Positions 1-64,000 of a DNA stretch of 64,000 nt are shown in pieces. The DNA is from a virus (lineage: Duplodnaviria > Caudoviricetes). The position numbers and the translations under genes were made by a program. The notes below the pieces were generated by a model that did no database searches, was not told the origin of the DNA, and saw only the letters and a list, made by a program, of their open reading frames with translations. Every line of letters begins with the position of its first letter. The first letter of the stretch is position 1. The DNA is taken from the IMG/VR virus record IMGVR_UViG_3300033066_000804, positions 404 to 64,403 of that record; one strand, 5' to 3'.

Positions 1-13
1 TCGGGCGCGGATC

Positions 14-29
14 GTCGTGACATTACCTT
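14..29 (+). promoter_or_regulatory. Candidate late promoter upstream of portal
   Basis: GTCGTGA-cat-TACCTT; the same motif recurs before other late genes. Confidence 0.5.
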
Positions 30-58
30 GAAGGTAATTCCTCACTGGCTGCCCGCCC

Positions 59-1783
59 ATGTCCGACTCAATTTCGACGGCTTTTTCCGACTTCGCTCCC
101 GCAGACGAACGCGCCGATGCTCAGGGTGCGTTACAGCAGGCTCATATGCCGACCGCCTCTGACCTGCTGCCGTCCCCTGCTGTGCAGGAGTTGATCGACC
201 ATATCCAGGATCAGTACGCGGAGCAGCAACTTATCAAGTCGGCCCGGATTTATCCTTTTCCTGGCCGGCCAGAAAAGCCTATTGGTATGCAGTCCGTGTA
301 CCTGGACGGCTTGCAGGTGTTCGCCAGGGGGGACTATTTCGAACGCCCCAATCCGGTCGGATTCGAGATGCTCCGCACCATGGTGGAGCAGACGCCGGTC
401 TTGAATGCGATCCTGCTGACCCGGATTCGCCAGGTGCAGCGGTTTGCGGCGCCCCAAGATGGCGGGCGCGGTACGGGCTTTCTGATTACCCATCGTGACC
501 GGCTGCACAAGCTAACCAAGTCAGAAACCGAACAGACCCAACTGCTATCCCGGTTCCTGTCCAACTGCGGCTGGGAATTCAATCCTCGCCAGCGGCGCCG
601 CCTGAAGCGCGACACGCTCTCCCAATTCCTGGCTAAGATTGTTCGTGAGTCGCTGACCTACGACGCGGCGGCCATCGAAACTGAATCCAAGCGGGACAAG
701 AAGAAGGGGTTCGACGGGTTTTATGCCCTGGACGGCTCCACGATCCGCCTCTGCACGGACGAGGTCTACCGGGGCGACGACGAGATTTTCGCGGTGCAGG
801 CGATCCAGGGTCGAGTGGTAACTGCCTACACCCACGACGACCTGATTTACGAGCCGCGCAACCCTCGGGCGGATGTCCGCCTGGCGGGGTATGGCCTAGG
901 TGAAACGGAACTGCTGGTCAAAGTGGTGACCGGATTCCTAAACGCGATGACCTACAATTCCAAGGGGTTTGACGACAACACGATCCCCAAGGGTATTCTG
1001 CACCTGACGGGCGAATACGATGGGCGCGACCTGGCGGCCTTCCGCCGGTACTGGAACGCCATGGTCAAGGGCATCAACAATGCCTGGACCCTGCCGGTGA
1101 TGGTCTCCAAGGATTCAGACTCTAAAGCCACCTTCGAGCGAATCGACGCCGGGTTCGATGAGATGCACTTCTCGAAATGGATGACGTTCCTAGTGAGCAT
1201 CATCTGCGCGATTTACGGCATGTCGCCTGCGGAAATCAATTTCGACAGCTTCACGGCTGGCAACACCTCGGCCCTGTCCGGATCCGACACCAGCGAAAAG
1301 CTCGCGTCGTCCAAGGATTCGGGTTTGCGCCCTCTCATGGCCTATCTGGAGTCCCTGCTATCCGATTACTTGGTGGCGGACTTCTCCGACTCTCTGGTGT
1401 TTCGCTGGACTGGCCTGGACGGCGAGGACGAGGCGCAACGGCTAGAGATTCGGAAAACCATCCTGACGCTGAACGAAATGCGGTCGGAGGAAGGATATGA
1501 CCCTCTCAAGGATCCGATTGGCGACGCACCGCTGAATCCGTCCCTGATTGGACCCTGGGTCCAAATGCAGCAGCCCGCTGAGGGCGAGGAGATGGGGCCA
1601 GGGGGAGAGCCGGAAGGGGGAGAAGAAGCGCCGACCCCGGAACAAGAAGGCATGGACGAAGCGGGTGATGACAAGGAGGATCCCGCCGAGCCTGACGTGC
1701 CGAGCATTGACCCAGAAACGCTCATGCCGATCACCAAATCCTTTGGTGCGGTGGTTCCTGACATTTGGAGGATCGTCGGATGA
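59..1783 (+). CDS. Portal protein
   Basis: 574 aa, first gene of the head cluster; portal-like motifs GLGETE, NGTIPKG-like NTIPKG and LNEMR; acidic C-terminal tail. Confidence 0.85.
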   Translation: MSDSISTAFSDFAPADERADAQGALQQAHMPTASDLLPSPAVQELIDHIQDQYAEQQLIKSARIYPFPGRPEKPIGMQSVYLDGLQVFARGDYFERPNPVGFEMLRTMVEQTPVLNAILLTRIRQVQRFAAPQDGGRGTGFLITHRDRLHKLTKSETEQTQLLSRFLSNCGWEFNPRQRRRLKRDTLSQFLAKIVRESLTYDAAAIETESKRDKKKGFDGFYALDGSTIRLCTDEVYRGDDEIFAVQAIQGRVVTAYTHDDLIYEPRNPRADVRLAGYGLGETELLVKVVTGFLNAMTYNSKGFDDNTIPKGILHLTGEYDGRDLAAFRRYWNAMVKGINNAWTLPVMVSKDSDSKATFERIDAGFDEMHFSKWMTFLVSIICAIYGMSPAEINFDSFTAGNTSALSGSDTSEKLASSKDSGLRPLMAYLESLLSDYLVADFSDSLVFRWTGLDGEDEAQRLEIRKTILTLNEMRSEEGYDPLKDPIGDAPLNPSLIGPWVQMQQPAEGEEMGPGGEPEGGEEAPTPEQEGMDEAGDDKEDPAEPDVPSIDPETLMPITKSFGAVVPDIWRIVG

Positions 1784-2205
1784 GTCGCAGCTTCTCGGTG
1801 TTGGTTTTCCTGCTGCTGTCGTTCGCTTGCTGGCCTGAGCAACAAGGCCTCGCCGTTGTAGAGTCCGTCGTATCGGTTCATGACGGAGATACCTTCTCGG
1901 CCAATATCGCCGGATGGCCCCCAGTAGCGGGTTATCGGATCGGCGTCCGGGTGGCGGGGGTCGATACGCCGGAGATGATCGGATCCTGCCCGTGCGAAAC
2001 CGCCATGGCAAAGGATGCGAGAACCTTTACCTTGAACAAGCTTCGCCAAGCATCGGAAGTGCGGTTGGTCAATATCCGCCGGGACAAGTACTTTCGGATC
2101 CTGGCAGACGTTTGGATTGATGGGGAAAGCCTGGCTCAGGAATTGATCAACGAAGGCTATGCCCGGCCCTATGCAGGTGGGAAAAAGCAGGGTTGGTGCC
2201 CATGA
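1780..2205 (+). CDS. Staphylococcal nuclease (SNase/thermonuclease) family protein with signal peptide
   Basis: VHDGDTF, VRVAGVDTPE, DKYFRILADV, ELINEGYA motifs; hydrophobic N-terminus; ATG overlaps the portal stop (ATGA). Confidence 0.9.
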   Translation: MSRSFSVLVFLLLSFACWPEQQGLAVVESVVSVHDGDTFSANIAGWPPVAGYRIGVRVAGVDTPEMIGSCPCETAMAKDARTFTLNKLRQASEVRLVNIRRDKYFRILADVWIDGESLAQELINEGYARPYAGGKKQGWCP

Positions 2206-3338
2206 GCCTGATCGATCTGGCTGGTGTGCCGCCCTGCGCCTGCAATCACGGATTGGAGGAACTGCACAAGGCGCTATCGGAAGGCCCGGACTTGTCCATC
2301 TGGCGCCCCCACGACAACCCATGGCTGACTGAGATTTGCGAGGAATTCACCCGGCGCGGTCAGGATCGGCTATCCGGCATCCAAGCGGGTCTTTTCCTGG
2401 CCCTAGGGATGGCCGACCAGGAGATGGTGCTACGGAAGGCGGAACTCCCTCCGGGGGAATCGGAAGGACTCAAAGCTAGGCTGCAAAAGCCGCTGGGAGA
2501 ATACACCCCTGCCGACTGGACGCACCTAGTCCAGACGTTGGTTCGCTCCCACATGCACCCAGAAGACCTACAGGCGCAAGCGGATTGGCTGTCGTTCCGC
2601 GCTTTTTTGGCCGGTCGGGTGGCCGCGTTGTCGGATCAGTTTCCCGACTGGAAACCCGTGCAATCCCTGTTGACCCTGGTCACTCGGCCCGACCAGGGGA
2701 CCGCCCCGCCGCTGTCCATGAGTATGTACCGCGCCTGGGACTGGGCCAGGGACCGAATCGGCATGTTCCTAACCCACATGAAGGAAACCACCGAGTTTCG
2801 GATCCGTGACGCGGTTTCTGCCCACATCCAGCAGCACGGACTATCAAGCCGCGCCAAGCTGCAATCGACCCTGCTGGATACGTTCGGGTCCCTGAACCGG
2901 GATTGGCGCCGGATCGCCATTACCGAGGCGGGCGAGGTGGCCAACCAGGCTTACCTGGGTGAGCTTAAATCCGGCACCCAGGTGCGTCGGATTGAGCATT
3001 ATGTCGGGGCTTGCCCATTTTGCGCGATGTTGAACGGCCAGGTTTTTACCTGGTCGGATCGCCCCCTCAACGACTCGTTTGGCTGGACCCATGTCTGGCC
3101 CGGAAAAACCAACGTGGGTCGGTCCATGTCGGCCCGCAAGCAGACTGAAGGCGGCCTAGTGGAGCGCACCGAATCAGAACTCTGGTGGCCTGCCGCCGGT
3201 GTACAGCATCCCCACTGTCGCGGGCGCTGGGAGGCTATTCCGGACCCCAAGGCGCCCCCTGGCGTGGACCAAGCCTTCCATGACTGGGTGAAGAGCGAAT
3301 TGGATAACGTCAAGCTCCCGACCCCTCGCAGTGGTTGA
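2202..3338 (+). CDS. Head morphogenesis protein (SPP1 gp7/Mu F-like)
   Basis: RIAITEAGE, ACPFC and QHPHCRG motifs; position after portal. Confidence 0.75.
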   Translation: MSLIDLAGVPPCACNHGLEELHKALSEGPDLSIWRPHDNPWLTEICEEFTRRGQDRLSGIQAGLFLALGMADQEMVLRKAELPPGESEGLKARLQKPLGEYTPADWTHLVQTLVRSHMHPEDLQAQADWLSFRAFLAGRVAALSDQFPDWKPVQSLLTLVTRPDQGTAPPLSMSMYRAWDWARDRIGMFLTHMKETTEFRIRDAVSAHIQQHGLSSRAKLQSTLLDTFGSLNRDWRRIAITEAGEVANQAYLGELKSGTQVRRIEHYVGACPFCAMLNGQVFTWSDRPLNDSFGWTHVWPGKTNVGRSMSARKQTEGGLVERTESELWWPAAGVQHPHCRGRWEAIPDPKAPPGVDQAFHDWVKSELDNVKLPTPRSG

Positions 3339-3354
3339 TTGGTTCCCTCTTTTC

Positions 3355-3370
3355 GTCGTGACGGCATAGT
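3355..3370 (+). promoter_or_regulatory. Candidate late promoter
   Basis: GTCGTGA-cgg-CATAGT in an intergenic gap. Confidence 0.55.
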
Positions 3371-3399
3371 TCGTTCATTCACCCTAATGAGCGCACCTT

Positions 3400-3768
3400 A
3401 TGCCTGTCTCCTATCAGCTATCCGCGCCTGAGAGTTACCGGCTCGCCACGGCTCCTGACCTTGCCCGCACCTGCAACGGTTGCGGCACCAAAGGTCTAGG
3501 CGGCTGGCTGGTTCCGGACACCCTGTTTGGCCTGGACATCGGCGAAGCCTGCGACATCCACGACTGGCGGTATGCCGAGGGGAAGACCTGGACGGACAAG
3601 GAGGTGGCCGACCGGGAATTCCTGGCCAACATGCTAACCATCATCCGAGCCGAAACCGGCCTTATTGCTGCATTGCTCAAGCCGTTTCGTCTGCATAGGG
3701 CTAATGCCTACTTCAACGCCGTTCGAGTTTTTGGCCGTGCCGCCTACGCCAAGGGAAAAAACCTATGA
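3400..3768 (+). CDS. Phospholipase A2-like / DUF1353-like protein
   Basis: CNGCG and ACDIHDWRY (C-x-x-H-D-x-x-Y), then ADREF. Confidence 0.55.
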   Translation: MPVSYQLSAPESYRLATAPDLARTCNGCGTKGLGGWLVPDTLFGLDIGEACDIHDWRYAEGKTWTDKEVADREFLANMLTIIRAETGLIAALLKPFRLHRANAYFNAVRVFGRAAYAKGKNL

Positions 3769-4274
3769 AAATTTTGCTGCCTCTGCTGTCCCTGTTGATT
3801 AGCGCTTGCTCTGCCCAGGACGTGGTGACCGGAGCCCAGATCTCTACTGACCTGGCCGTAGCCCAATCGTCCTATGCCGAAACTCGGGCATCGGTGGAGC
3901 GTCGCCTAGCCTCCCTGTCGGAGGAAAAGGCTGCCGAGGTGCGGGTGTTGCTGGCGGATGCGGACAGCCTGAAAGCGTCCATTGAATCAATTTGGAACGA
4001 CAAGCTGATTCCAACGGCGGCTGATGTGGTGGTTCTGTACCAGTCTGGCGTTGTGCTGTATGCCAGGGGGACCGCCCTGGTGGCGCCTCTGATGTCGGCC
4101 ATGCCCATCGCCGACCAGATCCGGGTCCGTCGGTTCGGCGAAACCATGCAATCCCTCGGCGAGCATTACCAAGCTTGGCAGGCGAGACCAACCGCACAGT
4201 CTCAATCCGCCTTCCTCTCTAGGGGGTTGGAACTCGCCAAGATGGCCGTGCAGATCGGAATGGTCGTGCTGTGA
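3765..4274 (+). CDS. Lipoprotein, possibly lysis-related
   Basis: Signal peptide ending in lipobox LISA-C; helical body. Confidence 0.6.
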   Translation: MKILLPLLSLLISACSAQDVVTGAQISTDLAVAQSSYAETRASVERRLASLSEEKAAEVRVLLADADSLKASIESIWNDKLIPTAADVVVLYQSGVVLYARGTALVAPLMSAMPIADQIRVRRFGETMQSLGEHYQAWQARPTAQSQSAFLSRGLELAKMAVQIGMVVL

Positions 4275-4346
4275 GGGAGGCTCCGCAATGTCGAGCCACG
4301 TTCAGGTTTTAAGTGCTGGCATCTGCTTTAGGAATGTGGTGCGACA

Positions 4347-4730
4347 ATGCAAAATGAGAACAATCTTCACGATCTGACTGAGCGCATGGCGATCCTGGAG
4401 CAAGACCTATCTTCTCAAAAAGCTCGCCTGGCAAAGATGGAGGAGGCAGTGACAGAAATGATCCGCGAGGTGCGGGGAGACTTCCGGGCGGCTGTTGCTC
4501 AGATGCAGCATTCGCTAGGCCAAGTCCAGACCACGGTGACCCACGAAATTCAGTCCATCATGGCTCGCCACGAATTGGCCGAACGTGTGCATTGGGACAG
4601 TATCGAGCAGGCACGCATGGACCGCGCCGACGACGAACGCCGGTACAAGACCAACACCTATGTAAGCCTGGCCGGAGTATTCGTCGCCCTGGTCGCCATT
4701 CTCGCCACTCTGTGGGTTGGCCGTGGCTAG
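4347..4730 (+). CDS. Coiled-coil protein with C-terminal TM helix (holin/hemolysin XhlA-like)
   Basis: Heptad-rich N-terminal part and hydrophobic YVSLAGVFVALVAILATLWV. Confidence 0.5.
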   Translation: MQNENNLHDLTERMAILEQDLSSQKARLAKMEEAVTEMIREVRGDFRAAVAQMQHSLGQVQTTVTHEIQSIMARHELAERVHWDSIEQARMDRADDERRYKTNTYVSLAGVFVALVAILATLWVGRG

Positions 4731-4971
4731 AGTCATGGTCGCCATCAATGCCTGCCTGGCCCTGGTGATCGTGGGCTATCTATTTTGGTCGGCTCCGTCC
4801 CTGCGCCAACAGGCCAGGGACGAAAAGCTCGCGGTCGAACAGGCCAAGCAAGGCGCACGGTTCACGGCGGACGATGGGCGCCAACTCTGCTGGGCAGTCG
4901 CTACGGCCCACCCGGAGATTATCCCCATGCTCCCGCCGGTGTGCCTGCTGGGCATTTCGTCGGCCCCCTAG
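4717..4971 (+). CDS. Small membrane protein
   Basis: N-terminal TM helix; overlaps the preceding gene. Confidence 0.5.
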   Translation: MAVARVMVAINACLALVIVGYLFWSAPSLRQQARDEKLAVEQAKQGARFTADDGRQLCWAVATAHPEIIPMLPPVCLLGISSAP

Positions 4972-4974
4972 GCT

Positions 4975-4990
4975 GTCGTGACGCCACGAT
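4975..4990 (+). promoter_or_regulatory. Candidate late promoter (leaderless)
   Basis: GTCGTGA-cgc-CACGAT, then 6 nt to ATG 4997; no Shine-Dalgarno. Confidence 0.65.
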
Positions 4991-4996
4991 TCCGGC

Positions 4997-5878
4997 ATGG
5001 AAACGCACACCTCCCTCCTGTCAATCACGGGATTTTTTAAAGCCGAGGCTGCCCAAGAGGGCGCCATGCGCGTCCTGTACATGCAGGCGTCCGACGAGTC
5101 CACGGACTTGCAGGGCGAGCGGTTGCTGGCGAAGTCCCTTCAGGATAGCTCCGAGCATTTCCTGCGGTACGGGAATATCGACCTGGACCATCGGTCCATT
5201 CTGCCCCCGCGCGTCCCGAACGAATCCACCTATCTGTGGGAAATCGGGCATCCGGTAGATGTTTCGTTCGTCAACGACCGGACCTTGGTCAAGGCGGTCC
5301 TGTATTCCGGCGACGGGCCTATGGCCCAAAACGCCAACATGGTCTGGGACTCACTGACCAACGTGGCGCCCCCGGTGCGCTGGTATCCCTCGGTCGGCGG
5401 CGCAGTGCTGCCGGGCGGCAAGGAAACCGCCATCGACCCGGTGACCAAGGCCAAGGTGAGCCTCATTAAGTCGGTTCGCTGGTCAAACATCGGCCTATCT
5501 CGCACCCCCGTCAATGTCTCGGTGCCCTCGGTATCGGTGATTGGCGCGGACGTTTTCGCTAAATGCCTAACCCTTGATGGGCATTTCGACCTTGCTAAAG
5601 CACTGGAAGCCGGGACCGGGACGGATATGTCCGCCCTGACCGGCGGCGCCGCCCTGGCCTGGCAATCCCTGGACCCGCACGTCCAAGCGACCTTGCCGGC
5701 CTATTCCGATGTCCGGGAAGCCTTGGCGCGGCATGTCCGCGCGAATCCTGGTGGATCTCTATCTCTGGCCAGCCTAACGGCCGAGGTGGTTCGTGTGTTC
5801 GGTGTGCCGGCGGATCCTGCGGAGAGCCTGGTACGAAAATTCTTGATAAACCTGAAATCTTCGCGGAGGAATCCATGA
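4997..5878 (+). CDS. Prohead maturation protease
   Basis: ASDESTDLQGE, GNIDLDH, PSVGG and LSRTPVN motifs; position before scaffold and capsid. Confidence 0.8.
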   Translation: METHTSLLSITGFFKAEAAQEGAMRVLYMQASDESTDLQGERLLAKSLQDSSEHFLRYGNIDLDHRSILPPRVPNESTYLWEIGHPVDVSFVNDRTLVKAVLYSGDGPMAQNANMVWDSLTNVAPPVRWYPSVGGAVLPGGKETAIDPVTKAKVSLIKSVRWSNIGLSRTPVNVSVPSVSVIGADVFAKCLTLDGHFDLAKALEAGTGTDMSALTGGAALAWQSLDPHVQATLPAYSDVREALARHVRANPGGSLSLASLTAEVVRVFGVPADPAESLVRKFLINLKSSRRNP

Positions 5879-6519
5879 GCGAATTCGATAAGTTGCTGGC
5901 GGAATTGGACGAGCTTTCCTTGGCGAAGTCTCAGACCGGCCAGATGGAAATGTTCGGTAAAGCGGACAAGCCCAGCGCCCAGAAGGGCGACGAGGACGAG
6001 GATGACGACGACGCCTGGGACAAGTTTGCCGAGGACGAGGACGAGGACGACGACGACGAGGACGAGGACGAAAAGCCCATGGGCAAGTCGTTCTCTGTGA
6101 CCCTGCCGGGCGGCGAAGAAGTCGAAGCCCTGGACGGCACCCTGCTGGTCAAGGCGCTCCGGGACGACCTGCTGTCCTCCCAGGGCGAGGTTCGTACCTC
6201 GCTGAATCAGATCGGCGAAGTCCTGACGCGCACCACCGCGATGCTCAAGTCTTTAGCTGGCGACAACGCTGCCCTGCGCGCCGAAATGGATGCGCTGGCG
6301 TCTGCCGGCCGGGGTCGCAAGTCCGCCCTGTCCGTGCATGAAAAGCCCGCGACGACTGTGGCGCCTACCCAAGTGGTCCCCTCGCGCAAGGAGATCCTGG
6401 CAAAAGCCATGGATGCCATGAACGCGGGCCGGATCTCCGGTTACGAGGTGGCCCTAGCCGAGGGCTGCCTGAATCGCGGACAAGCGATCCCGGAAGCCTT
6501 GGCGGCCCGGATCGGCTAA
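5875..6519 (+). CDS. Scaffolding protein
   Basis: Acidic D/E tract, helical, several K-S/K-A sites; lies between protease and capsid. Confidence 0.65.
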   Translation: MSEFDKLLAELDELSLAKSQTGQMEMFGKADKPSAQKGDEDEDDDDAWDKFAEDEDEDDDDEDEDEKPMGKSFSVTLPGGEEVEALDGTLLVKALRDDLLSSQGEVRTSLNQIGEVLTRTTAMLKSLAGDNAALRAEMDALASAGRGRKSALSVHEKPATTVAPTQVVPSRKEILAKAMDAMNAGRISGYEVALAEGCLNRGQAIPEALAARIG

Positions 6520-6549
6520 GAATTTTTTACTTTTTTCGGAGTTTCGAGC

Positions 6550-8004
6550 ATGTTTAATCTTAGCGAAGTGAATGCCGCATCCGGTGTCGGCGGCGGCATC
6601 CTGCCCATGCAGATGGGTGACCTGGAAGCCCTGCGGAAATCCTTGGATGCTGGCACCGCGACCGATGTGGCCACCTTTACCGGCGGTCAGGCCCTGTCCA
6701 TCCAAAGCCTGGACCATACCCTTCAGGCCACCCTGGCGGACAACAAAGAATTTAAGTTGTTCAACGCCCTGGCCAAAATGCCCGCTGGTAACACGGTGGA
6801 CGAGTGGACCGAGGCGACCAGTCAAGGCGGGTTCCCCGGTTCCTCGGCCAACACCCAGACCGGCACCATTGCGAGCGCGCAGGGCACCTATGCCCGGCGT
6901 ACCGCCCTGGTCAAGTTCCTCATGACCCAGTGTCAGGTGTCCTTTGCCCAGTCCCTGGTCGATACCATCGTCCAGTCCGAGGCCCAGGAAAACCAGATGG
7001 GCACCCTGCGCTTGCTGCGGGACGTGGAGCATCTGTCCTTCTATGGCGACTCCGATGTGGTCCCCACCGAGTTCGACGGCATCGCCAAGCAACTGATTAG
7101 CCTGGGCTCCAGCGATCACATTATCAGTGCTGGCGGCGGCCCGCTGTCTGGCACCGGCTCGACCGGCCTTCAGACCATTGCGTCTGCTGCCGCGACCATC
7201 GGCGGTCTGGGCAACTTCGGCACCCCGACCCACCTGTTCGCCTCCCCGCTGTCTGCCAGCGACCTGGACGTGAACCTGGATCCGGCGTACCGCGTACCGC
7301 TGAACAACGGTGCCGCTGCCAACCTGGGCACTCCGGTTCGTGGCATCGTGACCGCTCAGGGCGACATCGGCATCGAGCGCGACGTGTTCCTGTTGGATCA
7401 GAACAGCCAGAAGCCGTTTGAGGTGGATTACTCTGCCATCGCTGCCAGCAACGCTACCGCGCCTGTCAGCGTGACCGCTGTAGCCGCTTCCGACAGCGCG
7501 TCCAAGTTCACCACCGGCTGGGATGGCAACTACTACTATGCCGTGGCCGGCGTGACCAACCTCGGCCAGTCCGTGGTAACCAAGTCCATCCAGTACGCGG
7601 TGGCGGTGGGCGACAAGGTCACCCTGACCATTACCGCTAGTGCTGGCGGCACCGAAACCGGCTATGCCATCTACCGTTCCCGCCGGAACGGCACCAACAC
7701 CACCGCCGACTTCCGTCTGGTGGCGCGGGTGGCCAAGGGCGGCGCGACCACGACCTTCGTCGATTACAACGACGACATTCCCGGCACCTCCAAGGCGTTC
7801 CTGCTGAACCTGAATCCTGGGCACACCGCCATTACCTGGCGTCAACTGCTGCCCCTGACCCGGTTCAACTTGTACCCGACCAATGCTGCCGTGATTCCCT
7901 GGGCACTCCTGTTGTTCGGCTATCTGCGGATGACCAAGCGTCGTCATCACGTCATGATCAAGAACATTCTGCCCACCACGGCTACCTGGCTGCCCAAGGG
8001 TTAA
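6550..8004 (+). CDS. Major capsid protein
   Basis: 484 aa, strongly biased codons; N-terminal ALRKS/LDAG...QALSIQSLD resembles SPO1/Twort-type capsid starts (recalled, not aligned). Confidence 0.9.
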   Translation: MFNLSEVNAASGVGGGILPMQMGDLEALRKSLDAGTATDVATFTGGQALSIQSLDHTLQATLADNKEFKLFNALAKMPAGNTVDEWTEATSQGGFPGSSANTQTGTIASAQGTYARRTALVKFLMTQCQVSFAQSLVDTIVQSEAQENQMGTLRLLRDVEHLSFYGDSDVVPTEFDGIAKQLISLGSSDHIISAGGGPLSGTGSTGLQTIASAAATIGGLGNFGTPTHLFASPLSASDLDVNLDPAYRVPLNNGAAANLGTPVRGIVTAQGDIGIERDVFLLDQNSQKPFEVDYSAIAASNATAPVSVTAVAASDSASKFTTGWDGNYYYAVAGVTNLGQSVVTKSIQYAVAVGDKVTLTITASAGGTETGYAIYRSRRNGTNTTADFRLVARVAKGGATTTFVDYNDDIPGTSKAFLLNLNPGHTAITWRQLLPLTRFNLYPTNAAVIPWALLLFGYLRMTKRRHHVMIKNILPTTATWLPKG

Positions 8005-8022
8005 GTTCAGTCATCAGCCCTT

Positions 8023-8051
8023 TGCCCTGGGGCGACTCAGGGCATTTTTTT
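8023..8051 (+). terminator. Intrinsic terminator after capsid gene
   Basis: TGCCCTG-loop-CAGGGCA followed by T7. Confidence 0.7.
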
Positions 8052-8063
8052 GGAGCAGAACGA

Positions 8064-8624
8064 ATGTCTCTTGAATCTCAGTTGAACAGCCTGGCGCCTG
8101 CTGCGAAGCGGGCTTTGCTGGGCACCCAGGTTGCTAACCTGATTACTACCGTCAACGCCCTGGTGGCGGATGTGGCGGCGATCTTTGGCAAGAACCAATT
8201 TGTGATTTCCGCTACCACCCTGGCCATCAAAGCCGGGTCCTCTGCGGTGGTGAAAAGCTCCGGGGCATTTTCGGCCCTGGCGGCTGGCTCGTACCAGGCC
8301 AAGTCCGCCAATACCGACATGGCCGCCCTGGTAGGCACCCTGGCGACAGCCAAGTCGGCCCTGTGGGCGTTCTACATCGACTCTGCTGGGACCCTATCCA
8401 CCAGCAGCAAGACGGCGGATGCCGCCAATGCGGCGGCGGCTCTGGCCTTGAAGCCGACGATCCCGGACAACAAGGTGGAACTGGGTTACATCATCGTAAC
8501 CAACACCAGCGGTGGCAACTTTATCGGCGGCACCACCGCACTCGATGCGGCTGGGATTGCGGTCACCTATGTGAACACCGCAGCCATTGCTCAGACGGCT
8601 GCTGCCTTGACTGCGCTGGGTTAA
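8064..8624 (+). CDS. Probable head decoration/structural protein
   Basis: 186 aa, Ala/Thr-rich, directly after the capsid gene. Confidence 0.5.
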   Translation: MSLESQLNSLAPAAKRALLGTQVANLITTVNALVADVAAIFGKNQFVISATTLAIKAGSSAVVKSSGAFSALAAGSYQAKSANTDMAALVGTLATAKSALWAFYIDSAGTLSTSSKTADAANAAAALALKPTIPDNKVELGYIIVTNTSGGNFIGGTTALDAAGIAVTYVNTAAIAQTAAALTALG

Positions 8625-8627
8625 CCC

Positions 8628-8843
8628 ATGGTCCGTGTGCTTTGCACCCTGCCGAACGCCGGGGACGAGATCTCCGGCGTTCGGTTTGAGTCTTGTCCTG
8701 AAGGCAAGATTTCCGAACCGATTTCTCCGGAAGTCGGCGCGGCTTTTCTGCGGGTCGGCGGTTATCAGGTAGTCCCTGAGCCTCAGCCTGCTGTCGAAAC
8801 CGAACCCCGTCGCCCTCGCGGGCGCCCAGCCAACAGGGAATAA
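8628..8843 (+). CDS. Hypothetical protein
   Basis: Tightly packed ORF in the late operon. Confidence 0.6.
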   Translation: MVRVLCTLPNAGDEISGVRFESCPEGKISEPISPEVGAAFLRVGGYQVVPEPQPAVETEPRRPRGRPANRE

Positions 8844-8846
8844 CCC

Positions 8847-9338
8847 ATGGCCGCAACTTACCAGATCATCGAGAAAAACGGCGCCGGGGGCACCCCGACG
8901 GACAAAACGGCAGGATCGATCCGCTTCAAGAATGCCGATAACGCGCTGGTGGATACCGGCAACCCGATGGTCAAGCCTGCTGCCGGAACGGACTATAGTT
9001 TTGAGAAGTGGCTTCGGCTGAATATTACCGGCGGATCCTATACCGAAATCTCCAATATCAAGATTTATTCTGATGGCGGTAATGGCCTGGGTGCTGGCGT
9101 GACTCTGTACGCCAAGGCGGTAGCTTCCTATGCCACCCCGGCGGAAGCAACCGGAACGGCGGGCTACACCAGCCTGTTTTCCTACACCTCGGGTTCTCCG
9201 CTGAGCCTAGGAGCGGGTCCGTATTCCGGGACCGGCGAGAAGGGCGACCATGCGGTTCTGATGATGGCCATCGACAACACGGTCTCCGGCGGGATCACGC
9301 CGTCAGAGACCATTTCGTTTGGTTGGGATGAAATATAG
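8847..9338 (+). CDS. Virion structural protein (fibre/collar-associated?)
   Basis: Gly/Thr-rich, beta-like 163 aa protein; RBS AGGGA. Confidence 0.55.
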   Translation: MAATYQIIEKNGAGGTPTDKTAGSIRFKNADNALVDTGNPMVKPAAGTDYSFEKWLRLNITGGSYTEISNIKIYSDGGNGLGAGVTLYAKAVASYATPAEATGTAGYTSLFSYTSGSPLSLGAGPYSGTGEKGDHAVLMMAIDNTVSGGITPSETISFGWDEI

Positions 9339-9379
9339 CACCCGTTGTATAATGTCAACTCCTGCATAGGAGGCGGCAA

Positions 9380-9892
9380 ATGACAAAGCGATACTTGGTC
9401 GAGCGGTGGAGCAAATACCGCGTCGAAGCCTTTTTACAGCGAGTGGATAAGCGTGATGAACAGGAATGCTGGAACTGGACGGGATACCAAAGGCGCGGGC
9501 CAAAAAACCCGACGCCTTATGGCATGCTGGGTTGGAAAGGCCGCACCACCAGTTCACACCGCGTCGCGTTTGAACTTGTTCATGGCGAAATACCGGAAGG
9601 CATGATGGTGCTGCATACCTGCGACAACACCCTCTGCTGCAACCCGGCACATTTATACCTGGGAGACCACGTTCAAAACATGCGCGACATGGTGGATAGG
9701 CAACGTCGCAAGGGTGTCGCCGCCGGTTCGTCGAATGGCCGATCAAAACTGTCACAGGAGCAGGCAGCGGAAATCCGCGCGCTCTATGCCGATGGCAGTC
9801 TGTCTCAAGAGAAAATCGCGGCGCGTTACGGCGTCAGCCAGTTCGCCATCAGCGCCATCGTGCGCAACAAACGGTACAAGGAGCAAGCATGA
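9380..9892 (+). CDS. HNH homing endonuclease with C-terminal HTH
   Basis: ECWNWTG, SHRVAF, LHTCDNTLCCNPAHL, NMRDM and LSQEKIAARYGVSQ motifs. Confidence 0.9.
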   Translation: MTKRYLVERWSKYRVEAFLQRVDKRDEQECWNWTGYQRRGPKNPTPYGMLGWKGRTTSSHRVAFELVHGEIPEGMMVLHTCDNTLCCNPAHLYLGDHVQNMRDMVDRQRRKGVAAGSSNGRSKLSQEQAAEIRALYADGSLSQEKIAARYGVSQFAISAIVRNKRYKEQA

Positions 9893-10128
9893 CCTATCCG
9901 GTCCACGAGATCACTTCCGACGAGCAGGGTTATCGCCACGGCACCGACGGAACGATAACCACCACCCTGCTCGAAGCCGACGGGCGCATGTTTAAGCGCC
10001 GGGCTGTCCATGGGGTCGGTGGCGACTCCATGGAGGAGGATTGCTGGCTGGTTATCGAGCTAGATGGCGTCCGTGTGTACCAGCAGGGGATGCACGTCGT
10101 GGTGACTCGGCAGGATTTGAGGCCGTAA
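9889..10128 (+). CDS. Hypothetical protein
   Basis: ATGA-coupled to the HNH gene. Confidence 0.6.
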   Translation: MTYPVHEITSDEQGYRHGTDGTITTTLLEADGRMFKRRAVHGVGGDSMEEDCWLVIELDGVRVYQQGMHVVVTRQDLRP

Positions 10129-10319
10129 TGGACGGATTGCATACCTTGGTTTTTTCCCATGAGACTGACATCGACGCGGTGTTCGCGTGTGCTACTTGTG
10201 CGGTCACCATCGGGTTCAACAAGGCTGGAATCGGCGAACCTGCGGCCATCCAGGCGAATTGCGGTGGATGGCAGCCGCCGCACGACTACATGACTTGGAT
10301 GCTGCCATGCTCCGGATAA
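10128..10319 (+). CDS. Hypothetical protein
   Basis: TAATG-coupled start; CxxC motif. Confidence 0.5.
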   Translation: MDGLHTLVFSHETDIDAVFACATCAVTIGFNKAGIGEPAAIQANCGGWQPPHDYMTWMLPCSG

Positions 10320-11527
10320 GCAGAGGCAAGCCCACCCATTCTGACCAACTAGAAAGATGGCTGGGTGCAGAGCATGTGGCGCGTCTGTCAAAGGATTTTG
10401 AGCATTTCTATTGGCCGGTCCCCATTCATGGCGTGCCGGGTAACGTCTATATCATGCCGGGCGGTGATTTCGCCGGGGAAATTCGTGCGGGTGCGTTCAT
10501 GTCTGCCGCAGATGCGGCGGCGCTGACCGTCAAGAAGATTCTTAAGCGAATCGACGGCAAGGCTCGCAAAAACAAAGCCCTGGGAGTCCTGCACGACCTG
10601 ATTAGAGCTGGTGACCGGCGCATGATGTCCGTGGGCGCGTTTGCCTCCATTGACGCCATTGTGGCGGCATTCACCGGCGGCAAGGGACAAGTGCTGCTCT
10701 TCCAGAAAACTGGCGCGGCGTCGAATGCCGTCGGCAATGCTAATGATCTCTGGACGAGAGCGGGCAACCCTGGCGCGGGCGCTGCCGGGGCGGCGGCTCC
10801 GGGCGGGACAGCCTGGAACTCCACCTCTACCGGGGCGATCAAGTACCTCAACGGCCTGTCTGCCGATTCCAATCACTATCTGAATTGGGCGCTAAGTTCC
10901 TCAGTAATCAACAACTCCTTGTTGCTTTACGATCGCCTATTTTCTGTCGCGCTGAACCCAAACAGCACGGCAACTCAGGCGGTAACGGGCGTCCCGACTC
11001 GTTACCAAAGCGTGACGGCGACCGATGTGGAATACATCGGCGGCAATTTCGTATTTGAGTCCAACCCCACCACGGTTTTAGCCGCAACGGCGCATAGCGT
11101 GACGGCGGCTTCTACTGCCGTATGGACCTACACTAACCAGGCCAACGCAACCGGGAAAAACCTGAACCACAACGGGACCGCCATCCAGACGTTAGCCGGG
11201 GTGTCCGCCTGTGTGGTCGGGGGCGTCAATCTGGCGGTCGGTAACTGGTTTATTCCTCTAGCGGCTGGGGATAGTGGTATCAAGGCCATTACTCAGATGC
11301 AGCATTCCGCCGCCGTAGCCACTGGCACCTTGGACGCTGTGATTGGCCATCCCATTGCCGTCAATGCCTGCCCGATTGCCAACATTGCCTGCCTGGATGA
11401 TGGTCTATATTCCTCACTAAACCTGACAACGATTCTCGATGGCGCTTGTCTATCGTTCCTAGAATTACCTAAGCCTGCGACTACCGCGACCAACTACAGC
11501 GGTTTAATTCGCCTCGTTAGCGAGTAA
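10307..11527 (+). CDS. Virion structural protein (fibre-associated?)
   Basis: About 406 aa, Gly/Ala/Thr-rich, in the structural operon. Confidence 0.55.
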   Translation: MLRISRGKPTHSDQLERWLGAEHVARLSKDFEHFYWPVPIHGVPGNVYIMPGGDFAGEIRAGAFMSAADAAALTVKKILKRIDGKARKNKALGVLHDLIRAGDRRMMSVGAFASIDAIVAAFTGGKGQVLLFQKTGAASNAVGNANDLWTRAGNPGAGAAGAAAPGGTAWNSTSTGAIKYLNGLSADSNHYLNWALSSSVINNSLLLYDRLFSVALNPNSTATQAVTGVPTRYQSVTATDVEYIGGNFVFESNPTTVLAATAHSVTAASTAVWTYTNQANATGKNLNHNGTAIQTLAGVSACVVGGVNLAVGNWFIPLAAGDSGIKAITQMQHSAAVATGTLDAVIGHPIAVNACPIANIACLDDGLYSSLNLTTILDGACLSFLELPKPATTATNYSGLIRLVSE

Positions 11528-11538
11528 GAGAGCGGCGC

Positions 11539-12834
11539 ATGGCCGCTAAGTTCTTAAAAGGCACTTGGCTCCGCGCAAGCACGGCTCTGCTTGCCGTCAA
11601 AGGCGCGTCGTTATCCCCAGCCAGGCTGCCGGTCAAGCCTACGGGCGCGCCGAGAACCGATGCCCTGTCGCTTTCGGCGGCTATTCTCGCAAGCAAAACC
11701 GCAACCTTGTCGGCGGTTGCTGTCGTTCAAGTCAGTCGATCCGATACCGTTGTGGCGGCGGCGGCTGTTGCTCAGATCAAGTCTTCCAGCTTCTCGCTGG
11801 GTGCTGTGATCCGTGCTGCACAGACGGCGACATCGGCCCTGACTGGAGCTATTCGGGCTGATCATTCAGCAACAGCATCCCTAACCGGCGCGATCCAGCA
11901 GGCCAAAACCACCACGGTTTTCCTGATTGGCGCTGTCTTCACGGCCAAGTCTGCCTCGATGTCCGCCGACTCGGCTATTCGAGCAGATCGGGTGCAAACA
12001 CTGGATTTAGCGGCTGCCGTTCGGCAGGCTAAAGAAGCCACTGCCTCAGCCAATGGCGCTGTTCGAGCCGCAAAAACGACGGCACTGTCGCTGGACTCTG
12101 CAATTCGGGTAAGTCGTGCCGACACGACGGGTCTATCGGCGTCGGTGCAGGCGGCCCATTCTGCCCAGGTTGCTGCGGCTTCCGTCGTGCTGGATCGGAG
12201 ATTCACCAGTCTATCGGCTGGCGCCATGGTGAAGGCTGGCGATCAACAGGTATCTGAATTCTCTCTGGGTGCGGCGGTCCAGGCGGCGCGGTCTGCATGG
12301 GTCCAGGGTGGTGTGGCTGTCCAGGCGTCCAGTACCGTCCAGGCGTCTATTGGCGCAACAGTTCAGGTGGCCTATACCGCATTGGCTTCTGCGGATGTGG
12401 TGGTCTCCGCGCCCTGTGCCTTGTCTGTTCTGGTGACTGGCGCGGTGCAGCACACCCAGGCCCCCATCCTGGTAACGGACGGCGCCGTCCTGCATTCTCG
12501 TGACTCGTTCGCCTCCCTGGACGCCGGTATCCAACTGCCTCTGGCCGGCCAGGTATCGGTGGACGCCATTCTGGCGCGGAGAGGATCGACCCGCCTGGCG
12601 GCCAACGCGGTCGTTCACAATCCGCTGCCAACCTACCAAGTCCACTTATCAGCGGCTCTGACCGTGGCGGTTGGCCTGTCCAGTCGTGCAAGCCAGGCAG
12701 TTAACGCTTCGTCGGACCTGTCGGGGGTCGTGATGCTATCAAGTGGCATGACCCCGGCGCTTTCGCTGTCTAGCTCGCTTCCGGCCTTGGTTACCGCCGA
12801 CGCGCCCATCCGACTCAACAGGACGACTCCATGA
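11539..12834 (+). CDS. Repetitive fibre-like protein with a 14-aa period
   Basis: At least 13 consecutive 14-aa units, e.g. SLGAVIRAAQTATS / ALTGAIRADHSATA / SLTGAIQQAKTTTV. Confidence 0.6.
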   Translation: MAAKFLKGTWLRASTALLAVKGASLSPARLPVKPTGAPRTDALSLSAAILASKTATLSAVAVVQVSRSDTVVAAAAVAQIKSSSFSLGAVIRAAQTATSALTGAIRADHSATASLTGAIQQAKTTTVFLIGAVFTAKSASMSADSAIRADRVQTLDLAAAVRQAKEATASANGAVRAAKTTALSLDSAIRVSRADTTGLSASVQAAHSAQVAAASVVLDRRFTSLSAGAMVKAGDQQVSEFSLGAAVQAARSAWVQGGVAVQASSTVQASIGATVQVAYTALASADVVVSAPCALSVLVTGAVQHTQAPILVTDGAVLHSRDSFASLDAGIQLPLAGQVSVDAILARRGSTRLAANAVVHNPLPTYQVHLSAALTVAVGLSSRASQAVNASSDLSGVVMLSSGMTPALSLSSSLPALVTADAPIRLNRTTP

Positions 12835-13883
12835 ACACCATTCCCCAGGGGACCATCGGTACCGTCATCGCCCTCGACTGTGGGATTGACGTAACCGATG
12901 CGACCCTTTTCGCTATTCGAGTTTTCAAGCCTGGGGCGGCGGTGTCCGTTGACTGGCCAGCGACCATCCTCGGCACGACCCAGGTTGCCCACACCGTTGT
13001 GGCGGGCGATCTCGATGTAGTTGGCACCTATGTGGTGCAGGCGTATGTCGAGATGCCCGGCTGGTCCGGGACCGGAGAAACGGCGGTTATCACGGTCACT
13101 GCGTCGATCTCGGCACCCCCCTCGTCCGGACTATTCCCCGACCTGTCCGGGGCTGTGGCTGACTTGCAGTCAGGCAGGTTGTCCATGCTTCCAGGTAATC
13201 TGGCCGCCTTGCCCGCGCCTGAAATCATGGCCGCCTTGCGAGCGGCTGAGGCCGACGCGGAGCACCTGTTGCGGGTGTTTTTTGGCCCCGTCCAAGTGTT
13301 GCCTGACCTGGCCACCCAGGCGGAAAAGGATGCCCTGGATGAAGCGGGGACCCGCTGGATTGAGGAGCCCGGCTATGACCTGGAGCCTGATTTTTTCCAG
13401 GGGAACCGCTGGGGCTATGTGGTCCTGAACCATTGCCCGGTCATTTCGGTGCAGTCCCTCAAGTTCGTCTATCCCGCGCCGGCCACGACCATCTGGGATG
13501 TCCCGGCGGACTGGATTCGGCTGGATAAGCGGTTCGGCCACCTACGGCTGGTGCCGTCCGGGTCCCTGGTCACCGCGCCCCTATCCGTGTTTGCAGTGCA
13601 ACTCCTGGGCGGCGGGCGGGTAGTGCCCCAGGCAGTACAAGCGCGGTACACGTCCGGCCTGTCCCATGCGGCCCGCGATTACCCGGATCTGCTGGATCTG
13701 GTGCGCCGGATGGCGATGCTCAAGCTGATGCAGGGGGCATTCCTGCCCACCTCGGGCTCCCTAAGCGTGGACGGCTTGAGCGAGTCCCAGTCGTTCGACC
13801 TCTCCAAGTATCAAGACGACGTGGACGCCCGAATCGAGCGCCTGCGGCAATCCATTCACGGCATTAGGGCGACCTTCTTATGA
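12831..13883 (+). CDS. Head-tail adaptor/neck protein with an extra N-terminal Ig-like domain
   Basis: C-terminal EPGYD...NHCPVISVQSL...WIRLDKRFGHLRLVP, neck-like; N-terminal about 90 aa beta domain (DLDVVGTYVVQAYV). Confidence 0.55.
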   Translation: MNTIPQGTIGTVIALDCGIDVTDATLFAIRVFKPGAAVSVDWPATILGTTQVAHTVVAGDLDVVGTYVVQAYVEMPGWSGTGETAVITVTASISAPPSSGLFPDLSGAVADLQSGRLSMLPGNLAALPAPEIMAALRAAEADAEHLLRVFFGPVQVLPDLATQAEKDALDEAGTRWIEEPGYDLEPDFFQGNRWGYVVLNHCPVISVQSLKFVYPAPATTIWDVPADWIRLDKRFGHLRLVPSGSLVTAPLSVFAVQLLGGGRVVPQAVQARYTSGLSHAARDYPDLLDLVRRMAMLKLMQGAFLPTSGSLSVDGLSESQSFDLSKYQDDVDARIERLRQSIHGIRATFL

Positions 13884-14611
13884 GCAGCAACGATTTTCCT
13901 TGGGCCGAAATATTCCCGGACGCATCGGCTGATGACATCGCGGCCCTGGGGCCGGCCCTGATTCAGACGATGCGAAAGTACGGGATCAACACGCCCCTGC
14001 GGAAAGCCCATTTTCTGGCCCAGGTGGGCCATGAGTCTGGCCAATTGCGCTACCGCGAGGAACTGGCCAGCGGGGACGCCTACGACACGCGGACGGACCT
14101 TGGCAACACCCCGGCGCGGGATGGGGACGGGCGCAAGTACAAGGGGCGGGGCCTGATCCAGTTGACCGGCAAGGCCAACTATATCGCCTATGACAAGCAC
14201 CTGGGGCTGGGCGGGATTCTGGTCAGTTCTCCGGGTCGCGTGGCGACGGATCCGGGTCTGTGCTGCGACGTGGCCGGCTGGTTCTGGTCTAGCCGGGGCC
14301 TAAATCTGTACGCAGACCAGGACCAGTTGGCAGCCATTACCCGGCGCGTCAACGGCGGATTAAACGGGCTAGCAGACAGGGACCGCTTGCTGAAGGCGGC
14401 CAAGCGGGCACTGGTCCCATCGCGCGCATTGCTGCTCCGGGTGCAGGAGTTCCTGAATCAATGGGGCTATCAACCGCCCCTGTTGGCGGACGGCGTGTTC
14501 GGCGCCAAGACTAAGGCGGCCCTGGCCAGCTATTACGCGGGCGGGTGGGAACTGCCCGAGGAGGTGACCTCGGGCTTTATGGCGGGGGTGCTGCGGGGCA
14601 TGGCGGGGTGA
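13880..14611 (+). CDS. Endolysin, glycoside hydrolase family 19, with C-terminal peptidoglycan-binding-like segment
   Basis: AHFLAQVGHESG, YKGRGLIQLTG, ITRRVNGGLNG and DGVFGAKT motifs. Confidence 0.92.
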   Translation: MSSNDFPWAEIFPDASADDIAALGPALIQTMRKYGINTPLRKAHFLAQVGHESGQLRYREELASGDAYDTRTDLGNTPARDGDGRKYKGRGLIQLTGKANYIAYDKHLGLGGILVSSPGRVATDPGLCCDVAGWFWSSRGLNLYADQDQLAAITRRVNGGLNGLADRDRLLKAAKRALVPSRALLLRVQEFLNQWGYQPPLLADGVFGAKTKAALASYYAGGWELPEEVTSGFMAGVLRGMAG

Positions 14612-14682
14612 GCGACATGCCGCCCCGGCTGGTGCTGTACCGTCGCTGCATTGTCCTGGTCTCATTTCACCGAGAACGATGA
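14608..14682 (+). pseudogene. 24-codon mini-ORF resembling the C-terminal stub of an MqsR-type toxin
   Basis: Reads (V)SDMPPRLVLYRRCIVLVSFHRER*; start overlaps the endolysin stop and stop overlaps the mqsA ATG. IVLVSFH resembles the MqsR end LIVSFKEK (recalled). Confidence 0.45.
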
Positions 14683-15221
14683 TGAGCAAGAACCCAGTTA
14701 TCTGCCCGATGTGTGAGGCTGGCACCCTGACGCCGATCACCTACAGCGACCAGTTCCTGCACAAGGGGGGCGAGCTGGCGGTCGATGGCTTGGAAGGCTA
14801 CGAGTGCCCGAACTGCGGTGCGGATCCGATCTTGAAGGACCAGATCCGGCGCAATCACCTGCGGATCATGGACGCCAGACGCCGGGCGGATGGCCTGCTC
14901 ACAGGCAGCGAAATTCGGACCATACGGCATAGCCTAAAGCTTTCGCAACAGGAGGCATCGGATTTGTTCGGCGGCGGCGTCAATGCCTTTTCCAAGTACG
15001 AGCGGGGCGACGTGGTCCAGAGCGTGGCCATGGATCGGCTATTGCGGCTGGTGGCGCAACATCCCGAATTGATGCCGGAATTGGCTGGGTCGGAAATTCG
15101 GCCAATGGCATTTGCCGAGGCCATCGCTGAAGCTCCCGCGGCATCGCTGCAGGCGATGGATTGGATTTCCCCTGTCGGCAAGGAAGACTTGTGTGACTCA
15201 GGTCGTGACCCGATCCTATAG
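14679..15221 (+). CDS. mqsA: MqsA-family antitoxin (zinc finger plus XRE HTH)
   Basis: CPMC...CPNC zinc ribbon; LTGSEIRTIRHSLKLSQQEASDLFGGGVNAFSKYERG. Confidence 0.9.
   Translation: MMSKNPVICPMCEAGTLTPITYSDQFLHKGGELAVDGLEGYECPNCGADPILKDQIRRNHLRIMDARRRADGLLTGSEIRTIRHSLKLSQQEASDLFGGGVNAFSKYERGDVVQSVAMDRLLRLVAQHPELMPELAGSEIRPMAFAEAIAEAPAASLQAMDWISPVGKEDLCDSGRDPIL
15202..15217 (+). promoter_or_regulatory. Candidate late promoter in the 3' end of mqsA
   Basis: GTCGTGA-ccc-GATCCT upstream of ATG 15248. Confidence 0.35.
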
Positions 15222-15247
15222 GGACTTGCCCACCATAGGCGGATCCC

Positions 15248-15868
15248 ATGCGCTTGGTCCCCGAACACTTCAATGCCCTGATTAACCGGGTCGGACAGCG
15301 GGTGTCCTGGCGACCCTCGCGGTCCTGTGCCTGCCGGGATCCTTACAGCGGATCGCCGAATCCCTCGTGCGCGGTGTGCGGCGGTCTGGGCCGGGTCTGG
15401 GATGCGGGCGTGGCCAGCGTGGCGGCCCCGTCCGGTGTCAAGGTCCAGCGGCAGTGGGCGGATTTCGGGATGTGGATGGCGGGCGATGTGGTGGTCACCC
15501 TGCCAGGGGATCAGCCGGCCTATGCCATGGCAGAGGGGGACCGGCTTGCCCTGATGGACTCCACCGAGCCGTTTTCCCAGGTCATTCCGGTGGGCGGGCG
15601 CATGACCGGCCTGGTCGCCTCCCTGGCCCGCTGCACTTACCTGCTGGCGGGCGCCGAGGCTGATGCCGTGCTGCCCACCCTCGATGCGAGTGGCGCCCTA
15701 ACTTGGCCGGGCGGCAATGGCCCCGGCGCGGTCCAGGTGGTCCTGACCGGCCGCCGGCACCCGGAATATTTCGCCTTCTCCGACTTTCCTCAGGATCGAG
15801 CCCATCAACTCGGCGACCCGCTGCCACGGCGCGTGGTGCTGCGGCGGTTTGATTTGTGGGGCCGATAA
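15248..15868 (+). CDS. Head completion/neck protein
   Basis: SCACRD...SCAVCGGLG motif; position among neck genes. Confidence 0.55.
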   Translation: MRLVPEHFNALINRVGQRVSWRPSRSCACRDPYSGSPNPSCAVCGGLGRVWDAGVASVAAPSGVKVQRQWADFGMWMAGDVVVTLPGDQPAYAMAEGDRLALMDSTEPFSQVIPVGGRMTGLVASLARCTYLLAGAEADAVLPTLDASGALTWPGGNGPGAVQVVLTGRRHPEYFAFSDFPQDRAHQLGDPLPRRVVLRRFDLWGR

Positions 15869-15893
15869 CCAAGCAACCTATAAGGCAATTCGC

Positions 15894-17744
15894 ATGTTCA
15901 ACAACCCGATGGTTCTGTTTTTTCCTTCTGACTTATTGAAGTCTTACATCCATGGTCACTACCGGCTAAACACCAAAACCGGCAAGCGGGTCTGGATAGA
16001 GTCCTACCAGGATAAGCGACCCGAGCGAAACAGAGCCGAATTCGCAAATTGGCAACATCGGATCGAGCATGTCAAAACCCATCTGGCTTATGGCCAGCAC
16101 CGCGAGGCGGTTCACGCCTTCCACGACTTGAATCATGCGGACTCTAAGAAGCTCGCTGATGATCTTGGTCTGACCCAGCACGACGAGCACCACGACGACA
16201 AAAAGAAGCTCATGGAAGCGGTCCATGCCAGGCTGGCCGCTAAGCAAAAAGAACTGTCCGACAAGGTGGTCGAACAACGGCGGGCGGATTTGGCCAAGCG
16301 GCGAGCGGCTGCCGAGGAGAAAGCGAAGGAAAAAGCTCGGCCAGCGAAGGCGGATCCTGAGCCCGCCAAGGAAAACCCCAAGCCCGAGCCGCAGAAAAAC
16401 GCATGGGGCATGATCGCGCCCCCTAGTGACGTGCAGGAGTATGAGGCGGCAGTAAGGTATAAGGAAATTCTTAATGAGCGAGTCGCGGCGGCCAAGTTTT
16501 CAGCCTCTGACGTGATAACGCAGGGCGTTCCGTTTAAGGCGTCCCCGAGTTACAAGGGCTATGTCGTCATTCGGGATGTGAAAAAGGCCAGTAATGATTC
16601 GGACTCGCCTCCCGTCCCCGCCGCTACATGGCGGGTGTTTCATCCTGGTACTGGCCTGGATCTGGTGTCCGGGATCAAGACCCTAAAAGACGCCAAGCTT
16701 GTGGCGGTCAGAATGGGTGACGTGCTGGACGGATCCGGGCTTACTACAACGGCAGAATTCCTGGCGAACCAAAAGGAATTCGCCAGGATGCGGGAGATCC
16801 GCAAAGGGATGACTAAAAAGTGGCATGAGGTCGATGTCTATGGCGCCCCAGAAGTCGATACCAACTACGACACTGCGGGTAAATCTCAGTCAGACCTGCC
16901 TGATGGGGTCATGAAGCAATTGAAAACCATGGAATATTTCGGACCCAAGAACCATGCGACAGGACGGCGGGCGCATGGCAATGACGGCGATTACCGTGGC
17001 GCCGTTCGGGCCATATTGGAAGGCAAGTCCCCAATCAAGATTCCAACACCCGATGCAAAGAATAAGTTTGATGTAGAAGGCATTTCTGGCGTTGTCGCTA
17101 AGCCTATTCCAGTCAAGAAGCCCCTTGCCAAAACTTCTGCCCAAAAAATGACGGCGATCATGGCGTCCGCTGGGGACGGGGACATCCGATACATTCTTAA
17201 TGGGGTTCATATCGACGCCAGCAAAGGCCGATTACAGGCGACAGATGGGCACCGAATGTCTATGTACAGCGATCGGTCCGTAACTGCTGAATTGTCCAAG
17301 ACGTTTGAAGGGCAGGACGGTGGCCACTCATCGGAGTTGGTGATAGACCACAAGGGCCAGCGCATTATGGAGGTGGGCAGCTATCCAGATATTGACCAAA
17401 TACTCAATCGTGCCGGGCCAGCCATTGACACAGTGCAGGCAGTCAATGCGGCGGATCTTTTGGCGTCGGCTAATGGCACGGCGGCAGTTGGCAAGTACAT
17501 TTCCAAGCAGGGAATTTCCGCCGTACCGGTTAAGCTTGGCGAGAAAATCGCGGGTTTCAATGCTCGCTACCTGGCTGACATGGCCGGTCAGTTCGCGGCC
17601 ATGGGGTATCCGACCTTTAAGGCCAGTCTCCACGATGGCGGGAACTTTCTGATAGCCACATCGCCGGATGGGAAGTTGACTCATGTAATTATGGCCATGA
17701 GTGGCAATCCTGCTGATAGCGTGTTCGCGCCTATCCAACTATGA
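15894..17744 (+). CDS. Probable virion-internal protein with C-terminal sliding-clamp-like domain
   Basis: N-terminal LLKSYIHGHYRLNTKTGKRVWIESYQDKR, shared with the ORF at 63507; C-terminal RYILNGVHID...ATDGHRM...FNARYL, beta-clamp-like. Confidence 0.6.
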   Translation: MFNNPMVLFFPSDLLKSYIHGHYRLNTKTGKRVWIESYQDKRPERNRAEFANWQHRIEHVKTHLAYGQHREAVHAFHDLNHADSKKLADDLGLTQHDEHHDDKKKLMEAVHARLAAKQKELSDKVVEQRRADLAKRRAAAEEKAKEKARPAKADPEPAKENPKPEPQKNAWGMIAPPSDVQEYEAAVRYKEILNERVAAAKFSASDVITQGVPFKASPSYKGYVVIRDVKKASNDSDSPPVPAATWRVFHPGTGLDLVSGIKTLKDAKLVAVRMGDVLDGSGLTTTAEFLANQKEFARMREIRKGMTKKWHEVDVYGAPEVDTNYDTAGKSQSDLPDGVMKQLKTMEYFGPKNHATGRRAHGNDGDYRGAVRAILEGKSPIKIPTPDAKNKFDVEGISGVVAKPIPVKKPLAKTSAQKMTAIMASAGDGDIRYILNGVHIDASKGRLQATDGHRMSMYSDRSVTAELSKTFEGQDGGHSSELVIDHKGQRIMEVGSYPDIDQILNRAGPAIDTVQAVNAADLLASANGTAAVGKYISKQGISAVPVKLGEKIAGFNARYLADMAGQFAAMGYPTFKASLHDGGNFLIATSPDGKLTHVIMAMSGNPADSVFAPIQL

Positions 17745-17802
17745 GCCATTACTTCCCGCTTTCGCTGGATGTAGGCGGGAAGTAATCCCCAGGTCTGTTT
17801 TC

Positions 17803-17818
17803 GTCGTGACGCCACGAT
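17803..17818 (+). promoter_or_regulatory. Candidate late promoter (leaderless)
   Basis: GTCGTGA-cgc-CACGAT, 7 nt to ATG 17826. Confidence 0.65.
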
Positions 17819-17825
17819 TGGCGTC

Positions 17826-18635
17826 ATGGCCACCTACACCATTGATCTTCCCGGTATCCCATCCGGCTCTACTGGCGAGTTCCCGCACACTGCGGACGCC
17901 CTAGAGCAGATCGCGCACCGTGCTCACTCGCTTTGGCTGTCTTATGCTCAGGGCGCCCCGCTTCCGAATGGCCAGCAAATCCAGGCACGTTCTGGCGGCT
18001 ATGCGGCGTCGATCAAAGTGCAGCCAGTTGGACCGTTGGCATGGGAAGTGTATTCAGACGCGCCCTATGCTTCGGCGATAGAGGAGGGATCCAAAGCCTT
18101 TGACATGAAGGCGGCCTTGGGCTCTGCCGCCAAGGCGCGAATTGCAAAGCACGGCCCACACAAGGGCCAGCGCTATCTGATCATTCCGTTCCGCCATGGT
18201 GCGCCGGGCGCGAACTATGGCGCGATGCCCGCGGCTATTCATGCTCAGGCAATCGGCCTGGCGCCGTCGCACGTTACGGGATCGTTTTCGGAGCCATCGG
18301 TCAATCATCCTGGTCAGTCGGTCCAGCGGCTCAGCTATACCTGGGGTGACCGCCTGGCGTCCGGGCTGGCGCCCAAGCTCAAGTCCCATCATAAAACAGA
18401 CCCCTACTCGGGCATGGTCAAGATGGCCAACCCCGGAGGCGGTCACTCCCAGTACCTGACGTTCCGTGTAATGGGCGAATGGTCTTCTGGCTGGCTCCGG
18501 CCTGCCCAGGCTGGCAAGTACCCGGCCCGGTCGGTCAAGGAGGTTATCGAGCCCGTCGCGCAACGCCTCCTGCAAGCCGCCATCGACATGGACTTGGCTC
18601 GCCAGGTGGCACGTCTTGAGGCGGCCTTTCGATGA
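17826..18635 (+). CDS. Tail completion/neck protein
   Basis: RYLIIPFRH and YLTFRVM motifs; position before the tail terminator. Confidence 0.5.
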   Translation: MATYTIDLPGIPSGSTGEFPHTADALEQIAHRAHSLWLSYAQGAPLPNGQQIQARSGGYAASIKVQPVGPLAWEVYSDAPYASAIEEGSKAFDMKAALGSAAKARIAKHGPHKGQRYLIIPFRHGAPGANYGAMPAAIHAQAIGLAPSHVTGSFSEPSVNHPGQSVQRLSYTWGDRLASGLAPKLKSHHKTDPYSGMVKMANPGGGHSQYLTFRVMGEWSSGWLRPAQAGKYPARSVKEVIEPVAQRLLQAAIDMDLARQVARLEAAFR

Positions 18636-19459
18636 TCTGGGGAACCGAGATTCTGCCCGCTGGTAATGCAGTCCGTCTGCATATTCGCCCCCCTGCCGGA
18701 ACCACCTCCTGCACCCTGCTGCGGCGCCTCGATGACCAGTTTATCGGCACCGTCGATCCGGAAGCGGCGACGTTGGCTGCCTGGGACGGCGACGCCTCGG
18801 TGGTCCTGGTGGATACCGCGAACCTGACCAACGGAACCCCCTATTTCTGGCGCGTCTATTACGCACCCTCTGACACCTTCTCGACGACTTCCGCGACTCC
18901 GGATGCCAGTTATGCCGGGACCGGCCCGGATGCCGTGTCAGTCCTGATGGACCGCTTGCGCCAGGGCCTGGCGGTCGAGGCGGCGCGGGGTGCCCTGCAT
19001 CCCAAGTCGGGCGCCATTCCCGTTCAAAACGCACCACCCCTATGGGACCAGACGCCGTTCCCTGTCGTGACAGCACACTTGGTGTCATCGGAGCCGGATT
19101 CTCGCGGGCTGGGCGAAGTGCTTAACCCGGATGTGATCGGAGATGACGAGGTGGCCTCCATGGAGGGCTGGTTGGAACGCACCAGCATCACCATCGTCGG
19201 CTGGTCCCTGAATCCCGACGAACGGATCGCCTTGCGCCGAGCCATTAAGCGGATTCTCCAGGCCAATTGGCCGGTGTTCGACGCCCTCGGGCTTGGCTTG
19301 ATCGACTGGACGCAACGCGATCACGAGGAGATGGAGCGCTTCGCGGCTCCGGTCTTCCAGGTACTGACTGATTTTCGGTGCGTTTCTGCTGCTGGCGTTA
19401 CCAGCGGGACGCCAAAGATTCGTGACATTAATTCTCAGGTGGTGATTCATGCCTACTAA
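18632..19459 (+). CDS. Probable tail terminator protein
   Basis: Position before sheath; WSLNPDERIAL. Confidence 0.45.
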   Translation: MIWGTEILPAGNAVRLHIRPPAGTTSCTLLRRLDDQFIGTVDPEAATLAAWDGDASVVLVDTANLTNGTPYFWRVYYAPSDTFSTTSATPDASYAGTGPDAVSVLMDRLRQGLAVEAARGALHPKSGAIPVQNAPPLWDQTPFPVVTAHLVSSEPDSRGLGEVLNPDVIGDDEVASMEGWLERTSITIVGWSLNPDERIALRRAIKRILQANWPVFDALGLGLIDWTQRDHEEMERFAAPVFQVLTDFRCVSAAGVTSGTPKIRDINSQVVIHAY

Positions 19460-19676
19460 GTCCATTGATTCAGAACTCCCCCAGGCGGCTGAGGTGGTTC
19501 AGGAAGCTCAGATCCCACTGAGTATCGACGAGTTTTGCCAGCGGCTGTCCGCGACTTCTCGCCGGGTCGCACTGATCGGCGGGTTCCATGCCTGGGCCAA
19601 GGCCCAGGGCCTGGTGAAGGACGTGGAGACCACGTTCCAGGCCGCCTGGAACCGCTTTATCTCTCTGCCGGCGTAA
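19449..19676 (+). CDS. Small hypothetical protein
   Basis: Coupled ORF immediately before the sheath gene. Confidence 0.6.
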   Translation: MPTKSIDSELPQAAEVVQEAQIPLSIDEFCQRLSATSRRVALIGGFHAWAKAQGLVKDVETTFQAAWNRFISLPA

Positions 19677-19691
19677 TAGGAGCCCGCACCC

Positions 19692-21407
19692 ATGCCCGTA
19701 TTTTTCAACGGCCAATTGCTGGTCACGCCTACCGTTCAGAGCCTTGTCGATGACTCGCAGATGTACAACCGGAACCTTACGGTTGGGAACATCGTGGCGA
19801 TTATCGGTCGAGCCGAAGGCGGCGAACCCAAGGTCCCGCTGGTGCTGCGGAGCCCGGCCCACGCCAAGGAAGTGCTGCGAGATGGCGAGTTACTGACCGC
19901 CGTTCGCAAGGCTTTTGCGCCGTCCAACGCGACCCATGGCCCATCTCGCATCGTCGCCATGCGGGTCAATCCTGCGGTTCAGGCCGAGTTGACCCTCAAG
20001 GACGCCAGCGTCGCCGACGCGATCACCCTGAAGTCCACCGACTATGGGATCTGGACGAACCAGATCAAGGTCAAGGTGGAATCCGGCACCACGGCAGGAA
20101 AGCGGCTGACCACTCAGGTTGGTAATGCCTATTTCTCCAAGGACAACGTGGCGCGATCGGCTTTCACAGTCACCTACACCGGCGCCCAGGCGACGGCTAC
20201 GGTGACCGTGTCGAACACCCAGGTGCTGCTTCATGCGCCGGCGTTGACCCTGGTTGCCACCATCGAGCTATCGGAGTACGGCACCGTCCAGGAGGTGGTG
20301 GACCGGATCAACGTGACCACCGGATTCTCTGCCACGGTAACCGCCGGCAGCGCCAATACCGCGACCCTGAACGGGCTGGATGCGGTGGCGGCGACCTCCT
20401 GCAAGACCCCCACGGTCTACGACGTGCGGGCCGATCTCCAGGCTTGCATCGACTGGTTCAACGGGTCCGCCGAGGGCTTTATCACTGCTGTCCGGCCGGC
20501 GGCAGCCAGCAAGGTTCCGGCCAATCTGGCATTCACCTACCTGACCGGCGGCAGTAACGGCACGGTCACCAACACGGACTGGGACGACTGCTTCGTGGCC
20601 CTGGAATCCGAGGACGTGCAGTGGGTGGTCCCGGTGGCGGGCGATGCCTCGATTCACGCCATGGCGGATGCCCATGTGCATTTCATGTCTGGCGTGGGCA
20701 AGCGCGAACGGCGGGCCTTTGTCGGGGGCGACCTCGGCCTGACTCAGTCGTCTGCCGCTGCCGCTGCCGCCACCATCAATTCTGACCGGACGGCTTATTG
20801 CTACCCCGGCATGTACGACTACGACTCGGCGGGTGTGCTGACTCTTTATGCCCCTTACATCCTGGCGGCCCAGGTTGCCGGCGGATTCGGTGGCGTCAAT
20901 CCGGGCACCCCCCTGACCAATAAGCCCCTGACCGTGCGCGGCATGGAACTGGACCTGAAGGAGCCGGCCGATACCGATTTCATGATCGACTCGGGGGTCC
21001 TGTGCGTGACCAAGAGCCCCAAGCAGGATTACCGGGTGGTCAAGTCCATCAGCACCTGGCTGTCCGACTCCAAGTACAACCGGGTTGAGGTGTCTACCGG
21101 CGCGGCTACCGACTTCGTGGCCCGGAACGTCCGGGAAGCGCTCCAGGATTTCATCGGCGCCAAGGGCAGCCCCGAATCCCTCCACGCGATTGCCTCCCGC
21201 ACCGACTCCATCCTCGCCGAACTGGCGCGGCCGGAACCGGCCGGACCCGGCGTCATCGTGGGCGACCGCATCAACCCCCCCTACCGGAACATCACGGTGG
21301 AACTGGAGGGCGACGTGGTTCGCGTCGAGTTCGAGTGTTCTCCGGTGATTCCGATCAATTACGTTCTCGTGACCATCCACGCCGTTCCCTATTCGGGCCG
21401 GGTATAA
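19692..21407 (+). CDS. Tail sheath protein
   Basis: 571 aa; IIGRAEGGEP N-terminus; C-terminal DVVRVEFECSPVIPINYVLVTI. Confidence 0.92.
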   Translation: MPVFFNGQLLVTPTVQSLVDDSQMYNRNLTVGNIVAIIGRAEGGEPKVPLVLRSPAHAKEVLRDGELLTAVRKAFAPSNATHGPSRIVAMRVNPAVQAELTLKDASVADAITLKSTDYGIWTNQIKVKVESGTTAGKRLTTQVGNAYFSKDNVARSAFTVTYTGAQATATVTVSNTQVLLHAPALTLVATIELSEYGTVQEVVDRINVTTGFSATVTAGSANTATLNGLDAVAATSCKTPTVYDVRADLQACIDWFNGSAEGFITAVRPAAASKVPANLAFTYLTGGSNGTVTNTDWDDCFVALESEDVQWVVPVAGDASIHAMADAHVHFMSGVGKRERRAFVGGDLGLTQSSAAAAAATINSDRTAYCYPGMYDYDSAGVLTLYAPYILAAQVAGGFGGVNPGTPLTNKPLTVRGMELDLKEPADTDFMIDSGVLCVTKSPKQDYRVVKSISTWLSDSKYNRVEVSTGAATDFVARNVREALQDFIGAKGSPESLHAIASRTDSILAELARPEPAGPGVIVGDRINPPYRNITVELEGDVVRVEFECSPVIPINYVLVTIHAVPYSGRV

Positions 21408-21422
21408 CAGGAGTAGGCAGCA

Positions 21423-21845
21423 ATGCAACCCAATGTGAAAGTCCGCTCCGGCAACCGGGTCCTGGTGAAGCTGGACGGAAAAATGGTGGGCCTGATTAAG
21501 GGCCTGAACTGCACGGACAACTATGGCCCCCAGGAGGCGTCCGGTATCGGGGATATTCACGTCCAGGAGTACGTCCCGACCCTGGCAGACCATTCGCTCC
21601 AGGCCGAGTCCATCGTCCTGATTTCGCAAAACCTGCGGGATGCTGGGATCGCCCTGGAAAACGGCGACCACGCCTTGCAGGGGATGGTGTTTGATGTCGA
21701 GATTTTCGACAAAGACGCGGGGGTCCTGCTGCGGAAGTACACCGGCGTGTCGGTGGCGTCCTGCGATACGCGGGTGCAGGCGCACCAGATCATCGGCCTG
21801 AACGTGTCGATGAAGGCCCTTAACGTCGTCGGGACGGGGCTCTAA
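21423..21845 (+). CDS. Tail tube protein
   Basis: 140 aa after sheath; SGNRVLVKLDGKMVG...GIGDIHVQEYVP. Confidence 0.85.
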   Translation: MQPNVKVRSGNRVLVKLDGKMVGLIKGLNCTDNYGPQEASGIGDIHVQEYVPTLADHSLQAESIVLISQNLRDAGIALENGDHALQGMVFDVEIFDKDAGVLLRKYTGVSVASCDTRVQAHQIIGLNVSMKALNVVGTGL

Positions 21846-21848
21846 TCC

Positions 21849-22199
21849 ATGGCCGGCAAGCTGCGCGTTGAGGTTCCGGGTGTCGGGGTTTTCTTGTTCC
21901 GGCACCGGACGTTCCGGGACTCCATCCGAATCGCGGCGGAAGTCGAGCAGATGCTTGGCTTCCAGGCTGGCGTGTCCGGCGGGCTTCAGTCGGTGGCAGC
22001 CATGTTCGCCACGCTGGTCACCCTCCTGGTCGAGGCTCCGGCGGGATTCGATCTGGAAACGATGGACCCCTTGGCCGACTCCAGCCTAGCCAGGCTGGAG
22101 GAGGTTTATTTAGCCCTCCGCGAGGCCGAAACCAACTTTCGCAAACCTCGCTCAGAGGACAGTGAAGGACCAAGCCCGGAGCCGGTCGCGTCTGATTGA
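21849..22199 (+). CDS. Tail assembly chaperone (G-like)
   Basis: Between tube and tape measure; overlaps the next ORF in the +1 frame. Confidence 0.7.
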   Translation: MAGKLRVEVPGVGVFLFRHRTFRDSIRIAAEVEQMLGFQAGVSGGLQSVAAMFATLVTLLVEAPAGFDLETMDPLADSSLARLEEVYLALREAETNFRKPRSEDSEGPSPEPVASD

Positions 22200-22431
22200 A
22201 ACCTGGTATCGGGATCGGTATCGGCTCCCGCCGACCGATCCCCGGTTCCTGGATCTCACCCCTGCTGAACTGATCCTGGAGTATTGGACGGTGCATTACG
22301 CCACTGCGCCAGCAGGCTCCACGGAATTCGACACTCCCGATTTTGATGCCGACGTAGCCGCCCTAATGAGCGGAGATCTGCGTATGCCTGCCGACGACGA
22401 TTTTGAGGTGGTAAGCCATGAGCGGAACTGA
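22162..22431 (+). CDS. Tail assembly chaperone extension (T-like), probably reached by frameshift
   Basis: LPPTDPRFLDLT motif; its frame is open back across TTT CGC at 22137-22142. Confidence 0.6.
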   Translation: MKDQARSRSRLIETWYRDRYRLPPTDPRFLDLTPAELILEYWTVHYATAPAGSTEFDTPDFDADVAALMSGDLRMPADDDFEVVSHERN

Positions 22432-25400
22432 AAGTATCCTGGTTCGGATGCACCAAGCCATGCAGGGCCTGCGCGATGCAACGCGACAAGCCAACACCGA
22501 AGCGGATCGGCTCCGTCAGAATTTCGCGGCCATCGACGCGGCAGCCCGCGATGCCATTGCCAACGGGTTCACCGGGCGCGGGAACTTCCGCAATTACCTA
22601 CCGCAAGGGTCGGATGATTTCACTAACCTGCAACGACAGCAGGCCCGCGACCACGCCGTTTCGTTACTGAATCAACAGTCTCCATCGGCAGGCCACCACA
22701 ACATAGGCGCTACCGTTGCCGCCGCAGTGCGGAATGAGGCCGGGCAGTTTTTCAGGGCCACCATGGCTGCCGCTGGCGCCGCGAGTGTTACCGCGTTCGC
22801 GTTCCAAGGCGCCCAGCGGGCGGTTGGTCTGAATCTGGACTCTGACAAGCTGATGCGGCTTGTCGGCGGTCTGTCCGGCGGTTTTGACGATGTGCTGGAT
22901 GGCCTGGACAAGATGGCCAATCAGGTGACCATGGCCGAGGACGAAATGGCCAAACTCGCGGTCACCATGGCCAAGCTGGGGGGCGTGGTCGATACCTCCA
23001 CCATCCCAGGACTCGTAAAAACCAGTCGCGCTTTCGGTATGGAGGACAACCGCATTCCGATGTGGATGTCGGAAATGAAATGGCGCGGTGCTTCATCCCC
23101 GGACTTGCTTCCCATGTTGGCGGCCACCATGGCCCGCACTGGCATGGGAGGGCGCGGGGAGGAGTTGCTCGACGCCTTCCAGGAATACGCTGACCGCACG
23201 GAAAAGGTGCTGCTGCACACCGGCGACATGAGCGGGTTCGCTATGACCATGGCGGCCATGGGGAGCATGACGAACGAGGACGGGAGTCCTATCGCTGGAT
23301 TGAAGGGCGCGGCTGGGGCGCAGTTGCTGAAGCAACTTGATTCTGGTTTCCAACGGTCTGGGGCTGGTGAATCAGGCGAAGTTGCCAGGGCGGCCTTTTT
23401 GGCAAGCATGGGAATCACAAATCCCTACCACCAGGAATACATCAAAGAGGAGGGGATCAGCGGCAAGCCGGAAATGCTTGAGGCATATATGAATTTTATG
23501 CCCAAGTATGTCGGCGCAACGGGGAATAGCGCAGAGGCCGGGTATATGCTGGATGATGCCATCGCCAGGGACCTAGGCATCTCAAGGCATGTGTCGCGGA
23601 AGTTGCGGAATTTCAAAACCGATGGCGGGAATTTGATCGGTTTCGGTAATTGGTTAGAGTCAACGACTGGGAAGGGGTTTGCCGACATCAAGCAGGAGGC
23701 GTTCCCAGATCTGACTAAAATCTGGAACGTGAGCGAGGCTGCCAAGAGCGGAAACTTCAACGAGGCCACTACCGGATCTCTAATGGGCCTGCTGCAACAG
23801 TATAAGATCGACCCAAATCAGCATGGAGGAGTTGACCCATCCAATTACGGCAATCTAATTGATGCGGTTGCCAAGGCGGCGATGAATGGGCCTGAAGCCA
23901 CGAAGGCTGAAGATGATCGCCGAATGATGCTGACCATCTCCAACACCCAGTTGGAAGCCGGGAAAATGCTGCTAAAGGCCGGGGAAAAGTTGTTTGATGT
24001 TGCTGAATGGGCGGCGAAAAAGCTAGGGATAGGGGAAAAAGAGGAGACGAAAGAGGAGGCTATCGAGCGGGCAAATGCGGAAACGGCCGCTGATGCGTCG
24101 GCCGATTACGCCAATTCCGGCTTCACGCCGGACGGTAAGAGGGTTGTGCCTGAAAAGCCTAAGGCGTCTAAGTTCTTGGGCAAGGAGACGGGCACGGAGC
24201 CTGCGCTTTATCAGGGCACTGTGAAGCCCACGGTCCCAGGCGACAAAACCACATCCTGGCTGGGCAACATCGGGCGTGGGGTAGGCGATGCGGTTTTTGG
24301 TCCGTCAGGTGTCGCATCTTGGATGTCTGGCAGCGCCGTTGCCGGCACTCTGCCCGGCGAGCTAACCCCTGAACAGCGCGGCGAATCGCCAGCAGCGACG
24401 GTGGCAAAGGTGAGCGGTTCTGGGTCTGGCGCGGCCAAGCTGAGCGGGTCCAAGGCCGATTTTGTTGCGCGCATCCGGCCGGCGGCCGAAGCGGCGGCGG
24501 CCAAGATAGGGGTGCCTGCTGACGCCCTGGTGGCTCAGGCGGCCCTAGAAACCGGCTGGGGAAAGTCCGTGGCCGGGAATAACCTGTTTGGAATCAAGGC
24601 CAGCAAGAACTGGAATGGCAAGACCGTTAATACCGGCACCCAAGAATGGGACGGGTCGAAAATGGTGGGCCAAAAGGATAATTTCCGGGCTTACGACTCC
24701 TATGAGGAGTCTTTCAACGATTACGCCAACGTCATTTCCAAGCAAAAAAACTTTGCCGGGGCTTTACAGTCCGGCGGAGACCCAGAGGCGTATTTTTCTG
24801 CATTGAAAGCGGGGGGGTATGCGACCGATCCTAACTATGTCGGAAAACTCATGGGCACCATGAAGGCGGTGCAGGGCATGGAGGGCGGCAGCACGGCAGC
24901 GTCCAGCGGCGGGTCCGTCAAATGGCAGCCTGGGGTTCACCTGGGCACCAAGAGTACCGATGGCGGCGCGGCGGCCAGCGGCGGCATGGTGATTGGGATC
25001 GGTGGCGGTACGGAGGCCCCCGTCAAATGGGAGCCGGGGGTTCACCTGGGCACCAAGCGGATTGATGACGGTGGCGCCCCGGCGGCCGGCGGCGATGTCA
25101 AGTGGGAGCCAGGCGTCCACCTCGGGACCAAGCGCATTGACGACTACAACATGCAACTGCCCGAGGGCACCTCGGCGGCGGCATCGGCCCGCGATGCCCC
25201 CTCGGCAGTCCGGGACATGCTGTCCAGCATGGGCGGCCCCGGCGGGGAACTGGGACGCATGGTCGGCGACATGCGCGCCACCATCGACGTGGTGCAAAAG
25301 TCCGACATGGGCGAGGTGCTGAGCCAGCATTCCCGGCAATTTGCGCTTAGCGGTGTTCCGCGACCACAACACATGGCGGCAGGCGCTAAGGCCATGATGG

Positions 25401-25453
25401 GCGCGGCACAAGGCTTGATGGATGGGTTCTCCGGGGCGCTGGCAAGACGATGA
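22418..25453 (+). CDS. Tape measure protein with glucosaminidase (FlgJ-like) domain
   Basis: 1011 aa, Ala/Gly-rich; AQAALETGWG, NNLFGIKA, FRAYDS and GYATDPNY motifs. Confidence 0.85.
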   Translation: MSGTESILVRMHQAMQGLRDATRQANTEADRLRQNFAAIDAAARDAIANGFTGRGNFRNYLPQGSDDFTNLQRQQARDHAVSLLNQQSPSAGHHNIGATVAAAVRNEAGQFFRATMAAAGAASVTAFAFQGAQRAVGLNLDSDKLMRLVGGLSGGFDDVLDGLDKMANQVTMAEDEMAKLAVTMAKLGGVVDTSTIPGLVKTSRAFGMEDNRIPMWMSEMKWRGASSPDLLPMLAATMARTGMGGRGEELLDAFQEYADRTEKVLLHTGDMSGFAMTMAAMGSMTNEDGSPIAGLKGAAGAQLLKQLDSGFQRSGAGESGEVARAAFLASMGITNPYHQEYIKEEGISGKPEMLEAYMNFMPKYVGATGNSAEAGYMLDDAIARDLGISRHVSRKLRNFKTDGGNLIGFGNWLESTTGKGFADIKQEAFPDLTKIWNVSEAAKSGNFNEATTGSLMGLLQQYKIDPNQHGGVDPSNYGNLIDAVAKAAMNGPEATKAEDDRRMMLTISNTQLEAGKMLLKAGEKLFDVAEWAAKKLGIGEKEETKEEAIERANAETAADASADYANSGFTPDGKRVVPEKPKASKFLGKETGTEPALYQGTVKPTVPGDKTTSWLGNIGRGVGDAVFGPSGVASWMSGSAVAGTLPGELTPEQRGESPAATVAKVSGSGSGAAKLSGSKADFVARIRPAAEAAAAKIGVPADALVAQAALETGWGKSVAGNNLFGIKASKNWNGKTVNTGTQEWDGSKMVGQKDNFRAYDSYEESFNDYANVISKQKNFAGALQSGGDPEAYFSALKAGGYATDPNYVGKLMGTMKAVQGMEGGSTAASSGGSVKWQPGVHLGTKSTDGGAAASGGMVIGIGGGTEAPVKWEPGVHLGTKRIDDGGAPAAGGDVKWEPGVHLGTKRIDDYNMQLPEGTSAAASARDAPSAVRDMLSSMGGPGGELGRMVGDMRATIDVVQKSDMGEVLSQHSRQFALSGVPRPQHMAAGAKAMMGAAQGLMDGFSGALARR

Positions 25454-26928
25454 TTACCACCTTCATGCCCAAGGTCGAAGTCCTACTGCATAAGTCGGTT
25501 ATGCGGAAGGACGGCAAATCTAAGCGGTTTGCAGGGGCGACCATCCCGCCGACTCTGGACCTGACCCGGTTTATCGGGGATGAGGGGCGGGTGTTCGTCC
25601 AAAAATCCATCCATCAACCGGCTGGAACCTTCTCGCTGGTCCTGGCCGACCGAGCCCATGAAACCGAACTAGATTCCATGTATGGCCTGATCGAGCCCCT
25701 AGACCGGATCGAAATCCGCATGGCTCATGCTCCGCATATCTATGGCGGGAAACTGCCGATCATGATGCGGGGCTTCGTGCAGTCGATCCGCCGAGCGGAG
25801 CAGATGGGTTCAGATGGCAAGCCGCACCGAACGGTGATTGTGTCGGGGACGGACTTCGGCCTGGTGTTCCAACTGATCCAAATTCTGAACCGAGTGGCCT
25901 ATGCCCAGGGTAAGGCCCTGCTGGGGAGCTATCCGCTATTCGAGAAAATCGGACTTGAACGGAAGCCGATGACGCCAAAGGATTTCTACACCGCCCTCCT
26001 GGATAACGTGGTGAATCCCTTCCTGTCTGAGTTTGCCGAGGAAACCGATAACTTCCCAGTCAAGATAACGCTTAACTCCACGGTGACCGAAGGGAAGGTC
26101 TATGGCCCCAGGGAGTTTGAGGGGGTGCTCTGGAATTTTGCCAACAACTTTGCTGATCTGCCCTGGAATGAGCTTTTCATCCGGGACACCGAAGAAGGCG
26201 TCGAGTTGGTTCATCGACCGTTGCCGTTTCGAGATTTCGATGCGGGGGACGGGGAGGGCGGTTGGATTGCCCAGGGGAGCCAGACGATCAAGCTCCCAGA
26301 TGAAGACATGCTGGGCCTGGACATCGGCGCGGTGGTCGCCCTCACGGCCAACCGCAGTGATGCCCATGTGGCTAATCTGTTTTGGGTGAATTTGGTCAAT
26401 GCGATCCCGTCCAACATCGCCAACGCTGCCCTGGGCACCGCGCTCCAGGAAAAAAGTAAGGGCACTATTTACTTGGACGATCCAGCCCAATATCCCAACT
26501 GCGACCCCAAGCTGTACGGCGCCAGGCCCATGCAGGTGACCAGCAATTACGGCTGGGACGGCATGACGACCGGCATGGAGGGCTTGCCCAAGGCCGACCA
26601 TGAGAAAATGGTCACTAGTGCGCTGGACTACATGACGCAGAAAAGGGAAACCCTGATCGCCCTGAACAAGGACAACGTGGTGTTTGAGGACGGTTCCCTG
26701 ATGCTGCGCGGCCATGAGCAGGTACGGGCTGGGCGCTATGTGCGGCTACACCGGGGCAAGTTTGTCGCGGACTACTACCTGCCCTCCGTGACGCACCAAT
26801 ACATTCCCTTTCAGCGATATGTGACCAGCGCCGAGTTCATTCGTGGGACCGGGTTCCTGGTCCGATCCAAAATGACTAACCCCTACCTGCAAGAGGGTAA
26901 GGGCGGGGTCTATCAGGAGTATTTATAA
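25450..26928 (+). CDS. Baseplate hub/tail protein
   Basis: 492 aa after tape measure; QKSIHQPAGTFSL, RGFVQSIRR. Confidence 0.65.
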   Translation: MITTFMPKVEVLLHKSVMRKDGKSKRFAGATIPPTLDLTRFIGDEGRVFVQKSIHQPAGTFSLVLADRAHETELDSMYGLIEPLDRIEIRMAHAPHIYGGKLPIMMRGFVQSIRRAEQMGSDGKPHRTVIVSGTDFGLVFQLIQILNRVAYAQGKALLGSYPLFEKIGLERKPMTPKDFYTALLDNVVNPFLSEFAEETDNFPVKITLNSTVTEGKVYGPREFEGVLWNFANNFADLPWNELFIRDTEEGVELVHRPLPFRDFDAGDGEGGWIAQGSQTIKLPDEDMLGLDIGAVVALTANRSDAHVANLFWVNLVNAIPSNIANAALGTALQEKSKGTIYLDDPAQYPNCDPKLYGARPMQVTSNYGWDGMTTGMEGLPKADHEKMVTSALDYMTQKRETLIALNKDNVVFEDGSLMLRGHEQVRAGRYVRLHRGKFVADYYLPSVTHQYIPFQRYVTSAEFIRGTGFLVRSKMTNPYLQEGKGGVYQEYL

Positions 26929-26931
26929 GCC

Positions 26932-27579
26932 ATGCTGCGCCTAGCAAAAGTCGTCAAGGTTCACCCGCAAAATTTCGCGGTGGATCTGGTGTTCCTGGAT
27001 TCCGGCTGGTTCATGGCTGGCGTCCAGGTGCTCATGACCACCATCTCAACGTGCTCCGGCATGGTGGACCTGCCGAGCCCGGTCGTGGATGAGAGCAATC
27101 CCCGCGACACGACGATGATCGGCGATACGGACATCCTAGCGGCCACACTAGAGTTGGACGGTGCCCCTGTGGTGATCGGGTTCCTGCCGCCCCAGGTCAC
27201 TCAGATGGCGTTCGAGCATGAAAATTACCGGCTATTCCGGCATGTCTCCGATGTGACCACCAGCATTGACCAGGCGGCTAATGTCATTTTCCGTCATCCC
27301 AGCGGGACGACCATCCAGATTGGCCAATCGGTTGCCTCGGGCGAGCAGCCGGAAGAAGAAGACCGCGAGGGAAGCGGCTACCACGGCACCTGGACCGAAA
27401 AAAAGAACAAATCCAAGGGCGGGTTTGTCCTGGCGGTTAACGGCGGTGACGTGGTGGTGAAATGCGACGATAGCGGCAACATCAAGATCAAGGCGATCAC
27501 CAGCATCGCCCTGGAGGCGCCGCTTATTACCTTGGATGGCGCGGTCTACATCAACGGGATACTTCAGGTCGCGGACTAA
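26932..27579 (+). CDS. Baseplate spike/OB-fold protein
   Basis: LAKVVKVHP N-terminus and beta-rich C-terminus (ITLDGAVYING). Confidence 0.6.
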   Translation: MLRLAKVVKVHPQNFAVDLVFLDSGWFMAGVQVLMTTISTCSGMVDLPSPVVDESNPRDTTMIGDTDILAATLELDGAPVVIGFLPPQVTQMAFEHENYRLFRHVSDVTTSIDQAANVIFRHPSGTTIQIGQSVASGEQPEEEDREGSGYHGTWTEKKNKSKGGFVLAVNGGDVVVKCDDSGNIKIKAITSIALEAPLITLDGAVYINGILQVAD

Positions 27580-27943
27580 ATATCGCCGGAAACACATGGT
27601 TGGCATTCCATGGGGGCGAGAGTTCTCCGGCCATTTCCAGGTGCTTGCCGATCTGCTTTTTGAGGCTGTTGTCCTTTTCCCAGATTTGCACGTCTCCCAC
27701 CTTTTCGCTTGGGTGCGTGTCCCATGGGTCCAGTCCGCAGTCCCCCGGCTGTATCGAGATCGGCTTGTCCAGCCGCAGATAAAGCACTGTGGACGTTTCC
27801 CCGTTGAATGGATGCTTGACGGCTGTTTTCTTCAGTGTGCCTGACAGGGTTACGTCCTGGCACCAAGCGATGGTTTCCGCCATCGCGCCACCCATCCAGC
27901 CGACCAATCCCAGCGCAATTCCTAACAGCAGTCCTCGTTTCAT
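27551..27943 (-). CDS. Secreted moron protein (DUF4431-like)
   Basis: Signal peptide MKRGLLLGIALGLVGWMGGAMA; VTLSGTL...YLRLDKPI; antisense to the late operon. Confidence 0.6.
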   Translation of the reverse strand: MKRGLLLGIALGLVGWMGGAMAETIAWCQDVTLSGTLKKTAVKHPFNGETSTVLYLRLDKPISIQPGDCGLDPWDTHPSEKVGDVQIWEKDNSLKKQIGKHLEMAGELSPPWNANHVFPAIFSPRPEVSR

Positions 27944-27961
27944 TGCCCCAATCCTCATAGT

Positions 27962-27977
27962 GTCGTGACGCAACGAT
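27962..27977 (+). promoter_or_regulatory. Candidate late promoter (leaderless)
   Basis: GTCGTGA-cgc-AACGAT, 6 nt to ATG 27984. Confidence 0.65.
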
Positions 27978-27983
27978 GGGGGC

Positions 27984-28481
27984 ATGTCATCCCCCATCTC
28001 CCAAAAAGTCCGGCCGATTGCTCTAGTCCTCATGGGCGGCGGGTTGCCCATGCTGCACTACTTCTCCATTCGCCCAGAAGAATTGAGCTACGAGATCCCT
28101 TCCAGGTCCGTGGTGCATAGTACCCTGGGCGGTGCCTGGATCGACGATTTCGGTGTCGGCATCAAGACCATCCATTTGACCGGAAACACGGGCTGGCGCG
28201 GGGTGCTGATTCCGGGTGAGTTGTGGTTCCTGAATTTCCGCGAACTGATCTACGAAACTTATTTCCGGCGCCGCTTGGAGGCGTCCAATTCCGGGCAGGA
28301 CCCGGACACGGTTCGGCTGTTTTTTGTCGATACCCTGAACCTCATCATGGCCTGGGTCCACCCCACTGAATTCGTGCATAAGCGCAGCAAAACCAAGCCG
28401 CTTCTGCACCAGTACTCTATCAAGTTGTCGGTGGTGAAGGAAAGCGGCGTGTCCTCACTGATCGGTGGCCTCATTGGCTAA
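27984..28481 (+). CDS. Tail tube initiator/baseplate protein
   Basis: SIRPEELSY, TLGGAWIDDFGVG and LLHQYSIKL motifs. Confidence 0.55.
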   Translation: MSSPISQKVRPIALVLMGGGLPMLHYFSIRPEELSYEIPSRSVVHSTLGGAWIDDFGVGIKTIHLTGNTGWRGVLIPGELWFLNFRELIYETYFRRRLEASNSGQDPDTVRLFFVDTLNLIMAWVHPTEFVHKRSKTKPLLHQYSIKLSVVKESGVSSLIGGLIG

Positions 28482-29130
28482 CCTGGGGCTGCCGCCCACC
28501 GACCCGATTGCCTGGTCGATTGCGGATCGGACTAGCCGGTCACGAGCCGCGCGGGCGCACATTCGGGAACTGGCCGGGGACCTGGCGCGATTGTCTGCGC
28601 TGGAGCCCTCGCCCCAACTGCGGGACTACCTGGACAAGATTGGCGACCTGCTGGCGGCCCTGGATGCGGCTTGGGTGTATCAGCCGAACGAGTCGTTTCG
28701 CCAGCGGGCGGTGGTGATTGAGACACTGCTGGAGGCAGGAGCCAACGGTTACCAGCGGCTCGCCAATGCCGAGGGACTGTCGTCCGTCGAGAAGGCGCGG
28801 CGATCCCGTGTGGGCCTGATGCTGGGCGATGCCCTTTGTACCATCCGCACCGGCATCCCCGGCGCGGATTCCACGCCCAACCTCGCCAGCCTGAACGGCT
28901 CCGGCATGTGCTCATCCACCGGCGGCGGGTCACCGCCCAGCCTGCACCGCAATATCAACGTCCTGGATCAGATTACCCAGGCCAACGCGAATGCCGCTAT
29001 CGGCGCCCGCGTGACCGGAGAGGCACAAACCCAGGTGGTGGTCCTGCGCGTCGATCCCCTGGCGGTGCCGTCCTCGGCAGGCGTGGTCGATGCCCTGTAC
29101 CTGATTGCTAAGGGGGTCGTCACGGCATGA
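28465..29130 (+). CDS. Hypothetical baseplate-region protein
   Basis: Coupled ORF in the baseplate cluster. Confidence 0.55.
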   Translation: MASLANLGLPPTDPIAWSIADRTSRSRAARAHIRELAGDLARLSALEPSPQLRDYLDKIGDLLAALDAAWVYQPNESFRQRAVVIETLLEAGANGYQRLANAEGLSSVEKARRSRVGLMLGDALCTIRTGIPGADSTPNLASLNGSGMCSSTGGGSPPSLHRNINVLDQITQANANAAIGARVTGEAQTQVVVLRVDPLAVPSSAGVVDALYLIAKGVVTA

Positions 29131-29204
29131 CCACTCTGCACCATATCGAGGATGTCCTCGACATGGTCCTCCACCCAATCGCTAAGGGGGTCGTGTCCGC
29201 ATGA
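29127..29204 (+). CDS. 25-aa mini-ORF duplicating a gene junction
   Basis: MTTLHHIEDVLDMVLHPIAKGVVSA*; ATGA-coupled at both ends. Confidence 0.45.
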   Translation: MTTLHHIEDVLDMVLHPIAKGVVSA

Positions 29205-29845
29205 CCACCTATCAGGATTTTGTCTCGCGGGTCACGGGCTGGCGTGATGCCCAGATCCAGGTGGGCGACACCCTGCCGGCCATTGCCCTGCGTGAACTGG
29301 GGAATGCCGGCCGCTGGATTGAACTGGTCAGCCTAAACGCCCTACGCGCGCCCTATCTGGTGGCGACCCAGGGCGAGAAAGATGCCCAGCCGGGCGAACT
29401 GCTGAAATACGGCGACACGATCCGCATCCCGGCGGTTCGGCGGACATTTACCGCCGTTTCCGATCCCAACAGCGTTTACGGCGCGGACGTGGCCCTGGAC
29501 AAAAAGCGCATGGTCCCGGAAAACGGGGATTTCGTGGTCGTGGCCGGGCTCTACAACCTGCGCCAAGCCATTTCCCACCGAATTTCCACCTCTCCGGGCG
29601 AGATCCTGCGGCACCCGCAGTACGGCTGCCATGTCCGCGAGATTCTGGGCGAAAAGTACACCGACGCGGTGCAACTGCTGGCCCAGTTTTTCGTCATGGA
29701 GGCCATGGAGGTCGAGCCCCGCGTGTCCCGCGTGTTCCAAGCGGAATTCTCCCGGACGGGCGACACCATCGGGCTGGCGGTCCAGGTGGTCCCTATTGAC
29801 GGGGGCTCGCCGGTCACCGCCAACCTCGTTTTCCCAGCAGGCTAA
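29201..29845 (+). CDS. LysM/tail-X-like plus gp25-like baseplate wedge protein
   Basis: GDTLPAIALRELGNAGRW N-terminus; LRQAISHRIST..GE..HPQYG and EPRVSRV motifs. Confidence 0.75.
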   Translation: MTTYQDFVSRVTGWRDAQIQVGDTLPAIALRELGNAGRWIELVSLNALRAPYLVATQGEKDAQPGELLKYGDTIRIPAVRRTFTAVSDPNSVYGADVALDKKRMVPENGDFVVVAGLYNLRQAISHRISTSPGEILRHPQYGCHVREILGEKYTDAVQLLAQFFVMEAMEVEPRVSRVFQAEFSRTGDTIGLAVQVVPIDGGSPVTANLVFPAG

Positions 29846-29849
29846 GCGC

Positions 29850-30935
29850 ATGGCATTCCAGACTAAGGACTTCATTTCCATCCTGGCCAGTATGGTTAAC
29901 CGGATGCGGGCCACCCAGGACCAGATCACGGACTACAACGTGGGCGGGGTGGCGCGGGCCTTGCTGGAGGCGCCGGCCATTGAACTCGAAGCCTTCTACG
30001 TCGAACTGGTCAATGGCCTGCTGGATGCCATCCCGGCGGCGGTCTATCAGGGGTTCGATTTCGGGCGCCTGCCGGCGGCCTATGCTGCGGGCGAGGTGAC
30101 TTTCTCGCGGTCGGTCGGCGGGTTCGGCGCCCATGACGTGCCGGCCGGGACCCTGGTCAAGATCCCCAACACCGACCGGCTGTATGCCGTCCTCGCCACG
30201 GTCACGATGTCGGATGTCCAGAACACGGTGGCGGCCAAGGTGCTTGCCGTCGAGCCGGGGTCCGCCAGCAACGCCCTTCCCGGCACGGTGACCTCGATGG
30301 TCGCGCCGGTGTCCGGGTTCGGCGGGGTCGTCAATGCCCTGGCGATTACCTCGGGGCGGGACCAGGAAACGGACGGGGAGCGGCGGGATCGGTTCGTCCT
30401 GTTTTTGGAGTCCTTGGCGCGGGGAACGCAAACCGCCTTGCGGCATGCGGCCTTGAGTTGTCGTCTGGTCAATGACGACGGGGCCATTACCGAATATGTC
30501 TCCCGCGTGGGCCTGGAGGAGGATCTTCCGGGCCGGGTGAAGGTTTGGCTCTACGGTAGCGGCGGCGACCTGAGCGACACGCTGTTGGCCCTGGTGGAGG
30601 CCACTATCGAGGGGTCCGATGGGCTGCCGGGCTATCGGGCGGCCGGGGTCCAGGTCGTGTACCAGCGTATGAATCTGCTTCCAATTAACGTCACGGTTAC
30701 GTTAAATCCGCTGCCGGGCTGGACGGTGGACACCGCGATGGTCAACGGGGCGGTGGCGGCCATTGGTGATTACCTGGCCAGCGTCGAACCGGGTGATTAC
30801 GTCCGTGTGTCCCTGCTGACCGCGCAACTGCTGCGAGTGACCGGCGTCGCGTCGGTTGATCTGGTGGTGCCAGAAGAAAACCTGTTGGTTCCGGTGTACT
30901 CGATGCCGGTGCCGGGCACGCTGGACATCTCCTAA
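29850..30935 (+). CDS. Baseplate J-like protein
   Basis: ITDYNVGGVARALLEA, GRDQETDGERRDRF and SLARGT motifs. Confidence 0.9.
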   Translation: MAFQTKDFISILASMVNRMRATQDQITDYNVGGVARALLEAPAIELEAFYVELVNGLLDAIPAAVYQGFDFGRLPAAYAAGEVTFSRSVGGFGAHDVPAGTLVKIPNTDRLYAVLATVTMSDVQNTVAAKVLAVEPGSASNALPGTVTSMVAPVSGFGGVVNALAITSGRDQETDGERRDRFVLFLESLARGTQTALRHAALSCRLVNDDGAITEYVSRVGLEEDLPGRVKVWLYGSGGDLSDTLLALVEATIEGSDGLPGYRAAGVQVVYQRMNLLPINVTVTLNPLPGWTVDTAMVNGAVAAIGDYLASVEPGDYVRVSLLTAQLLRVTGVASVDLVVPEENLLVPVYSMPVPGTLDIS

Positions 30936-32560
30936 TGCGCCATTCCGCACTCATCCCGCACCTGCACCGGGTATTCGACCTGTACCCGGACCCGGTTCTG
31001 GTCCTGCGGGTCCGTGCGGACCCGGATGACCTGGCCTGGTCGGTGGTCCGGGACACGCTGACACTGACGCCCGCCGGCGGCGATCCGGTGGTATTCGACC
31101 TGGCGGCCCTGACGCTGACCGAACTGGCAGATGCCATTCAGGCCGAGGGATTCACCTTGGCTTACGAGTCCGAGGACCACGGTCACCTGCTGGCAGCGTC
31201 CCTGATGGAGGGCGCCGGGACTGCGTTCGCGTCGAACGGCGACCACCTGTTCCTGACCACCAATCCGATCCTGTTCCTGCTGGATTCTCTGGGGGTGCTG
31301 CTAGAGGCGACCCACGCGGATCTGCTCCTGGCCCTGGCCGAAATGGCGCCCCTGGCGGCGGATGGTGAATGGGCCGATCTTTGGGGGCACCACCTGGGCA
31401 CCCAGCGGCGCGACGGGGAACTGGACGCTGCCTATACCCAACGAATCTTTTTCGAGATCCTGCGCCCCAGGAACAATCGCTTTGCGCTGGAGGCGACCCT
31501 TACGGAGATCGCCGAGGCGCCGGTGTCGGTATTCGAGCCCTGGACGCGGGTCCTGCATGGCTCCGGGTATGCGCCGGGCTTGTCGCGGGACCGGCTACGG
31601 GATAGCTGGTACTGGACCCACGGCATCATTGAGGTGTCCGGCGCAGATCGGTCGGCGGTACAGGCCATGACCGACCGGCACCGGGCGGCGGGGGTCCTGC
31701 CACGCTATCGCCAGCCGGCCAACCTGGCTGCATTGGATGCCAGCGCCGTATCCGTTTCCACCCAGATTTCCAAGACCGTACAGACTCGCCCTGCGGGTTT
31801 CGCTCGTAGCCTGGTCCTAGATGGAGCTATTCCTGCGGGCGCCACTACAGTCGGAAATGAGCCGTTCCTGTGGGTGCTGCAAGACTCGGTGCGGTCTCAT
31901 CGATCTCTGCTGGCTGTCGGTGCGCGACATGCTCAGGGCGTGATTGATTTACCGGCCAGCGCTGTCCCAGCCAGCCACCTGTTGTGGAACTGGGTCCGCA
32001 TAGACCCGGCCAATCCCCCCACCACGGTCATGCTGGGCTGGCGAATCAATGGGGCCTGGGTCTATGTCTATTGGGGCGCTGACTCGCGCACCGAAACGCC
32101 ACGCCATTACCAGGAAACGCTACCAGAACCAGGTGTCTGGACCCTGCTATTTGTCGCGCCATTTGCGCTGGGGATTGCCCCTGGTGACCTTTGCGACGGG
32201 CTGTTTTTCGGCCTGTTCGGCGGACGGGCGCACTGGGGGCCATCCGGGACTGTGCTGGCCATGGAATCCAGCACCAGCAGATACCAAATCAGTGGCGTCC
32301 CGATTCTAAATCTGTCCGAGATCGATGGAACCTATCACTATGGCCCTCTCGTCCTGACCGAGTTGGGGGTTCCCGTTTATCGCCTTGAGATTCCCGGCGG
32401 CGGAACGACCCCCACTGCGCTTTACGCTGGTCAAGGTTTTCGCCTGGGGGATCTGGACGCCTTGGGGTATCTGGTGGGAACGCCGAACGCCGCGCTGACC
32501 GAGGCCGTCTGGAGCCATTTTTATTTCCTGGCGCGCACAGAAATCGCGCAGTCGTCGTGA
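30935..32560 (+). CDS. Baseplate wedge protein (P2 gpI-like)
   Basis: WADLWG..RRDGELDAAYTQRI motif; follows the J-like gene. Confidence 0.6.
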   Translation: MRHSALIPHLHRVFDLYPDPVLVLRVRADPDDLAWSVVRDTLTLTPAGGDPVVFDLAALTLTELADAIQAEGFTLAYESEDHGHLLAASLMEGAGTAFASNGDHLFLTTNPILFLLDSLGVLLEATHADLLLALAEMAPLAADGEWADLWGHHLGTQRRDGELDAAYTQRIFFEILRPRNNRFALEATLTEIAEAPVSVFEPWTRVLHGSGYAPGLSRDRLRDSWYWTHGIIEVSGADRSAVQAMTDRHRAAGVLPRYRQPANLAALDASAVSVSTQISKTVQTRPAGFARSLVLDGAIPAGATTVGNEPFLWVLQDSVRSHRSLLAVGARHAQGVIDLPASAVPASHLLWNWVRIDPANPPTTVMLGWRINGAWVYVYWGADSRTETPRHYQETLPEPGVWTLLFVAPFALGIAPGDLCDGLFFGLFGGRAHWGPSGTVLAMESSTSRYQISGVPILNLSEIDGTYHYGPLVLTELGVPVYRLEIPGGGTTPTALYAGQGFRLGDLDALGYLVGTPNAALTEAVWSHFYFLARTEIAQSS

Positions 32561-32569
32561 TAGCACTCT
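32554..32569 (+). promoter_or_regulatory. Candidate late promoter (leaderless)
   Basis: GTCGTGA-tag-CACTCT, 6 nt to ATG 32576. Confidence 0.6.
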
Positions 32570-32575
32570 AGGCCC

Positions 32576-33076
32576 ATGAGCACACTGACCCAATCGCATC
32601 ATGTCGCGCAGGCACTCCGGTTCCTGGCCGCGACCAACAAATACATCGGCATCGGCCGCACGGCTGCCTGGGACGTGGAAACGGCCCCGCCGGCGCCCTC
32701 AATCATTGCGACCGGGCTGGACACGCCCATCTGTTACGCGCCCCTGTCCAAGGCTTGCCTGGTCGTGGCCGATGCGGGCGGCGCTATCACGTTCGGCGGG
32801 GATACCTATTTGGAGGTGCCCCCCGAGGACGCCTACACGGTGGGCGCGACCCAGGTTTATGTGGAATCTCAGTTAGATGGGGTGGCCGCTCCCCTGGTGA
32901 CGTACCGACAGGCGGCATTATTTTCTGGCCTGACCAAGGCGGGAGGCGCCGGCGCGGGGATCCTGCTCCCGGCGGACGTGACTGATCCGGGCATCCTGGA
33001 GGTGCTGGACAATCGCCAGCCCACCTACCGGGCGGCCGATACCCTGGACGTGATCGCCCACCTGTTGCAATTCTGA
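32576..33076 (+). CDS. Baseplate protein
   Basis: YIGIGRTAAW and YRQAAL motifs; precedes the adsorption protein. Confidence 0.6.
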   Translation: MSTLTQSHHVAQALRFLAATNKYIGIGRTAAWDVETAPPAPSIIATGLDTPICYAPLSKACLVVADAGGAITFGGDTYLEVPPEDAYTVGATQVYVESQLDGVAAPLVTYRQAALFSGLTKAGGAGAGILLPADVTDPGILEVLDNRQPTYRAADTLDVIAHLLQF

Positions 33077-33083
33077 GGACGCC

Positions 33084-36000
33084 ATGCCCAGCACCTATTA
33101 TGATCGGTATGCCCGGACCAAGGGCTGGAAGGCCTTAAAATTCTTGGCCGGGCGCGGCGTTCAGTCGGCCGAACTCAACGAAATGCAGTCGGTCCTGTTC
33201 GACGAATTGCACCAGTTGGGGAAAACCGTTTGGTCTGACGGGCAGGTCATCCGGGGTATTGAACTGCACGTTTCCGGCTTGCTGGCCAGCCTCACCGAGG
33301 GGCAGGTGTATTTCGCCGGGGTGTTCCACGACTTTCCCGGCGGCACCGTCGCGGTTACCGGGACCGGGCTGGAAGTGATTGGGCTCCGGTTTACCTCCTC
33401 CATTGTGACCGAATCCGAGGACCCGTCCCTGCATGACCCGGCCTCTGGCTGGGAGAATTCCGGGTATGCCGGCGCGCACCGGCTGATTTACAGTCTCGCG
33501 GTGACCAACAATGCGGCCGATGCTGTGCCCCTGTTTGCCCTGCAAGATGGGCTGTTGTCGGCGGATTACCGCCCCCAGCCGGCGGCATCCGACCTGGCCC
33601 TGACCCTGTCCCGGCGCACTTTCGACGAGTCCGGGGACTATCTGGTTCGCGGTCTGCGCTGCCGGGTGGAAGCCAAGGACGCCAATCAGTTTTGGGTCAT
33701 CGTGTCGGACGGCAAAGCCTATGTCCGTGGTAGCGAGTTTGCTTTCCCGGCGGCGGTGCGTCTGGCCCTGGACCGGCCCCTGGGGACTGGGGTGGTCACG
33801 GACGAACCGCACACCTTCCTGACCGGGACCGACCTCTATACACTGGCCACCCCGCCGGTGAAGGCAATCTCCTCGGTATCGGCGACGGTCGAGAAAACCG
33901 TTACGATCACCAAGGGCACCGCGAACGGCACGGACCTCATGCCCTACACGCCGATCTCCAGCATCGAGTCGGTGAGCCAGGGCGCTACGACCTATGTGGT
34001 CGGGGTTGATTATCAGGTGTCGGGCAACTCCGTCAGTTGGGCACTCGGGGGTGCCGAGCCGGTAACGGGCACGTCTTACACCGTCGTGTTGCGGTACATC
34101 AAGCCCATGGTGGCGACCACGGATTACCTGCTCGCGGGCGGGGACCTGGATTTTTCTCCGGCCGGGGATAACCCGGTCCACAATACCGCCTTTTATGTCA
34201 CCTATGAGAACTATTTGCCGCGCCATGACCTGCTGGTAATGACGCCTCGCGGCGAACTGTCCATCGTGCAGGGCACCCCCGGCCTATTTGCCGCACCCCC
34301 GCCGGCGCCGGCGGACACGTTGCCGATTGCCACCCTGGCGATGTCGGCCAATACCGACGTGGATGCGGTGACCGTTCTGCATTCGGAGCGGTATCGGCTC
34401 ACCATGTCGGAGCTTCAAAAGCTGCGAAACCGGGTGGACGATCTGGAATACAACATGGCGGTCACGGACCTGGAGCAGGCCGCCATCAATGTGCAACTGT
34501 CCACGTCCAAAAAGGCGATTTTCACCGACTCCTTCCGAGATCGTTCCAAAATGGACGTTGGCCACGCGCAGCTATCCTGTGCCGTTGGCGTTGCCGGCGA
34601 CCATCTGGACACGCTGTACCCGAATTTCTCGGTGGCCTTCCACGACCTGGGCGACCAGGACCATTTTGTCCTGCGGGCTTATTCCGAGGTGGCCTTCTCG
34701 GCGCAAAATTTCGCCACCCACCAGATTTGCGCCAATCCCTATTCCGCGTACAACTCCAGCGGCATCCTGGCCCTGACGCCCCCCGCCGATATTTGGGTCG
34801 AGGAAGTCACCGTCCAGACATCCCAGGACCAGGAGGTGATTACTGGGGTCGGGAATGAGGTCGTTTGGGCCTGGTGGGAGCAGTGGACGGATCGGTCCCT
34901 GGTATCGGAAACCGCCATCCAGGCGACCAGCCGGGTCAAAACGGTCACGGTCGCCGGCAGCGGCTATTTGCCCTATTCGGACGATCTCCGGGTGACCCTG
35001 GACGGGGTCCTGGTGCCGCTATTTCCTGGCGATGGCACCCTGGCCGGCAGCATCCCTGAGTCCGTGCGGGCCGATAGTGCGGGTGCCTTCTTGGCCACTT
35101 TCGATGTGCCGGCCGGGACCTTCTCGGGCTCCCACGATGTCCAGATTTTCAATACCCTGAACACCGGCAGTACGGAATACCTGATCGACGGTCGGCTGAA
35201 CACCTGGCTGGAAGCGACTACGCGGGTCCGGCATGGGAGGCGGTTGCAGTCTGCGGACCCAGTCGGCCAGTCATTTGAACCGCCATCTGACTTGTTTGTC
35301 AGTGCCGTGGACCTTTATTTCGGCGCCAAGAGTACGACGAACGTCCCGGCGGTGGTGTCGATCCGCAATATGGTAAACGGCTATCCCGGCCCCGCTATCC
35401 TGGCCGAAAAAAGCCTAATCCCTGCGGATGTGTCGGTCAGTTCGACCGGCAGCGCGGCCACTCATGTGGTTTTCCCCACCCCGGCGTACCTGCGACTAGG
35501 GGAGGAATATTGCATCGTCTGCGGGTCGAACAGCGACGAGTATTATCTGCACTATGCCCGGCTGGGCGGCGCGGACCTGCTCACCGGCGCGACCGTCCTG
35601 GCCAACCCGGCGGCCGGCGTCATGTTTTCGTCCGCCAATGCCAGCACCTGGACCGCCCACCAAAGCGAGGATCTGAAGTTCCGCCTGTACCGGGCCGAAT
35701 TCGGCTATGACGAGCGGATCATCAGCTTCGGGACTCACACGGTCGATGGGTCCATCATCACCCTGATGGGGTCCGCCATCAGCCCCACCGGGACCTCGGT
35801 GGCCTGGGAGGTGCAGGCCAATGGCGCCGGCGCCTGGCAGTCGATCCCGTCTAACACCCTGGTGGATATGGGGGTCATGCTGACCTCGCTATCCGTCCGG
35901 GCACGGCTGAACGGCACCCCAACCCTGTCGCCGTCCCTGTTCGGCGCCGTCGGCCTGGTGGTCGCCAAATGGGATGCGACCGGGGCCTATGTGTCTCGCG

Positions 36001-36284
36001 AAACCACCCTTTCCGCCTACACCAGCTTGCGGGTCTATCTGGACGTGTCCCTACCGTCCGGGACTTCGGTCACGCCCTACTACTCGATTGACGGCGGCAC
36101 CAACTGGGTCGGATGCGGCGCTGTGGTATCGGAAACGACGGTCAATCCCGAGTTTGTCGAGCGTTATTACCTGGTCTCCGGACTCTCCAATCCGACCCAA
36201 CTGCGGGTCAAGTTAGCCCTGGCAGCCAGCGGGGACCGGCTCCGGGTGCCCAGGGTCCGCAGACTGCGAGCGATTGCCACATGA
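33084..36284 (+). CDS. Large adsorption/tail fibre protein (DUF4815-like)
   Basis: 1066 aa; GRGVQSAELNEMQS, LSRRTFDESGDY, GKAYVRG and DPVGQSF motifs. Confidence 0.8.
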   Translation: MPSTYYDRYARTKGWKALKFLAGRGVQSAELNEMQSVLFDELHQLGKTVWSDGQVIRGIELHVSGLLASLTEGQVYFAGVFHDFPGGTVAVTGTGLEVIGLRFTSSIVTESEDPSLHDPASGWENSGYAGAHRLIYSLAVTNNAADAVPLFALQDGLLSADYRPQPAASDLALTLSRRTFDESGDYLVRGLRCRVEAKDANQFWVIVSDGKAYVRGSEFAFPAAVRLALDRPLGTGVVTDEPHTFLTGTDLYTLATPPVKAISSVSATVEKTVTITKGTANGTDLMPYTPISSIESVSQGATTYVVGVDYQVSGNSVSWALGGAEPVTGTSYTVVLRYIKPMVATTDYLLAGGDLDFSPAGDNPVHNTAFYVTYENYLPRHDLLVMTPRGELSIVQGTPGLFAAPPPAPADTLPIATLAMSANTDVDAVTVLHSERYRLTMSELQKLRNRVDDLEYNMAVTDLEQAAINVQLSTSKKAIFTDSFRDRSKMDVGHAQLSCAVGVAGDHLDTLYPNFSVAFHDLGDQDHFVLRAYSEVAFSAQNFATHQICANPYSAYNSSGILALTPPADIWVEEVTVQTSQDQEVITGVGNEVVWAWWEQWTDRSLVSETAIQATSRVKTVTVAGSGYLPYSDDLRVTLDGVLVPLFPGDGTLAGSIPESVRADSAGAFLATFDVPAGTFSGSHDVQIFNTLNTGSTEYLIDGRLNTWLEATTRVRHGRRLQSADPVGQSFEPPSDLFVSAVDLYFGAKSTTNVPAVVSIRNMVNGYPGPAILAEKSLIPADVSVSSTGSAATHVVFPTPAYLRLGEEYCIVCGSNSDEYYLHYARLGGADLLTGATVLANPAAGVMFSSANASTWTAHQSEDLKFRLYRAEFGYDERIISFGTHTVDGSIITLMGSAISPTGTSVAWEVQANGAGAWQSIPSNTLVDMGVMLTSLSVRARLNGTPTLSPSLFGAVGLVVAKWDATGAYVSRETTLSAYTSLRVYLDVSLPSGTSVTPYYSIDGGTNWVGCGAVVSETTVNPEFVERYYLVSGLSNPTQLRVKLALAASGDRLRVPRVRRLRAIAT

Positions 36285-36451
36285 TGACAACCCCCAACAT
36301 CCCAACCGGCTGGGTGCGCGATCCCAACAGTCGCGCCCTGGTGTTCGCCGACACTGAAACCCTGGCCGAACGCATGGATCGGCTGGAACAGATGATCGCA
36401 GACGTTAACCGCCGACTGGATCGGCTGGAAAATCGAGAGGTGGTCGCGTGA
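36281..36451 (+). CDS. Small coiled-coil protein
   Basis: ATGA-coupled; ERMDRLEQMIADVNRRLDRLE. Confidence 0.6.
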   Translation: MMTTPNIPTGWVRDPNSRALVFADTETLAERMDRLEQMIADVNRRLDRLENREVVA

Positions 36452-36792
36452 GTTTTACGGCAATCGACCTGACGTTGCCTGGCGGGGATACCATCGCTTC
36501 GGCGATGACGAAGATCAACGCGGGCTTTGTGGCAATTATGCGGGAAATCACCCTGGGTGCAGTGCCAGGATGGAACCTTGCCGTAGCCGGGGCTGACCTG
36601 TCGGCCCCTGACTCGGTAACCTGGACGAACGGAAGCAACAAGGTCAAGATCGCCTACACCTACTCAACAGGACTCGTTGCAACGGCAGTCCACCAGTATT
36701 CCACCAATAACGGGGGAGCATGGACTGTTACCGGAACTGAAACCTATGCCTATGACGGCAATGGTTACTGCACCGGGTCAACCTGGAGCTGA
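36448..36792 (+). CDS. Tail fibre-associated protein
   Basis: GDTIASAMTKINAGF motif; GTG start. Confidence 0.5.
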   Translation: MSFTAIDLTLPGGDTIASAMTKINAGFVAIMREITLGAVPGWNLAVAGADLSAPDSVTWTNGSNKVKIAYTYSTGLVATAVHQYSTNNGGAWTVTGTETYAYDGNGYCTGSTWS

Positions 36793-36798
36793 AACAAA

Positions 36799-37371
36799 AT
36801 GTTAGCCCCCATTTACGGATCGGTCATTAAGATCCTCAATCGTTGGACTCAAACCCTTGCGGATCGGTTGGATGCGTCGATCTCCAGTAGGGCACCATCC
36901 AGCACTGCGCTAACCACGGCAACGTGGACAGGAACACGGGCCGGAAAGCTCGATAGCCTAGATGCCGCTATCACCAGTCGGGCACCCGCCAGTACGGCAC
37001 TGTCCAACGCTACATGGACGGATGTCAAGGCCGGTTATCTGGATGCAGCAATCAGTACTATATCCTCTCCCGTCAGGAGCATTCAAACCGGAACTGTCGA
37101 TACCACCACCACGACTAATGGCACTGTTCCGGAAGCCAATTATATTGATGTAACCATCAGCTCAGTGACAGTGAGTAAATGCTTTGTCGTGGCTAACATT
37201 GGTGCCGGGATTGGGTCGAACAATGTCGGCGAGGCACAAGTCGCTGCTAGGCTCTTTGGGCAAACGGGACAGGCATATCTACTGAACAGCACCACCCTAC
37301 GAATCCATGGCGGCGTAGCAGGCACATATAGGAGTCTGTCTGGCCGTTGGACCGTCATTGAGTACAAATAA
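36799..37371 (+). CDS. Short tail fibre protein
   Basis: Two LDA(S/A)I(S/T)SRAP repeats, then VRSIQTG...WTVIEY. Confidence 0.55.
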   Translation: MLAPIYGSVIKILNRWTQTLADRLDASISSRAPSSTALTTATWTGTRAGKLDSLDAAITSRAPASTALSNATWTDVKAGYLDAAISTISSPVRSIQTGTVDTTTTTNGTVPEANYIDVTISSVTVSKCFVVANIGAGIGSNNVGEAQVAARLFGQTGQAYLLNSTTLRIHGGVAGTYRSLSGRWTVIEYK

Positions 37372-37758
37372 ATGCCGCTTTACGCACAGATCGACTCCAA
37401 CCAGCAGGCCGTGTGCATCACTCGCTCTGCCGATCCCATCACCCAGGAACACATGATCCCCCTCGAGGAGGGTCAAGCGGTCCTTGGGCAGCGTTGGACC
37501 GGCTCCCAATGGGAAGCCGTCGTGGCGCCACCCTCCTACCCCACCATCTCCTCCCTCACCTTCCTTCGCCGCTTTACCGCGCCGGAACGGGTTGCCATCC
37601 GGACCAGCCAGGATCCCTACGTCGTGGATTTCATGGATCTGTTGAACAAGGCGACCGAGGTGTTGCAATCTGACCCGGATGTCCAGGGCGGCATGGCTTA
37701 CCTGGTGTCGCTGGGCCTGTTGACTCAGGAGAGGGCGGGGGAAGTTTTGGATTGGTAG
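37372..37758 (+). CDS. Tail fibre assembly protein
   Basis: LGQRWTGSQW, FLRRFTAPER and LLTQERAGEVL motifs. Confidence 0.55.
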   Translation: MPLYAQIDSNQQAVCITRSADPITQEHMIPLEEGQAVLGQRWTGSQWEAVVAPPSYPTISSLTFLRRFTAPERVAIRTSQDPYVVDFMDLLNKATEVLQSDPDVQGGMAYLVSLGLLTQERAGEVLDW

Positions 37759-37764
37759 GAGAGG

Positions 37765-37962
37765 CTAGGCGGTCTCCTTGATCTTTGCCAACTCCCATGC
37801 CGCCTTTGGCATGGCCCGGTCGCCGAACTCCCAATGCTGCCAGCCTCGTCGGCTGGCGCCTACCGCTTTGGCGCACCAGTCCTGCGCCTGGGTGATCCCC
37901 AGGTTGAACCGGGCTTGAATGCGCTCCCGGTAGGCCCGCACGTCGGCTGGGGCGGGCTTCAT
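37765..37962 (-). CDS. Small XRE HTH protein, Aca-like
   Basis: ITQAQDWCAKAVGASRRGWQHWEFGDRAMPKAAWEL. Confidence 0.75.
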   Translation of the reverse strand: MKPAPADVRAYRERIQARFNLGITQAQDWCAKAVGASRRGWQHWEFGDRAMPKAAWELAKIKETA

Positions 37963-38513
37963 TTCCGCACTCCTTGCTTGCCGATTTCCCTCAACGCCGC
38001 ATAGCCCGCGTCGCAGGCTATGCCTCGCATACCGACCCCATCTAACTGGTACGCCAGTCTCAGGGAAGCGTCGCCTTCCATCTCCCGCATCTGGGTCGAG
38101 ATTAACTTTCTAACCGCTTGTTTGTTCTTCCTTGGCGGCCATTCGTAATCGGCCAGGAAAGCAATTGCGTGAACGAATCGGCCACGGCACTTGGCGTCGT
38201 GCTGCTTCATCGCGGTGTAGTTGACCTCCGTGTCGTTACCCAGATACTCTGGTGAAATTCCGTGCGCTTCGCAGTATTGATAGTACCTGGAAGCGATGTC
38301 ATCGCCGGTGAAGCTAGTTCCATCCTTGAAATGGACGGCTTCTAGCTGCGGAAATAGGCTGATCGTGTCCGCCACGTCGTCCCCGGTCACCGAATACACC
38401 AGCGTGTATTCGGTTGGGTTGGTTTTATCCCCTTTTTCGTTATAGATCGGGTCCCCGTCTGGGGTATGGGCTGTATAAACCCGATGCAGGGTGACGAATT
38501 CTCTGATGTTCAT
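37959..38513 (-). CDS. Hypothetical protein (candidate anti-defence)
   Basis: First gene behind its own promoter/operator; ATGA-coupled to the HTH gene. Confidence 0.7.
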   Translation of the reverse strand: MNIREFVTLHRVYTAHTPDGDPIYNEKGDKTNPTEYTLVYSVTGDDVADTISLFPQLEAVHFKDGTSFTGDDIASRYYQYCEAHGISPEYLGNDTEVNYTAMKQHDAKCRGRFVHAIAFLADYEWPPRKNKQAVRKLISTQMREMEGDASLRLAYQLDGVGMRGIACDAGYAALREIGKQGVRK

Positions 38514-38573
38514 CTCGTCTTCTCTCCCGCATTTCCCGGCGGGTCCGGTCGTAGCTCAATTGCCACGATTCAA

Positions 38574-38601
38574 AGCATACGCCCATTGGGCGTAAAAGCA
38601 A
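38574..38601 (-). promoter_or_regulatory. Sigma70-type promoter with operator palindrome
   Basis: TTGCTT-N16-TATGCT; TACGCCCA-T-TGGGCGTA at 38578-38594. Confidence 0.7.
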
Positions 38602-38622
38602 GCGATTATTTGCAGACCAGGC

Positions 38623-38689
38623 AAAAAAAAATCGGCCTACCCAGCCACCTCCGAAGAGGCCGTCGGCTGGGAGGCCGATCCGTCGTCTG
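38623..38689 (-). terminator. Long intrinsic terminator
   Basis: Minus strand ATCGGCCT...CCTC-TTCG-GAGG...AGGCCGAT followed by a T tract. Confidence 0.75.
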
Positions 38690-38886
38690 CCCATCTGGGC
38701 GCACCCTTAATCCGGGCGGTTGCCCCGACCGACACTTGCCGGGGCCGAGCCTCGCTTGATTTCAGCTTCTTGACGGGCTTAGCTGCGGGCCAGCATTAGC
38801 GCGTCTCAGCGATGGAGGTTTCCCTCCTGGCACTGAAATTATAGGGCCTGGTCCCTGGCCCTGGCAATTCCGAAATCTTGCGGGGA

Positions 38887-39105
38887 TTACCTTTTCTTCA
38901 TGCGTTGCTCCATGATTCTGTTGTATTCCGGCAGTTCGCTCCTGCATAGGAGCATGGGTAGCGCATAGTCTGTGGGGAGCTTTTTGCCGTCAAGGTCGAC
39001 TGCCTGATCTCCGAGTCGTAGCGTTTTTAGGTGCCGCAGGTAATCTTTCGGCCATGCTTTCTGGTCGGCATTGCCGACGAATATTTCGTCTTTCAAGTCA
39101 GTCAT
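38887..39105 (-). CDS. Hypothetical protein
   Basis: MTDLKDE start, ATGA-coupled to the upstream gene. Confidence 0.55.
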   Translation of the reverse strand: MTDLKDEIFVGNADQKAWPKDYLRHLKTLRLGDQAVDLDGKKLPTDYALPMLLCRSELPEYNRIMEQRMKKR

Positions 39106-39554
39106 TCCTTGGTCACGCACCGGGCTCCGACAATGTCGGCCGGCCCGAAAATGTTGCCGGAAAACTCCCAGAACCTCTCGCAGGCGTCCACGAGGGCGAC
39201 CTGGGCTGGATATTCCAGCCGGCCCAGCTTGGCGACCAGGGCGGTTCCGTACACTAGCCATTTTTTGTCCAGCCCGTCGATCGCGATCCCATCCTGGACG
39301 TTTGCGAGCACGGACCCGGACAGCATTTGCGCGCTGTCCCAGGTAATCGTCCCGTTCATCGCGTCAAAAATGAGGTGCCATTCCGGCTCCGTGAGTACCG
39401 GCATGGCGCGGAGGATCATCTGGTCATATCGGTCCAGGACCGCAGTCACGATGTTGGACCGGGACCGGCCGCCTTCGTCCTGGCCCCTGCTCCGGGCGTT
39501 GATTACGCGCTCCAGCGTGGGGCTGGAGTAGATGCTGATTCTTTTTTGTCCCAT
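39102..39554 (-). CDS. Hypothetical protein with possible RHH N-terminus
   Basis: KRISIYSSPTLERVI...RSNIVTAVLDRY; RBS present. Confidence 0.6.
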   Translation of the reverse strand: MGQKRISIYSSPTLERVINARSRGQDEGGRSRSNIVTAVLDRYDQMILRAMPVLTEPEWHLIFDAMNGTITWDSAQMLSGSVLANVQDGIAIDGLDKKWLVYGTALVAKLGRLEYPAQVALVDACERFWEFSGNIFGPADIVGARCVTKE

Positions 39555-39598
39555 GGTTGGCTCCACGTTGCGCCCCTTCCCTGGGGCTTTGGTTTCGG

Positions 39599-40633
39599 CT
39601 AGGCAGCGTAGGACCTAGCCAGGGTTAGGGCGCCGACATGGATGGTCGCCCGGATCGAATACCGGACCAGGGCGGCCTGGTCATCCTGGGAGCCGGACGT
39701 GTTATCCAGGTAGCCCTTGTTCTTCCTTAGCACTGCCTCGCACCCTGGCAGGCGGGTCTCGATCTCCTCGATCATGGCCATCTGTTCATCGGTGGCCGAC
39801 TCGGCATCCTCGACATCGTATGACGCCGACATCCCGGAGAAGTCATTTTCCAGGATGCACCCGTAGTTATCCTGGACCTCCTCCTCGGTCATATTTTGGT
39901 AGCGCGGCAGGGCGTCCAGCGGGGCGAACACCTGATTTCGGATGCTGGCGATGATCTCATCATCTGGCAAAAGCCCGCGAGCCTTGCGCTTGCGCTGTCC
40001 GTCCGTGCCGTTCGCAGCAACCCATTCATCCAACTGGGTCCGGCGGCGCTTGGCCGACTCTGCCGCCGCCGCCTTTTTCGCCTCCTCCTGGGCGGCCCAG
40101 CGGGCGCGATACTCAGCGACCAAATCGCCCCACCTGGGGTGGCGGTGGTCTATCCTGCCATCGGCGATATTCAGGGTGATCCCGTTGCCGGGGTCGTTGA
40201 ACCCGCCGGCCGGACGATACTCCGGGTCGGCCAGAAACGCGGTAATGGCGGCGTCATGCCTGGCCTCCAGGGCGGCGCGGTCGGCCGCCTCTTTGGCCCT
40301 GGCTTCCGCCGTTTCGGCCAGATACCGGGCGCGTCCTTTGGCCGATTCACGGATCGCCTGCATCAGCAGTTCCGAGGCCAGTTCTGGGGCTACCTCGGCC
40401 GACTCCACGTCGGCGCAAATCTTGACTTGCTCATTTCCGCCACTGGCGGTCGGGAAGTACAGTTGGTCAATCTGCATGGGGAATTTCCCGTACCAGTCCA
40501 CCACCATGGTCTTGGCCTCGGTGGTCAGACCCGTGGTGTCGATCTGGACATCGATCCAGTCCGGGGCATTGCTGCCCACCTCGATAGTCTTGGCCTTAAC
40601 GTACTCGGACGAGCGGTAAATACGAATGTTCAT
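39599..40633 (-). CDS. Hypothetical protein
   Basis: 344 aa, charged; RBS AGGAG. Confidence 0.7.
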   Translation of the reverse strand: MNIRIYRSSEYVKAKTIEVGSNAPDWIDVQIDTTGLTTEAKTMVVDWYGKFPMQIDQLYFPTASGGNEQVKICADVESAEVAPELASELLMQAIRESAKGRARYLAETAEARAKEAADRAALEARHDAAITAFLADPEYRPAGGFNDPGNGITLNIADGRIDHRHPRWGDLVAEYRARWAAQEEAKKAAAAESAKRRRTQLDEWVAANGTDGQRKRKARGLLPDDEIIASIRNQVFAPLDALPRYQNMTEEEVQDNYGCILENDFSGMSASYDVEDAESATDEQMAMIEEIETRLPGCEAVLRKNKGYLDNTSGSQDDQAALVRYSIRATIHVGALTLARSYAA

Positions 40634-40711
40634 GCTCTCATCTCCTGCCCTCAGAAATCCGGCGGGGCTCCCGGTTGCCGGACGATGCCGGCGGGGATCA
40701 AATTGGCTTGG

Positions 40712-41041
40712 CTATCTCTGCGCGGCGAGTTGGGCGGCCGGACTGGCTTGTCCAACTCGCCCACCAGTATGGCGAGTCGGCGCGGGCAAAGATCCCGTCG
40801 TGGTCCCGCTTGGATCGGCGCGGCATGATTGCGGCTCCTGAGTATCTAGCTCAGGGGGATTATGCGGGGATCCCGGCTGGGACAGGTAACTAGCCAGCGA
40901 TGCGGCGCGAATCATGATCCTGCCGCGAACGTGAAACGCCGACAGCGCCCCGTCCTGGATCAGACGCCGGACGGTGCGGGTCGAAACGCCCCCCAGGATT
41001 TGGGCGGCGGACGACAGCGGGATGAGGGCGGGGCTAGGCAT
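40712..41041 (-). CDS. Excisionase-like HTH protein
   Basis: SAAQILGGVSTRTVRRLIQDGALSAFHVRGRIMIRAASLASYL. Confidence 0.8.
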   Translation of the reverse strand: MPSPALIPLSSAAQILGGVSTRTVRRLIQDGALSAFHVRGRIMIRAASLASYLSQPGSPHNPPELDTQEPQSCRADPSGTTTGSLPAPTRHTGGRVGQASPAAQLAAQR

Positions 41042-41414
41042 TGTTCTCGTCCGTCAACTGCACATGCTCCCCGTCATCCACCGGCCCCCAGTGTTTGAGC
41101 GGATGGGTGCCGTGCTCGAATTCGAGCATGCAGAGGTTCGCGGCATCGGACAGCAATTCCAGATTTCCAGTCTCAAGGTACTCAGCAAGCCGCTTCCGCG
41201 CCGAGCCGATACGATCGTAGTTGCGCCTGTCTTTCCGGCCCATGGCGCCGTACCGGAACCGGCCCATGAGCAATCCCTCGCGCATCCTCCGCTCAAATTT
41301 TGGCGACCATTCAGAGGCGCGCAGGGCGTCCAGGGGCTCCCGCTTGTCGCCCAGTGCCCCGTCGATTACCCGCACCAGGATGCGGGCGCGGATCAGGTCA
41401 TGGATGGTGGGCAT
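41034..41414 (-). CDS. Hypothetical phage protein
   Basis: GRFRYG...YLETGNLELLSDAANLCMLEF motif. Confidence 0.7.
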   Translation of the reverse strand: MPTIHDLIRARILVRVIDGALGDKREPLDALRASEWSPKFERRMREGLLMGRFRYGAMGRKDRRNYDRIGSARKRLAEYLETGNLELLSDAANLCMLEFEHGTHPLKHWGPVDDGEHVQLTDENNA

Positions 41415-41685
41415 TGCGCCTTGCCTCAATTTTCGCCACACGCCTCATGAACGTTTCCGCCCCCGTGTCGTCCGAATAGAGCCATTCAGCCTCCTTCATG
41501 AGCTTGGATACGTGCTCGGCAAGGTCGGCGATCTCCGCTAGTTTGTCCGCTACTTCCGGCGGCCAGACAGGGAGCGGGTAGTCACCGCCGGAGTGGGCGT
41601 TGCCTTGTTCATCCAACTTATTTCGCAGGTAGTCCGCGAACCACGCGGTACGCATGTACGCATGGCTAAAACTTCCGCCGCTCAT
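41398..41685 (-). CDS. Hypothetical phage protein
   Basis: MSGGSFSHAY start; WLYSDDTGAETF. Confidence 0.7.
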   Translation of the reverse strand: MSGGSFSHAYMRTAWFADYLRNKLDEQGNAHSGGDYPLPVWPPEVADKLAEIADLAEHVSKLMKEAEWLYSDDTGAETFMRRVAKIEARRNAHHP

Positions 41686-41898
41686 TACCTTTGCCCCCAC
41701 AAGTTCCATGCGTCTATTTCTTCGTCCGGGACAGGGTCCTGGGACGTGCTGATAATCCAATCCTCGGGGCGTTGCGAATGTGCGTGGCGATAGCCGGGTA
41801 GGCACCCATCATCCAGACATCCGCCTGGGGATAGGTCGGCGATCTCGCACCCGCATCTGATCGTTCCTTTTGTTGCCCCATCCCTGGGGCTGTGTTGG

Positions 41899-42141
41899 CT
41901 AGCAGGGGTAGAACGACTCCCCGCCGCCGGCGGCCCCCGCCTCCCAACTCCACCCTTCCACCCGGACCCCCACCGGTGGGGGGGGCAATTCAGGCCGGGC
42001 GGTGGCGGTCCACCGCCAGTAGGCGCCTATCTGTCCCTGATCCCCTTCGACGGAAGGGGCCGCCGCCGCCGCATACGCGGCGGCCAGGTCGAAATTTTCC
42101 CGCCCGAGTGGGCGGATGGTCACTTCGTAAATCTTGGTCAT
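41899..42141 (-). CDS. Hypothetical protein
   Basis: RBS AGGAG; first gene after the promoter at 42205-42233. Confidence 0.6.
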   Translation of the reverse strand: MTKIYEVTIRPLGRENFDLAAAYAAAAAPSVEGDQGQIGAYWRWTATARPELPPPPVGVRVEGWSWEAGAAGGGESFYPC

Positions 42142-42196
42142 GGGACTCTCCTGCCCCTGATCCCCGAGGCGCGGGTTGCGGGGGTATCCCGCTTGT

Positions 42197-42233
42197 TGAA
42201 TACAAGTGTATTACACCTGTATTCAGCCGTCAA
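42197..42233 (-). promoter_or_regulatory. Sigma70 promoter overlapped by a 29-bp palindrome
   Basis: TTGACG-N17-TACACT; TGAATACAAGTGTATTACACCTGTATTCA at 42197-42225. Confidence 0.75.
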
Positions 42234-42247
42234 GGGGTTATTTTCAG

Positions 42248-42319
42248 CGTGAAAACAACGTGAAAACTGGGGGGCGGTTTCCGGCCTCAATTGTCACGTT
42301 CAGCCGCTTTATTCACGCG
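42248..42319. repeat. 72-bp repeat, copy 1, with CGTGAAAAC arm-type sites
   Basis: 68/72 identical to 43162-43233. Confidence 0.9.
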
Positions 42320-42367
42320 GCGGAACCGTGTAAGGTGCTGAAAAACAAGGGAAAAACTCAGTGGTTA

Positions 42368-42417
42368 CTGTCTTCACACGGCAGGGGTCGCTGGTTCGAA
42401 CCCAGCCGCGCCCACCA
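42368..42417 (+). other. attP-like core: 3' part of tRNA-Val(CAC)
   Basis: Anticodon arm CTGTC-TTCACAC-GGCAG, T arm GCTGG-TTCGAAC-CCAGC, then CGCGCCC-ACCA; no 5' acceptor strand; flanked by CGTGAAAA repeats. Confidence 0.85.
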
Positions 42418-42638
42418 AAAAACTGAATGATTACAGCGGGTTGCGAGCGGTTTTCACGATACTTGGATTCGCATTTTCCCAGCGTGAAAACTCAGCGTGA
42501 AATCTTGTACCCTGGCCCGTCCTTCGTTGCGGTCGTGCGCCGACTGGAGCCGGTGTGCCAGGATGGAGGCGACTGGCGCGAATGGCACGACCTGGCGGAC
42601 CAGTTGCTCGTGTCCGCTGCCAGTGCCGCCAGCAAGAT

Positions 42639-42836
42639 TTAGGCGCGGGGGCTGGACTGATTCAACTTCTCCGCGATGGCTTCTCGGATCCATTCCGAGG
42701 TCGTCTGTCGGCGGGTCCTGTCCTGCCGCGCCAGTTCGGCCAGGATTGCCGCCCGCATCGGGTCGGGCAGCGGGAGTTTGAATATCGGGGTCCGCCCGGC
42801 TTCCGTGCCGGGGACCCTGGGGCGGCCTGCTGTCAT
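42639..42836 (-). CDS. Ribbon-helix-helix DNA-binding protein
   Basis: AGRP...IFKLPLPDPMRAAI...TSEWIREAIAEKL. Confidence 0.75.
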   Translation of the reverse strand: MTAGRPRVPGTEAGRTPIFKLPLPDPMRAAILAELARQDRTRRQTTSEWIREAIAEKLNQSSPRA

Positions 42837-43063
42837 GTCCTCAGCCCGGCTGCCTGGAGCACGGCGCATACGACGCCATCCGTGTCTGCTTTAACCAGGT
42901 AGGCCACCTGGCCGTCCTGATTTTCGATCTTAATAATGCGATCACTGATTTCCGTCAACGTGTCACCGTAGGCGGCCACTTCCGCTTTGATTCCATCGAC
43001 CTCGTAAGAGGTCAATGCCTCGAAGAATTTGGCTTGTGTGTTTTCTACCAAGAACCAGCCCAT
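42833..43063 (-). CDS. Small acidic hypothetical protein
   Basis: MGWFLVEN start with purine-rich RBS; ATGA-coupled to the RHH gene. Confidence 0.65.
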   Translation of the reverse strand: MGWFLVENTQAKFFEALTSYEVDGIKAEVAAYGDTLTEISDRIIKIENQDGQVAYLVKADTDGVVCAVLQAAGLRT

Positions 43064-43110
43064 CTGCCTTCCCCTCTCCGGCTTGGCCCATCGCCTCACC
43101 TCTTGGGATA

Positions 43111-43139
43111 ATTGTATGGCCATTTATTTAGAATTGCAA
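43111..43139 (-). promoter_or_regulatory. Sigma70 promoter
   Basis: TTGCAA-N17-TACAAT. Confidence 0.7.
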
Positions 43140-43161
43140 GCGTTTTTTGATCTGACTCGAA

Positions 43162-43233
43162 CGTGAAAACAACGTGAAAACCGGGGGGCGGTTTACGGCC
43201 CTAATTGTCACGTTCAGCCGCTTTATTCACGCG
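43162..43233. repeat. 72-bp repeat, copy 2
   Basis: Direct repeat of 42248-42319. Confidence 0.9.
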
Positions 43234-43453
43234 TCCCGCACTTTACGTCGGTCGGCACCGATGCTGATTTTAGTCGCTTGTTTTCTGCTACAAGCTCAGC
43301 CACACGCTTTTCCGCACTCGGTCTGTTAATGTCGATATTCCCTGAGAACAGGGCCAGTTCGACTGCTACCAGCTTGTCGAGGAGCCGCTTATTGTGGCTG
43401 TAAACAATCCTGATTTCTTTCTTCAATTTCTTGATTTTCTTGCGCTTGTTCAT
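43223..43453 (-). CDS. Hypothetical basic coiled-coil protein
   Basis: MNKRKKIKK start; stop lies inside repeat copy 2. Confidence 0.5.
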   Translation of the reverse strand: MNKRKKIKKLKKEIRIVYSHNKRLLDKLVAVELALFSGNIDINRPSAEKRVAELVAENKRLKSASVPTDVKCGTRE

Positions 43454-43455
43454 TT

Positions 43456-43869
43456 TTAATCCTGCTGCGGGGTAATCTGGGCGCCGTATGGATCGGCTGT
43501 AACATCTAGTGGGTCGCGCCGCTCGCCAGTCCATGGGTTATAGCGCCACACAACTCCCAAGTACTCAGCTCTCCATTGTTCAGCGGACAGCAGTTTGTCG
43601 TAGTATTCGGCCCCAGAGTTTGGGGAACACCTTAGTGGTGCGGTTTGGTCCGGTCGTTTTTGCAGCGGGGCTAGATCTATTTCGATTAGAGTAGTTGGAG
43701 GCATTTCATATGCCGTGATTGCCTCGAGGATATAACTCCGCCCACCTGTCTTTCGCGTTAATCGCTTAGCCTCTGCGATAGCGTCTGCTCTTTTCTCGTG
43801 CCGGACAAATGATGGGCCGCCGCCGGTCACTGAAACCATCCAGAATTTTTCTACGCCTTCTTTAGTCAT
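43456..43869 (-). CDS. Hypothetical phage protein
   Basis: FWMVSVTGGGPSFVRHEKRADAIAEAKRL...WRYNPWTGERR. Confidence 0.65.
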   Translation of the reverse strand: MTKEGVEKFWMVSVTGGGPSFVRHEKRADAIAEAKRLTRKTGGRSYILEAITAYEMPPTTLIEIDLAPLQKRPDQTAPLRCSPNSGAEYYDKLLSAEQWRAEYLGVVWRYNPWTGERRDPLDVTADPYGAQITPQQD

Positions 43870-44056
43870 TCTTCAGCCCCTTCATGCTTCTGTAAAAATC
43901 CCACGCCGAGTCCTTCATAACGGTACTGCCGTGTTTTGTGTGGCTGATTATGTTTACTTTTTTGGACATGTTACGCACCCTTCTGGTTTCCCGGTGACTG
44001 CCCGGAATGGGCAGCCGGTGGATCTGAAATAGATACAGACTGTCATGATTGCTCGC

Positions 44057-44461
44057 TCATAGCTCATTTAGGTCAACATGCTTGCCCGTCCGGCGCCATA
44101 TGTCCGTCCGCCGCAAATAGACCAGGTGGCGGCAGTGGTCACACATATCGCATCTGTTTGCCGGGTTTTTAATGGCTTTCGGGGTCCTGATCGAATATCT
44201 GCCGCAGTCGCACCGGACAACCCAGGCGCGAGATGAACAGGCCGACAGCCCGAGCACGGTGAACCGGCCAAAGCGCCTCCCGACAAGATCAACGTACCCT
44301 GCGCCCTTCCGAATGATTTTCGGAACTGGGACCACGGCTATTGGCACCTCGCTGTCACCCCCATTGCCCTTCGTGTTCGGCTCGTAGTGTTCCCCTCCGG
44401 ACACAACAAGCCCAGCGATGCGGTTTATTGGCCCCCTGACAAGAATGTCATCAAGTTTCAT
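44057..44461 (-). CDS. Hypothetical protein with HNH/AP2-associated N-terminal-type domain
   Basis: DLVGRRFGRFTV...WVVRCDCG...CDHC. Confidence 0.6.
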   Translation of the reverse strand: MKLDDILVRGPINRIAGLVVSGGEHYEPNTKGNGGDSEVPIAVVPVPKIIRKGAGYVDLVGRRFGRFTVLGLSACSSRAWVVRCDCGRYSIRTPKAIKNPANRCDMCDHCRHLVYLRRTDIWRRTGKHVDLNEL

Positions 44462-44618
44462 AAGCTGCCCCCCTTCTTACCCAGCGTTTCGCCCATTGCT
44501 GGAGGCGTTTGCCCATGATGGGGTGCGTCAAGCAAAGCCGTAAGGCATCCCCGCCGGTGGCGGCGCGGAATTGGGCGTTCGAGGCCAGGATCATCATGGC
44601 GCGGTCGTGGAGGTTCAT

Positions 44619-44810
44619 TCAATTCCCAGCTATTGCATTGATCGCGTCTATCAGCTCGTCCGCTTCATTTTTGGGGAGACCAAACGCCTGACCGTTGATG
44701 ACAAGCTCCATCCATTTGTCGTTGTCCTCATGCTCGCGGACATCCATCAGGTCCCCGTCACTATTCAGGGTCAATTGGGTTGTGCTTCTAATCACGTTTA
44801 TTCTCCTCAA
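44619..44810 (-). CDS. Hypothetical protein
   Basis: RBS AGGAG; acidic 63 aa. Confidence 0.55.
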   Translation of the reverse strand: MRRINVIRSTTQLTLNSDGDLMDVREHEDNDKWMELVINGQAFGLPKNEADELIDAINAIAGN

Positions 44811-44905
44811 AAAGGTATCTCATCAAGCCAACAATTGCACCCAGCCTGGCCTTCCATCTCCCGCATCTGGGTCGAGATTAACTTTCTAACCGCTTGCCTC
44901 GACGC

Positions 44906-45139
44906 TCAAGAGTGCGAACCGTCGTTAATTCGCACCAAAAAAGTCGGCATGTGGTGTTGACCGTATGGCTCGCCAGTGTGATTTTTGCATCCTTGATTTG
45001 AGCAGTACATCCACCAGTCCTCCCCAGGATGCAAGTCCCCCATCTGGCCATTGCAACAAGCAAAAATCACAGGCCACCCGCAAGCATTGCAGTAGGCGTT
45101 CGGTTCACATTTGGCGGTGTTAGATAATTTTGGTTTCAT
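44906..45139 (-). CDS. Cys-rich hypothetical protein
   Basis: CNACG, CCN, CSNQGC; ATGA-coupled. Confidence 0.6.
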   Translation of the reverse strand: MKPKLSNTAKCEPNAYCNACGWPVIFACCNGQMGDLHPGEDWWMYCSNQGCKNHTGEPYGQHHMPTFLVRINDGSHS

Positions 45140-45348
45140 TTTGCCGTTACCATCTGTCGCATGTCTGATCGAGGAACCAATATGAAATTAAGGTCTATAT
45201 GCTCGACCGGGATAATCAGCATCCGCCTGTCTCCAGACGTAGTTGGGGCCTTCCGCGCCACGGGCGACGGATGGCAAACCCGCATTGATACGGCCCTGCG
45301 CGACTGGCTCAAGTCGCACTCTCCGGCGTAGGGGCCAGGGTCAATCAT
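45136..45348 (-). CDS. Hypothetical protein
   Basis: ATGA-coupled at both ends. Confidence 0.5.
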   Translation of the reverse strand: MIDPGPYAGECDLSQSRRAVSMRVCHPSPVARKAPTTSGDRRMLIIPVEHIDLNFILVPRSDMRQMVTAK

Positions 45349-45596
45349 GCCTTTGACCCCTGCCTCGGCGAGGCCGGCAACGGCATCCAACGTGCCAGGT
45401 CGCATTCACCGAACGTTTCATTCTCGAAATAGGTATCTTCCCACCGCCCCTGAAATAGACTGATCTGCGGCGCGGCTCCGATCCAGTTGCCTGATACCCC
45501 GTTCCACATGGCAACGACAGTGCTTGCGTGGCTGTCGAATTGCGCGAGAAAGGCGCTCATATCCTTGGGAGCCGTTTCCGGTTTGCGCCATTTCAT
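45345..45596 (-). CDS. DUF551-like phage protein
   Basis: WRKPETAPKD...RWMPLPASP. Confidence 0.7.
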   Translation of the reverse strand: MKWRKPETAPKDMSAFLAQFDSHASTVVAMWNGVSGNWIGAAPQISLFQGRWEDTYFENETFGECDLARWMPLPASPRQGSKA

Positions 45597-45916
45597 TTCG
45601 TGCGCTCTTTAAGCTGAGTCGTGATCCACTTGATCATCGACTTAGAGGATACGTTGTCGTAGCAGTCCTCACATAGAGGCCCGACTTCGCCTCGTATTAG
45701 CGAGTCTTCTTCGCTTCTCCCGGTCGGCCTTCCGCATAGAAAGCATCGTTGAATTGGTTGTGGTTCTCGGATCAGTTCATCGGCTATGCTCTCAACTTCC
45801 CCTGCGACTTCCCCCACGACTTCCTTATTCGCCACTCGATCCAGCAGTTCGCTTAATCCACCTGGGGCGAACAGTTCGGACGGTTGCGCGTCCTGAATTG
45901 GGATTATTTCATTCAT
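45593..45916 (-). CDS. Hypothetical zinc-binding protein
   Basis: CFLCG...LCEDC. Confidence 0.55.
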   Translation of the reverse strand: MNEIIPIQDAQPSELFAPGGLSELLDRVANKEVVGEVAGEVESIADELIREPQPIQRCFLCGRPTGRSEEDSLIRGEVGPLCEDCYDNVSSKSMIKWITTQLKERTK

Positions 45917-45980
45917 GTTCGTGTGCCTTAAAAGTCAATTTCCACTGTTTCTAAATTGGTACTATTTGTTTTGGATAGCC

Positions 45981-46460
45981 TCAACCATTGGATTTCCCTT
46001 GGATGTAATGCAGCACAGGGGTTTTGTTCGGTGCTGCAATTTCAGCCGGAGCCGATTTAGCGGCTTCCAAAACGAAGTGCGCTTTCCGCAAATTGTGCTC
46101 CTGTCGAGCCTTGCCGATGTCGTCCAACTCACTGGCCGGAACCATGGCGGTCAATCGAGCCGACCGACCCACTTGGCGCAACCCATGGGTCAGGCGCCCG
46201 GTCTCTTTGGTAATACGTTCAGGACTGGTCAAAATCTTGAATTTGCCGTGTTCGCGGGCAACGAACAGGTTCATTTCATTCAGAACCTGACGCCTCCAAG
46301 CGCTAGTCACCGCTTGATAGCGCGAGGTCTTCGGCACCAGGTCCGTAATGGCCATGATTTCAGCGTCTTCGATCTCCTGACCGACGGACAGGGTTTTGAA
46401 GTGCTCCATGATTTTTTTCACATCCGGTCTAGTCGGAATGCCACCTAAAAAAAGACCCAT
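45981..46460 (-). CDS. Hypothetical protein directly downstream of the pentamer array (possible accessory factor)
   Basis: RBS GAGGTG 36 nt after the array's end hairpin; SRYQAVTSAWRRQVLNE suggests a winged-helix-like fold (inference). Confidence 0.75.
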   Translation of the reverse strand: MGLFLGGIPTRPDVKKIMEHFKTLSVGQEIEDAEIMAITDLVPKTSRYQAVTSAWRRQVLNEMNLFVAREHGKFKILTSPERITKETGRLTHGLRQVGRSARLTAMVPASELDDIGKARQEHNLRKAHFVLEAAKSAPAEIAAPNKTPVLHYIQGKSNG

Positions 46461-46495
46461 CTCATTCACCTCGCCCAAGTTGATTTAGAAAATTT

Positions 46496-46802
46496 GCGCA
46501 TTGCGCCCTTGCCTTTCCAGGCCACACCAGGACCGGCCCCGCCTGCCCTGCCCCGCCCAGCCCAACATCCTGGTGTCTCCACCGCCCAGCAGCCTCATGA
46601 GAAGCCGCTAGACGCTGAATTCTTCAGCCCTTGCCTTGCCCGACCCTGCCGGCCTGGCCTCGCCGGGCCATGCCCATCCTGGCCCAACATCTGGCGTCTC
46701 CACCGCCCATGAGACTCATCGAATCCCATGGACGCTGAATTCAGCCCTCGCCATACCAAGCCGATCCTTGCCCCGCCGTGCCCGGCCAATCCCGACCGCG
46801 CC
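46496..46802 (-). ncRNA. Downstream GG(C/T/A)NN pentamer array: three tracts and two structured spacers (vrRNA-like)
   Basis: Tracts at 46748-46802, 46631-46684 and 46509-46562 (11 units each), spacers at 46685-46747 and 46563-46630, end hairpin GCGC-AAT-GCGC. Confidence 0.85.
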
Positions 46803-46817
46803 ACGGCCAAAACCTAA

Positions 46818-47486
46818 CTAAACTTCCTTAACCACTGCCGAAAACATCCCATGCGTTCCCGGTTTTTTGGGTGCGCTGGGACGCCAGTCCCCAATCCCTT
46901 TGTATTTACCGGCATAAGAAAGAATCGACTCAAGCACCGTCTTGGTGATCTGCGGATCCTGGACTGCCAACACCCCGGAGCAGGACCATTGGCGGAACAT
47001 GGGTCGAACCCGGATGTGCTTGGCGGTCCCCACTGCTGCCCGCTTCACCAACAATTCAAACCCCATGGACTCGACCGCTTTTTCATGGGCTGGGAAGCTG
47101 GACTCTTGCATTAGTGCCGTGATGGCAGACATTGGCACCTCTTTACCGGATGCCAGCAGGGGCCAATAGAGATCCTCGGGCAAAATCCCGGATTGGGATT
47201 GGGTCTTGAAGGTCTTACCAGACCGTCCGCCGGGAACCGGCACCATGGCACCGCCCTCGCGCAGTGCGACCATGATCACGTCTGCCGGAATGCAAACGCG
47301 GTCACCATCAGAATATAGGTAGCCAACCCATTTATAGGCAGGGGTTCTGTCGTCCCCATTCACCTTCACCGATTTATTCGCCGGGTCATCGGACCAAGCC
47401 TTCATTCTGTCCGCCCACTTGACGTCATCCGCATGCATTAGCAGCGGACTGACTCCGGTCAACGTGATATTGAAAAACTGCATCAT
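46818..47486 (-). CDS. Stand-alone Cas7/RAMP-like protein (Vipr-like)
   Basis: FNITLTGVSPLLMH first strand, CIPADVIMVALREGG, HIRVRPMFRQW, glycine-rich loop AGKYKGIGDWRP...GTHGMF; flanked by arrays. Confidence 0.8.
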   Translation of the reverse strand: MMQFFNITLTGVSPLLMHADDVKWADRMKAWSDDPANKSVKVNGDDRTPAYKWVGYLYSDGDRVCIPADVIMVALREGGAMVPVPGGRSGKTFKTQSQSGILPEDLYWPLLASGKEVPMSAITALMQESSFPAHEKAVESMGFELLVKRAAVGTAKHIRVRPMFRQWSCSGVLAVQDPQITKTVLESILSYAGKYKGIGDWRPSAPKKPGTHGMFSAVVKEV

Positions 47487-47499
47487 TGTTCTCCGATAA

Positions 47500-47769
47500 A
47501 AACCTTGCCTTGCCTCGCAATGCCGAGCCGATCCGATCCGAGCCTGGCCATCCTGGTGTTTCCACCGCCTAGGGTTCTCAGAGAAACCCCTAAACGCTGA
47601 ATTCAGCCCTTGCCTGGCCTAGCCGCGCCCTGCCCATCCCTGCCGAACCGGACCTTGCTGCCTTGGTGTCTCCACCGCCCATGAGACTCATCGAATCCCA
47701 TGGACGCTGAATTCAGCCCTTACCGTACCTAGCCTGGCCAATCCCTGCCTAGCCTCGCCCAACCACTCC
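47500..47769 (-). ncRNA. Upstream GG(C/T/A)NN pentamer array: three tracts and two structured spacers (vrRNA-like)
   Basis: Tracts at 47720-47769, 47610-47659 and 47505-47549; 60-nt spacers at 47660-47719 and 47550-47609. Confidence 0.85.
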
Positions 47770-47773
47770 AAAA

Positions 47774-47992
47774 TTAAAAAGGAATATCGTCAAAATACTC
47801 ATGCTGCTCACATCCAGAATCAAACCAATCCGCTGGGATTTTCTCGTTATAGAAAGCACAGAAGCTGTCTCCATCCAGATGCCCGCAAGTCGCGCACGAT
47901 GTACTCGACTTGGAATCCAACATAGCAAGCACCTTATGAAGCAGTGGTCGTAACACCGCTTTTTCTTCGCTGGTTAACTCATTCAAATTCAT
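47774..47992 (-). CDS. Small Cys-rich protein
   Basis: CATCGH...C...GCE...DDIPF. Confidence 0.7.
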   Translation of the reverse strand: MNLNELTSEEKAVLRPLLHKVLAMLDSKSSTSCATCGHLDGDSFCAFYNEKIPADWFDSGCEQHEYFDDIPF

Positions 47993-49574
47993 AGCCGACG
48001 ATCTCCGGATATTTCCCATTCTTGATGGTGATGGTGGTAGGACGCTTCACGATGTCGGGAAGAGGCAATTCGAGAGCGTCTTTAACGGTCGGCGGGACCG
48101 GGATTGCCGTGCCGACTCGCCGAATCCACCATTGCGCCGCTTTGGCCCTGGCATAGCCGTCATGGCTTAGACATACCCATTCAGATGCCACTCGCAACAT
48201 CCCATCGTAATAATCCACTCGCAATGAGGGGAGCTTTCCGATGCTCTGGTGGTGCCGGTAAAAGCAGTGAGAGACCTTGCGAGTGACTAGGCTTTTCGTA
48301 TCCGTCGAAAGCACCGGCGCATCGCTTGCCGTAGCGAAATGAGAAGGCGCGTCAGCGAACTCGAACACATGCCCGCAAGCGCAAATCCGAACCGATGTAG
48401 CAACCTTGGCGCCGCATCCTGGACAGACCTTGATAGGCGCCGCTGAACCGTCCTCTTTTGGTTTGGGGATCCAGGCTTTTACTTGGTCCACCGGCCCATG
48501 CCGGGTTGTATTGCCGGCAAAATCCAGCACCAGGCAGTCCGTTTTGCCGGGAGCGATCCGCATCCCGCGCCCCATGATCTGGACGTAAAGGCCGGGGCTT
48601 TGAGTGGGTCGCAAAACCACCAGCAGGTCTGTTGCTGGTACGTCGAATCCGGTCGTAAGCACGTTAGCGTTAACTAAAGCCCTTATACGTCCGTTTCTGT
48701 AGCTGGCAATTAGATTGTCCCGCCTGCCTTTGGGGGTTTTCCCTGTTACGCACCCAGCGGGGATCCCTCGAGCCAGCAATGCCGCTGTTACATGCTCGGC
48801 ATGGTTAACCCCGGCGCAGAAAACAAGCCATTTGCCCCGATCAGCCCCATAAGTCTCGACTTCGTCTAGGGCTGCATGAGTTACGCTGTCCTGGTCAACG
48901 GCGCGTTCTAGCTGCCCCTGGATGAATTCACCATTGCGACTTTTGACTCCCGACACATCCAACTGGGTCGTCGTGCTCTTGGTCACGAGGGGGCAGAGAA
49001 AGCCCTCTGCAATCAATTGGAGCAAGCCGATCTCATAGGCCACGTCGGAGAACAGGGCCATATCTCCGTGAGTCAATGCCCCTGTGGTGGTGCGAAAAGC
49101 CGTGGCAGTCAGGCCAACAATCCGAACGTCCGGGTTGATCTCCCTGGCGGCATCAAAAAAAACTTGGTAGCGGCTACCCGCATCGCTACCGATCAGGTGG
49201 GCCTCATCGACGAAAATCAGGTCGAATCGGCCCAGGTGCAGGGCCTTGGTAAAAACCGACTGAATCCCCGCAAAAATCACCGGGTTGAAGGCATCCTTCC
49301 GGCCAAGTCCCGCCGAATAAATCCCCAGCGGTGCTTGGGACCATACAGATTTAAGCCGGGAGGCGTTTTGCTCAATCAGTTCCTTAACGTGGGTCAGCAT
49401 CAACACCCGCTGGTCCGGCCAGGTAGCGAAGATCTCCTGAATAACAGCAGCCAAAACAACGCTCTTGCCGCTGCCTGTTGGCAACACCAACAAAGGATTC
49501 CCGTCCTTGTTCGCCCTGAACCAGTCGTACAGGGCATCAATGGCGGCTCGCTGGTGCGGATACAGGGTAATCAT
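47979..49574 (-). CDS. SF2 DEAD/DEAH helicase (RadD/YejH-like)
   Basis: PTGSGKS, VDEAH, GLTATAFR, TTGFD and QIMGRGMR motifs; C-terminal CPGC zinc finger. Confidence 0.92.
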   Translation of the reverse strand: MITLYPHQRAAIDALYDWFRANKDGNPLLVLPTGSGKSVVLAAVIQEIFATWPDQRVLMLTHVKELIEQNASRLKSVWSQAPLGIYSAGLGRKDAFNPVIFAGIQSVFTKALHLGRFDLIFVDEAHLIGSDAGSRYQVFFDAAREINPDVRIVGLTATAFRTTTGALTHGDMALFSDVAYEIGLLQLIAEGFLCPLVTKSTTTQLDVSGVKSRNGEFIQGQLERAVDQDSVTHAALDEVETYGADRGKWLVFCAGVNHAEHVTAALLARGIPAGCVTGKTPKGRRDNLIASYRNGRIRALVNANVLTTGFDVPATDLLVVLRPTQSPGLYVQIMGRGMRIAPGKTDCLVLDFAGNTTRHGPVDQVKAWIPKPKEDGSAAPIKVCPGCGAKVATSVRICACGHVFEFADAPSHFATASDAPVLSTDTKSLVTRKVSHCFYRHHQSIGKLPSLRVDYYDGMLRVASEWVCLSHDGYARAKAAQWWIRRVGTAIPVPPTVKDALELPLPDIVKRPTTITIKNGKYPEIVGYEFE

Positions 49575-50650
49575 CCGATTAGCTCCGCCTGAAACCTGGC
49601 TCGAAAAGCTGCTGCTTCCGGGTCACCGATCATGGCAACGTTGGCGGCGATTTCCCGGCTTAGCCATCCTTGGGCGCCGTTGATAATGGAGGTGCCATCC
49701 TTGTCGTATTCGACCCAGGCTTCCGCACCAGTCTGGCCGGAATTAACCGCCTTCCATGGGAGAAGCTCCGGGATGAAAATGTGGTTAGGGCAACCGCTGC
49801 TCTCTCGCTGTACCTGCACGTCCAGGTCACACCCAAAAGCAGCACAACTCCACCGGCCATCCCCGTCCAATTCAGGCGTCGCGTGGGCACAGGTTCGGCA
49901 AGTTACTTGCGGGATAGCCTGCTCATGGCAGATCGCATGGTGGCTGCACCACTTGCACTGATACCAGTCGGGCCTTTCGGACATCTGTTCCGGCGGGGTT
50001 TGCGCCGTAATGATTCGCAACGCCTTGGCTTTCAGAGCCTCAAAAATGTTCTGGTCGAAATTCGTTCTGACGCTGATGGTGTGGCGACCGCCAGGGGTGG
50101 CGCAGGTCAGGTAATGGCGATCTAATTTCGCGTATCCCATGTAAAGCTGAGCCTGGCCGAAATAGACCGCATCCCATTCCTGAAGGGCGGCCTTTTCTCC
50201 GCGATCCTGTTTGAGCTTCAGCAGGCTGGCTTGTTTTTTGGGGTCGGTTTGCTTGTGCTCCCAGACATGCCAGGTTTTGGGCGCTTGGATCAGGCCCAGG
50301 ATCACGCCGTCCATGTGGCCCCGGAAATGGCCGCCATGGTCGACGTGGCCAAACTGCTTGCCTGTTCGATGGTCGATGACATACAGCGTGATGGCCGGTA
50401 GCATCTGGAGCCGCTTGGCCTGTAGGTCCTCGCCTATGTGGCCGTCTTCAAACCGCTTGAGGGCATCCGCAGGCCAGCTTGACCGACTGGCCCAACGAAA
50501 GTCGTACCAAAGCGCCCTGGAACACTCCCGCCCTATCGAGGACATTCCCAAATAAGGGCGGGCTTGCTCTGCGTTCCCCTGGGCCTGGATAGCCGAGTCA
50601 ACGGCCTCCAGGGTAGGGTCAGGGGCGCACATGTTCGGCATTACTGCCAC
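49571..50650 (-). CDS. Cas4-like PD-(D/E)XK exonuclease
   Basis: LGMSSIGRECSR, GHMDG, WEHK, QAQLYMG and CKWCSHHAIC motifs. Confidence 0.85.
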   Translation of the reverse strand: MAVMPNMCAPDPTLEAVDSAIQAQGNAEQARPYLGMSSIGRECSRALWYDFRWASRSSWPADALKRFEDGHIGEDLQAKRLQMLPAITLYVIDHRTGKQFGHVDHGGHFRGHMDGVILGLIQAPKTWHVWEHKQTDPKKQASLLKLKQDRGEKAALQEWDAVYFGQAQLYMGYAKLDRHYLTCATPGGRHTISVRTNFDQNIFEALKAKALRIITAQTPPEQMSERPDWYQCKWCSHHAICHEQAIPQVTCRTCAHATPELDGDGRWSCAAFGCDLDVQVQRESSGCPNHIFIPELLPWKAVNSGQTGAEAWVEYDKDGTSIINGAQGWLSREIAANVAMIGDPEAAAFRARFQAELIG

Positions 50651-50658
50651 TTAAGTAC

Positions 50659-51300
50659 CTACCGCTTCCAGGGAATGCTGGGGCGAGGGGCGGCAGCCTG
50701 GGGCGGAATCCCCACCGTCCCAGTGGCCGCCTGGTGATGGCCTGGTTGCTGCTGCGGGTATCCCATGGGCTGCTGGGGCTGAGCCATGGGAGCCTGCTGC
50801 GGGTAACCCATGGGAGGTTGCTGCTGGGGCTGAGCCATGGGAGCCTGCTGCGGGGGTTGAGCCATGGGAGGCTGGGAGAATGGCTGAGGAGCACCAGCCG
50901 CCTGCTGATTAGCGGGCTTGTATGCTTTGATTTCGTTCTTCGGGCCGTATGCGGGATCGTTTTTCACGACCACTCTGGCTACCACCGGGATGTTGTGCAG
51001 TTGGGAGCTATCGCTAAGCTGCAACACGCCAGTCGCGTGGCAGATCCCGGACAGTTGCCGTTGACCGATCTCCACCGTTTGGGGGTTGTTGTTCTGCAGC
51101 TGGATGTTGTCCCAGACCATGCGCCCCGCGCTGGGGCCGTCCAGGACCTGGAGGGAGATGGCCAGGTAGCTTCCCATGCCGTTCTTGGTGGTCTTTACCT
51201 CGGAGTCGATGGCCATGACCAGGTAGTCACCGGCGGCGAGGGGCGTGAAGCTGTCCTGGGGGGAAACCTGGGACGCATCAAAATAGTTCAGTTGTGCCAT
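50659..51300 (-). CDS. DUF669-family ssDNA-binding protein
   Basis: LAAGDY, KTTKNGMGSYL and KNEIKAY motifs; Q/P-rich tail ending IPWKR. Confidence 0.85.
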   Translation of the reverse strand: MAQLNYFDASQVSPQDSFTPLAAGDYLVMAIDSEVKTTKNGMGSYLAISLQVLDGPSAGRMVWDNIQLQNNNPQTVEIGQRQLSGICHATGVLQLSDSSQLHNIPVVARVVVKNDPAYGPKNEIKAYKPANQQAAGAPQPFSQPPMAQPPQQAPMAQPQQQPPMGYPQQAPMAQPQQPMGYPQQQPGHHQAATGTVGIPPQAAAPRPSIPWKR

Positions 51301-51308
51301 TTTGTTAC

Positions 51309-52097
51309 CTATTGGGTTTTGGTTTGGGCTATAGACATGGCCGCGATAAAGGCGGACCAATCGAGAGGGATGGTTTCTGGCATCCCATAACGATTCTTGG
51401 CGATGTACGCGGGCCGCTCGACCAGGTGGAGCAATCGCTCACCGGTCCCCATGCCTCGCACATTGAGAACTTTGTCTTTTTCCGGGTTTTTGCCCTGGAA
51501 CGCCGTCGGGTCTTTATCCCGCTGGATGAGGACTCGCCAATTGGCGAACCCGATCACATCGGCTCGTTCATAGAGCAGGTGGAATGCTCGTTTGTGGAGC
51601 TTGATGGTATATCGGTCATAAGGCTCGACTTCCGGGCTGTCGAACCGAGTTACCTCGGAATGAGCAATCAGAATTGGAAGAATGCCGCGTTGATCTCGCA
51701 AGGCAATGATCCCTTGCAGCAGGGTGGCCCAATAATCCATGGCCAGGACGTAGCCGCGCCCGTAGCCAAGATCTTCGATTGACGACTTGTTGGCATCCTT
51801 GGCAACTTGAGCCCATATCAAAGGCTCCAATGCGCTCATGGAGTCGATGACCACGGTCTTGTAGCCGTGCTCCTCGCTATAAATCGCGGTCATAGCCTCC
51901 ATGAGGTCCGACCATTGATTGATGATCGGGAAAGAATCCGGCCCCAGGTTGCCCAGGCCGTCCTCAGTCATGAGGAAGATCGGCGCCTCGGAACAAGCCG
52001 CAAAGGTGGTTTTACCGATGCCAGGGCTGCCGTGAAGCACCACGATGGGCGGCTTGATGGACCCGCCCTTGCGGATGGAGGAAAGATTGATGGCCAT
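51309..52097 (-). CDS. AAA_24/Sak4-like ATPase recombinase
   Basis: HGSPGIGKTT, VVIDS, LIAHS and AKNRY motifs. Confidence 0.9.
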   Translation of the reverse strand: MAINLSSIRKGGSIKPPIVVLHGSPGIGKTTFAACSEAPIFLMTEDGLGNLGPDSFPIINQWSDLMEAMTAIYSEEHGYKTVVIDSMSALEPLIWAQVAKDANKSSIEDLGYGRGYVLAMDYWATLLQGIIALRDQRGILPILIAHSEVTRFDSPEVEPYDRYTIKLHKRAFHLLYERADVIGFANWRVLIQRDKDPTAFQGKNPEKDKVLNVRGMGTGERLLHLVERPAYIAKNRYGMPETIPLDWSAFIAAMSIAQTKTQ

Positions 52098-52100
52098 TGA

Positions 52101-52499
52101 CTAGGCTCCCAGCAACTCGACCGATACGGACGCCTTGGCAGGCTTTGTGATCAAAGCCGGGAGGAACCGGCTATAGGCGTCTGGGTTTGCCTTTTCCACC
52201 GCCTTCAATCCGGAAAGGCTCAATTCGGGTCTGTACTTGACGATTTGCCCAAAGACCTTCGGATCCATTTCGGCCTGCACTTTTTGAAGCTCATCCGCAA
52301 GCAACGTGCGGGTGAGCTTGCCGACGGTCGAAACTTTGAAAAACTCAGTCTTGATCGTGGTGGTGCCCTCTTCCTTGAATCCCACCATCTGGAGGATGGT
52401 TTCCTCAGCTTTCAGGCGATTGTTCCGGGCTTGTTCCTCGTTGGCTTTGGCTTCTCGGAGGTTTTGAATGGCCAGGTCTAATTCGGTTGGTTCGTTCAT
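52101..52499 (-). CDS. Hypothetical protein of the recombination module
   Basis: KYRPELSLSG...ITKPAKASVSVE. Confidence 0.7.
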   Translation of the reverse strand: MNEPTELDLAIQNLREAKANEEQARNNRLKAEETILQMVGFKEEGTTTIKTEFFKVSTVGKLTRTLLADELQKVQAEMDPKVFGQIVKYRPELSLSGLKAVEKANPDAYSRFLPALITKPAKASVSVELLGA

Positions 52500-52654
52500 T
52501 TTTTTCCCTCGGTTAATTGCCGATTACCTGCGTTCGGCGGCCCGGTAGTCAGTAGGCACGGGCGGGGTCGGTCTGGGCGGCCATGAAAAGGAGCGCTCGC
52601 CTTCCGACTGCCGGGGTTTTAGGGCACTCGCCGGCTTGCCCCTCGTCGCCCGCG

Positions 52655-52930
52655 CTAAAAACAGTGTTCTCTGATTTCCTCGTACCGATCTGCCGAGGAT
52701 TCCTCGGCAGTTGCGGCCTGGGCTCGCTGGATGCGCCGCTCGGCTAGGCGTTCGACCAGGGCTTCCAAAACGGCGATCTCGGCGCCCCTGGCGACCGACT
52801 CCAACTCGTCCAGGGAGCAGATTGAGCGCACCAGGGAGCACTCGCGCTCCAGTCCTGCGTCGGCTTCTGCCTCTGCGGCTTGCCTGGCCTGAAAGCGGGC
52901 CAGATCGCGGGTAAAGGTGCAAATTCCCAT
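52655..52930 (-). CDS. Hypothetical protein
   Basis: RBS GGGAG; coupled in the PL operon. Confidence 0.55.
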   Translation of the reverse strand: MGICTFTRDLARFQARQAAEAEADAGLERECSLVRSICSLDELESVARGAEIAVLEALVERLAERRIQRAQAATAEESSADRYEEIREHCF

Positions 52931-52934
52931 TGTC

Positions 52935-53408
52935 CTACTCCCAATTTGCGTACAAAGGTTTCTTGGGCGCGGCTGCCGCGATGGCGGCCACCCGCATTTT
53001 GTTGGCCTCGCGGCCGGCCTTAATTCGGTCGGCGGCCTGCTGCTTTTCCACCGCGAAGCGCACCGCCGAACAGCGCCGGGCAGCCTGTTCTTTCTCGAAC
53101 TCCGTTTCGTACATGGTCAGGTCGATTGGGACGATCCTGACCGTCTCGGCGATCCCGACCTGCCATGGGCGCTTTTCTGAAACCTTTTTCTTCGCGGCCC
53201 GGTACGGGATCCGCTTGCCCGTCTCAGTCAGAAGACCCTTGGCCTGCCGATAGGCCAGCAGGGCGGCGGCGCGCTCAACCACGCGCTGCGCCCAATCCTC
53301 AGACGGACGGCCGGCAAATATTGCCCCGCGCACCCGTTTCTGGGCCTCCTCCTTGGACCGGATAAGGGCCTGTTCTTCTGGAGAAAAACGCTCGAAACTG
53401 GTGCTCAT
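52935..53408 (-). CDS. Hypothetical basic protein
   Basis: ATGA-coupled; RBS GAGGCGG. Confidence 0.65.
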   Translation of the reverse strand: MSTSFERFSPEEQALIRSKEEAQKRVRGAIFAGRPSEDWAQRVVERAAALLAYRQAKGLLTETGKRIPYRAAKKKVSEKRPWQVGIAETVRIVPIDLTMYETEFEKEQAARRCSAVRFAVEKQQAADRIKAGREANKMRVAAIAAAAPKKPLYANWE

Positions 53409-53608
53409 TCCGCCTCCCAGGCCGCTTCCATCGCGGCGTTAAAGCGATTGGCCTTGGCCTGGTCCATCAAGACCACCCTGGCGCTGCCGCCGTAGAATTG
53501 GGCCACCAGGGCGCCAGGCTGACCCTGGTCGGCCATCTGCTGGAGAGACTGGAGAAGGGGCGCGAGTTGCGCCTGCTGCTCCGGGGTGAGGGTGAGGGTG
53601 GTGCTCAT
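53405..53608 (-). CDS. Hypothetical protein
   Basis: ATGA-coupled. Confidence 0.6.
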   Translation of the reverse strand: MSTTLTLTPEQQAQLAPLLQSLQQMADQGQPGALVAQFYGGSARVVLMDQAKANRFNAAMEAAWEAE

Positions 53609-53829
53609 GCCCAATAATCCCCGTACTGCATGAGGTCGCGGGCGTACTCCCTGGCGCTGATTAGGGCGCGGGCTGCGGAATAACCGCGAGCCACCAGGGT
53701 CCGGGCGTAGTGCCCGGTGCGGATGGCCAGCTTGAAGCTGAGGCCGATCAACTCGGCCTGGCTTTTTGCGATGCGCCTGACCGCCTCTTGGCGGTCGAGG
53801 TCTCTAATTTGGATGTGCCCGTTTTCCAC
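53605..53829 (-). CDS. First gene of the PL operon, hypothetical
   Basis: GTG start with upstream GAGAGGG. Confidence 0.55.
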   Translation of the reverse strand: MENGHIQIRDLDRQEAVRRIAKSQAELIGLSFKLAIRTGHYARTLVARGYSAARALISAREYARDLMQYGDYWA

Positions 53830-53939
53830 TGCCTACACCCTCTCTGTGACTGGATGCGGGTTACCATCGTCCCGCTGCCGGGGCCTGTGTCGCCAGCCCG
53901 GCGGGTGGCGTTCCTGCGTGTTGGTTGGAACGTGTGAGA

Positions 53940-53980
53940 ATAATAGCGGAGCTATCAAAAGCAATCAATAGCAAAGCTTA
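53940..53980 (-). promoter_or_regulatory. PL promoter with two OL operators
   Basis: TTGATT-N17-TATTAT; ATAGC-GGA-GCTAT (53943-53955) and ATAGC-AAA-GCTTA (53968-53980). Confidence 0.8.
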
Positions 53981-53990
53981 AAATTTTCGC

Positions 53991-54014
53991 AAAAAAAACC
54001 CGCCGAAGCGGGTT
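53991..54014 (-). terminator. Intrinsic terminator where a cI transcript would end
   Basis: AACCCGC-TTCG-GCGGGTT followed by a T tract on the minus strand. Confidence 0.85.
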
Positions 54015-54144
54015 AGATTTAAGTTACTATGGAGGCGATGGGTCTATCCGGAAGCCTCTGCCTGAACAATAATATTCGCTGCCTCTTCAGCCGCGTAAAC
54101 CAGCCGAACACGAATTTCCCGATGGGCCCCAGCCGCTTCCAATG

Positions 54145-54185
54145 ATAGCTTGGCTATTGATCTTCAGTCATAGCTAAGCTATAGT
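54145..54185 (+). promoter_or_regulatory. PR promoter with two OR operators
   Basis: TTGATC-N17-TATAGT; ATAGC-TTG-GCTAT (54145-54157) and ATAGC-TAA-GCTAT (54170-54182). Confidence 0.85.
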
Positions 54186-54192
54186 GTATCGC

Positions 54193-54450
54193 ATGAATAC
54201 TTATCCTAAAGTGCCCGCCGTTCAGCGGGCTTGCACCCTCGTTGACGGCGCGGGGAACCTCGCCGCCCTGGTGGGGGTAACCCAACCGGCTGTGTACCAG
54301 TGGTTGCACGGCCTCCGTCGCGTTCCAGCCGCACGGTGCCCAGCCGTAGAACGAGCCACGAAGGGCGCCGTTCGGTGCGAGGAACTTCGGCCAGACGTGG
54401 ATTGGGCGATTCTTCGAGTGCCTGTCCCAGCAGAGGATCAGGCGGCGTGA
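54193..54450 (+). CDS. cro: Cro/YdaS-family HTH regulator, probably leaderless
   Basis: GNLAALVGVTQPAVYQW...VPAARCPAVERAT.GAVRCEELRPDVDW; ATG 7 nt after the -10 box. Confidence 0.88.
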   Translation: MNTYPKVPAVQRACTLVDGAGNLAALVGVTQPAVYQWLHGLRRVPAARCPAVERATKGAVRCEELRPDVDWAILRVPVPAEDQAA

Positions 54451-54480
54451 AACGGTTTCTCATGATCAGTCCTCCTGTTG

Positions 54481-54509
54481 GCCCTGGGTCATCCCCAGGG
54501 CATTTTTTT
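54481..54509 (+). terminator. tR1-like terminator
   Basis: GCCCTGGG-TCATC-CCCAGGGC-A-T7. Confidence 0.8.
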
Positions 54510-54659
54510 GGGGGGGTGCAGATGACGTGACGCGACCATTCGTGATTAGCGCCAAGGTTTCCGGTCAGGTGGCGCATTTGAGCAGTATCGCCTGGTTTTT
54601 GGAGACGCGCCCAGTTTACCGGGTAAACAAAAAGATCGAGAAGCACAGGAGTCCGACTG

Positions 54660-54851
54660 ATGAAATACAGAGCCCGCATGATTGCCGACGGAAAAATCCT
54701 AAAACAGGCATTAGTGGATTTCCCAAACCCAAAAGCCGCTGAAAACGAAATTTATGCCGGGGTCCTGGAGCCCGGTTGCCCGGCAGATCCCCTGCTGCAA
54801 TCCCTGAGCGGCAAGCCGATCAGATGGGTGGAATTGGAGTTGGTCAGGTGA
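54660..54851 (+). CDS. Hypothetical protein
   Basis: RBS AGGAG. Confidence 0.55.
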   Translation: MKYRARMIADGKILKQALVDFPNPKAAENEIYAGVLEPGCPADPLLQSLSGKPIRWVELELVR

Positions 54852-54857
54852 TGCGCC

Positions 54858-57236
54858 ATGGCCAGCCATCCAGAAATGTTCGCTAAGCAGCGGGACATGA
54901 CGACCGACACCTACGGGAAGCCACGCATACCCATCGAGGGAGCCTCCAACGGAACATCCCTGGAGTACGCCCTCCGTTATGCAGCGTTAGGCTGGCGAGT
55001 ATTCCCCTGCCACAGCATCGCCGACGGTGCCTGCACATGCACGGATCCGCAGTGCGCTAGTCCGGGGAAACACCCCATCCGACAGTTGGTGCAGGATGGT
55101 CTGAAAAGCGCTAGCACCAAGGAAGATCTCATAAAGGCCTGGTGGCACCCCAAAAACGCGCCATGGGCCAACGTCGGGATCCGAACCGGTCCTGAATCCG
55201 GGTTCTGGGTGCTGGACGTGGACCCCATTAAGGGGGGCGAGGATTCTTTGGACAATCTGCTGGCCACTCACGGTGGCCTGCCGGATACCGCAGAGGCGAT
55301 CACCGGCAGTGGTGGCCGCCATATCCTGTTTGCCTACCCCCCCAATAAAAAGATCGGGTCAAGCACAAACAAGCTGGGGCCGGGCCTCGATATTCGAGGG
55401 GAGGGCGGCTACATCATTGCCGAACCCTCCCTGCATATCAGCGGCCAAGGCTATGCGTGGGAGGGCTCTAGCGACCCTCTGGAAGGCGTGGCATTGGCCG
55501 CCGCGCCTGAGTGGATATTAGGCCTGATCGAGGCTCCAGCCTCTGGCCAGCGTTCGCCTGGCCAACCTCCAACCGGACAAATGATCCCGCCTGAGCAGGT
55601 GCTTGAGCTTCGACAAGCCCTGGGTTATCTGGACGTGGACGATTACCACACCTGGGTTCAGGTTGGGATGGCGCTGCATTCCAGCGGCGCGCCCAATGCG
55701 TTCGGTCTTTGGAACGAGTGGAGCATTGGGTCAGATAAGTATTCCGCCGAAGCCATGCGCCCGAAATGGGCAACCTTCCGGGATCACCCTAACGGCGTCG
55801 GACTCACCAGCATTTTTTCCTGGGCGCAAGAACTCGGCTGGGTGAACCCGGCGACACGAGAGGCGCAGCAATTCCGGGAACGGTTCGAGGAATCAACGGG
55901 CTATTCGTTTGCGGAACTCGAAAAAGTCCCGCAGAAAATCGAAGTCGTCGCCCCTCCCAAACACACCTCTGATCCCTGGCCGGTCGCAATGCTGGATCAG
56001 GTGGAGCAATGGATCTCGGCAACGGCGCCGATCTCCTGCCAGCGAGTGTCCCAGCAAGCCGTTCTCAGCCTCGTGTCGGCGGCTACGGCTAGACGATACC
56101 GAACCCCCCAGGGGGAGCCGACCAGTCTGTACCTTGGCGTCGTATCCCGGTCGGTTGGTGAATTGCGGTTTGCCCACCAGGCGGTTTTCCAGATCATGCG
56201 CGAGTCCGGTTTGCGCCGGATGGTTCGCAACACCCGAATTCCCTCGCCAGCCTCCCTATACCGGAGTCTGATGCGATCACCGGCATTGCTGTACCAGTCG
56301 GACGACTACGGCGGCCTGGTGGCATTCGCCAGGCGCCAACCCAGCGGGGTACAAGAGTCCCTGCTGTCGCTCCTAGCGCAAATCCATGGCGGCCAGGACC
56401 TAGCCCTGGACCACATCGACGAGGCTGGGATCAAGGCCACGGCACTCGGGGACCAGCAGCCGATTTTTTATTCACCCTCCGTCACCCTCCTAGCCCTTAT
56501 TGGCCAGGACCAACTGGTGACCCTGCTGCGAACCTCAGAGCTAGGCCGGGGCGCCCTGGAGCAAATGCTCCTGGCCATTGCCGATGGGGACGACGTGGCC
56601 GGCCAAGAGCCAGTCCTACAGCCGATCCCACCTATCCTGGGGACGCACCTCTGCACCCTCCGGGGAGTGCCGCAGCAGCCCCCAGGGATCGACCTGGATC
56701 CCGAGCAACTGTTTTCCGGGAATGCCGGACTTCAGCCGATCCTCATTACCGTCCAATTCCCCAGCGACATGAGCCCTTACTACGCGCCCCTAGACCTGTC
56801 CAATGACCGAGCACTTAGGCCGGTCCTGACGGCGGCCAGGGGACACGTCCGTCGAATCGCCGCTGCACTGGCCGCTTGGCAGAACCCAAGTCAACCAGTG
56901 GCAGACGACGCGATTTGTAGCTTTGCGGCGCGTTATGTTTCCAGTAGGATAGCCGAGCTACTAGAGCAGTATGAGGTCCTGCACGGGGACGATGGGAAGC
57001 TCTCGATTTATGACCAGGTGCTGACCAAGATTTTAGAGGCCAAGCAGCACGGCATCCCTAGGCGGGCGCTAACCCAAGGGTGCTGGGCCTTTAGGAATCT
57101 ATCATCTGAAAACCGTGGGAAGCTTCTGGAATTGATGCTTTCGGACGAATCTATCTATGAGATAGAGGTTAAAAACGGAAACAGGACAGGGAAGCGTCTG
57201 GTGGCAGCGAAGTTCATCAAGCAGGTAACCAAGTAG
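54858..57236 (+). CDS. Replication protein: bifunctional primase-polymerase, PriCT-2 and DUF3987-like domains
   Basis: GWRVFPC, GKHP, NVGIRTG, VLDVD, TGSGGRH and DIRGEGGY motifs; DDYHTWVQVGMALH..W.EWS; C-terminal NTPase-like region. Confidence 0.88.
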   Translation: MASHPEMFAKQRDMTTDTYGKPRIPIEGASNGTSLEYALRYAALGWRVFPCHSIADGACTCTDPQCASPGKHPIRQLVQDGLKSASTKEDLIKAWWHPKNAPWANVGIRTGPESGFWVLDVDPIKGGEDSLDNLLATHGGLPDTAEAITGSGGRHILFAYPPNKKIGSSTNKLGPGLDIRGEGGYIIAEPSLHISGQGYAWEGSSDPLEGVALAAAPEWILGLIEAPASGQRSPGQPPTGQMIPPEQVLELRQALGYLDVDDYHTWVQVGMALHSSGAPNAFGLWNEWSIGSDKYSAEAMRPKWATFRDHPNGVGLTSIFSWAQELGWVNPATREAQQFRERFEESTGYSFAELEKVPQKIEVVAPPKHTSDPWPVAMLDQVEQWISATAPISCQRVSQQAVLSLVSAATARRYRTPQGEPTSLYLGVVSRSVGELRFAHQAVFQIMRESGLRRMVRNTRIPSPASLYRSLMRSPALLYQSDDYGGLVAFARRQPSGVQESLLSLLAQIHGGQDLALDHIDEAGIKATALGDQQPIFYSPSVTLLALIGQDQLVTLLRTSELGRGALEQMLLAIADGDDVAGQEPVLQPIPPILGTHLCTLRGVPQQPPGIDLDPEQLFSGNAGLQPILITVQFPSDMSPYYAPLDLSNDRALRPVLTAARGHVRRIAAALAAWQNPSQPVADDAICSFAARYVSSRIAELLEQYEVLHGDDGKLSIYDQVLTKILEAKQHGIPRRALTQGCWAFRNLSSENRGKLLELMLSDESIYEIEVKNGNRTGKRLVAAKFIKQVTK

Positions 57237-57270
57237 GTTTGATATGAACGACAAAATACATATTTCATTC

Positions 57271-57456
57271 CTCTACGCCTCTCAACACGTTTTTCCTTGC
57301 TGGATCAGCAAGTTACAGATCGTTGAGACATTGAGCCTCGCGCGCGCATGTAGGGTGTAGTAATTAAAAAAGTAAAACCCCCTTATACATCAACGTCTCA
57401 ACGTTTGACTAACTCATTGAACCATAAAAGAAATAAGGCGTTGAGAGGCATTGAGG
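57271..57456. other. Probable replication origin with inverted TCTCAAC/GTTGAGA sites
   Basis: Sites at 57280, 57322, 57396 and 57440 in alternating orientation within AT-rich non-coding DNA after the replicase gene. Confidence 0.55.
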
Positions 57457-57786
57457 GGCATCTACAGGTTAGGTTGACAGGATTTACCTTTAGGGAACTA
57501 GACATGCTAAAAGAACTAAATTCAAGCAAAATGGGCCGGAACAGTTCCCTCCCGGATTCCAAAAGGCAGGTCGGTAACCAGGATGGGGTCACGTTTTGTT
57601 ACCCCATCGCGTCAAGGGGTCCTGTTCAACCGGATCCCTTGGTATCTGGAACGAACAGCGGCAATCCATAGGCCCCCTCAAGTCATGGCCGCCACCCGCC
57701 TTTACAACCATGAAGAAGGGAACTATGCTTTCTACGTCGCCCCCCGTGGGCGGCCGGGTATGACAGCCCGCAATCCGAGCGCCCAG

Positions 57787-57810
57787 GCGCTCACCCAGAG
57801 CGCTTTTTTT
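57787..57810 (+). terminator. Attenuator-like terminator with a competing hairpin
   Basis: GCGCTC-ACCCA-GAGCGC-T7; alternative hairpin GAGCGC-CCAG-GCGCTC at 57777-57792. Confidence 0.65.
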
Positions 57811-57825
57811 GTGCCCCCAGTTTCT

Positions 57826-57897
57826 GGCGGGTGCAACGGGGGCGCCCTCGGGCGCACCGCCCCTCGGAGCGGTACTGTCATCCCCGTTGCATCCGCC
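57826..57897 (+). ncRNA. C4/P4 CI-type antisense RNA
   Basis: 16-bp closing stem, two inner hairpins; single-stranded CTGTCAT complementary to ATGACAG at 57760 and 57910. Confidence 0.75.
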
Positions 57898-57956
57898 TCC
57901 CAATTCCTTATGACAGAGGAACGAGGCGGTTCTCAAGCCTACTCGAGGATCGTTCT

Positions 57957-58298
57957 ATGACTAACTCCCTCCTTCCCGTTTCCGCCGTGTCCCTGTCCAA
58001 TGGCCGCCCGATGACCCTCAGTCAGTCGGTGGCCGAAGTGTTTGAGAAGGAGCACTTCAACGTACTGCGAGACATCGATGGCCTAGGATGTTCCGCTGAG
58101 TTTCGTCGCCTCAATTTTGAGGCTACGTTCCGGGCGGTCCCTGGCCCCAACGGGGCGACGCGCCAGGAGCGCTGTTTCGAGATGACCAAGGACGGCTTCA
58201 CGATCCTCGCCATGGGCTACACCGGCGCCAAGGCGATTAAGACTGGAACGAGGAGCGGTACGCGCCTGGTACTTACCGGGATTCGCTCCCATGGCTGA
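57957..58298 (+). CDS. rha: Rha-family regulator, C-terminally truncated
   Basis: SQSVAEVFEKEHFNVLRDI...MTKDGFTILAMGYTGAKA, then unrelated sequence. Confidence 0.8.
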   Translation: MTNSLLPVSAVSLSNGRPMTLSQSVAEVFEKEHFNVLRDIDGLGCSAEFRRLNFEATFRAVPGPNGATRQERCFEMTKDGFTILAMGYTGAKAIKTGTRSGTRLVLTGIRSHG

Positions 58299-59712
58299 GC
58301 TAACCCCCTCCCAACAAGCAGCCCTAAACACCCTCCTGGACTTCGCCCAAGGCAAGCTGGATACGACCCTGGCCGTGCTGTCCGGATGGGCTGGGACAGG
58401 AAAGACATTCCTTGTCGCCCAGATCCTGACCATGCTCCCGAATCACCTTTCCATCGCTGTCGCCGCACCGACGAACAAGGCGGTTCGGGTGCTGCGGGAA
58501 AAGTTGGCCGAAGCGGGTGTCCTCATGGATGATGATCCGGTTGAGCCGGGGACTGACCGGCAGGATGCCGAAACCATCGCCTTTGGCTCCGTCCATTCGT
58601 TCCTGGGCCTGCAACTGTCCGAGCGAGACGACGGCACCCAGGAATGCCGGGCATCGAGAGACCCCACCTTGCACCGCTACAACCTGGTGGTGGTGGACGA
58701 GTGCTCGATGATCGGGGAGGACCTGTTCCGCCAACTGGTCCTGTCCAAGCGACAAGCGCGAATTCTTTTCGTCGGCGACCCGGCGCAACTACCGCCGATC
58801 CAATCCAGCGACGCGATCAGCCCGGCATTCTCCCAGGTGCAATTACAGGTGCGGCTGAACGAGATCGTTCGGCAAGCTGAAGACAATCCCATCATTGCCC
58901 TGTCGGTCAAGATTCGCCAGGCCATGGAGGTCGGTAACCGCATTGACGCGATCACCATGGCGTCCGTCCTGCCCCCCCTGCCGGCCAAAGCCGCCCTGGT
59001 CGCTGGCGACTCCCGCACCATTGCCGAATTCGCCCTCTGGGAGCTTAGGGAGGGCCGTGATGCCCGCGTGGTGGCATTCACTAACGCCAACGTGCAGATG
59101 TTTAACCGCTACATCCACGACGCCCTACACGGCCTGACAGAGCACGCCTTCGTGCCTGGCGAAAAAGTCATCATCCACCAGCAGACCAGCGGCTACTACC
59201 TGGACGATGACGGGAACATGTCGGTCGGGTCCACGACTCTGATCACGAGCGAAGAGGCCGAAATCGTCAGTCTGGAGCGCAAGGATCACCCCCTGTACCC
59301 AACCGTGCCCTCCCTGTGGGTCCGCCTGCGCCGCGAGGACGATTCCCTTGTGGGCGTGTTCCTGGCCATCTCCCAGGACGACGTGGAGCGAGCCGTCACC
59401 CAAGGATTCGCCGAATGGCGGAGACTCAAGTCCATGTCCAATGCCGCCGAATTGCTGGGCCAGCACAAAGAAGCCCAATCCCTGCTTTACGACTCCAAAA
59501 AAGCCTCAGCGCAAGCTTGGAGCCTGCGCCGGTCCTTCGCCCCTCTGCGACATGCCTACGCCCTCACGGCACACAAATCCCAGGGCAGTACGTTCGATTC
59601 AGCCATCGTCGATTTGAACGACCTGGGGAAGATGAAAAGCTCATTCCAGTTCAATCGCGCCCTTTACGTCGCAGCAACCCGAGCTCGCGAGCACCTCGCC
59701 ATCGTCGCATGA
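58291..59712 (+). CDS. SF1B helicase (T4 Dda/RecD-like)
   Basis: GWAGTGKT, APTNKA, VVDECSM, VGDPAQLPP, AYALTAHKSQGSTF and LYVAATRA motifs. Confidence 0.92.
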   Translation: MAELTPSQQAALNTLLDFAQGKLDTTLAVLSGWAGTGKTFLVAQILTMLPNHLSIAVAAPTNKAVRVLREKLAEAGVLMDDDPVEPGTDRQDAETIAFGSVHSFLGLQLSERDDGTQECRASRDPTLHRYNLVVVDECSMIGEDLFRQLVLSKRQARILFVGDPAQLPPIQSSDAISPAFSQVQLQVRLNEIVRQAEDNPIIALSVKIRQAMEVGNRIDAITMASVLPPLPAKAALVAGDSRTIAEFALWELREGRDARVVAFTNANVQMFNRYIHDALHGLTEHAFVPGEKVIIHQQTSGYYLDDDGNMSVGSTTLITSEEAEIVSLERKDHPLYPTVPSLWVRLRREDDSLVGVFLAISQDDVERAVTQGFAEWRRLKSMSNAAELLGQHKEAQSLLYDSKKASAQAWSLRRSFAPLRHAYALTAHKSQGSTFDSAIVDLNDLGKMKSSFQFNRALYVAATRAREHLAIVA

Positions 59713-60062
59713 GCAGCAGTAACCTAGAAGAATTGTTTTCATATTATGTCCGGGTCGCAGGATTGCCAACGCCGGAACGGGAAATCAGACCGATCCCTAG
59801 TCGCCGATGGCGCGTGGACTTCGCCTGGCCAAGCCATCGCATCGCCCTGGAAATTGAAGGCGGCTCATGGAATGGCGGTCGGCATACCCGAGGAGCAGGG
59901 TTCGAGCAGGACTGCGAAAAATACAATGCCATCGCATTGGATGGATGGACGCTCATTCGAGTGACCGGCGCCATGATTCGAGATGGGCGGGCATTGAAAA
60001 CAACCGAACAGGCTATCGCCATGGCTCAAGAGATTAAGGCACAAAGCCTGGAGCGTGAGTAA
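59709..60062 (+). CDS. PD-(D/E)XK endonuclease (DUF559/Vsr-like)
   Basis: RRWRVDFAW, ALEIEGG and DCEKYNA motifs. Confidence 0.85.
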   Translation: MSSSNLEELFSYYVRVAGLPTPEREIRPIPSRRWRVDFAWPSHRIALEIEGGSWNGGRHTRGAGFEQDCEKYNAIALDGWTLIRVTGAMIRDGRALKTTEQAIAMAQEIKAQSLERE

Positions 60063-60546
60063 TGACTTGTCGAACCTGTATTTACCTGGGATCGACTGGG
60101 TGCCAGAAAACATCAAGCCCATTGAAAGGGTGCGTTTTGCAATTGGAGAAGGCGGAATGAGTGTCGAGACTAACCGTTTGGTTGCAGTGACTGTGGTCCC
60201 TGCTAAGGATGGGACCTATTTGTTGATCCCAATAATTAGCGAGCCCGGCACAACTAGAGAACGAGATGTCGATGAAGGCATAACTGTGGATTTTGAACGG
60301 GCACCAGTGATTGCTTGGCGGGTGATGTCCTACAAGGGAATCTGTTTAGATCGAGATGAGGAATTCCCAGTAGTCCTTGGCGGCATGGGCGATGCTGAGG
60401 AAGGGTTTATCTTGCTCCCTGATGGCCGAGTTTGGTCGTATTCATTCGACAGGTTCTTCCCGAGCGTTTCAGATTGCTTGAAATATGTCCAAAGAATCGA
60501 GCGACGAACTGTAGCAACCCATCATTGTGCCTGCGGTGAATGCTAA
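60055..60546 (+). CDS. Hypothetical protein
   Basis: GTG start overlapping the previous gene; lower GC. Confidence 0.5.
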   Translation: MSNDLSNLYLPGIDWVPENIKPIERVRFAIGEGGMSVETNRLVAVTVVPAKDGTYLLIPIISEPGTTRERDVDEGITVDFERAPVIAWRVMSYKGICLDRDEEFPVVLGGMGDAEEGFILLPDGRVWSYSFDRFFPSVSDCLKYVQRIERRTVATHHCACGEC

Positions 60547-60737
60547 TGCGAACCTGCAATGCCTGCACCCACAAAATGACCTGCTACGCGAATGCAGCAG
60601 TCCACGATCTGATCCGGGATTTTCGCCTGCTGGCCCTGGACCGCATCGAGGCCGGGAAGTGCGAATGCCCAGGTACGGTGGACGGCCTGTTCCAGGCTCT
60701 CTGTGACGCCTGCACGGCATTCGTGGAGACGGAGTGA
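60546..60737 (+). CDS. Cys-rich hypothetical protein
   Basis: TAATG-coupled; CNACTH. Confidence 0.55.
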   Translation: MRTCNACTHKMTCYANAAVHDLIRDFRLLALDRIEAGKCECPGTVDGLFQALCDACTAFVETE

Positions 60738-60743
60738 TCAGAA

Positions 60744-61010
60744 ATGAAGCGTAAAAAACTTTGGGCAATCCTGGTCCCAGGCAGTTGGGAATACTTCCCG
60801 GCCAGCAGTAAGGCCGAGGCAAAACGGGATCAAAGGCGCCACAATTCGTGGCTCGCGGAGTGGTACGTACGGCAGAAAGAATGTTCATCGCGTTTACTTC
60901 CGGAAGAAAAAAGCTGTCGAGCGCGTGTCGTTCGGTGGCCTTTCGGCAGGAAGGCATATGCGCGGGCTATGTCAGATATGGCCGATATGAGGCGTTGTGG
61001 GGAGCTTTGA
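60744..61010 (+). CDS. Hypothetical protein
   Basis: Packed ORF in the rightward operon. Confidence 0.5.
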   Translation: MKRKKLWAILVPGSWEYFPASSKAEAKRDQRRHNSWLAEWYVRQKECSSRLLPEEKSCRARVVRWPFGRKAYARAMSDMADMRRCGEL

Positions 61011-61026
61011 TGTGGAGCGCGATGCA

Positions 61027-61299
61027 ATGAAATCGTCAAGACCGCACCCCCTTGAAAGCGTTGTTCTTCGCATGGCTGATGCAGGGGAAATTCTGGATGT
61101 AACAACAGTGGCATGTGCGCTGGCTGGAGGGTTATTTCGGGAGAAAAAAGGGCGAAATGCGTACAGGGTGGTGGCCGCAGACGTGCTTGGTTACATGACG
61201 AGTCAAGGAAAACTCATCCAGCACGGAGACTTCGGCCCACGCCCAGAGGATGGCGGCCCATATTTCACCGCAAAGCTTTGGACGCGCAGGAGTGAATGA
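61027..61299 (+). CDS. Hypothetical protein
   Basis: RBS GGAG. Confidence 0.5.
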   Translation: MKSSRPHPLESVVLRMADAGEILDVTTVACALAGGLFREKKGRNAYRVVAADVLGYMTSQGKLIQHGDFGPRPEDGGPYFTAKLWTRRSE

Positions 61300-61300
61300 A

Positions 61301-61741
61301 ATGACGCGCCCAAGCTGGGACGAACACTGGCTCAAAGCGGCTGACCTGTCCGCTGAAATGTCCACTTGTGCCAGCGGCAGAAGTGTTGGCGCAGTAGCGG
61401 TACAGGACCGCCGCATTGTCGCCAGCGGGTTCAACGGTGTCCCGGCGCGGATCAAGCACCCCGATGTTTGCCTGCGCCGGGAATACGGAATCCCCAGCGG
61501 CGAGCAGCCTCATCTGTGCGGGTGCCAACATGCCGAGGCCAATTGCATATCCAATGCGGCTAGGCATGGCGCGATCCTATTGGGGGCGACGATCTATGTG
61601 ACCTGCCAACCCTGCCAGACTTGCATGGGAATGTTGGCGAATGTGGGAATTGCTAGGGTGGTGTTTCGTGGCGCGTACCCGGATAGCCGGTCGCTGGATT
61701 TGGCCGCCGAGGTGGGTATTCGGGTGGATCAATTGCCATGA
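61301..61741 (+). CDS. dCMP deaminase family protein
   Basis: RPSWDEHW, VASGFNG, HAEANCI and PCQTC motifs. Confidence 0.92.
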   Translation: MTRPSWDEHWLKAADLSAEMSTCASGRSVGAVAVQDRRIVASGFNGVPARIKHPDVCLRREYGIPSGEQPHLCGCQHAEANCISNAARHGAILLGATIYVTCQPCQTCMGMLANVGIARVVFRGAYPDSRSLDLAAEVGIRVDQLP

Positions 61742-62331
61742 GCGACTACAACCTAACCCTCACCATCCGCAATGGCCTGCTGCTGTCGAAAATGCGCCAG
61801 GCCGGGCTGAGCACTGCTGCCGAGTTATCGAGAGCGACGGGCGTTGGTCAGACGGATATTGGCGAATATCTGCGACTATTGAAGAGCCCCTACAGAGCAC
61901 AAACTGGTGAGTTGAAGCGCTCGGCTGAAAAGCTCTGCGACTATTTCGGGTGTATCATTGAGGAGCTATTCCCTAGGGAACATCTGTATAGACCGATGAC
62001 GTCCAATCGGTACGAAGCCGACATATCCGCTGATAAGCTAGGCATTCTGTGCGGTCTGCGAGAGCCAATTGCGTTGGAAGATTTAGCGGATTCAGAGGAT
62101 GAACAGGGCCAGCGGTTTAATGTGCTGTTCAAGATTGCAGAACTCAATCCCCATGAGCAGGCGATAATCAATTCACGCTTTGTTGATGAATTGGGCCTGG
62201 AGCAATCCGGGGCTAAAATCGGGGTCTCGAAAGAGCGGGCCAGGCAGATTGAAATGAAAGCGCTGCGAAAACTGCGGAAGTTCGGTTCGGTCATTCACGA
62301 GAAGTGGAGGGGCGAGAAGTATGAGCTGTGA
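61738..62331 (+). CDS. HTH plus sigma70 region-4-like protein
   Basis: N-terminal XRE-like HTH; C-terminal LEQSGAKIGVSKERARQIEMKALRKLR. Confidence 0.8.
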   Translation: MSDYNLTLTIRNGLLLSKMRQAGLSTAAELSRATGVGQTDIGEYLRLLKSPYRAQTGELKRSAEKLCDYFGCIIEELFPREHLYRPMTSNRYEADISADKLGILCGLREPIALEDLADSEDEQGQRFNVLFKIAELNPHEQAIINSRFVDELGLEQSGAKIGVSKERARQIEMKALRKLRKFGSVIHEKWRGEKYEL

Positions 62332-62454
62332 TTCCTGCCTACATGGCAGAAACCAAGGCCAGTGTCTGATAGGGCGCCTCGGGTTCCCCATGATCGGGGC
62401 GGGGTGTGCGAAGGTTGTTTATTGGGAGCGTCTGACTAACGAGAAGCCCCAGGA

Positions 62455-63126
62455 ATGATTGAGCTATTCACCTGCCCTCGTTATGCCGGCGGCCTGCGAC
62501 TAACCCCAATGTCTTGCGCGTCTCAATGGAGGCGCGGGAAAGACGCGCTTCCGTGGCAGTCGATCTATCCCTGCCGGGGTTGCGAGATCGGCGCGGTGAA
62601 CGCCGGGGAGCCGCTGCCGGCCAAAGCGCCGGGCCGAACCCTGTGCTGCCGGTGCGGGAGAACGGGACTGAGGTTGGTGCGTGGGCAAATTTGCGTGAGT
62701 TGCTACAACCGGGAGCGCGAGGTCCGGATCGGTAAGGATCGCCGGGGCAACGTGCCGAGGTCGGCACCTCCCGCATTTTCTCTTGCGCTGATGCTTAGCA
62801 ATGGCGACTCGTTTCGCGCCATGGCCACAAATCGGATCGAGTTGGCGATGTTCGCGGCTAGGAAGTTCCCAGGCGTTCACATGGCTCGCTATTTCATGGC
62901 GCCCCAGTCGGCCCAGGCGCGGCTGTTTACTGGCCTGGCAGCGAGGGTCCCGGCGAGAAGGATACTGGGAGCGCGAGAGGCGCCAATCTGGGTGCCTGTC
63001 ACTATCAGGCGACCGTCGCTTCCGGTCCATGGGGATGCCCTGCCAGTGCGCGGTTCAGTCTTCTCATGGCCGGCACCGTCGTTGCCGGTCCCTAATTTTT
63101 CCATGTCGTTCTGGGGTGGCCTGTGA
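62455..63126 (+). CDS. Cys-rich hypothetical protein
   Basis: CRGCEIG, CCRCGR and CVSCYNR motifs. Confidence 0.65.
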   Translation: MIELFTCPRYAGGLRLTPMSCASQWRRGKDALPWQSIYPCRGCEIGAVNAGEPLPAKAPGRTLCCRCGRTGLRLVRGQICVSCYNREREVRIGKDRRGNVPRSAPPAFSLALMLSNGDSFRAMATNRIELAMFAARKFPGVHMARYFMAPQSAQARLFTGLAARVPARRILGAREAPIWVPVTIRRPSLPVHGDALPVRGSVFSWPAPSLPVPNFSMSFWGGL

Positions 63127-63383
63127 GCAACTGGGCAATTACTGACCATGTTTGTCGCATCTGTTTCGGTCGCCTGCTGGTCGGGCCAAAGCCGGATAAA
63201 GGCCAGCACCCCAGGGTGCAATGCGCCGACTGCGGGATCTATGTGGATGGCCCGATTAAGAGCCTGTGCTGTTGCGGGGCAAAGCTCCCAAATGGTAAGC
63301 CAGCGGGTTTTCGCTGTGCGCCGAACGCGAACAAATGCCCGGAGAGCCCCACTGAGGTGGTGGTTGAGTACGCGGCTGGGTGA
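63123..63383 (+). CDS. Cys-rich hypothetical protein
   Basis: CRICFGR, CADCG, CCCG; GTG-coupled. Confidence 0.65.
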   Translation: MSNWAITDHVCRICFGRLLVGPKPDKGQHPRVQCADCGIYVDGPIKSLCCCGAKLPNGKPAGFRCAPNANKCPESPTEVVVEYAAG

Positions 63384-63506
63384 TCGTCAAGTTGGTGTCA
63401 AAATGCGTCAAGTTCTCATTTGACGGTTGACATTTTGATGATTTACTTTCTTGTAACTCTGCGGTCGTGATTGTTTGCTACTAGAACGCCCAACCCTATT
63501 GAGTAA

Positions 63507-64000
63507 ATGACGATGCTTCAGCCGCTATTTCTGGTTTTTTCCAAGTCTTTTGTCGGACAGCATATGCGTCGGCTGAAGTCCGGGAAGATTGTTACTGTTG
63601 GACCCTACTACGACAAGCGTACTAGGAAAGGGATGGAGCATGCCCATGCTGAACATGGCCATGATCTGGGCGCCTTGAGCGATGAGCAAAAAGCCCTGTT
63701 TGAGCGGATGCACAAAGAACAGCATTTGCTACACCATTACCATGGTCACGCCCTGCGGAAACGGATTGCCGAACACGCTGAAGCTATCAAGTCCCTGACG
63801 GAAACCGCCAAAGCGCACCGAGCCGCTGGAAAAGAGGTGGAGGCGACTCAGGCCATTAACCGAGCACTGAAGCGCAAGAGTGACCTGCTGAGGCACCAGA
63901 AAGAGCTTGCCGATGTAGATGCCAAGGTGGCGGGCATTGGCGCCATGAAAGATCGCTTGGTTTCCGGGTCTGGTTCGGTATCAGACAGTACCGATGAGTC
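63507..64000 (+). CDS. Start of a probable virion-internal protein (runs off the window; not in the ORF track)
   Basis: Read by hand: MTMLQPLFLVFSKSFVGQHMRRLKSGKIVTVGPYYDKR..., open to the window end; motif shared with 15894. Confidence 0.75.
   Translation, partial: MTMLQPLFLVFSKSFVGQHMRRLKSGKIVTVGPYYDKRTRKGMEHAHAEHGHDLGALSDEQKALFERMHKEQHLLHHYHGHALRKRIAEHAEAIKSLTETAKAHRAAGKEVEATQAINRALKRKSDLLRHQKELADVDAKVAGIGAMKDRLVSGSGSVSDSTDE

What the first reader, a model, noticed from the sequence alone, without database searches (positions are those of the whole stretch)
46563..47719. Array spacers fold into three abutting hairpins with compensatory changes
Seen: four 60-68 nt spacers (47660-47719, 47550-47609, 46685-46747, 46563-46630) share H1 GCTG-AATT-CAGC (one copy has a loop insertion, GCTGAA-GAA-TTCAGC), a long H2, and H3 GGTG-GNRA-CACC (GAGA or GAAA; one copy has CGCC, keeping a G-U pair). 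H2 differs in sequence but keeps pairing: GTCCATGGGATT/AGTCTCATGGGC, GTTTAGGG/CCCTAGGC, GTCTAGCGGCTTC/GAGGCTGCTGGGC. Two spacers are identical over 52 nt. The helices abut with no linker. Inference: a structured processing or capping element that cuts the transcript into unit guides, possibly cleaved by a host RNase because no Cas6 is evident.
Basis: partly seen in the sequence, partly recalled or inferred. Interest (0 to 1): 0.8.

Follow-up and report, generated by a model that had tools for sequence, protein, structure and literature searches.

The report
Three-hairpin tails of VIPR guide RNAs
The four folded "spacers" are the structured 3' ends of guide RNAs in a phage VIPR system, a CRISPR-like silencing system first described in 2026; the kind of element is known, but this three-hairpin shape differs from the one published tail.

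Summary
Four 53-57 nt elements on the minus (sense) strand each fold into three abutting hairpins. A covariance model finds 72 more copies in 32 related loci, with compensatory changes in H1 and H2 and weaker support for H3.

The "array" is not CRISPR. The 5-nt GG(Y)NN repeats are vrRNA guides of a VIPR system (bioRxiv 10.64898/2026.04.26.720920). The 222-aa gene between them is a Vipr homologue (PDB 36pp, SUSP1 Vipr). The 159-aa gene downstream is a remote vap1 homologue.

Each element starts directly after the last repeat of an upstream array in all 72 copies. That makes it the vrRNA 3' tail. The published tail (SUSP1 clade) is a ~40-nt hairpin plus pseudoknot. This one is a different fold with a hypervariable but always paired middle helix. 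The same fold occurs in the cultured Pseudomonas phage LESphi2, a type II VIPR.

Only 2-7 nt separate a tail from the next array, and no ribozyme or promoter match was found between them. The guides are therefore probably cut from one precursor. No RNA ends could be mapped, so cleavage and its nuclease remain untested.

The scan has met VIPR loci and hairpin tails before on other DNA. Verdict: new variant of a known kind, modest interest.

The parts
47718..47772 (-). vrRNA U1 guide tract, 11 YNNGG units
   Evidence: 5-nt GG periodicity
47665..47717 (-). Tail T1: H1 47706-47717, H2 47677-47705, H3 47665-47676
   Evidence: Fold; R1 61.9 bits, E 9.5e-21
47608..47657 (-). vrRNA U2 guide tract, 10 units; 7-nt linker AAGGCAG at 47658-47664
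47555..47607 (-). Tail T2: H1 47596-47607, H2 47567-47595, H3 47555-47566 (GAAA loop)
   Evidence: Three-hairpin minimum-energy fold; R1 64.2 bits
47503..47552 (-). vrRNA U3 guide tract, 10 units (one imperfect). It has no hairpin tail and runs into the ribosome-binding site of vipr
46818..47486 (-). vipr, 222 aa, Cas7-like RAMP protein
   Evidence: PDB 36pp_D SUSP1 Vipr, E 1.7e-11; family profile E 1.9e-15 over positions 2-215; tblastn to SUSP1 25.6% identity over 91%
46746..46805 (-). vrRNA D1 guide tract, 12 units
46693..46745 (-). Tail T3: H1 46734-46745, H2 46705-46733, H3 46693-46704 (CGCC variant with a U-G pair)
   Evidence: R1 63.3 bits
46629..46688 (-). vrRNA D2 guide tract, about 12 units, one of them only 4 nt long
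46572..46628 (-). Tail T4: H1 46614-46628 (3-nt loop insertion), H2 46584-46613, H3 46572-46583
   Evidence: Three-hairpin minimum-energy fold, -35.2 kcal/mol; R1 62.4 bits
46507..46566 (-). vrRNA D3 guide tract, 12 units
46496..46506 (-). Mini-hairpin GCGC-AAU-GCGC that ends the last guide in place of a three-hairpin tail
   Evidence: The same motif ends the last array before a gene in 25 of 94 related loci
45981..46460 (-). Accessory gene, 159 aa from the ATG at 46460; remote vap1 homologue
   Evidence: Homologue present in 77 of 94 vipr loci, beside vipr in the hits inspected; hhalign against SUSP1/LESphi2 vap1 gives 95% probability, E 2.7e-8

Best explanation
The four elements are the structured 3' tails of guide RNAs (vrRNAs) in a type II-like VIPR system. 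The locus reads, on the minus strand: three vrRNAs, vipr, three vrRNAs, vap1-like gene.

Each internal vrRNA is a tract of 10-12 YNNGG pentamers. Their NN dinucleotides are the programmable code. The tract is followed at once by H1 (conserved GCUG...CAGC), H2 (11-14 pairs, free in sequence, fixed in pairing) and H3 (GGUG/GAUG stem, often with a GNRA loop).

Shown here: the identity of the protein, the repeat code, the fold, its covariation, its strand, and its obligate position after an array.

Inferred from the published SUSP1 tail: the element stays on the mature RNA, caps its 3' end, marks where the Vipr filament ends, and protects the end from degradation.

Also inferred: only 2-7 nt separate a tail from the next guide, and no promoter or ribozyme match lies between them. 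The three guides of each intergenic region are therefore probably made as one precursor and cut just 3' of H3 by a cellular nuclease.
For: Protein. The 222-aa product matches SUSP1 Vipr (36pp) at E 1.7e-11. Its family profile matches at E 1.9e-15 over nearly the full length. The accessory gene family aligns with vap1.

Repeats. GG at a 5-nt period occurs only in the two intergenic regions and only on the minus strand. Guide tracts hold 10-12 units, within the published range of 9-16.

Fold and family. Model R1 finds 72 sense-strand copies in 32 of 96 vipr loci. The only antisense matches are four weak ones that overlap sense hits.

Covariation. 87% of cells pair, against 66% in shuffles and 35-54% in slid controls. 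All 5 H1 pairs and 11 of 12 H2 pairs have changes on both sides (RNAalifold). For H3, 80% of 45 distinct tails carry a hairpin of 4 or more pairs abutting H2, against 16% in shuffles.

Strand. Many G-U pairs fit an RNA of the sense strand.

Position. All 72 tails follow an in-register array of 5 or more units. Eight of 72 have no array downstream.

Other phages. The same tail occurs three times in Pseudomonas phage LESphi2 (R1 52, 42 and 38 bits). Its Vipr matches SUSP1 Vipr at E 1.8e-41 and its neighbour is vap1.

Literature. vrRNAs carry a structured 3' tail that caps the RNA in cryo-EM.
Against: No RNA ends were seen. Contigs from four sludge RNA libraries cover the locus but cannot show starts, ends or strand.

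The last guide of each region lacks the three-hairpin tail, so the full tail is not needed by every guide.

The structure paper says the P. fulva complexes lacked a 3' fiducial marker like the SUSP1 pseudoknot. If P. fulva guides carry this tail type, which I have not checked, that would allow for a flexible tail or one removed from the mature RNA.

Tail type tracks the Vipr tree only loosely.

H3 covaries weakly and is absent or degenerate in about a fifth of tails.
Confidence: 0.8

Rival explanations
1. The three hairpins are disposable punctuation. They recruit a nuclease (RNase III on H2, or RNase E, G or P at the flanks) and are cut away, so the mature guide carries little or none of the element.
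For: Tails and neighbouring guides are packed 2-7 nt apart with no promoter match. H2 is constrained only in its pairing, as a nuclease substrate would be. The last guides do without H2 and H3. The P. fulva complexes showed no 3' marker.
Against: In SUSP1 the tail is retained and resolved in the complex. H1 abuts the last GG with no spacer, and the junction CAAGG|GCUG is conserved. Eight of 72 tails have no guide after them to be separated from. H2 is shorter than the roughly 20 pairs typical of RNase III substrates (my own knowledge, not tested here).
Confidence: 0.15
2. The element is a self-cleaving ribozyme, like the hammerhead-interspersed vrRNA arrays reported for type I and V VIPR.
For: Ribozyme-punctuated vrRNA arrays exist. 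The element has three helices.
Against: No Rfam family matches the two intergenic regions even at E up to 10, and none at gathering score in the window. The helices abut with no conserved unpaired core. The conserved bases lie inside the stems.
Confidence: 0.02
3. The element acts on DNA or on transcription. It could be an intrinsic terminator for each guide, or a recombination or cassette boundary.
For: H1 in this phage is a perfect 12-nt palindrome containing GAATTC. Variants in sludge RNA-library contigs gain or lose whole units.
Against: No U-tract follows H3, and the terminator scan finds nothing there. The palindrome is not conserved in relatives (for example GCUGUUUACAGC). G-U pairs and strand-specific model hits point to RNA.
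Confidence: 0.03

Closest known systems
vrRNA 3' tail of the SUSP1-clade type II VIPR (bioRxiv 10.64898/2026.04.26.720920 and 10.64898/2026.04.26.720927; PDB 36pp)
   Same: It is a structured element that starts directly after the last YNNGG repeat, with a G-started short hairpin abutting the final GG. It sits in a vipr + vap1 locus on the sense strand, one per guide.
   Different: The SUSP1 tail is about 40 nt, a single hairpin whose loop pairs downstream to form a pseudoknot, and is described as invariable. The tail here is 53-57 nt with three abutting hairpins. No pseudoknot was evident, though I ran no dedicated search. The middle helix differs in sequence even within one locus. Model R1 does not hit the SUSP1 locus. 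SUSP1 guides are spaced about 50 nt or more apart; here they are 2-7 nt apart.
VIPR locus of Pseudomonas phage vB_Pae_LESphi2 (OQ594955; genes annotated only as hypothetical). It is probably close to the published P. fulva type II system; that link is inferred, not checked
   Same: It has the same three-hairpin tail consensus, CAAGG|GCUG..CAGC|G..C|GGUG.., on three guides upstream of vipr.
   Different: Its Vipr is only about 29% identical to the window's and much closer to SUSP1's. Its H3 stems are 6 pairs long.
Hammerhead-interspersed and staggered vrRNA arrays (types I and V and others)
   Same: Several guides are packed into one intergenic region with punctuation between them.
   Different: No ribozyme core is present here. 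The guides do not overlap as they do in staggered arrays.
CRISPR repeat hairpins processed by Cas6
   Same: A conserved structured handle is attached to a variable guide.
   Different: The guide is a gapped pentamer code, not a contiguous spacer. I ran no dedicated search for Cas6. None of the nine neighbouring proteins I scanned matched a Cas6 family.

Membership tests
VIPR system (Vipr + vrRNA + vap) | A Vipr protein (minimal RAMP/Cas7-like) is encoded in the locus | tested here: met
   36pp_D SUSP1 Vipr at E 1.7e-11; profile E 1.9e-15 over positions 2-215
VIPR system (Vipr + vrRNA + vap) | Tracts of 9-16 YNNGG units flank vipr on its own strand | tested here: met
   Six tracts of 10-12 units, on the minus strand only
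VIPR system (Vipr + vrRNA + vap) | A structured tail lies directly 3' of the repeat tract | tested here: met
   Four of six tracts carry the three-hairpin tail and one carries a mini-hairpin. All 72 tails in the family follow an in-register array
VIPR system (Vipr + vrRNA + vap) | An accessory vap gene lies next to vipr | tested here: met
   Homologue present in 77 of 94 loci. hhalign to vap1 gives 95% probability, E 2.7e-8. Pairwise BLASTP alone was not significant
VIPR system (Vipr + vrRNA + vap) | vrRNAs are expressed as discrete RNAs of about 100 nt bound by Vipr | not testable with these tools
   Only contigs of RNA libraries were available. They cover the locus but show no ends
VIPR system (Vipr + vrRNA + vap) | The guides match natural targets under the 1-nt skip rule | tested here: inconclusive
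   No score above shuffled guides in 3 Mb of held sequence. No exact match for U1, D1 or U2 in viral contigs
SUSP1-type pseudoknot tail | About 40 nt: one hairpin whose loop pairs with downstream bases | tested here: not met
   The fold and length differ. R1 finds nothing in the SUSP1 locus
Self-cleaving ribozyme (hammerhead and others) | A conserved catalytic core that matches an Rfam model | tested here: not met
   No match in 46400-47850 at E up to 10, apart from one chance snoRNA hit
Intrinsic terminator | A GC-rich hairpin followed by a U-tract | tested here: not met
   The scan finds none at the tails. H3 is followed by A/G-rich linkers
tRNA or tRNA-like punctuation | A cloverleaf recognised by ARAGORN | tested here: not met
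   No tRNA or tmRNA in the window

The most novel reading that the evidence does not exclude
The three-hairpin tail may be a portable, widely compatible module rather than a passive cap. Two observations lead there.

First, its sequence consensus is shared by VIPR systems whose Vipr proteins are only 25-30% identical, while the closer SUSP1 system uses another tail. This could mean the tail is read by a conserved cellular nuclease or a shared Vipr surface. That would allow Cas6-free and ribozyme-free processing of multi-guide precursors, and cross-loading of guides between rival phages.

Second, H2 is paired but hypervariable. This could reflect selection to escape rival guides, which are reported to target the repeat-tail junction of vrRNA genes (10.64898/2026.10.15.759431).
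Probability: 0.2. Interest if true: 0.55.

Novelty: new variant of a known kind. Interest (0 to 1): 0.35.

Why it matters
VIPR guides need a defined 3' end. The only tail whose fold is described in the papers I could read is the SUSP1 pseudoknot.

This report adds three things:
- A second, covariation-supported tail architecture, with a working covariance model, that helps annotate vrRNA boundaries in this Vipr clade. R1 hit 32 of the 96 vipr loci searched; the clade has more than 1,200 homologues in the protein database.
- A tractable host-phage pair for testing it, P. aeruginosa and LESphi2.
- A sharper open question: how tightly packed guides are separated without Cas6 or a ribozyme.

For engineering, it separates the constant parts (H1, the helix junctions, the 5' strand of H3) from the parts that can be changed freely (the body of H2).

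Tried and rejected
- **Early ideas for the 5-nt GG periodicity.** I considered a TRAP-like ring-protein binding site, an R-loop or origin element, G-quadruplexes, Chi-like arrays and a centromere. I dropped them once the Vipr homology and the VIPR papers explained the repeats.
- **Alternative fold.** In this fold the 3' strand of H1 pairs with the 5' strand of H3 to lengthen H2. It is the minimum-energy structure for copies 1 and 3. One position is a conserved mismatch in 45 of 47 distinct sequences, and only the outermost pair varies. I rejected it in favour of H1 and H3.
- **Rfam.** Nothing matched in the intergenic regions.
- **Natural targets.** No score above shuffled controls in 3 Mb of held loci. 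No exact match for three guides in viral contigs.
- **RNA evidence.** Four metatranscriptome runs hold the locus, but only as contigs, so they say nothing about ends or expression.
- **Promoter scan.** No sigma-70-like site in 45900-48100. This is a weak negative.
- **P. fulva guide sequences.** I could not obtain them. No supplementary file with sequences is held.
- **Near-identity searches.** blastn against the phage collection found nothing.

Full report
**What is in the sequence**

Genes from 42 to 52 kb lie on the minus strand. They form a phage replication module: a Sak4-like ATPase, a DUF669 protein, a Cas4-like nuclease and a helicase. The window is most of a 64.4-kb IMG/VR virus record.

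Two intergenic regions, 47487-47773 and 46479-46817, flank a 222-aa gene. Read on the minus strand, each region has the same layout: pentamer tract, folded element, pentamer tract, folded element, pentamer tract.

GG at a strict 5-nt period occurs nowhere else in the window and on no other strand.

- H1 is GCUG-AAUU-CAGC, with a 3-nt loop insertion in copy 4.
- H2 has 13-14 pairs and three different sequences.
- H3 is GGUG-GAGA/GAAA-CACC, with one CGCC variant that keeps a U-G pair.
- The helices abut without linkers, and copies 1 and 3 are identical over 53 nt.

Folding energies lie 3 to 6 standard deviations below those of shuffles.

**What the array is**

In these, a Cas7-like Vipr protein polymerises on vrRNAs built from 9-16 YNNGG units. 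The NN dinucleotides read DNA with a 1-nt skip, and each vrRNA ends in a structured 3' tail.

I tested whether this locus belongs to that family.
- The 222-aa protein matches the SUSP1 Vipr chain of PDB 36pp at E 1.7e-11.
- A profile of 28 relatives matches the same chain at E 1.9e-15 over positions 2-215.
- tblastn finds SUSP1 and many Felix O1-like, mycobacterial and Gordonia phages.
- The downstream 159-aa gene has homologues in 77 of 94 vipr loci, beside vipr in the hits I inspected.
- Its family aligns with vap1 of SUSP1 and LESphi2 at 95% probability, E 2.7e-8. Pairwise BLASTP alone was not significant.

The locus is therefore a type II-like VIPR: three vrRNAs, vipr, three vrRNAs, vap1-like gene.

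**What the folded elements are**

I fetched 80 viral and 14 genomic loci that encode Vipr relatives at 41-56% identity. Many of them carry 55-65 nt gaps between arrays with the same architecture.

From 26 diverse copies I built covariance model R1. It finds 72 copies in 32 of 96 loci, all on the vipr strand. The only antisense hits are four weak ones that overlap sense hits.

On the resulting alignment:
- 87% of cells pair, against 66% in column shuffles and 35-54% when partners are slid by 1-3 columns.
- All 5 H1 pairs and 11 of 12 H2 pairs show changes on both sides. RNAalifold on the MAFFT alignment agrees for H1 and H2.
- That alignment was fitted to the model, so it leans towards the model's structure. 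The slid controls and the independent RNAalifold run limit this concern.

H3 comes in 4-pair and 5-pair versions that the alignment mixes, so I scored it separately. Eighty percent of 45 distinct tails have a hairpin of 4 or more pairs starting at the base after H2, against 16% of shuffles. The stems are GGUG/CACC, GGUGC/GCACC, GAUGC/GCAUC and GGUGG/CCACC. About half the loops are GNRA. H3 is thus supported, but by few independent compensatory events.

Many G-U pairs and the one-strand hits point to an RNA of the sense strand.

**Which guide the element belongs to**

Every one of the 72 tails begins exactly after the final GG of an in-register tract of 5 or more units. Twelve units is the most common length. 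Eight tails have nothing repeat-like after them.

The junction CAAGG|GCUG is conserved, whereas the linker after H3 varies in length and sequence. The element is therefore the 3' tail of the upstream guide, as in SUSP1.

**How it differs from the published tail**

The SUSP1 tails, read from the phage record, are about 40 nt. Each has one hairpin whose loop pairs with downstream bases. They are described as invariable with a pseudoknot. R1 finds nothing in the SUSP1 locus, and only one hit in 98 unrelated GGCNN loci.

The same three-hairpin tail does occur three times upstream of vipr in the cultured Pseudomonas phage LESphi2. Its Vipr is close to SUSP1's (E 1.8e-41) and its neighbour is a clear vap1. 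Type II VIPR therefore uses at least two tail folds.

The published P. fulva system has the same order (vrRNA1-3, vipr, vap1). Its authors note that its complexes lacked a 3' fiducial marker like the SUSP1 pseudoknot. I infer, but could not check, that P. fulva guides carry this tail.

None of the four VIPR-related papers I could search describes a three-hairpin tail in its text. Figures are not held.

On a Vipr tree the tail label is clustered: 14 changes against 27 in shuffles. It is still patchy, with at least 6 changes forced by well-supported branches. Other relatives use a single short hairpin or staggered arrays.

**Mechanism**

Shown: the identity, fold, strand and position of the element.

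Inferred from SUSP1: the tail is retained, caps the 3' end and bounds the Vipr filament.

Inferred from layout: the linkers are only 2-7 nt. No sigma-70-like promoter, terminator or ribozyme match lies between units. Each trio of guides is therefore probably one precursor cut just 3' of H3. The nuclease is unknown.

The last guide of each region lacks the full tail. D3 ends in a GCGC-AAU-GCGC mini-hairpin, a motif that ends the last array before a gene in 25 of 94 relatives. U3 runs straight into the vipr ribosome-binding site. This suggests that a short hairpin abutting the last GG is the minimal cap, and that H2 and H3 add something needed mainly between guides.

**What I could not settle**

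RNA ends remain unknown. The phage is present in wastewater and activated-sludge runs, including four metatranscriptomes, but these are held as contigs. No natural targets were found for the guides.

**Verdict**

The element is the vrRNA 3' tail of a known system, in a fold not described in the text of the papers I could read. It is a new variant of a known kind, of modest interest.

Noticed in passing
window 57820-57903 (+): Rfam C4 antisense RNA (RF01695), 63.7 bits against a gathering score of 45. This is the P1/P7-type immunity RNA.
   Followed up: no
window 46496-46506 (-); for example L164:1965, L130:2942, L007:2463: The last guide tract before a gene ends in a GCGC-N3-5-GCGC mini-hairpin instead of the three-hairpin tail. 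This holds in 25 of 94 vipr loci, so tail type depends on position within a locus.
   Followed up: partly
window 47627-47746 and 47570-47747; L001:4420-4580: Contigs from three sludge RNA-library runs hold a form that skips 120 nt, about the length of one guide plus tail. Two of those runs also hold a form with about 280 other letters in place of 177. The sister phage L001 has a terminator-like hairpin and about 100 nt inserted between guides. Guide content therefore varies between strains.
   Followed up: partly
L223:1080-1500 (Pseudomonas phage vB_Pae_LESphi2, OQ594955, record positions about 5476-5900): This cultured P. aeruginosa prophage carries an unannotated type II VIPR: three vrRNAs, vipr (P21_9) and vap1 (P21_8). 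It lies next to the CI repressor and a gene annotated as a sigma factor.
   Followed up: partly
L014:6300-7015; L046 (minus strand) about 874-2432; L086: Some viral contigs hold very long GGCNN tracts. L014 has 135 units in 715 nt with no folded punctuation, just upstream of RusA-like and helicase genes.
   Followed up: no
alignment A3, columns 22-26 and 68-72: H1 and H3 are near copies of each other with the second base pair flipped. This leaves a conserved G-G or G-A clash if their strands cross-pair (45 of 47 distinct sequences). It may guard against misfolding.
   Followed up: partly
alignments A2 and A3, columns 1-5: The last repeat before the tail is CAAGG in most copies. Its NN is therefore largely fixed as AA and is probably part of the tail junction, not of the guide code.
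   Followed up: no
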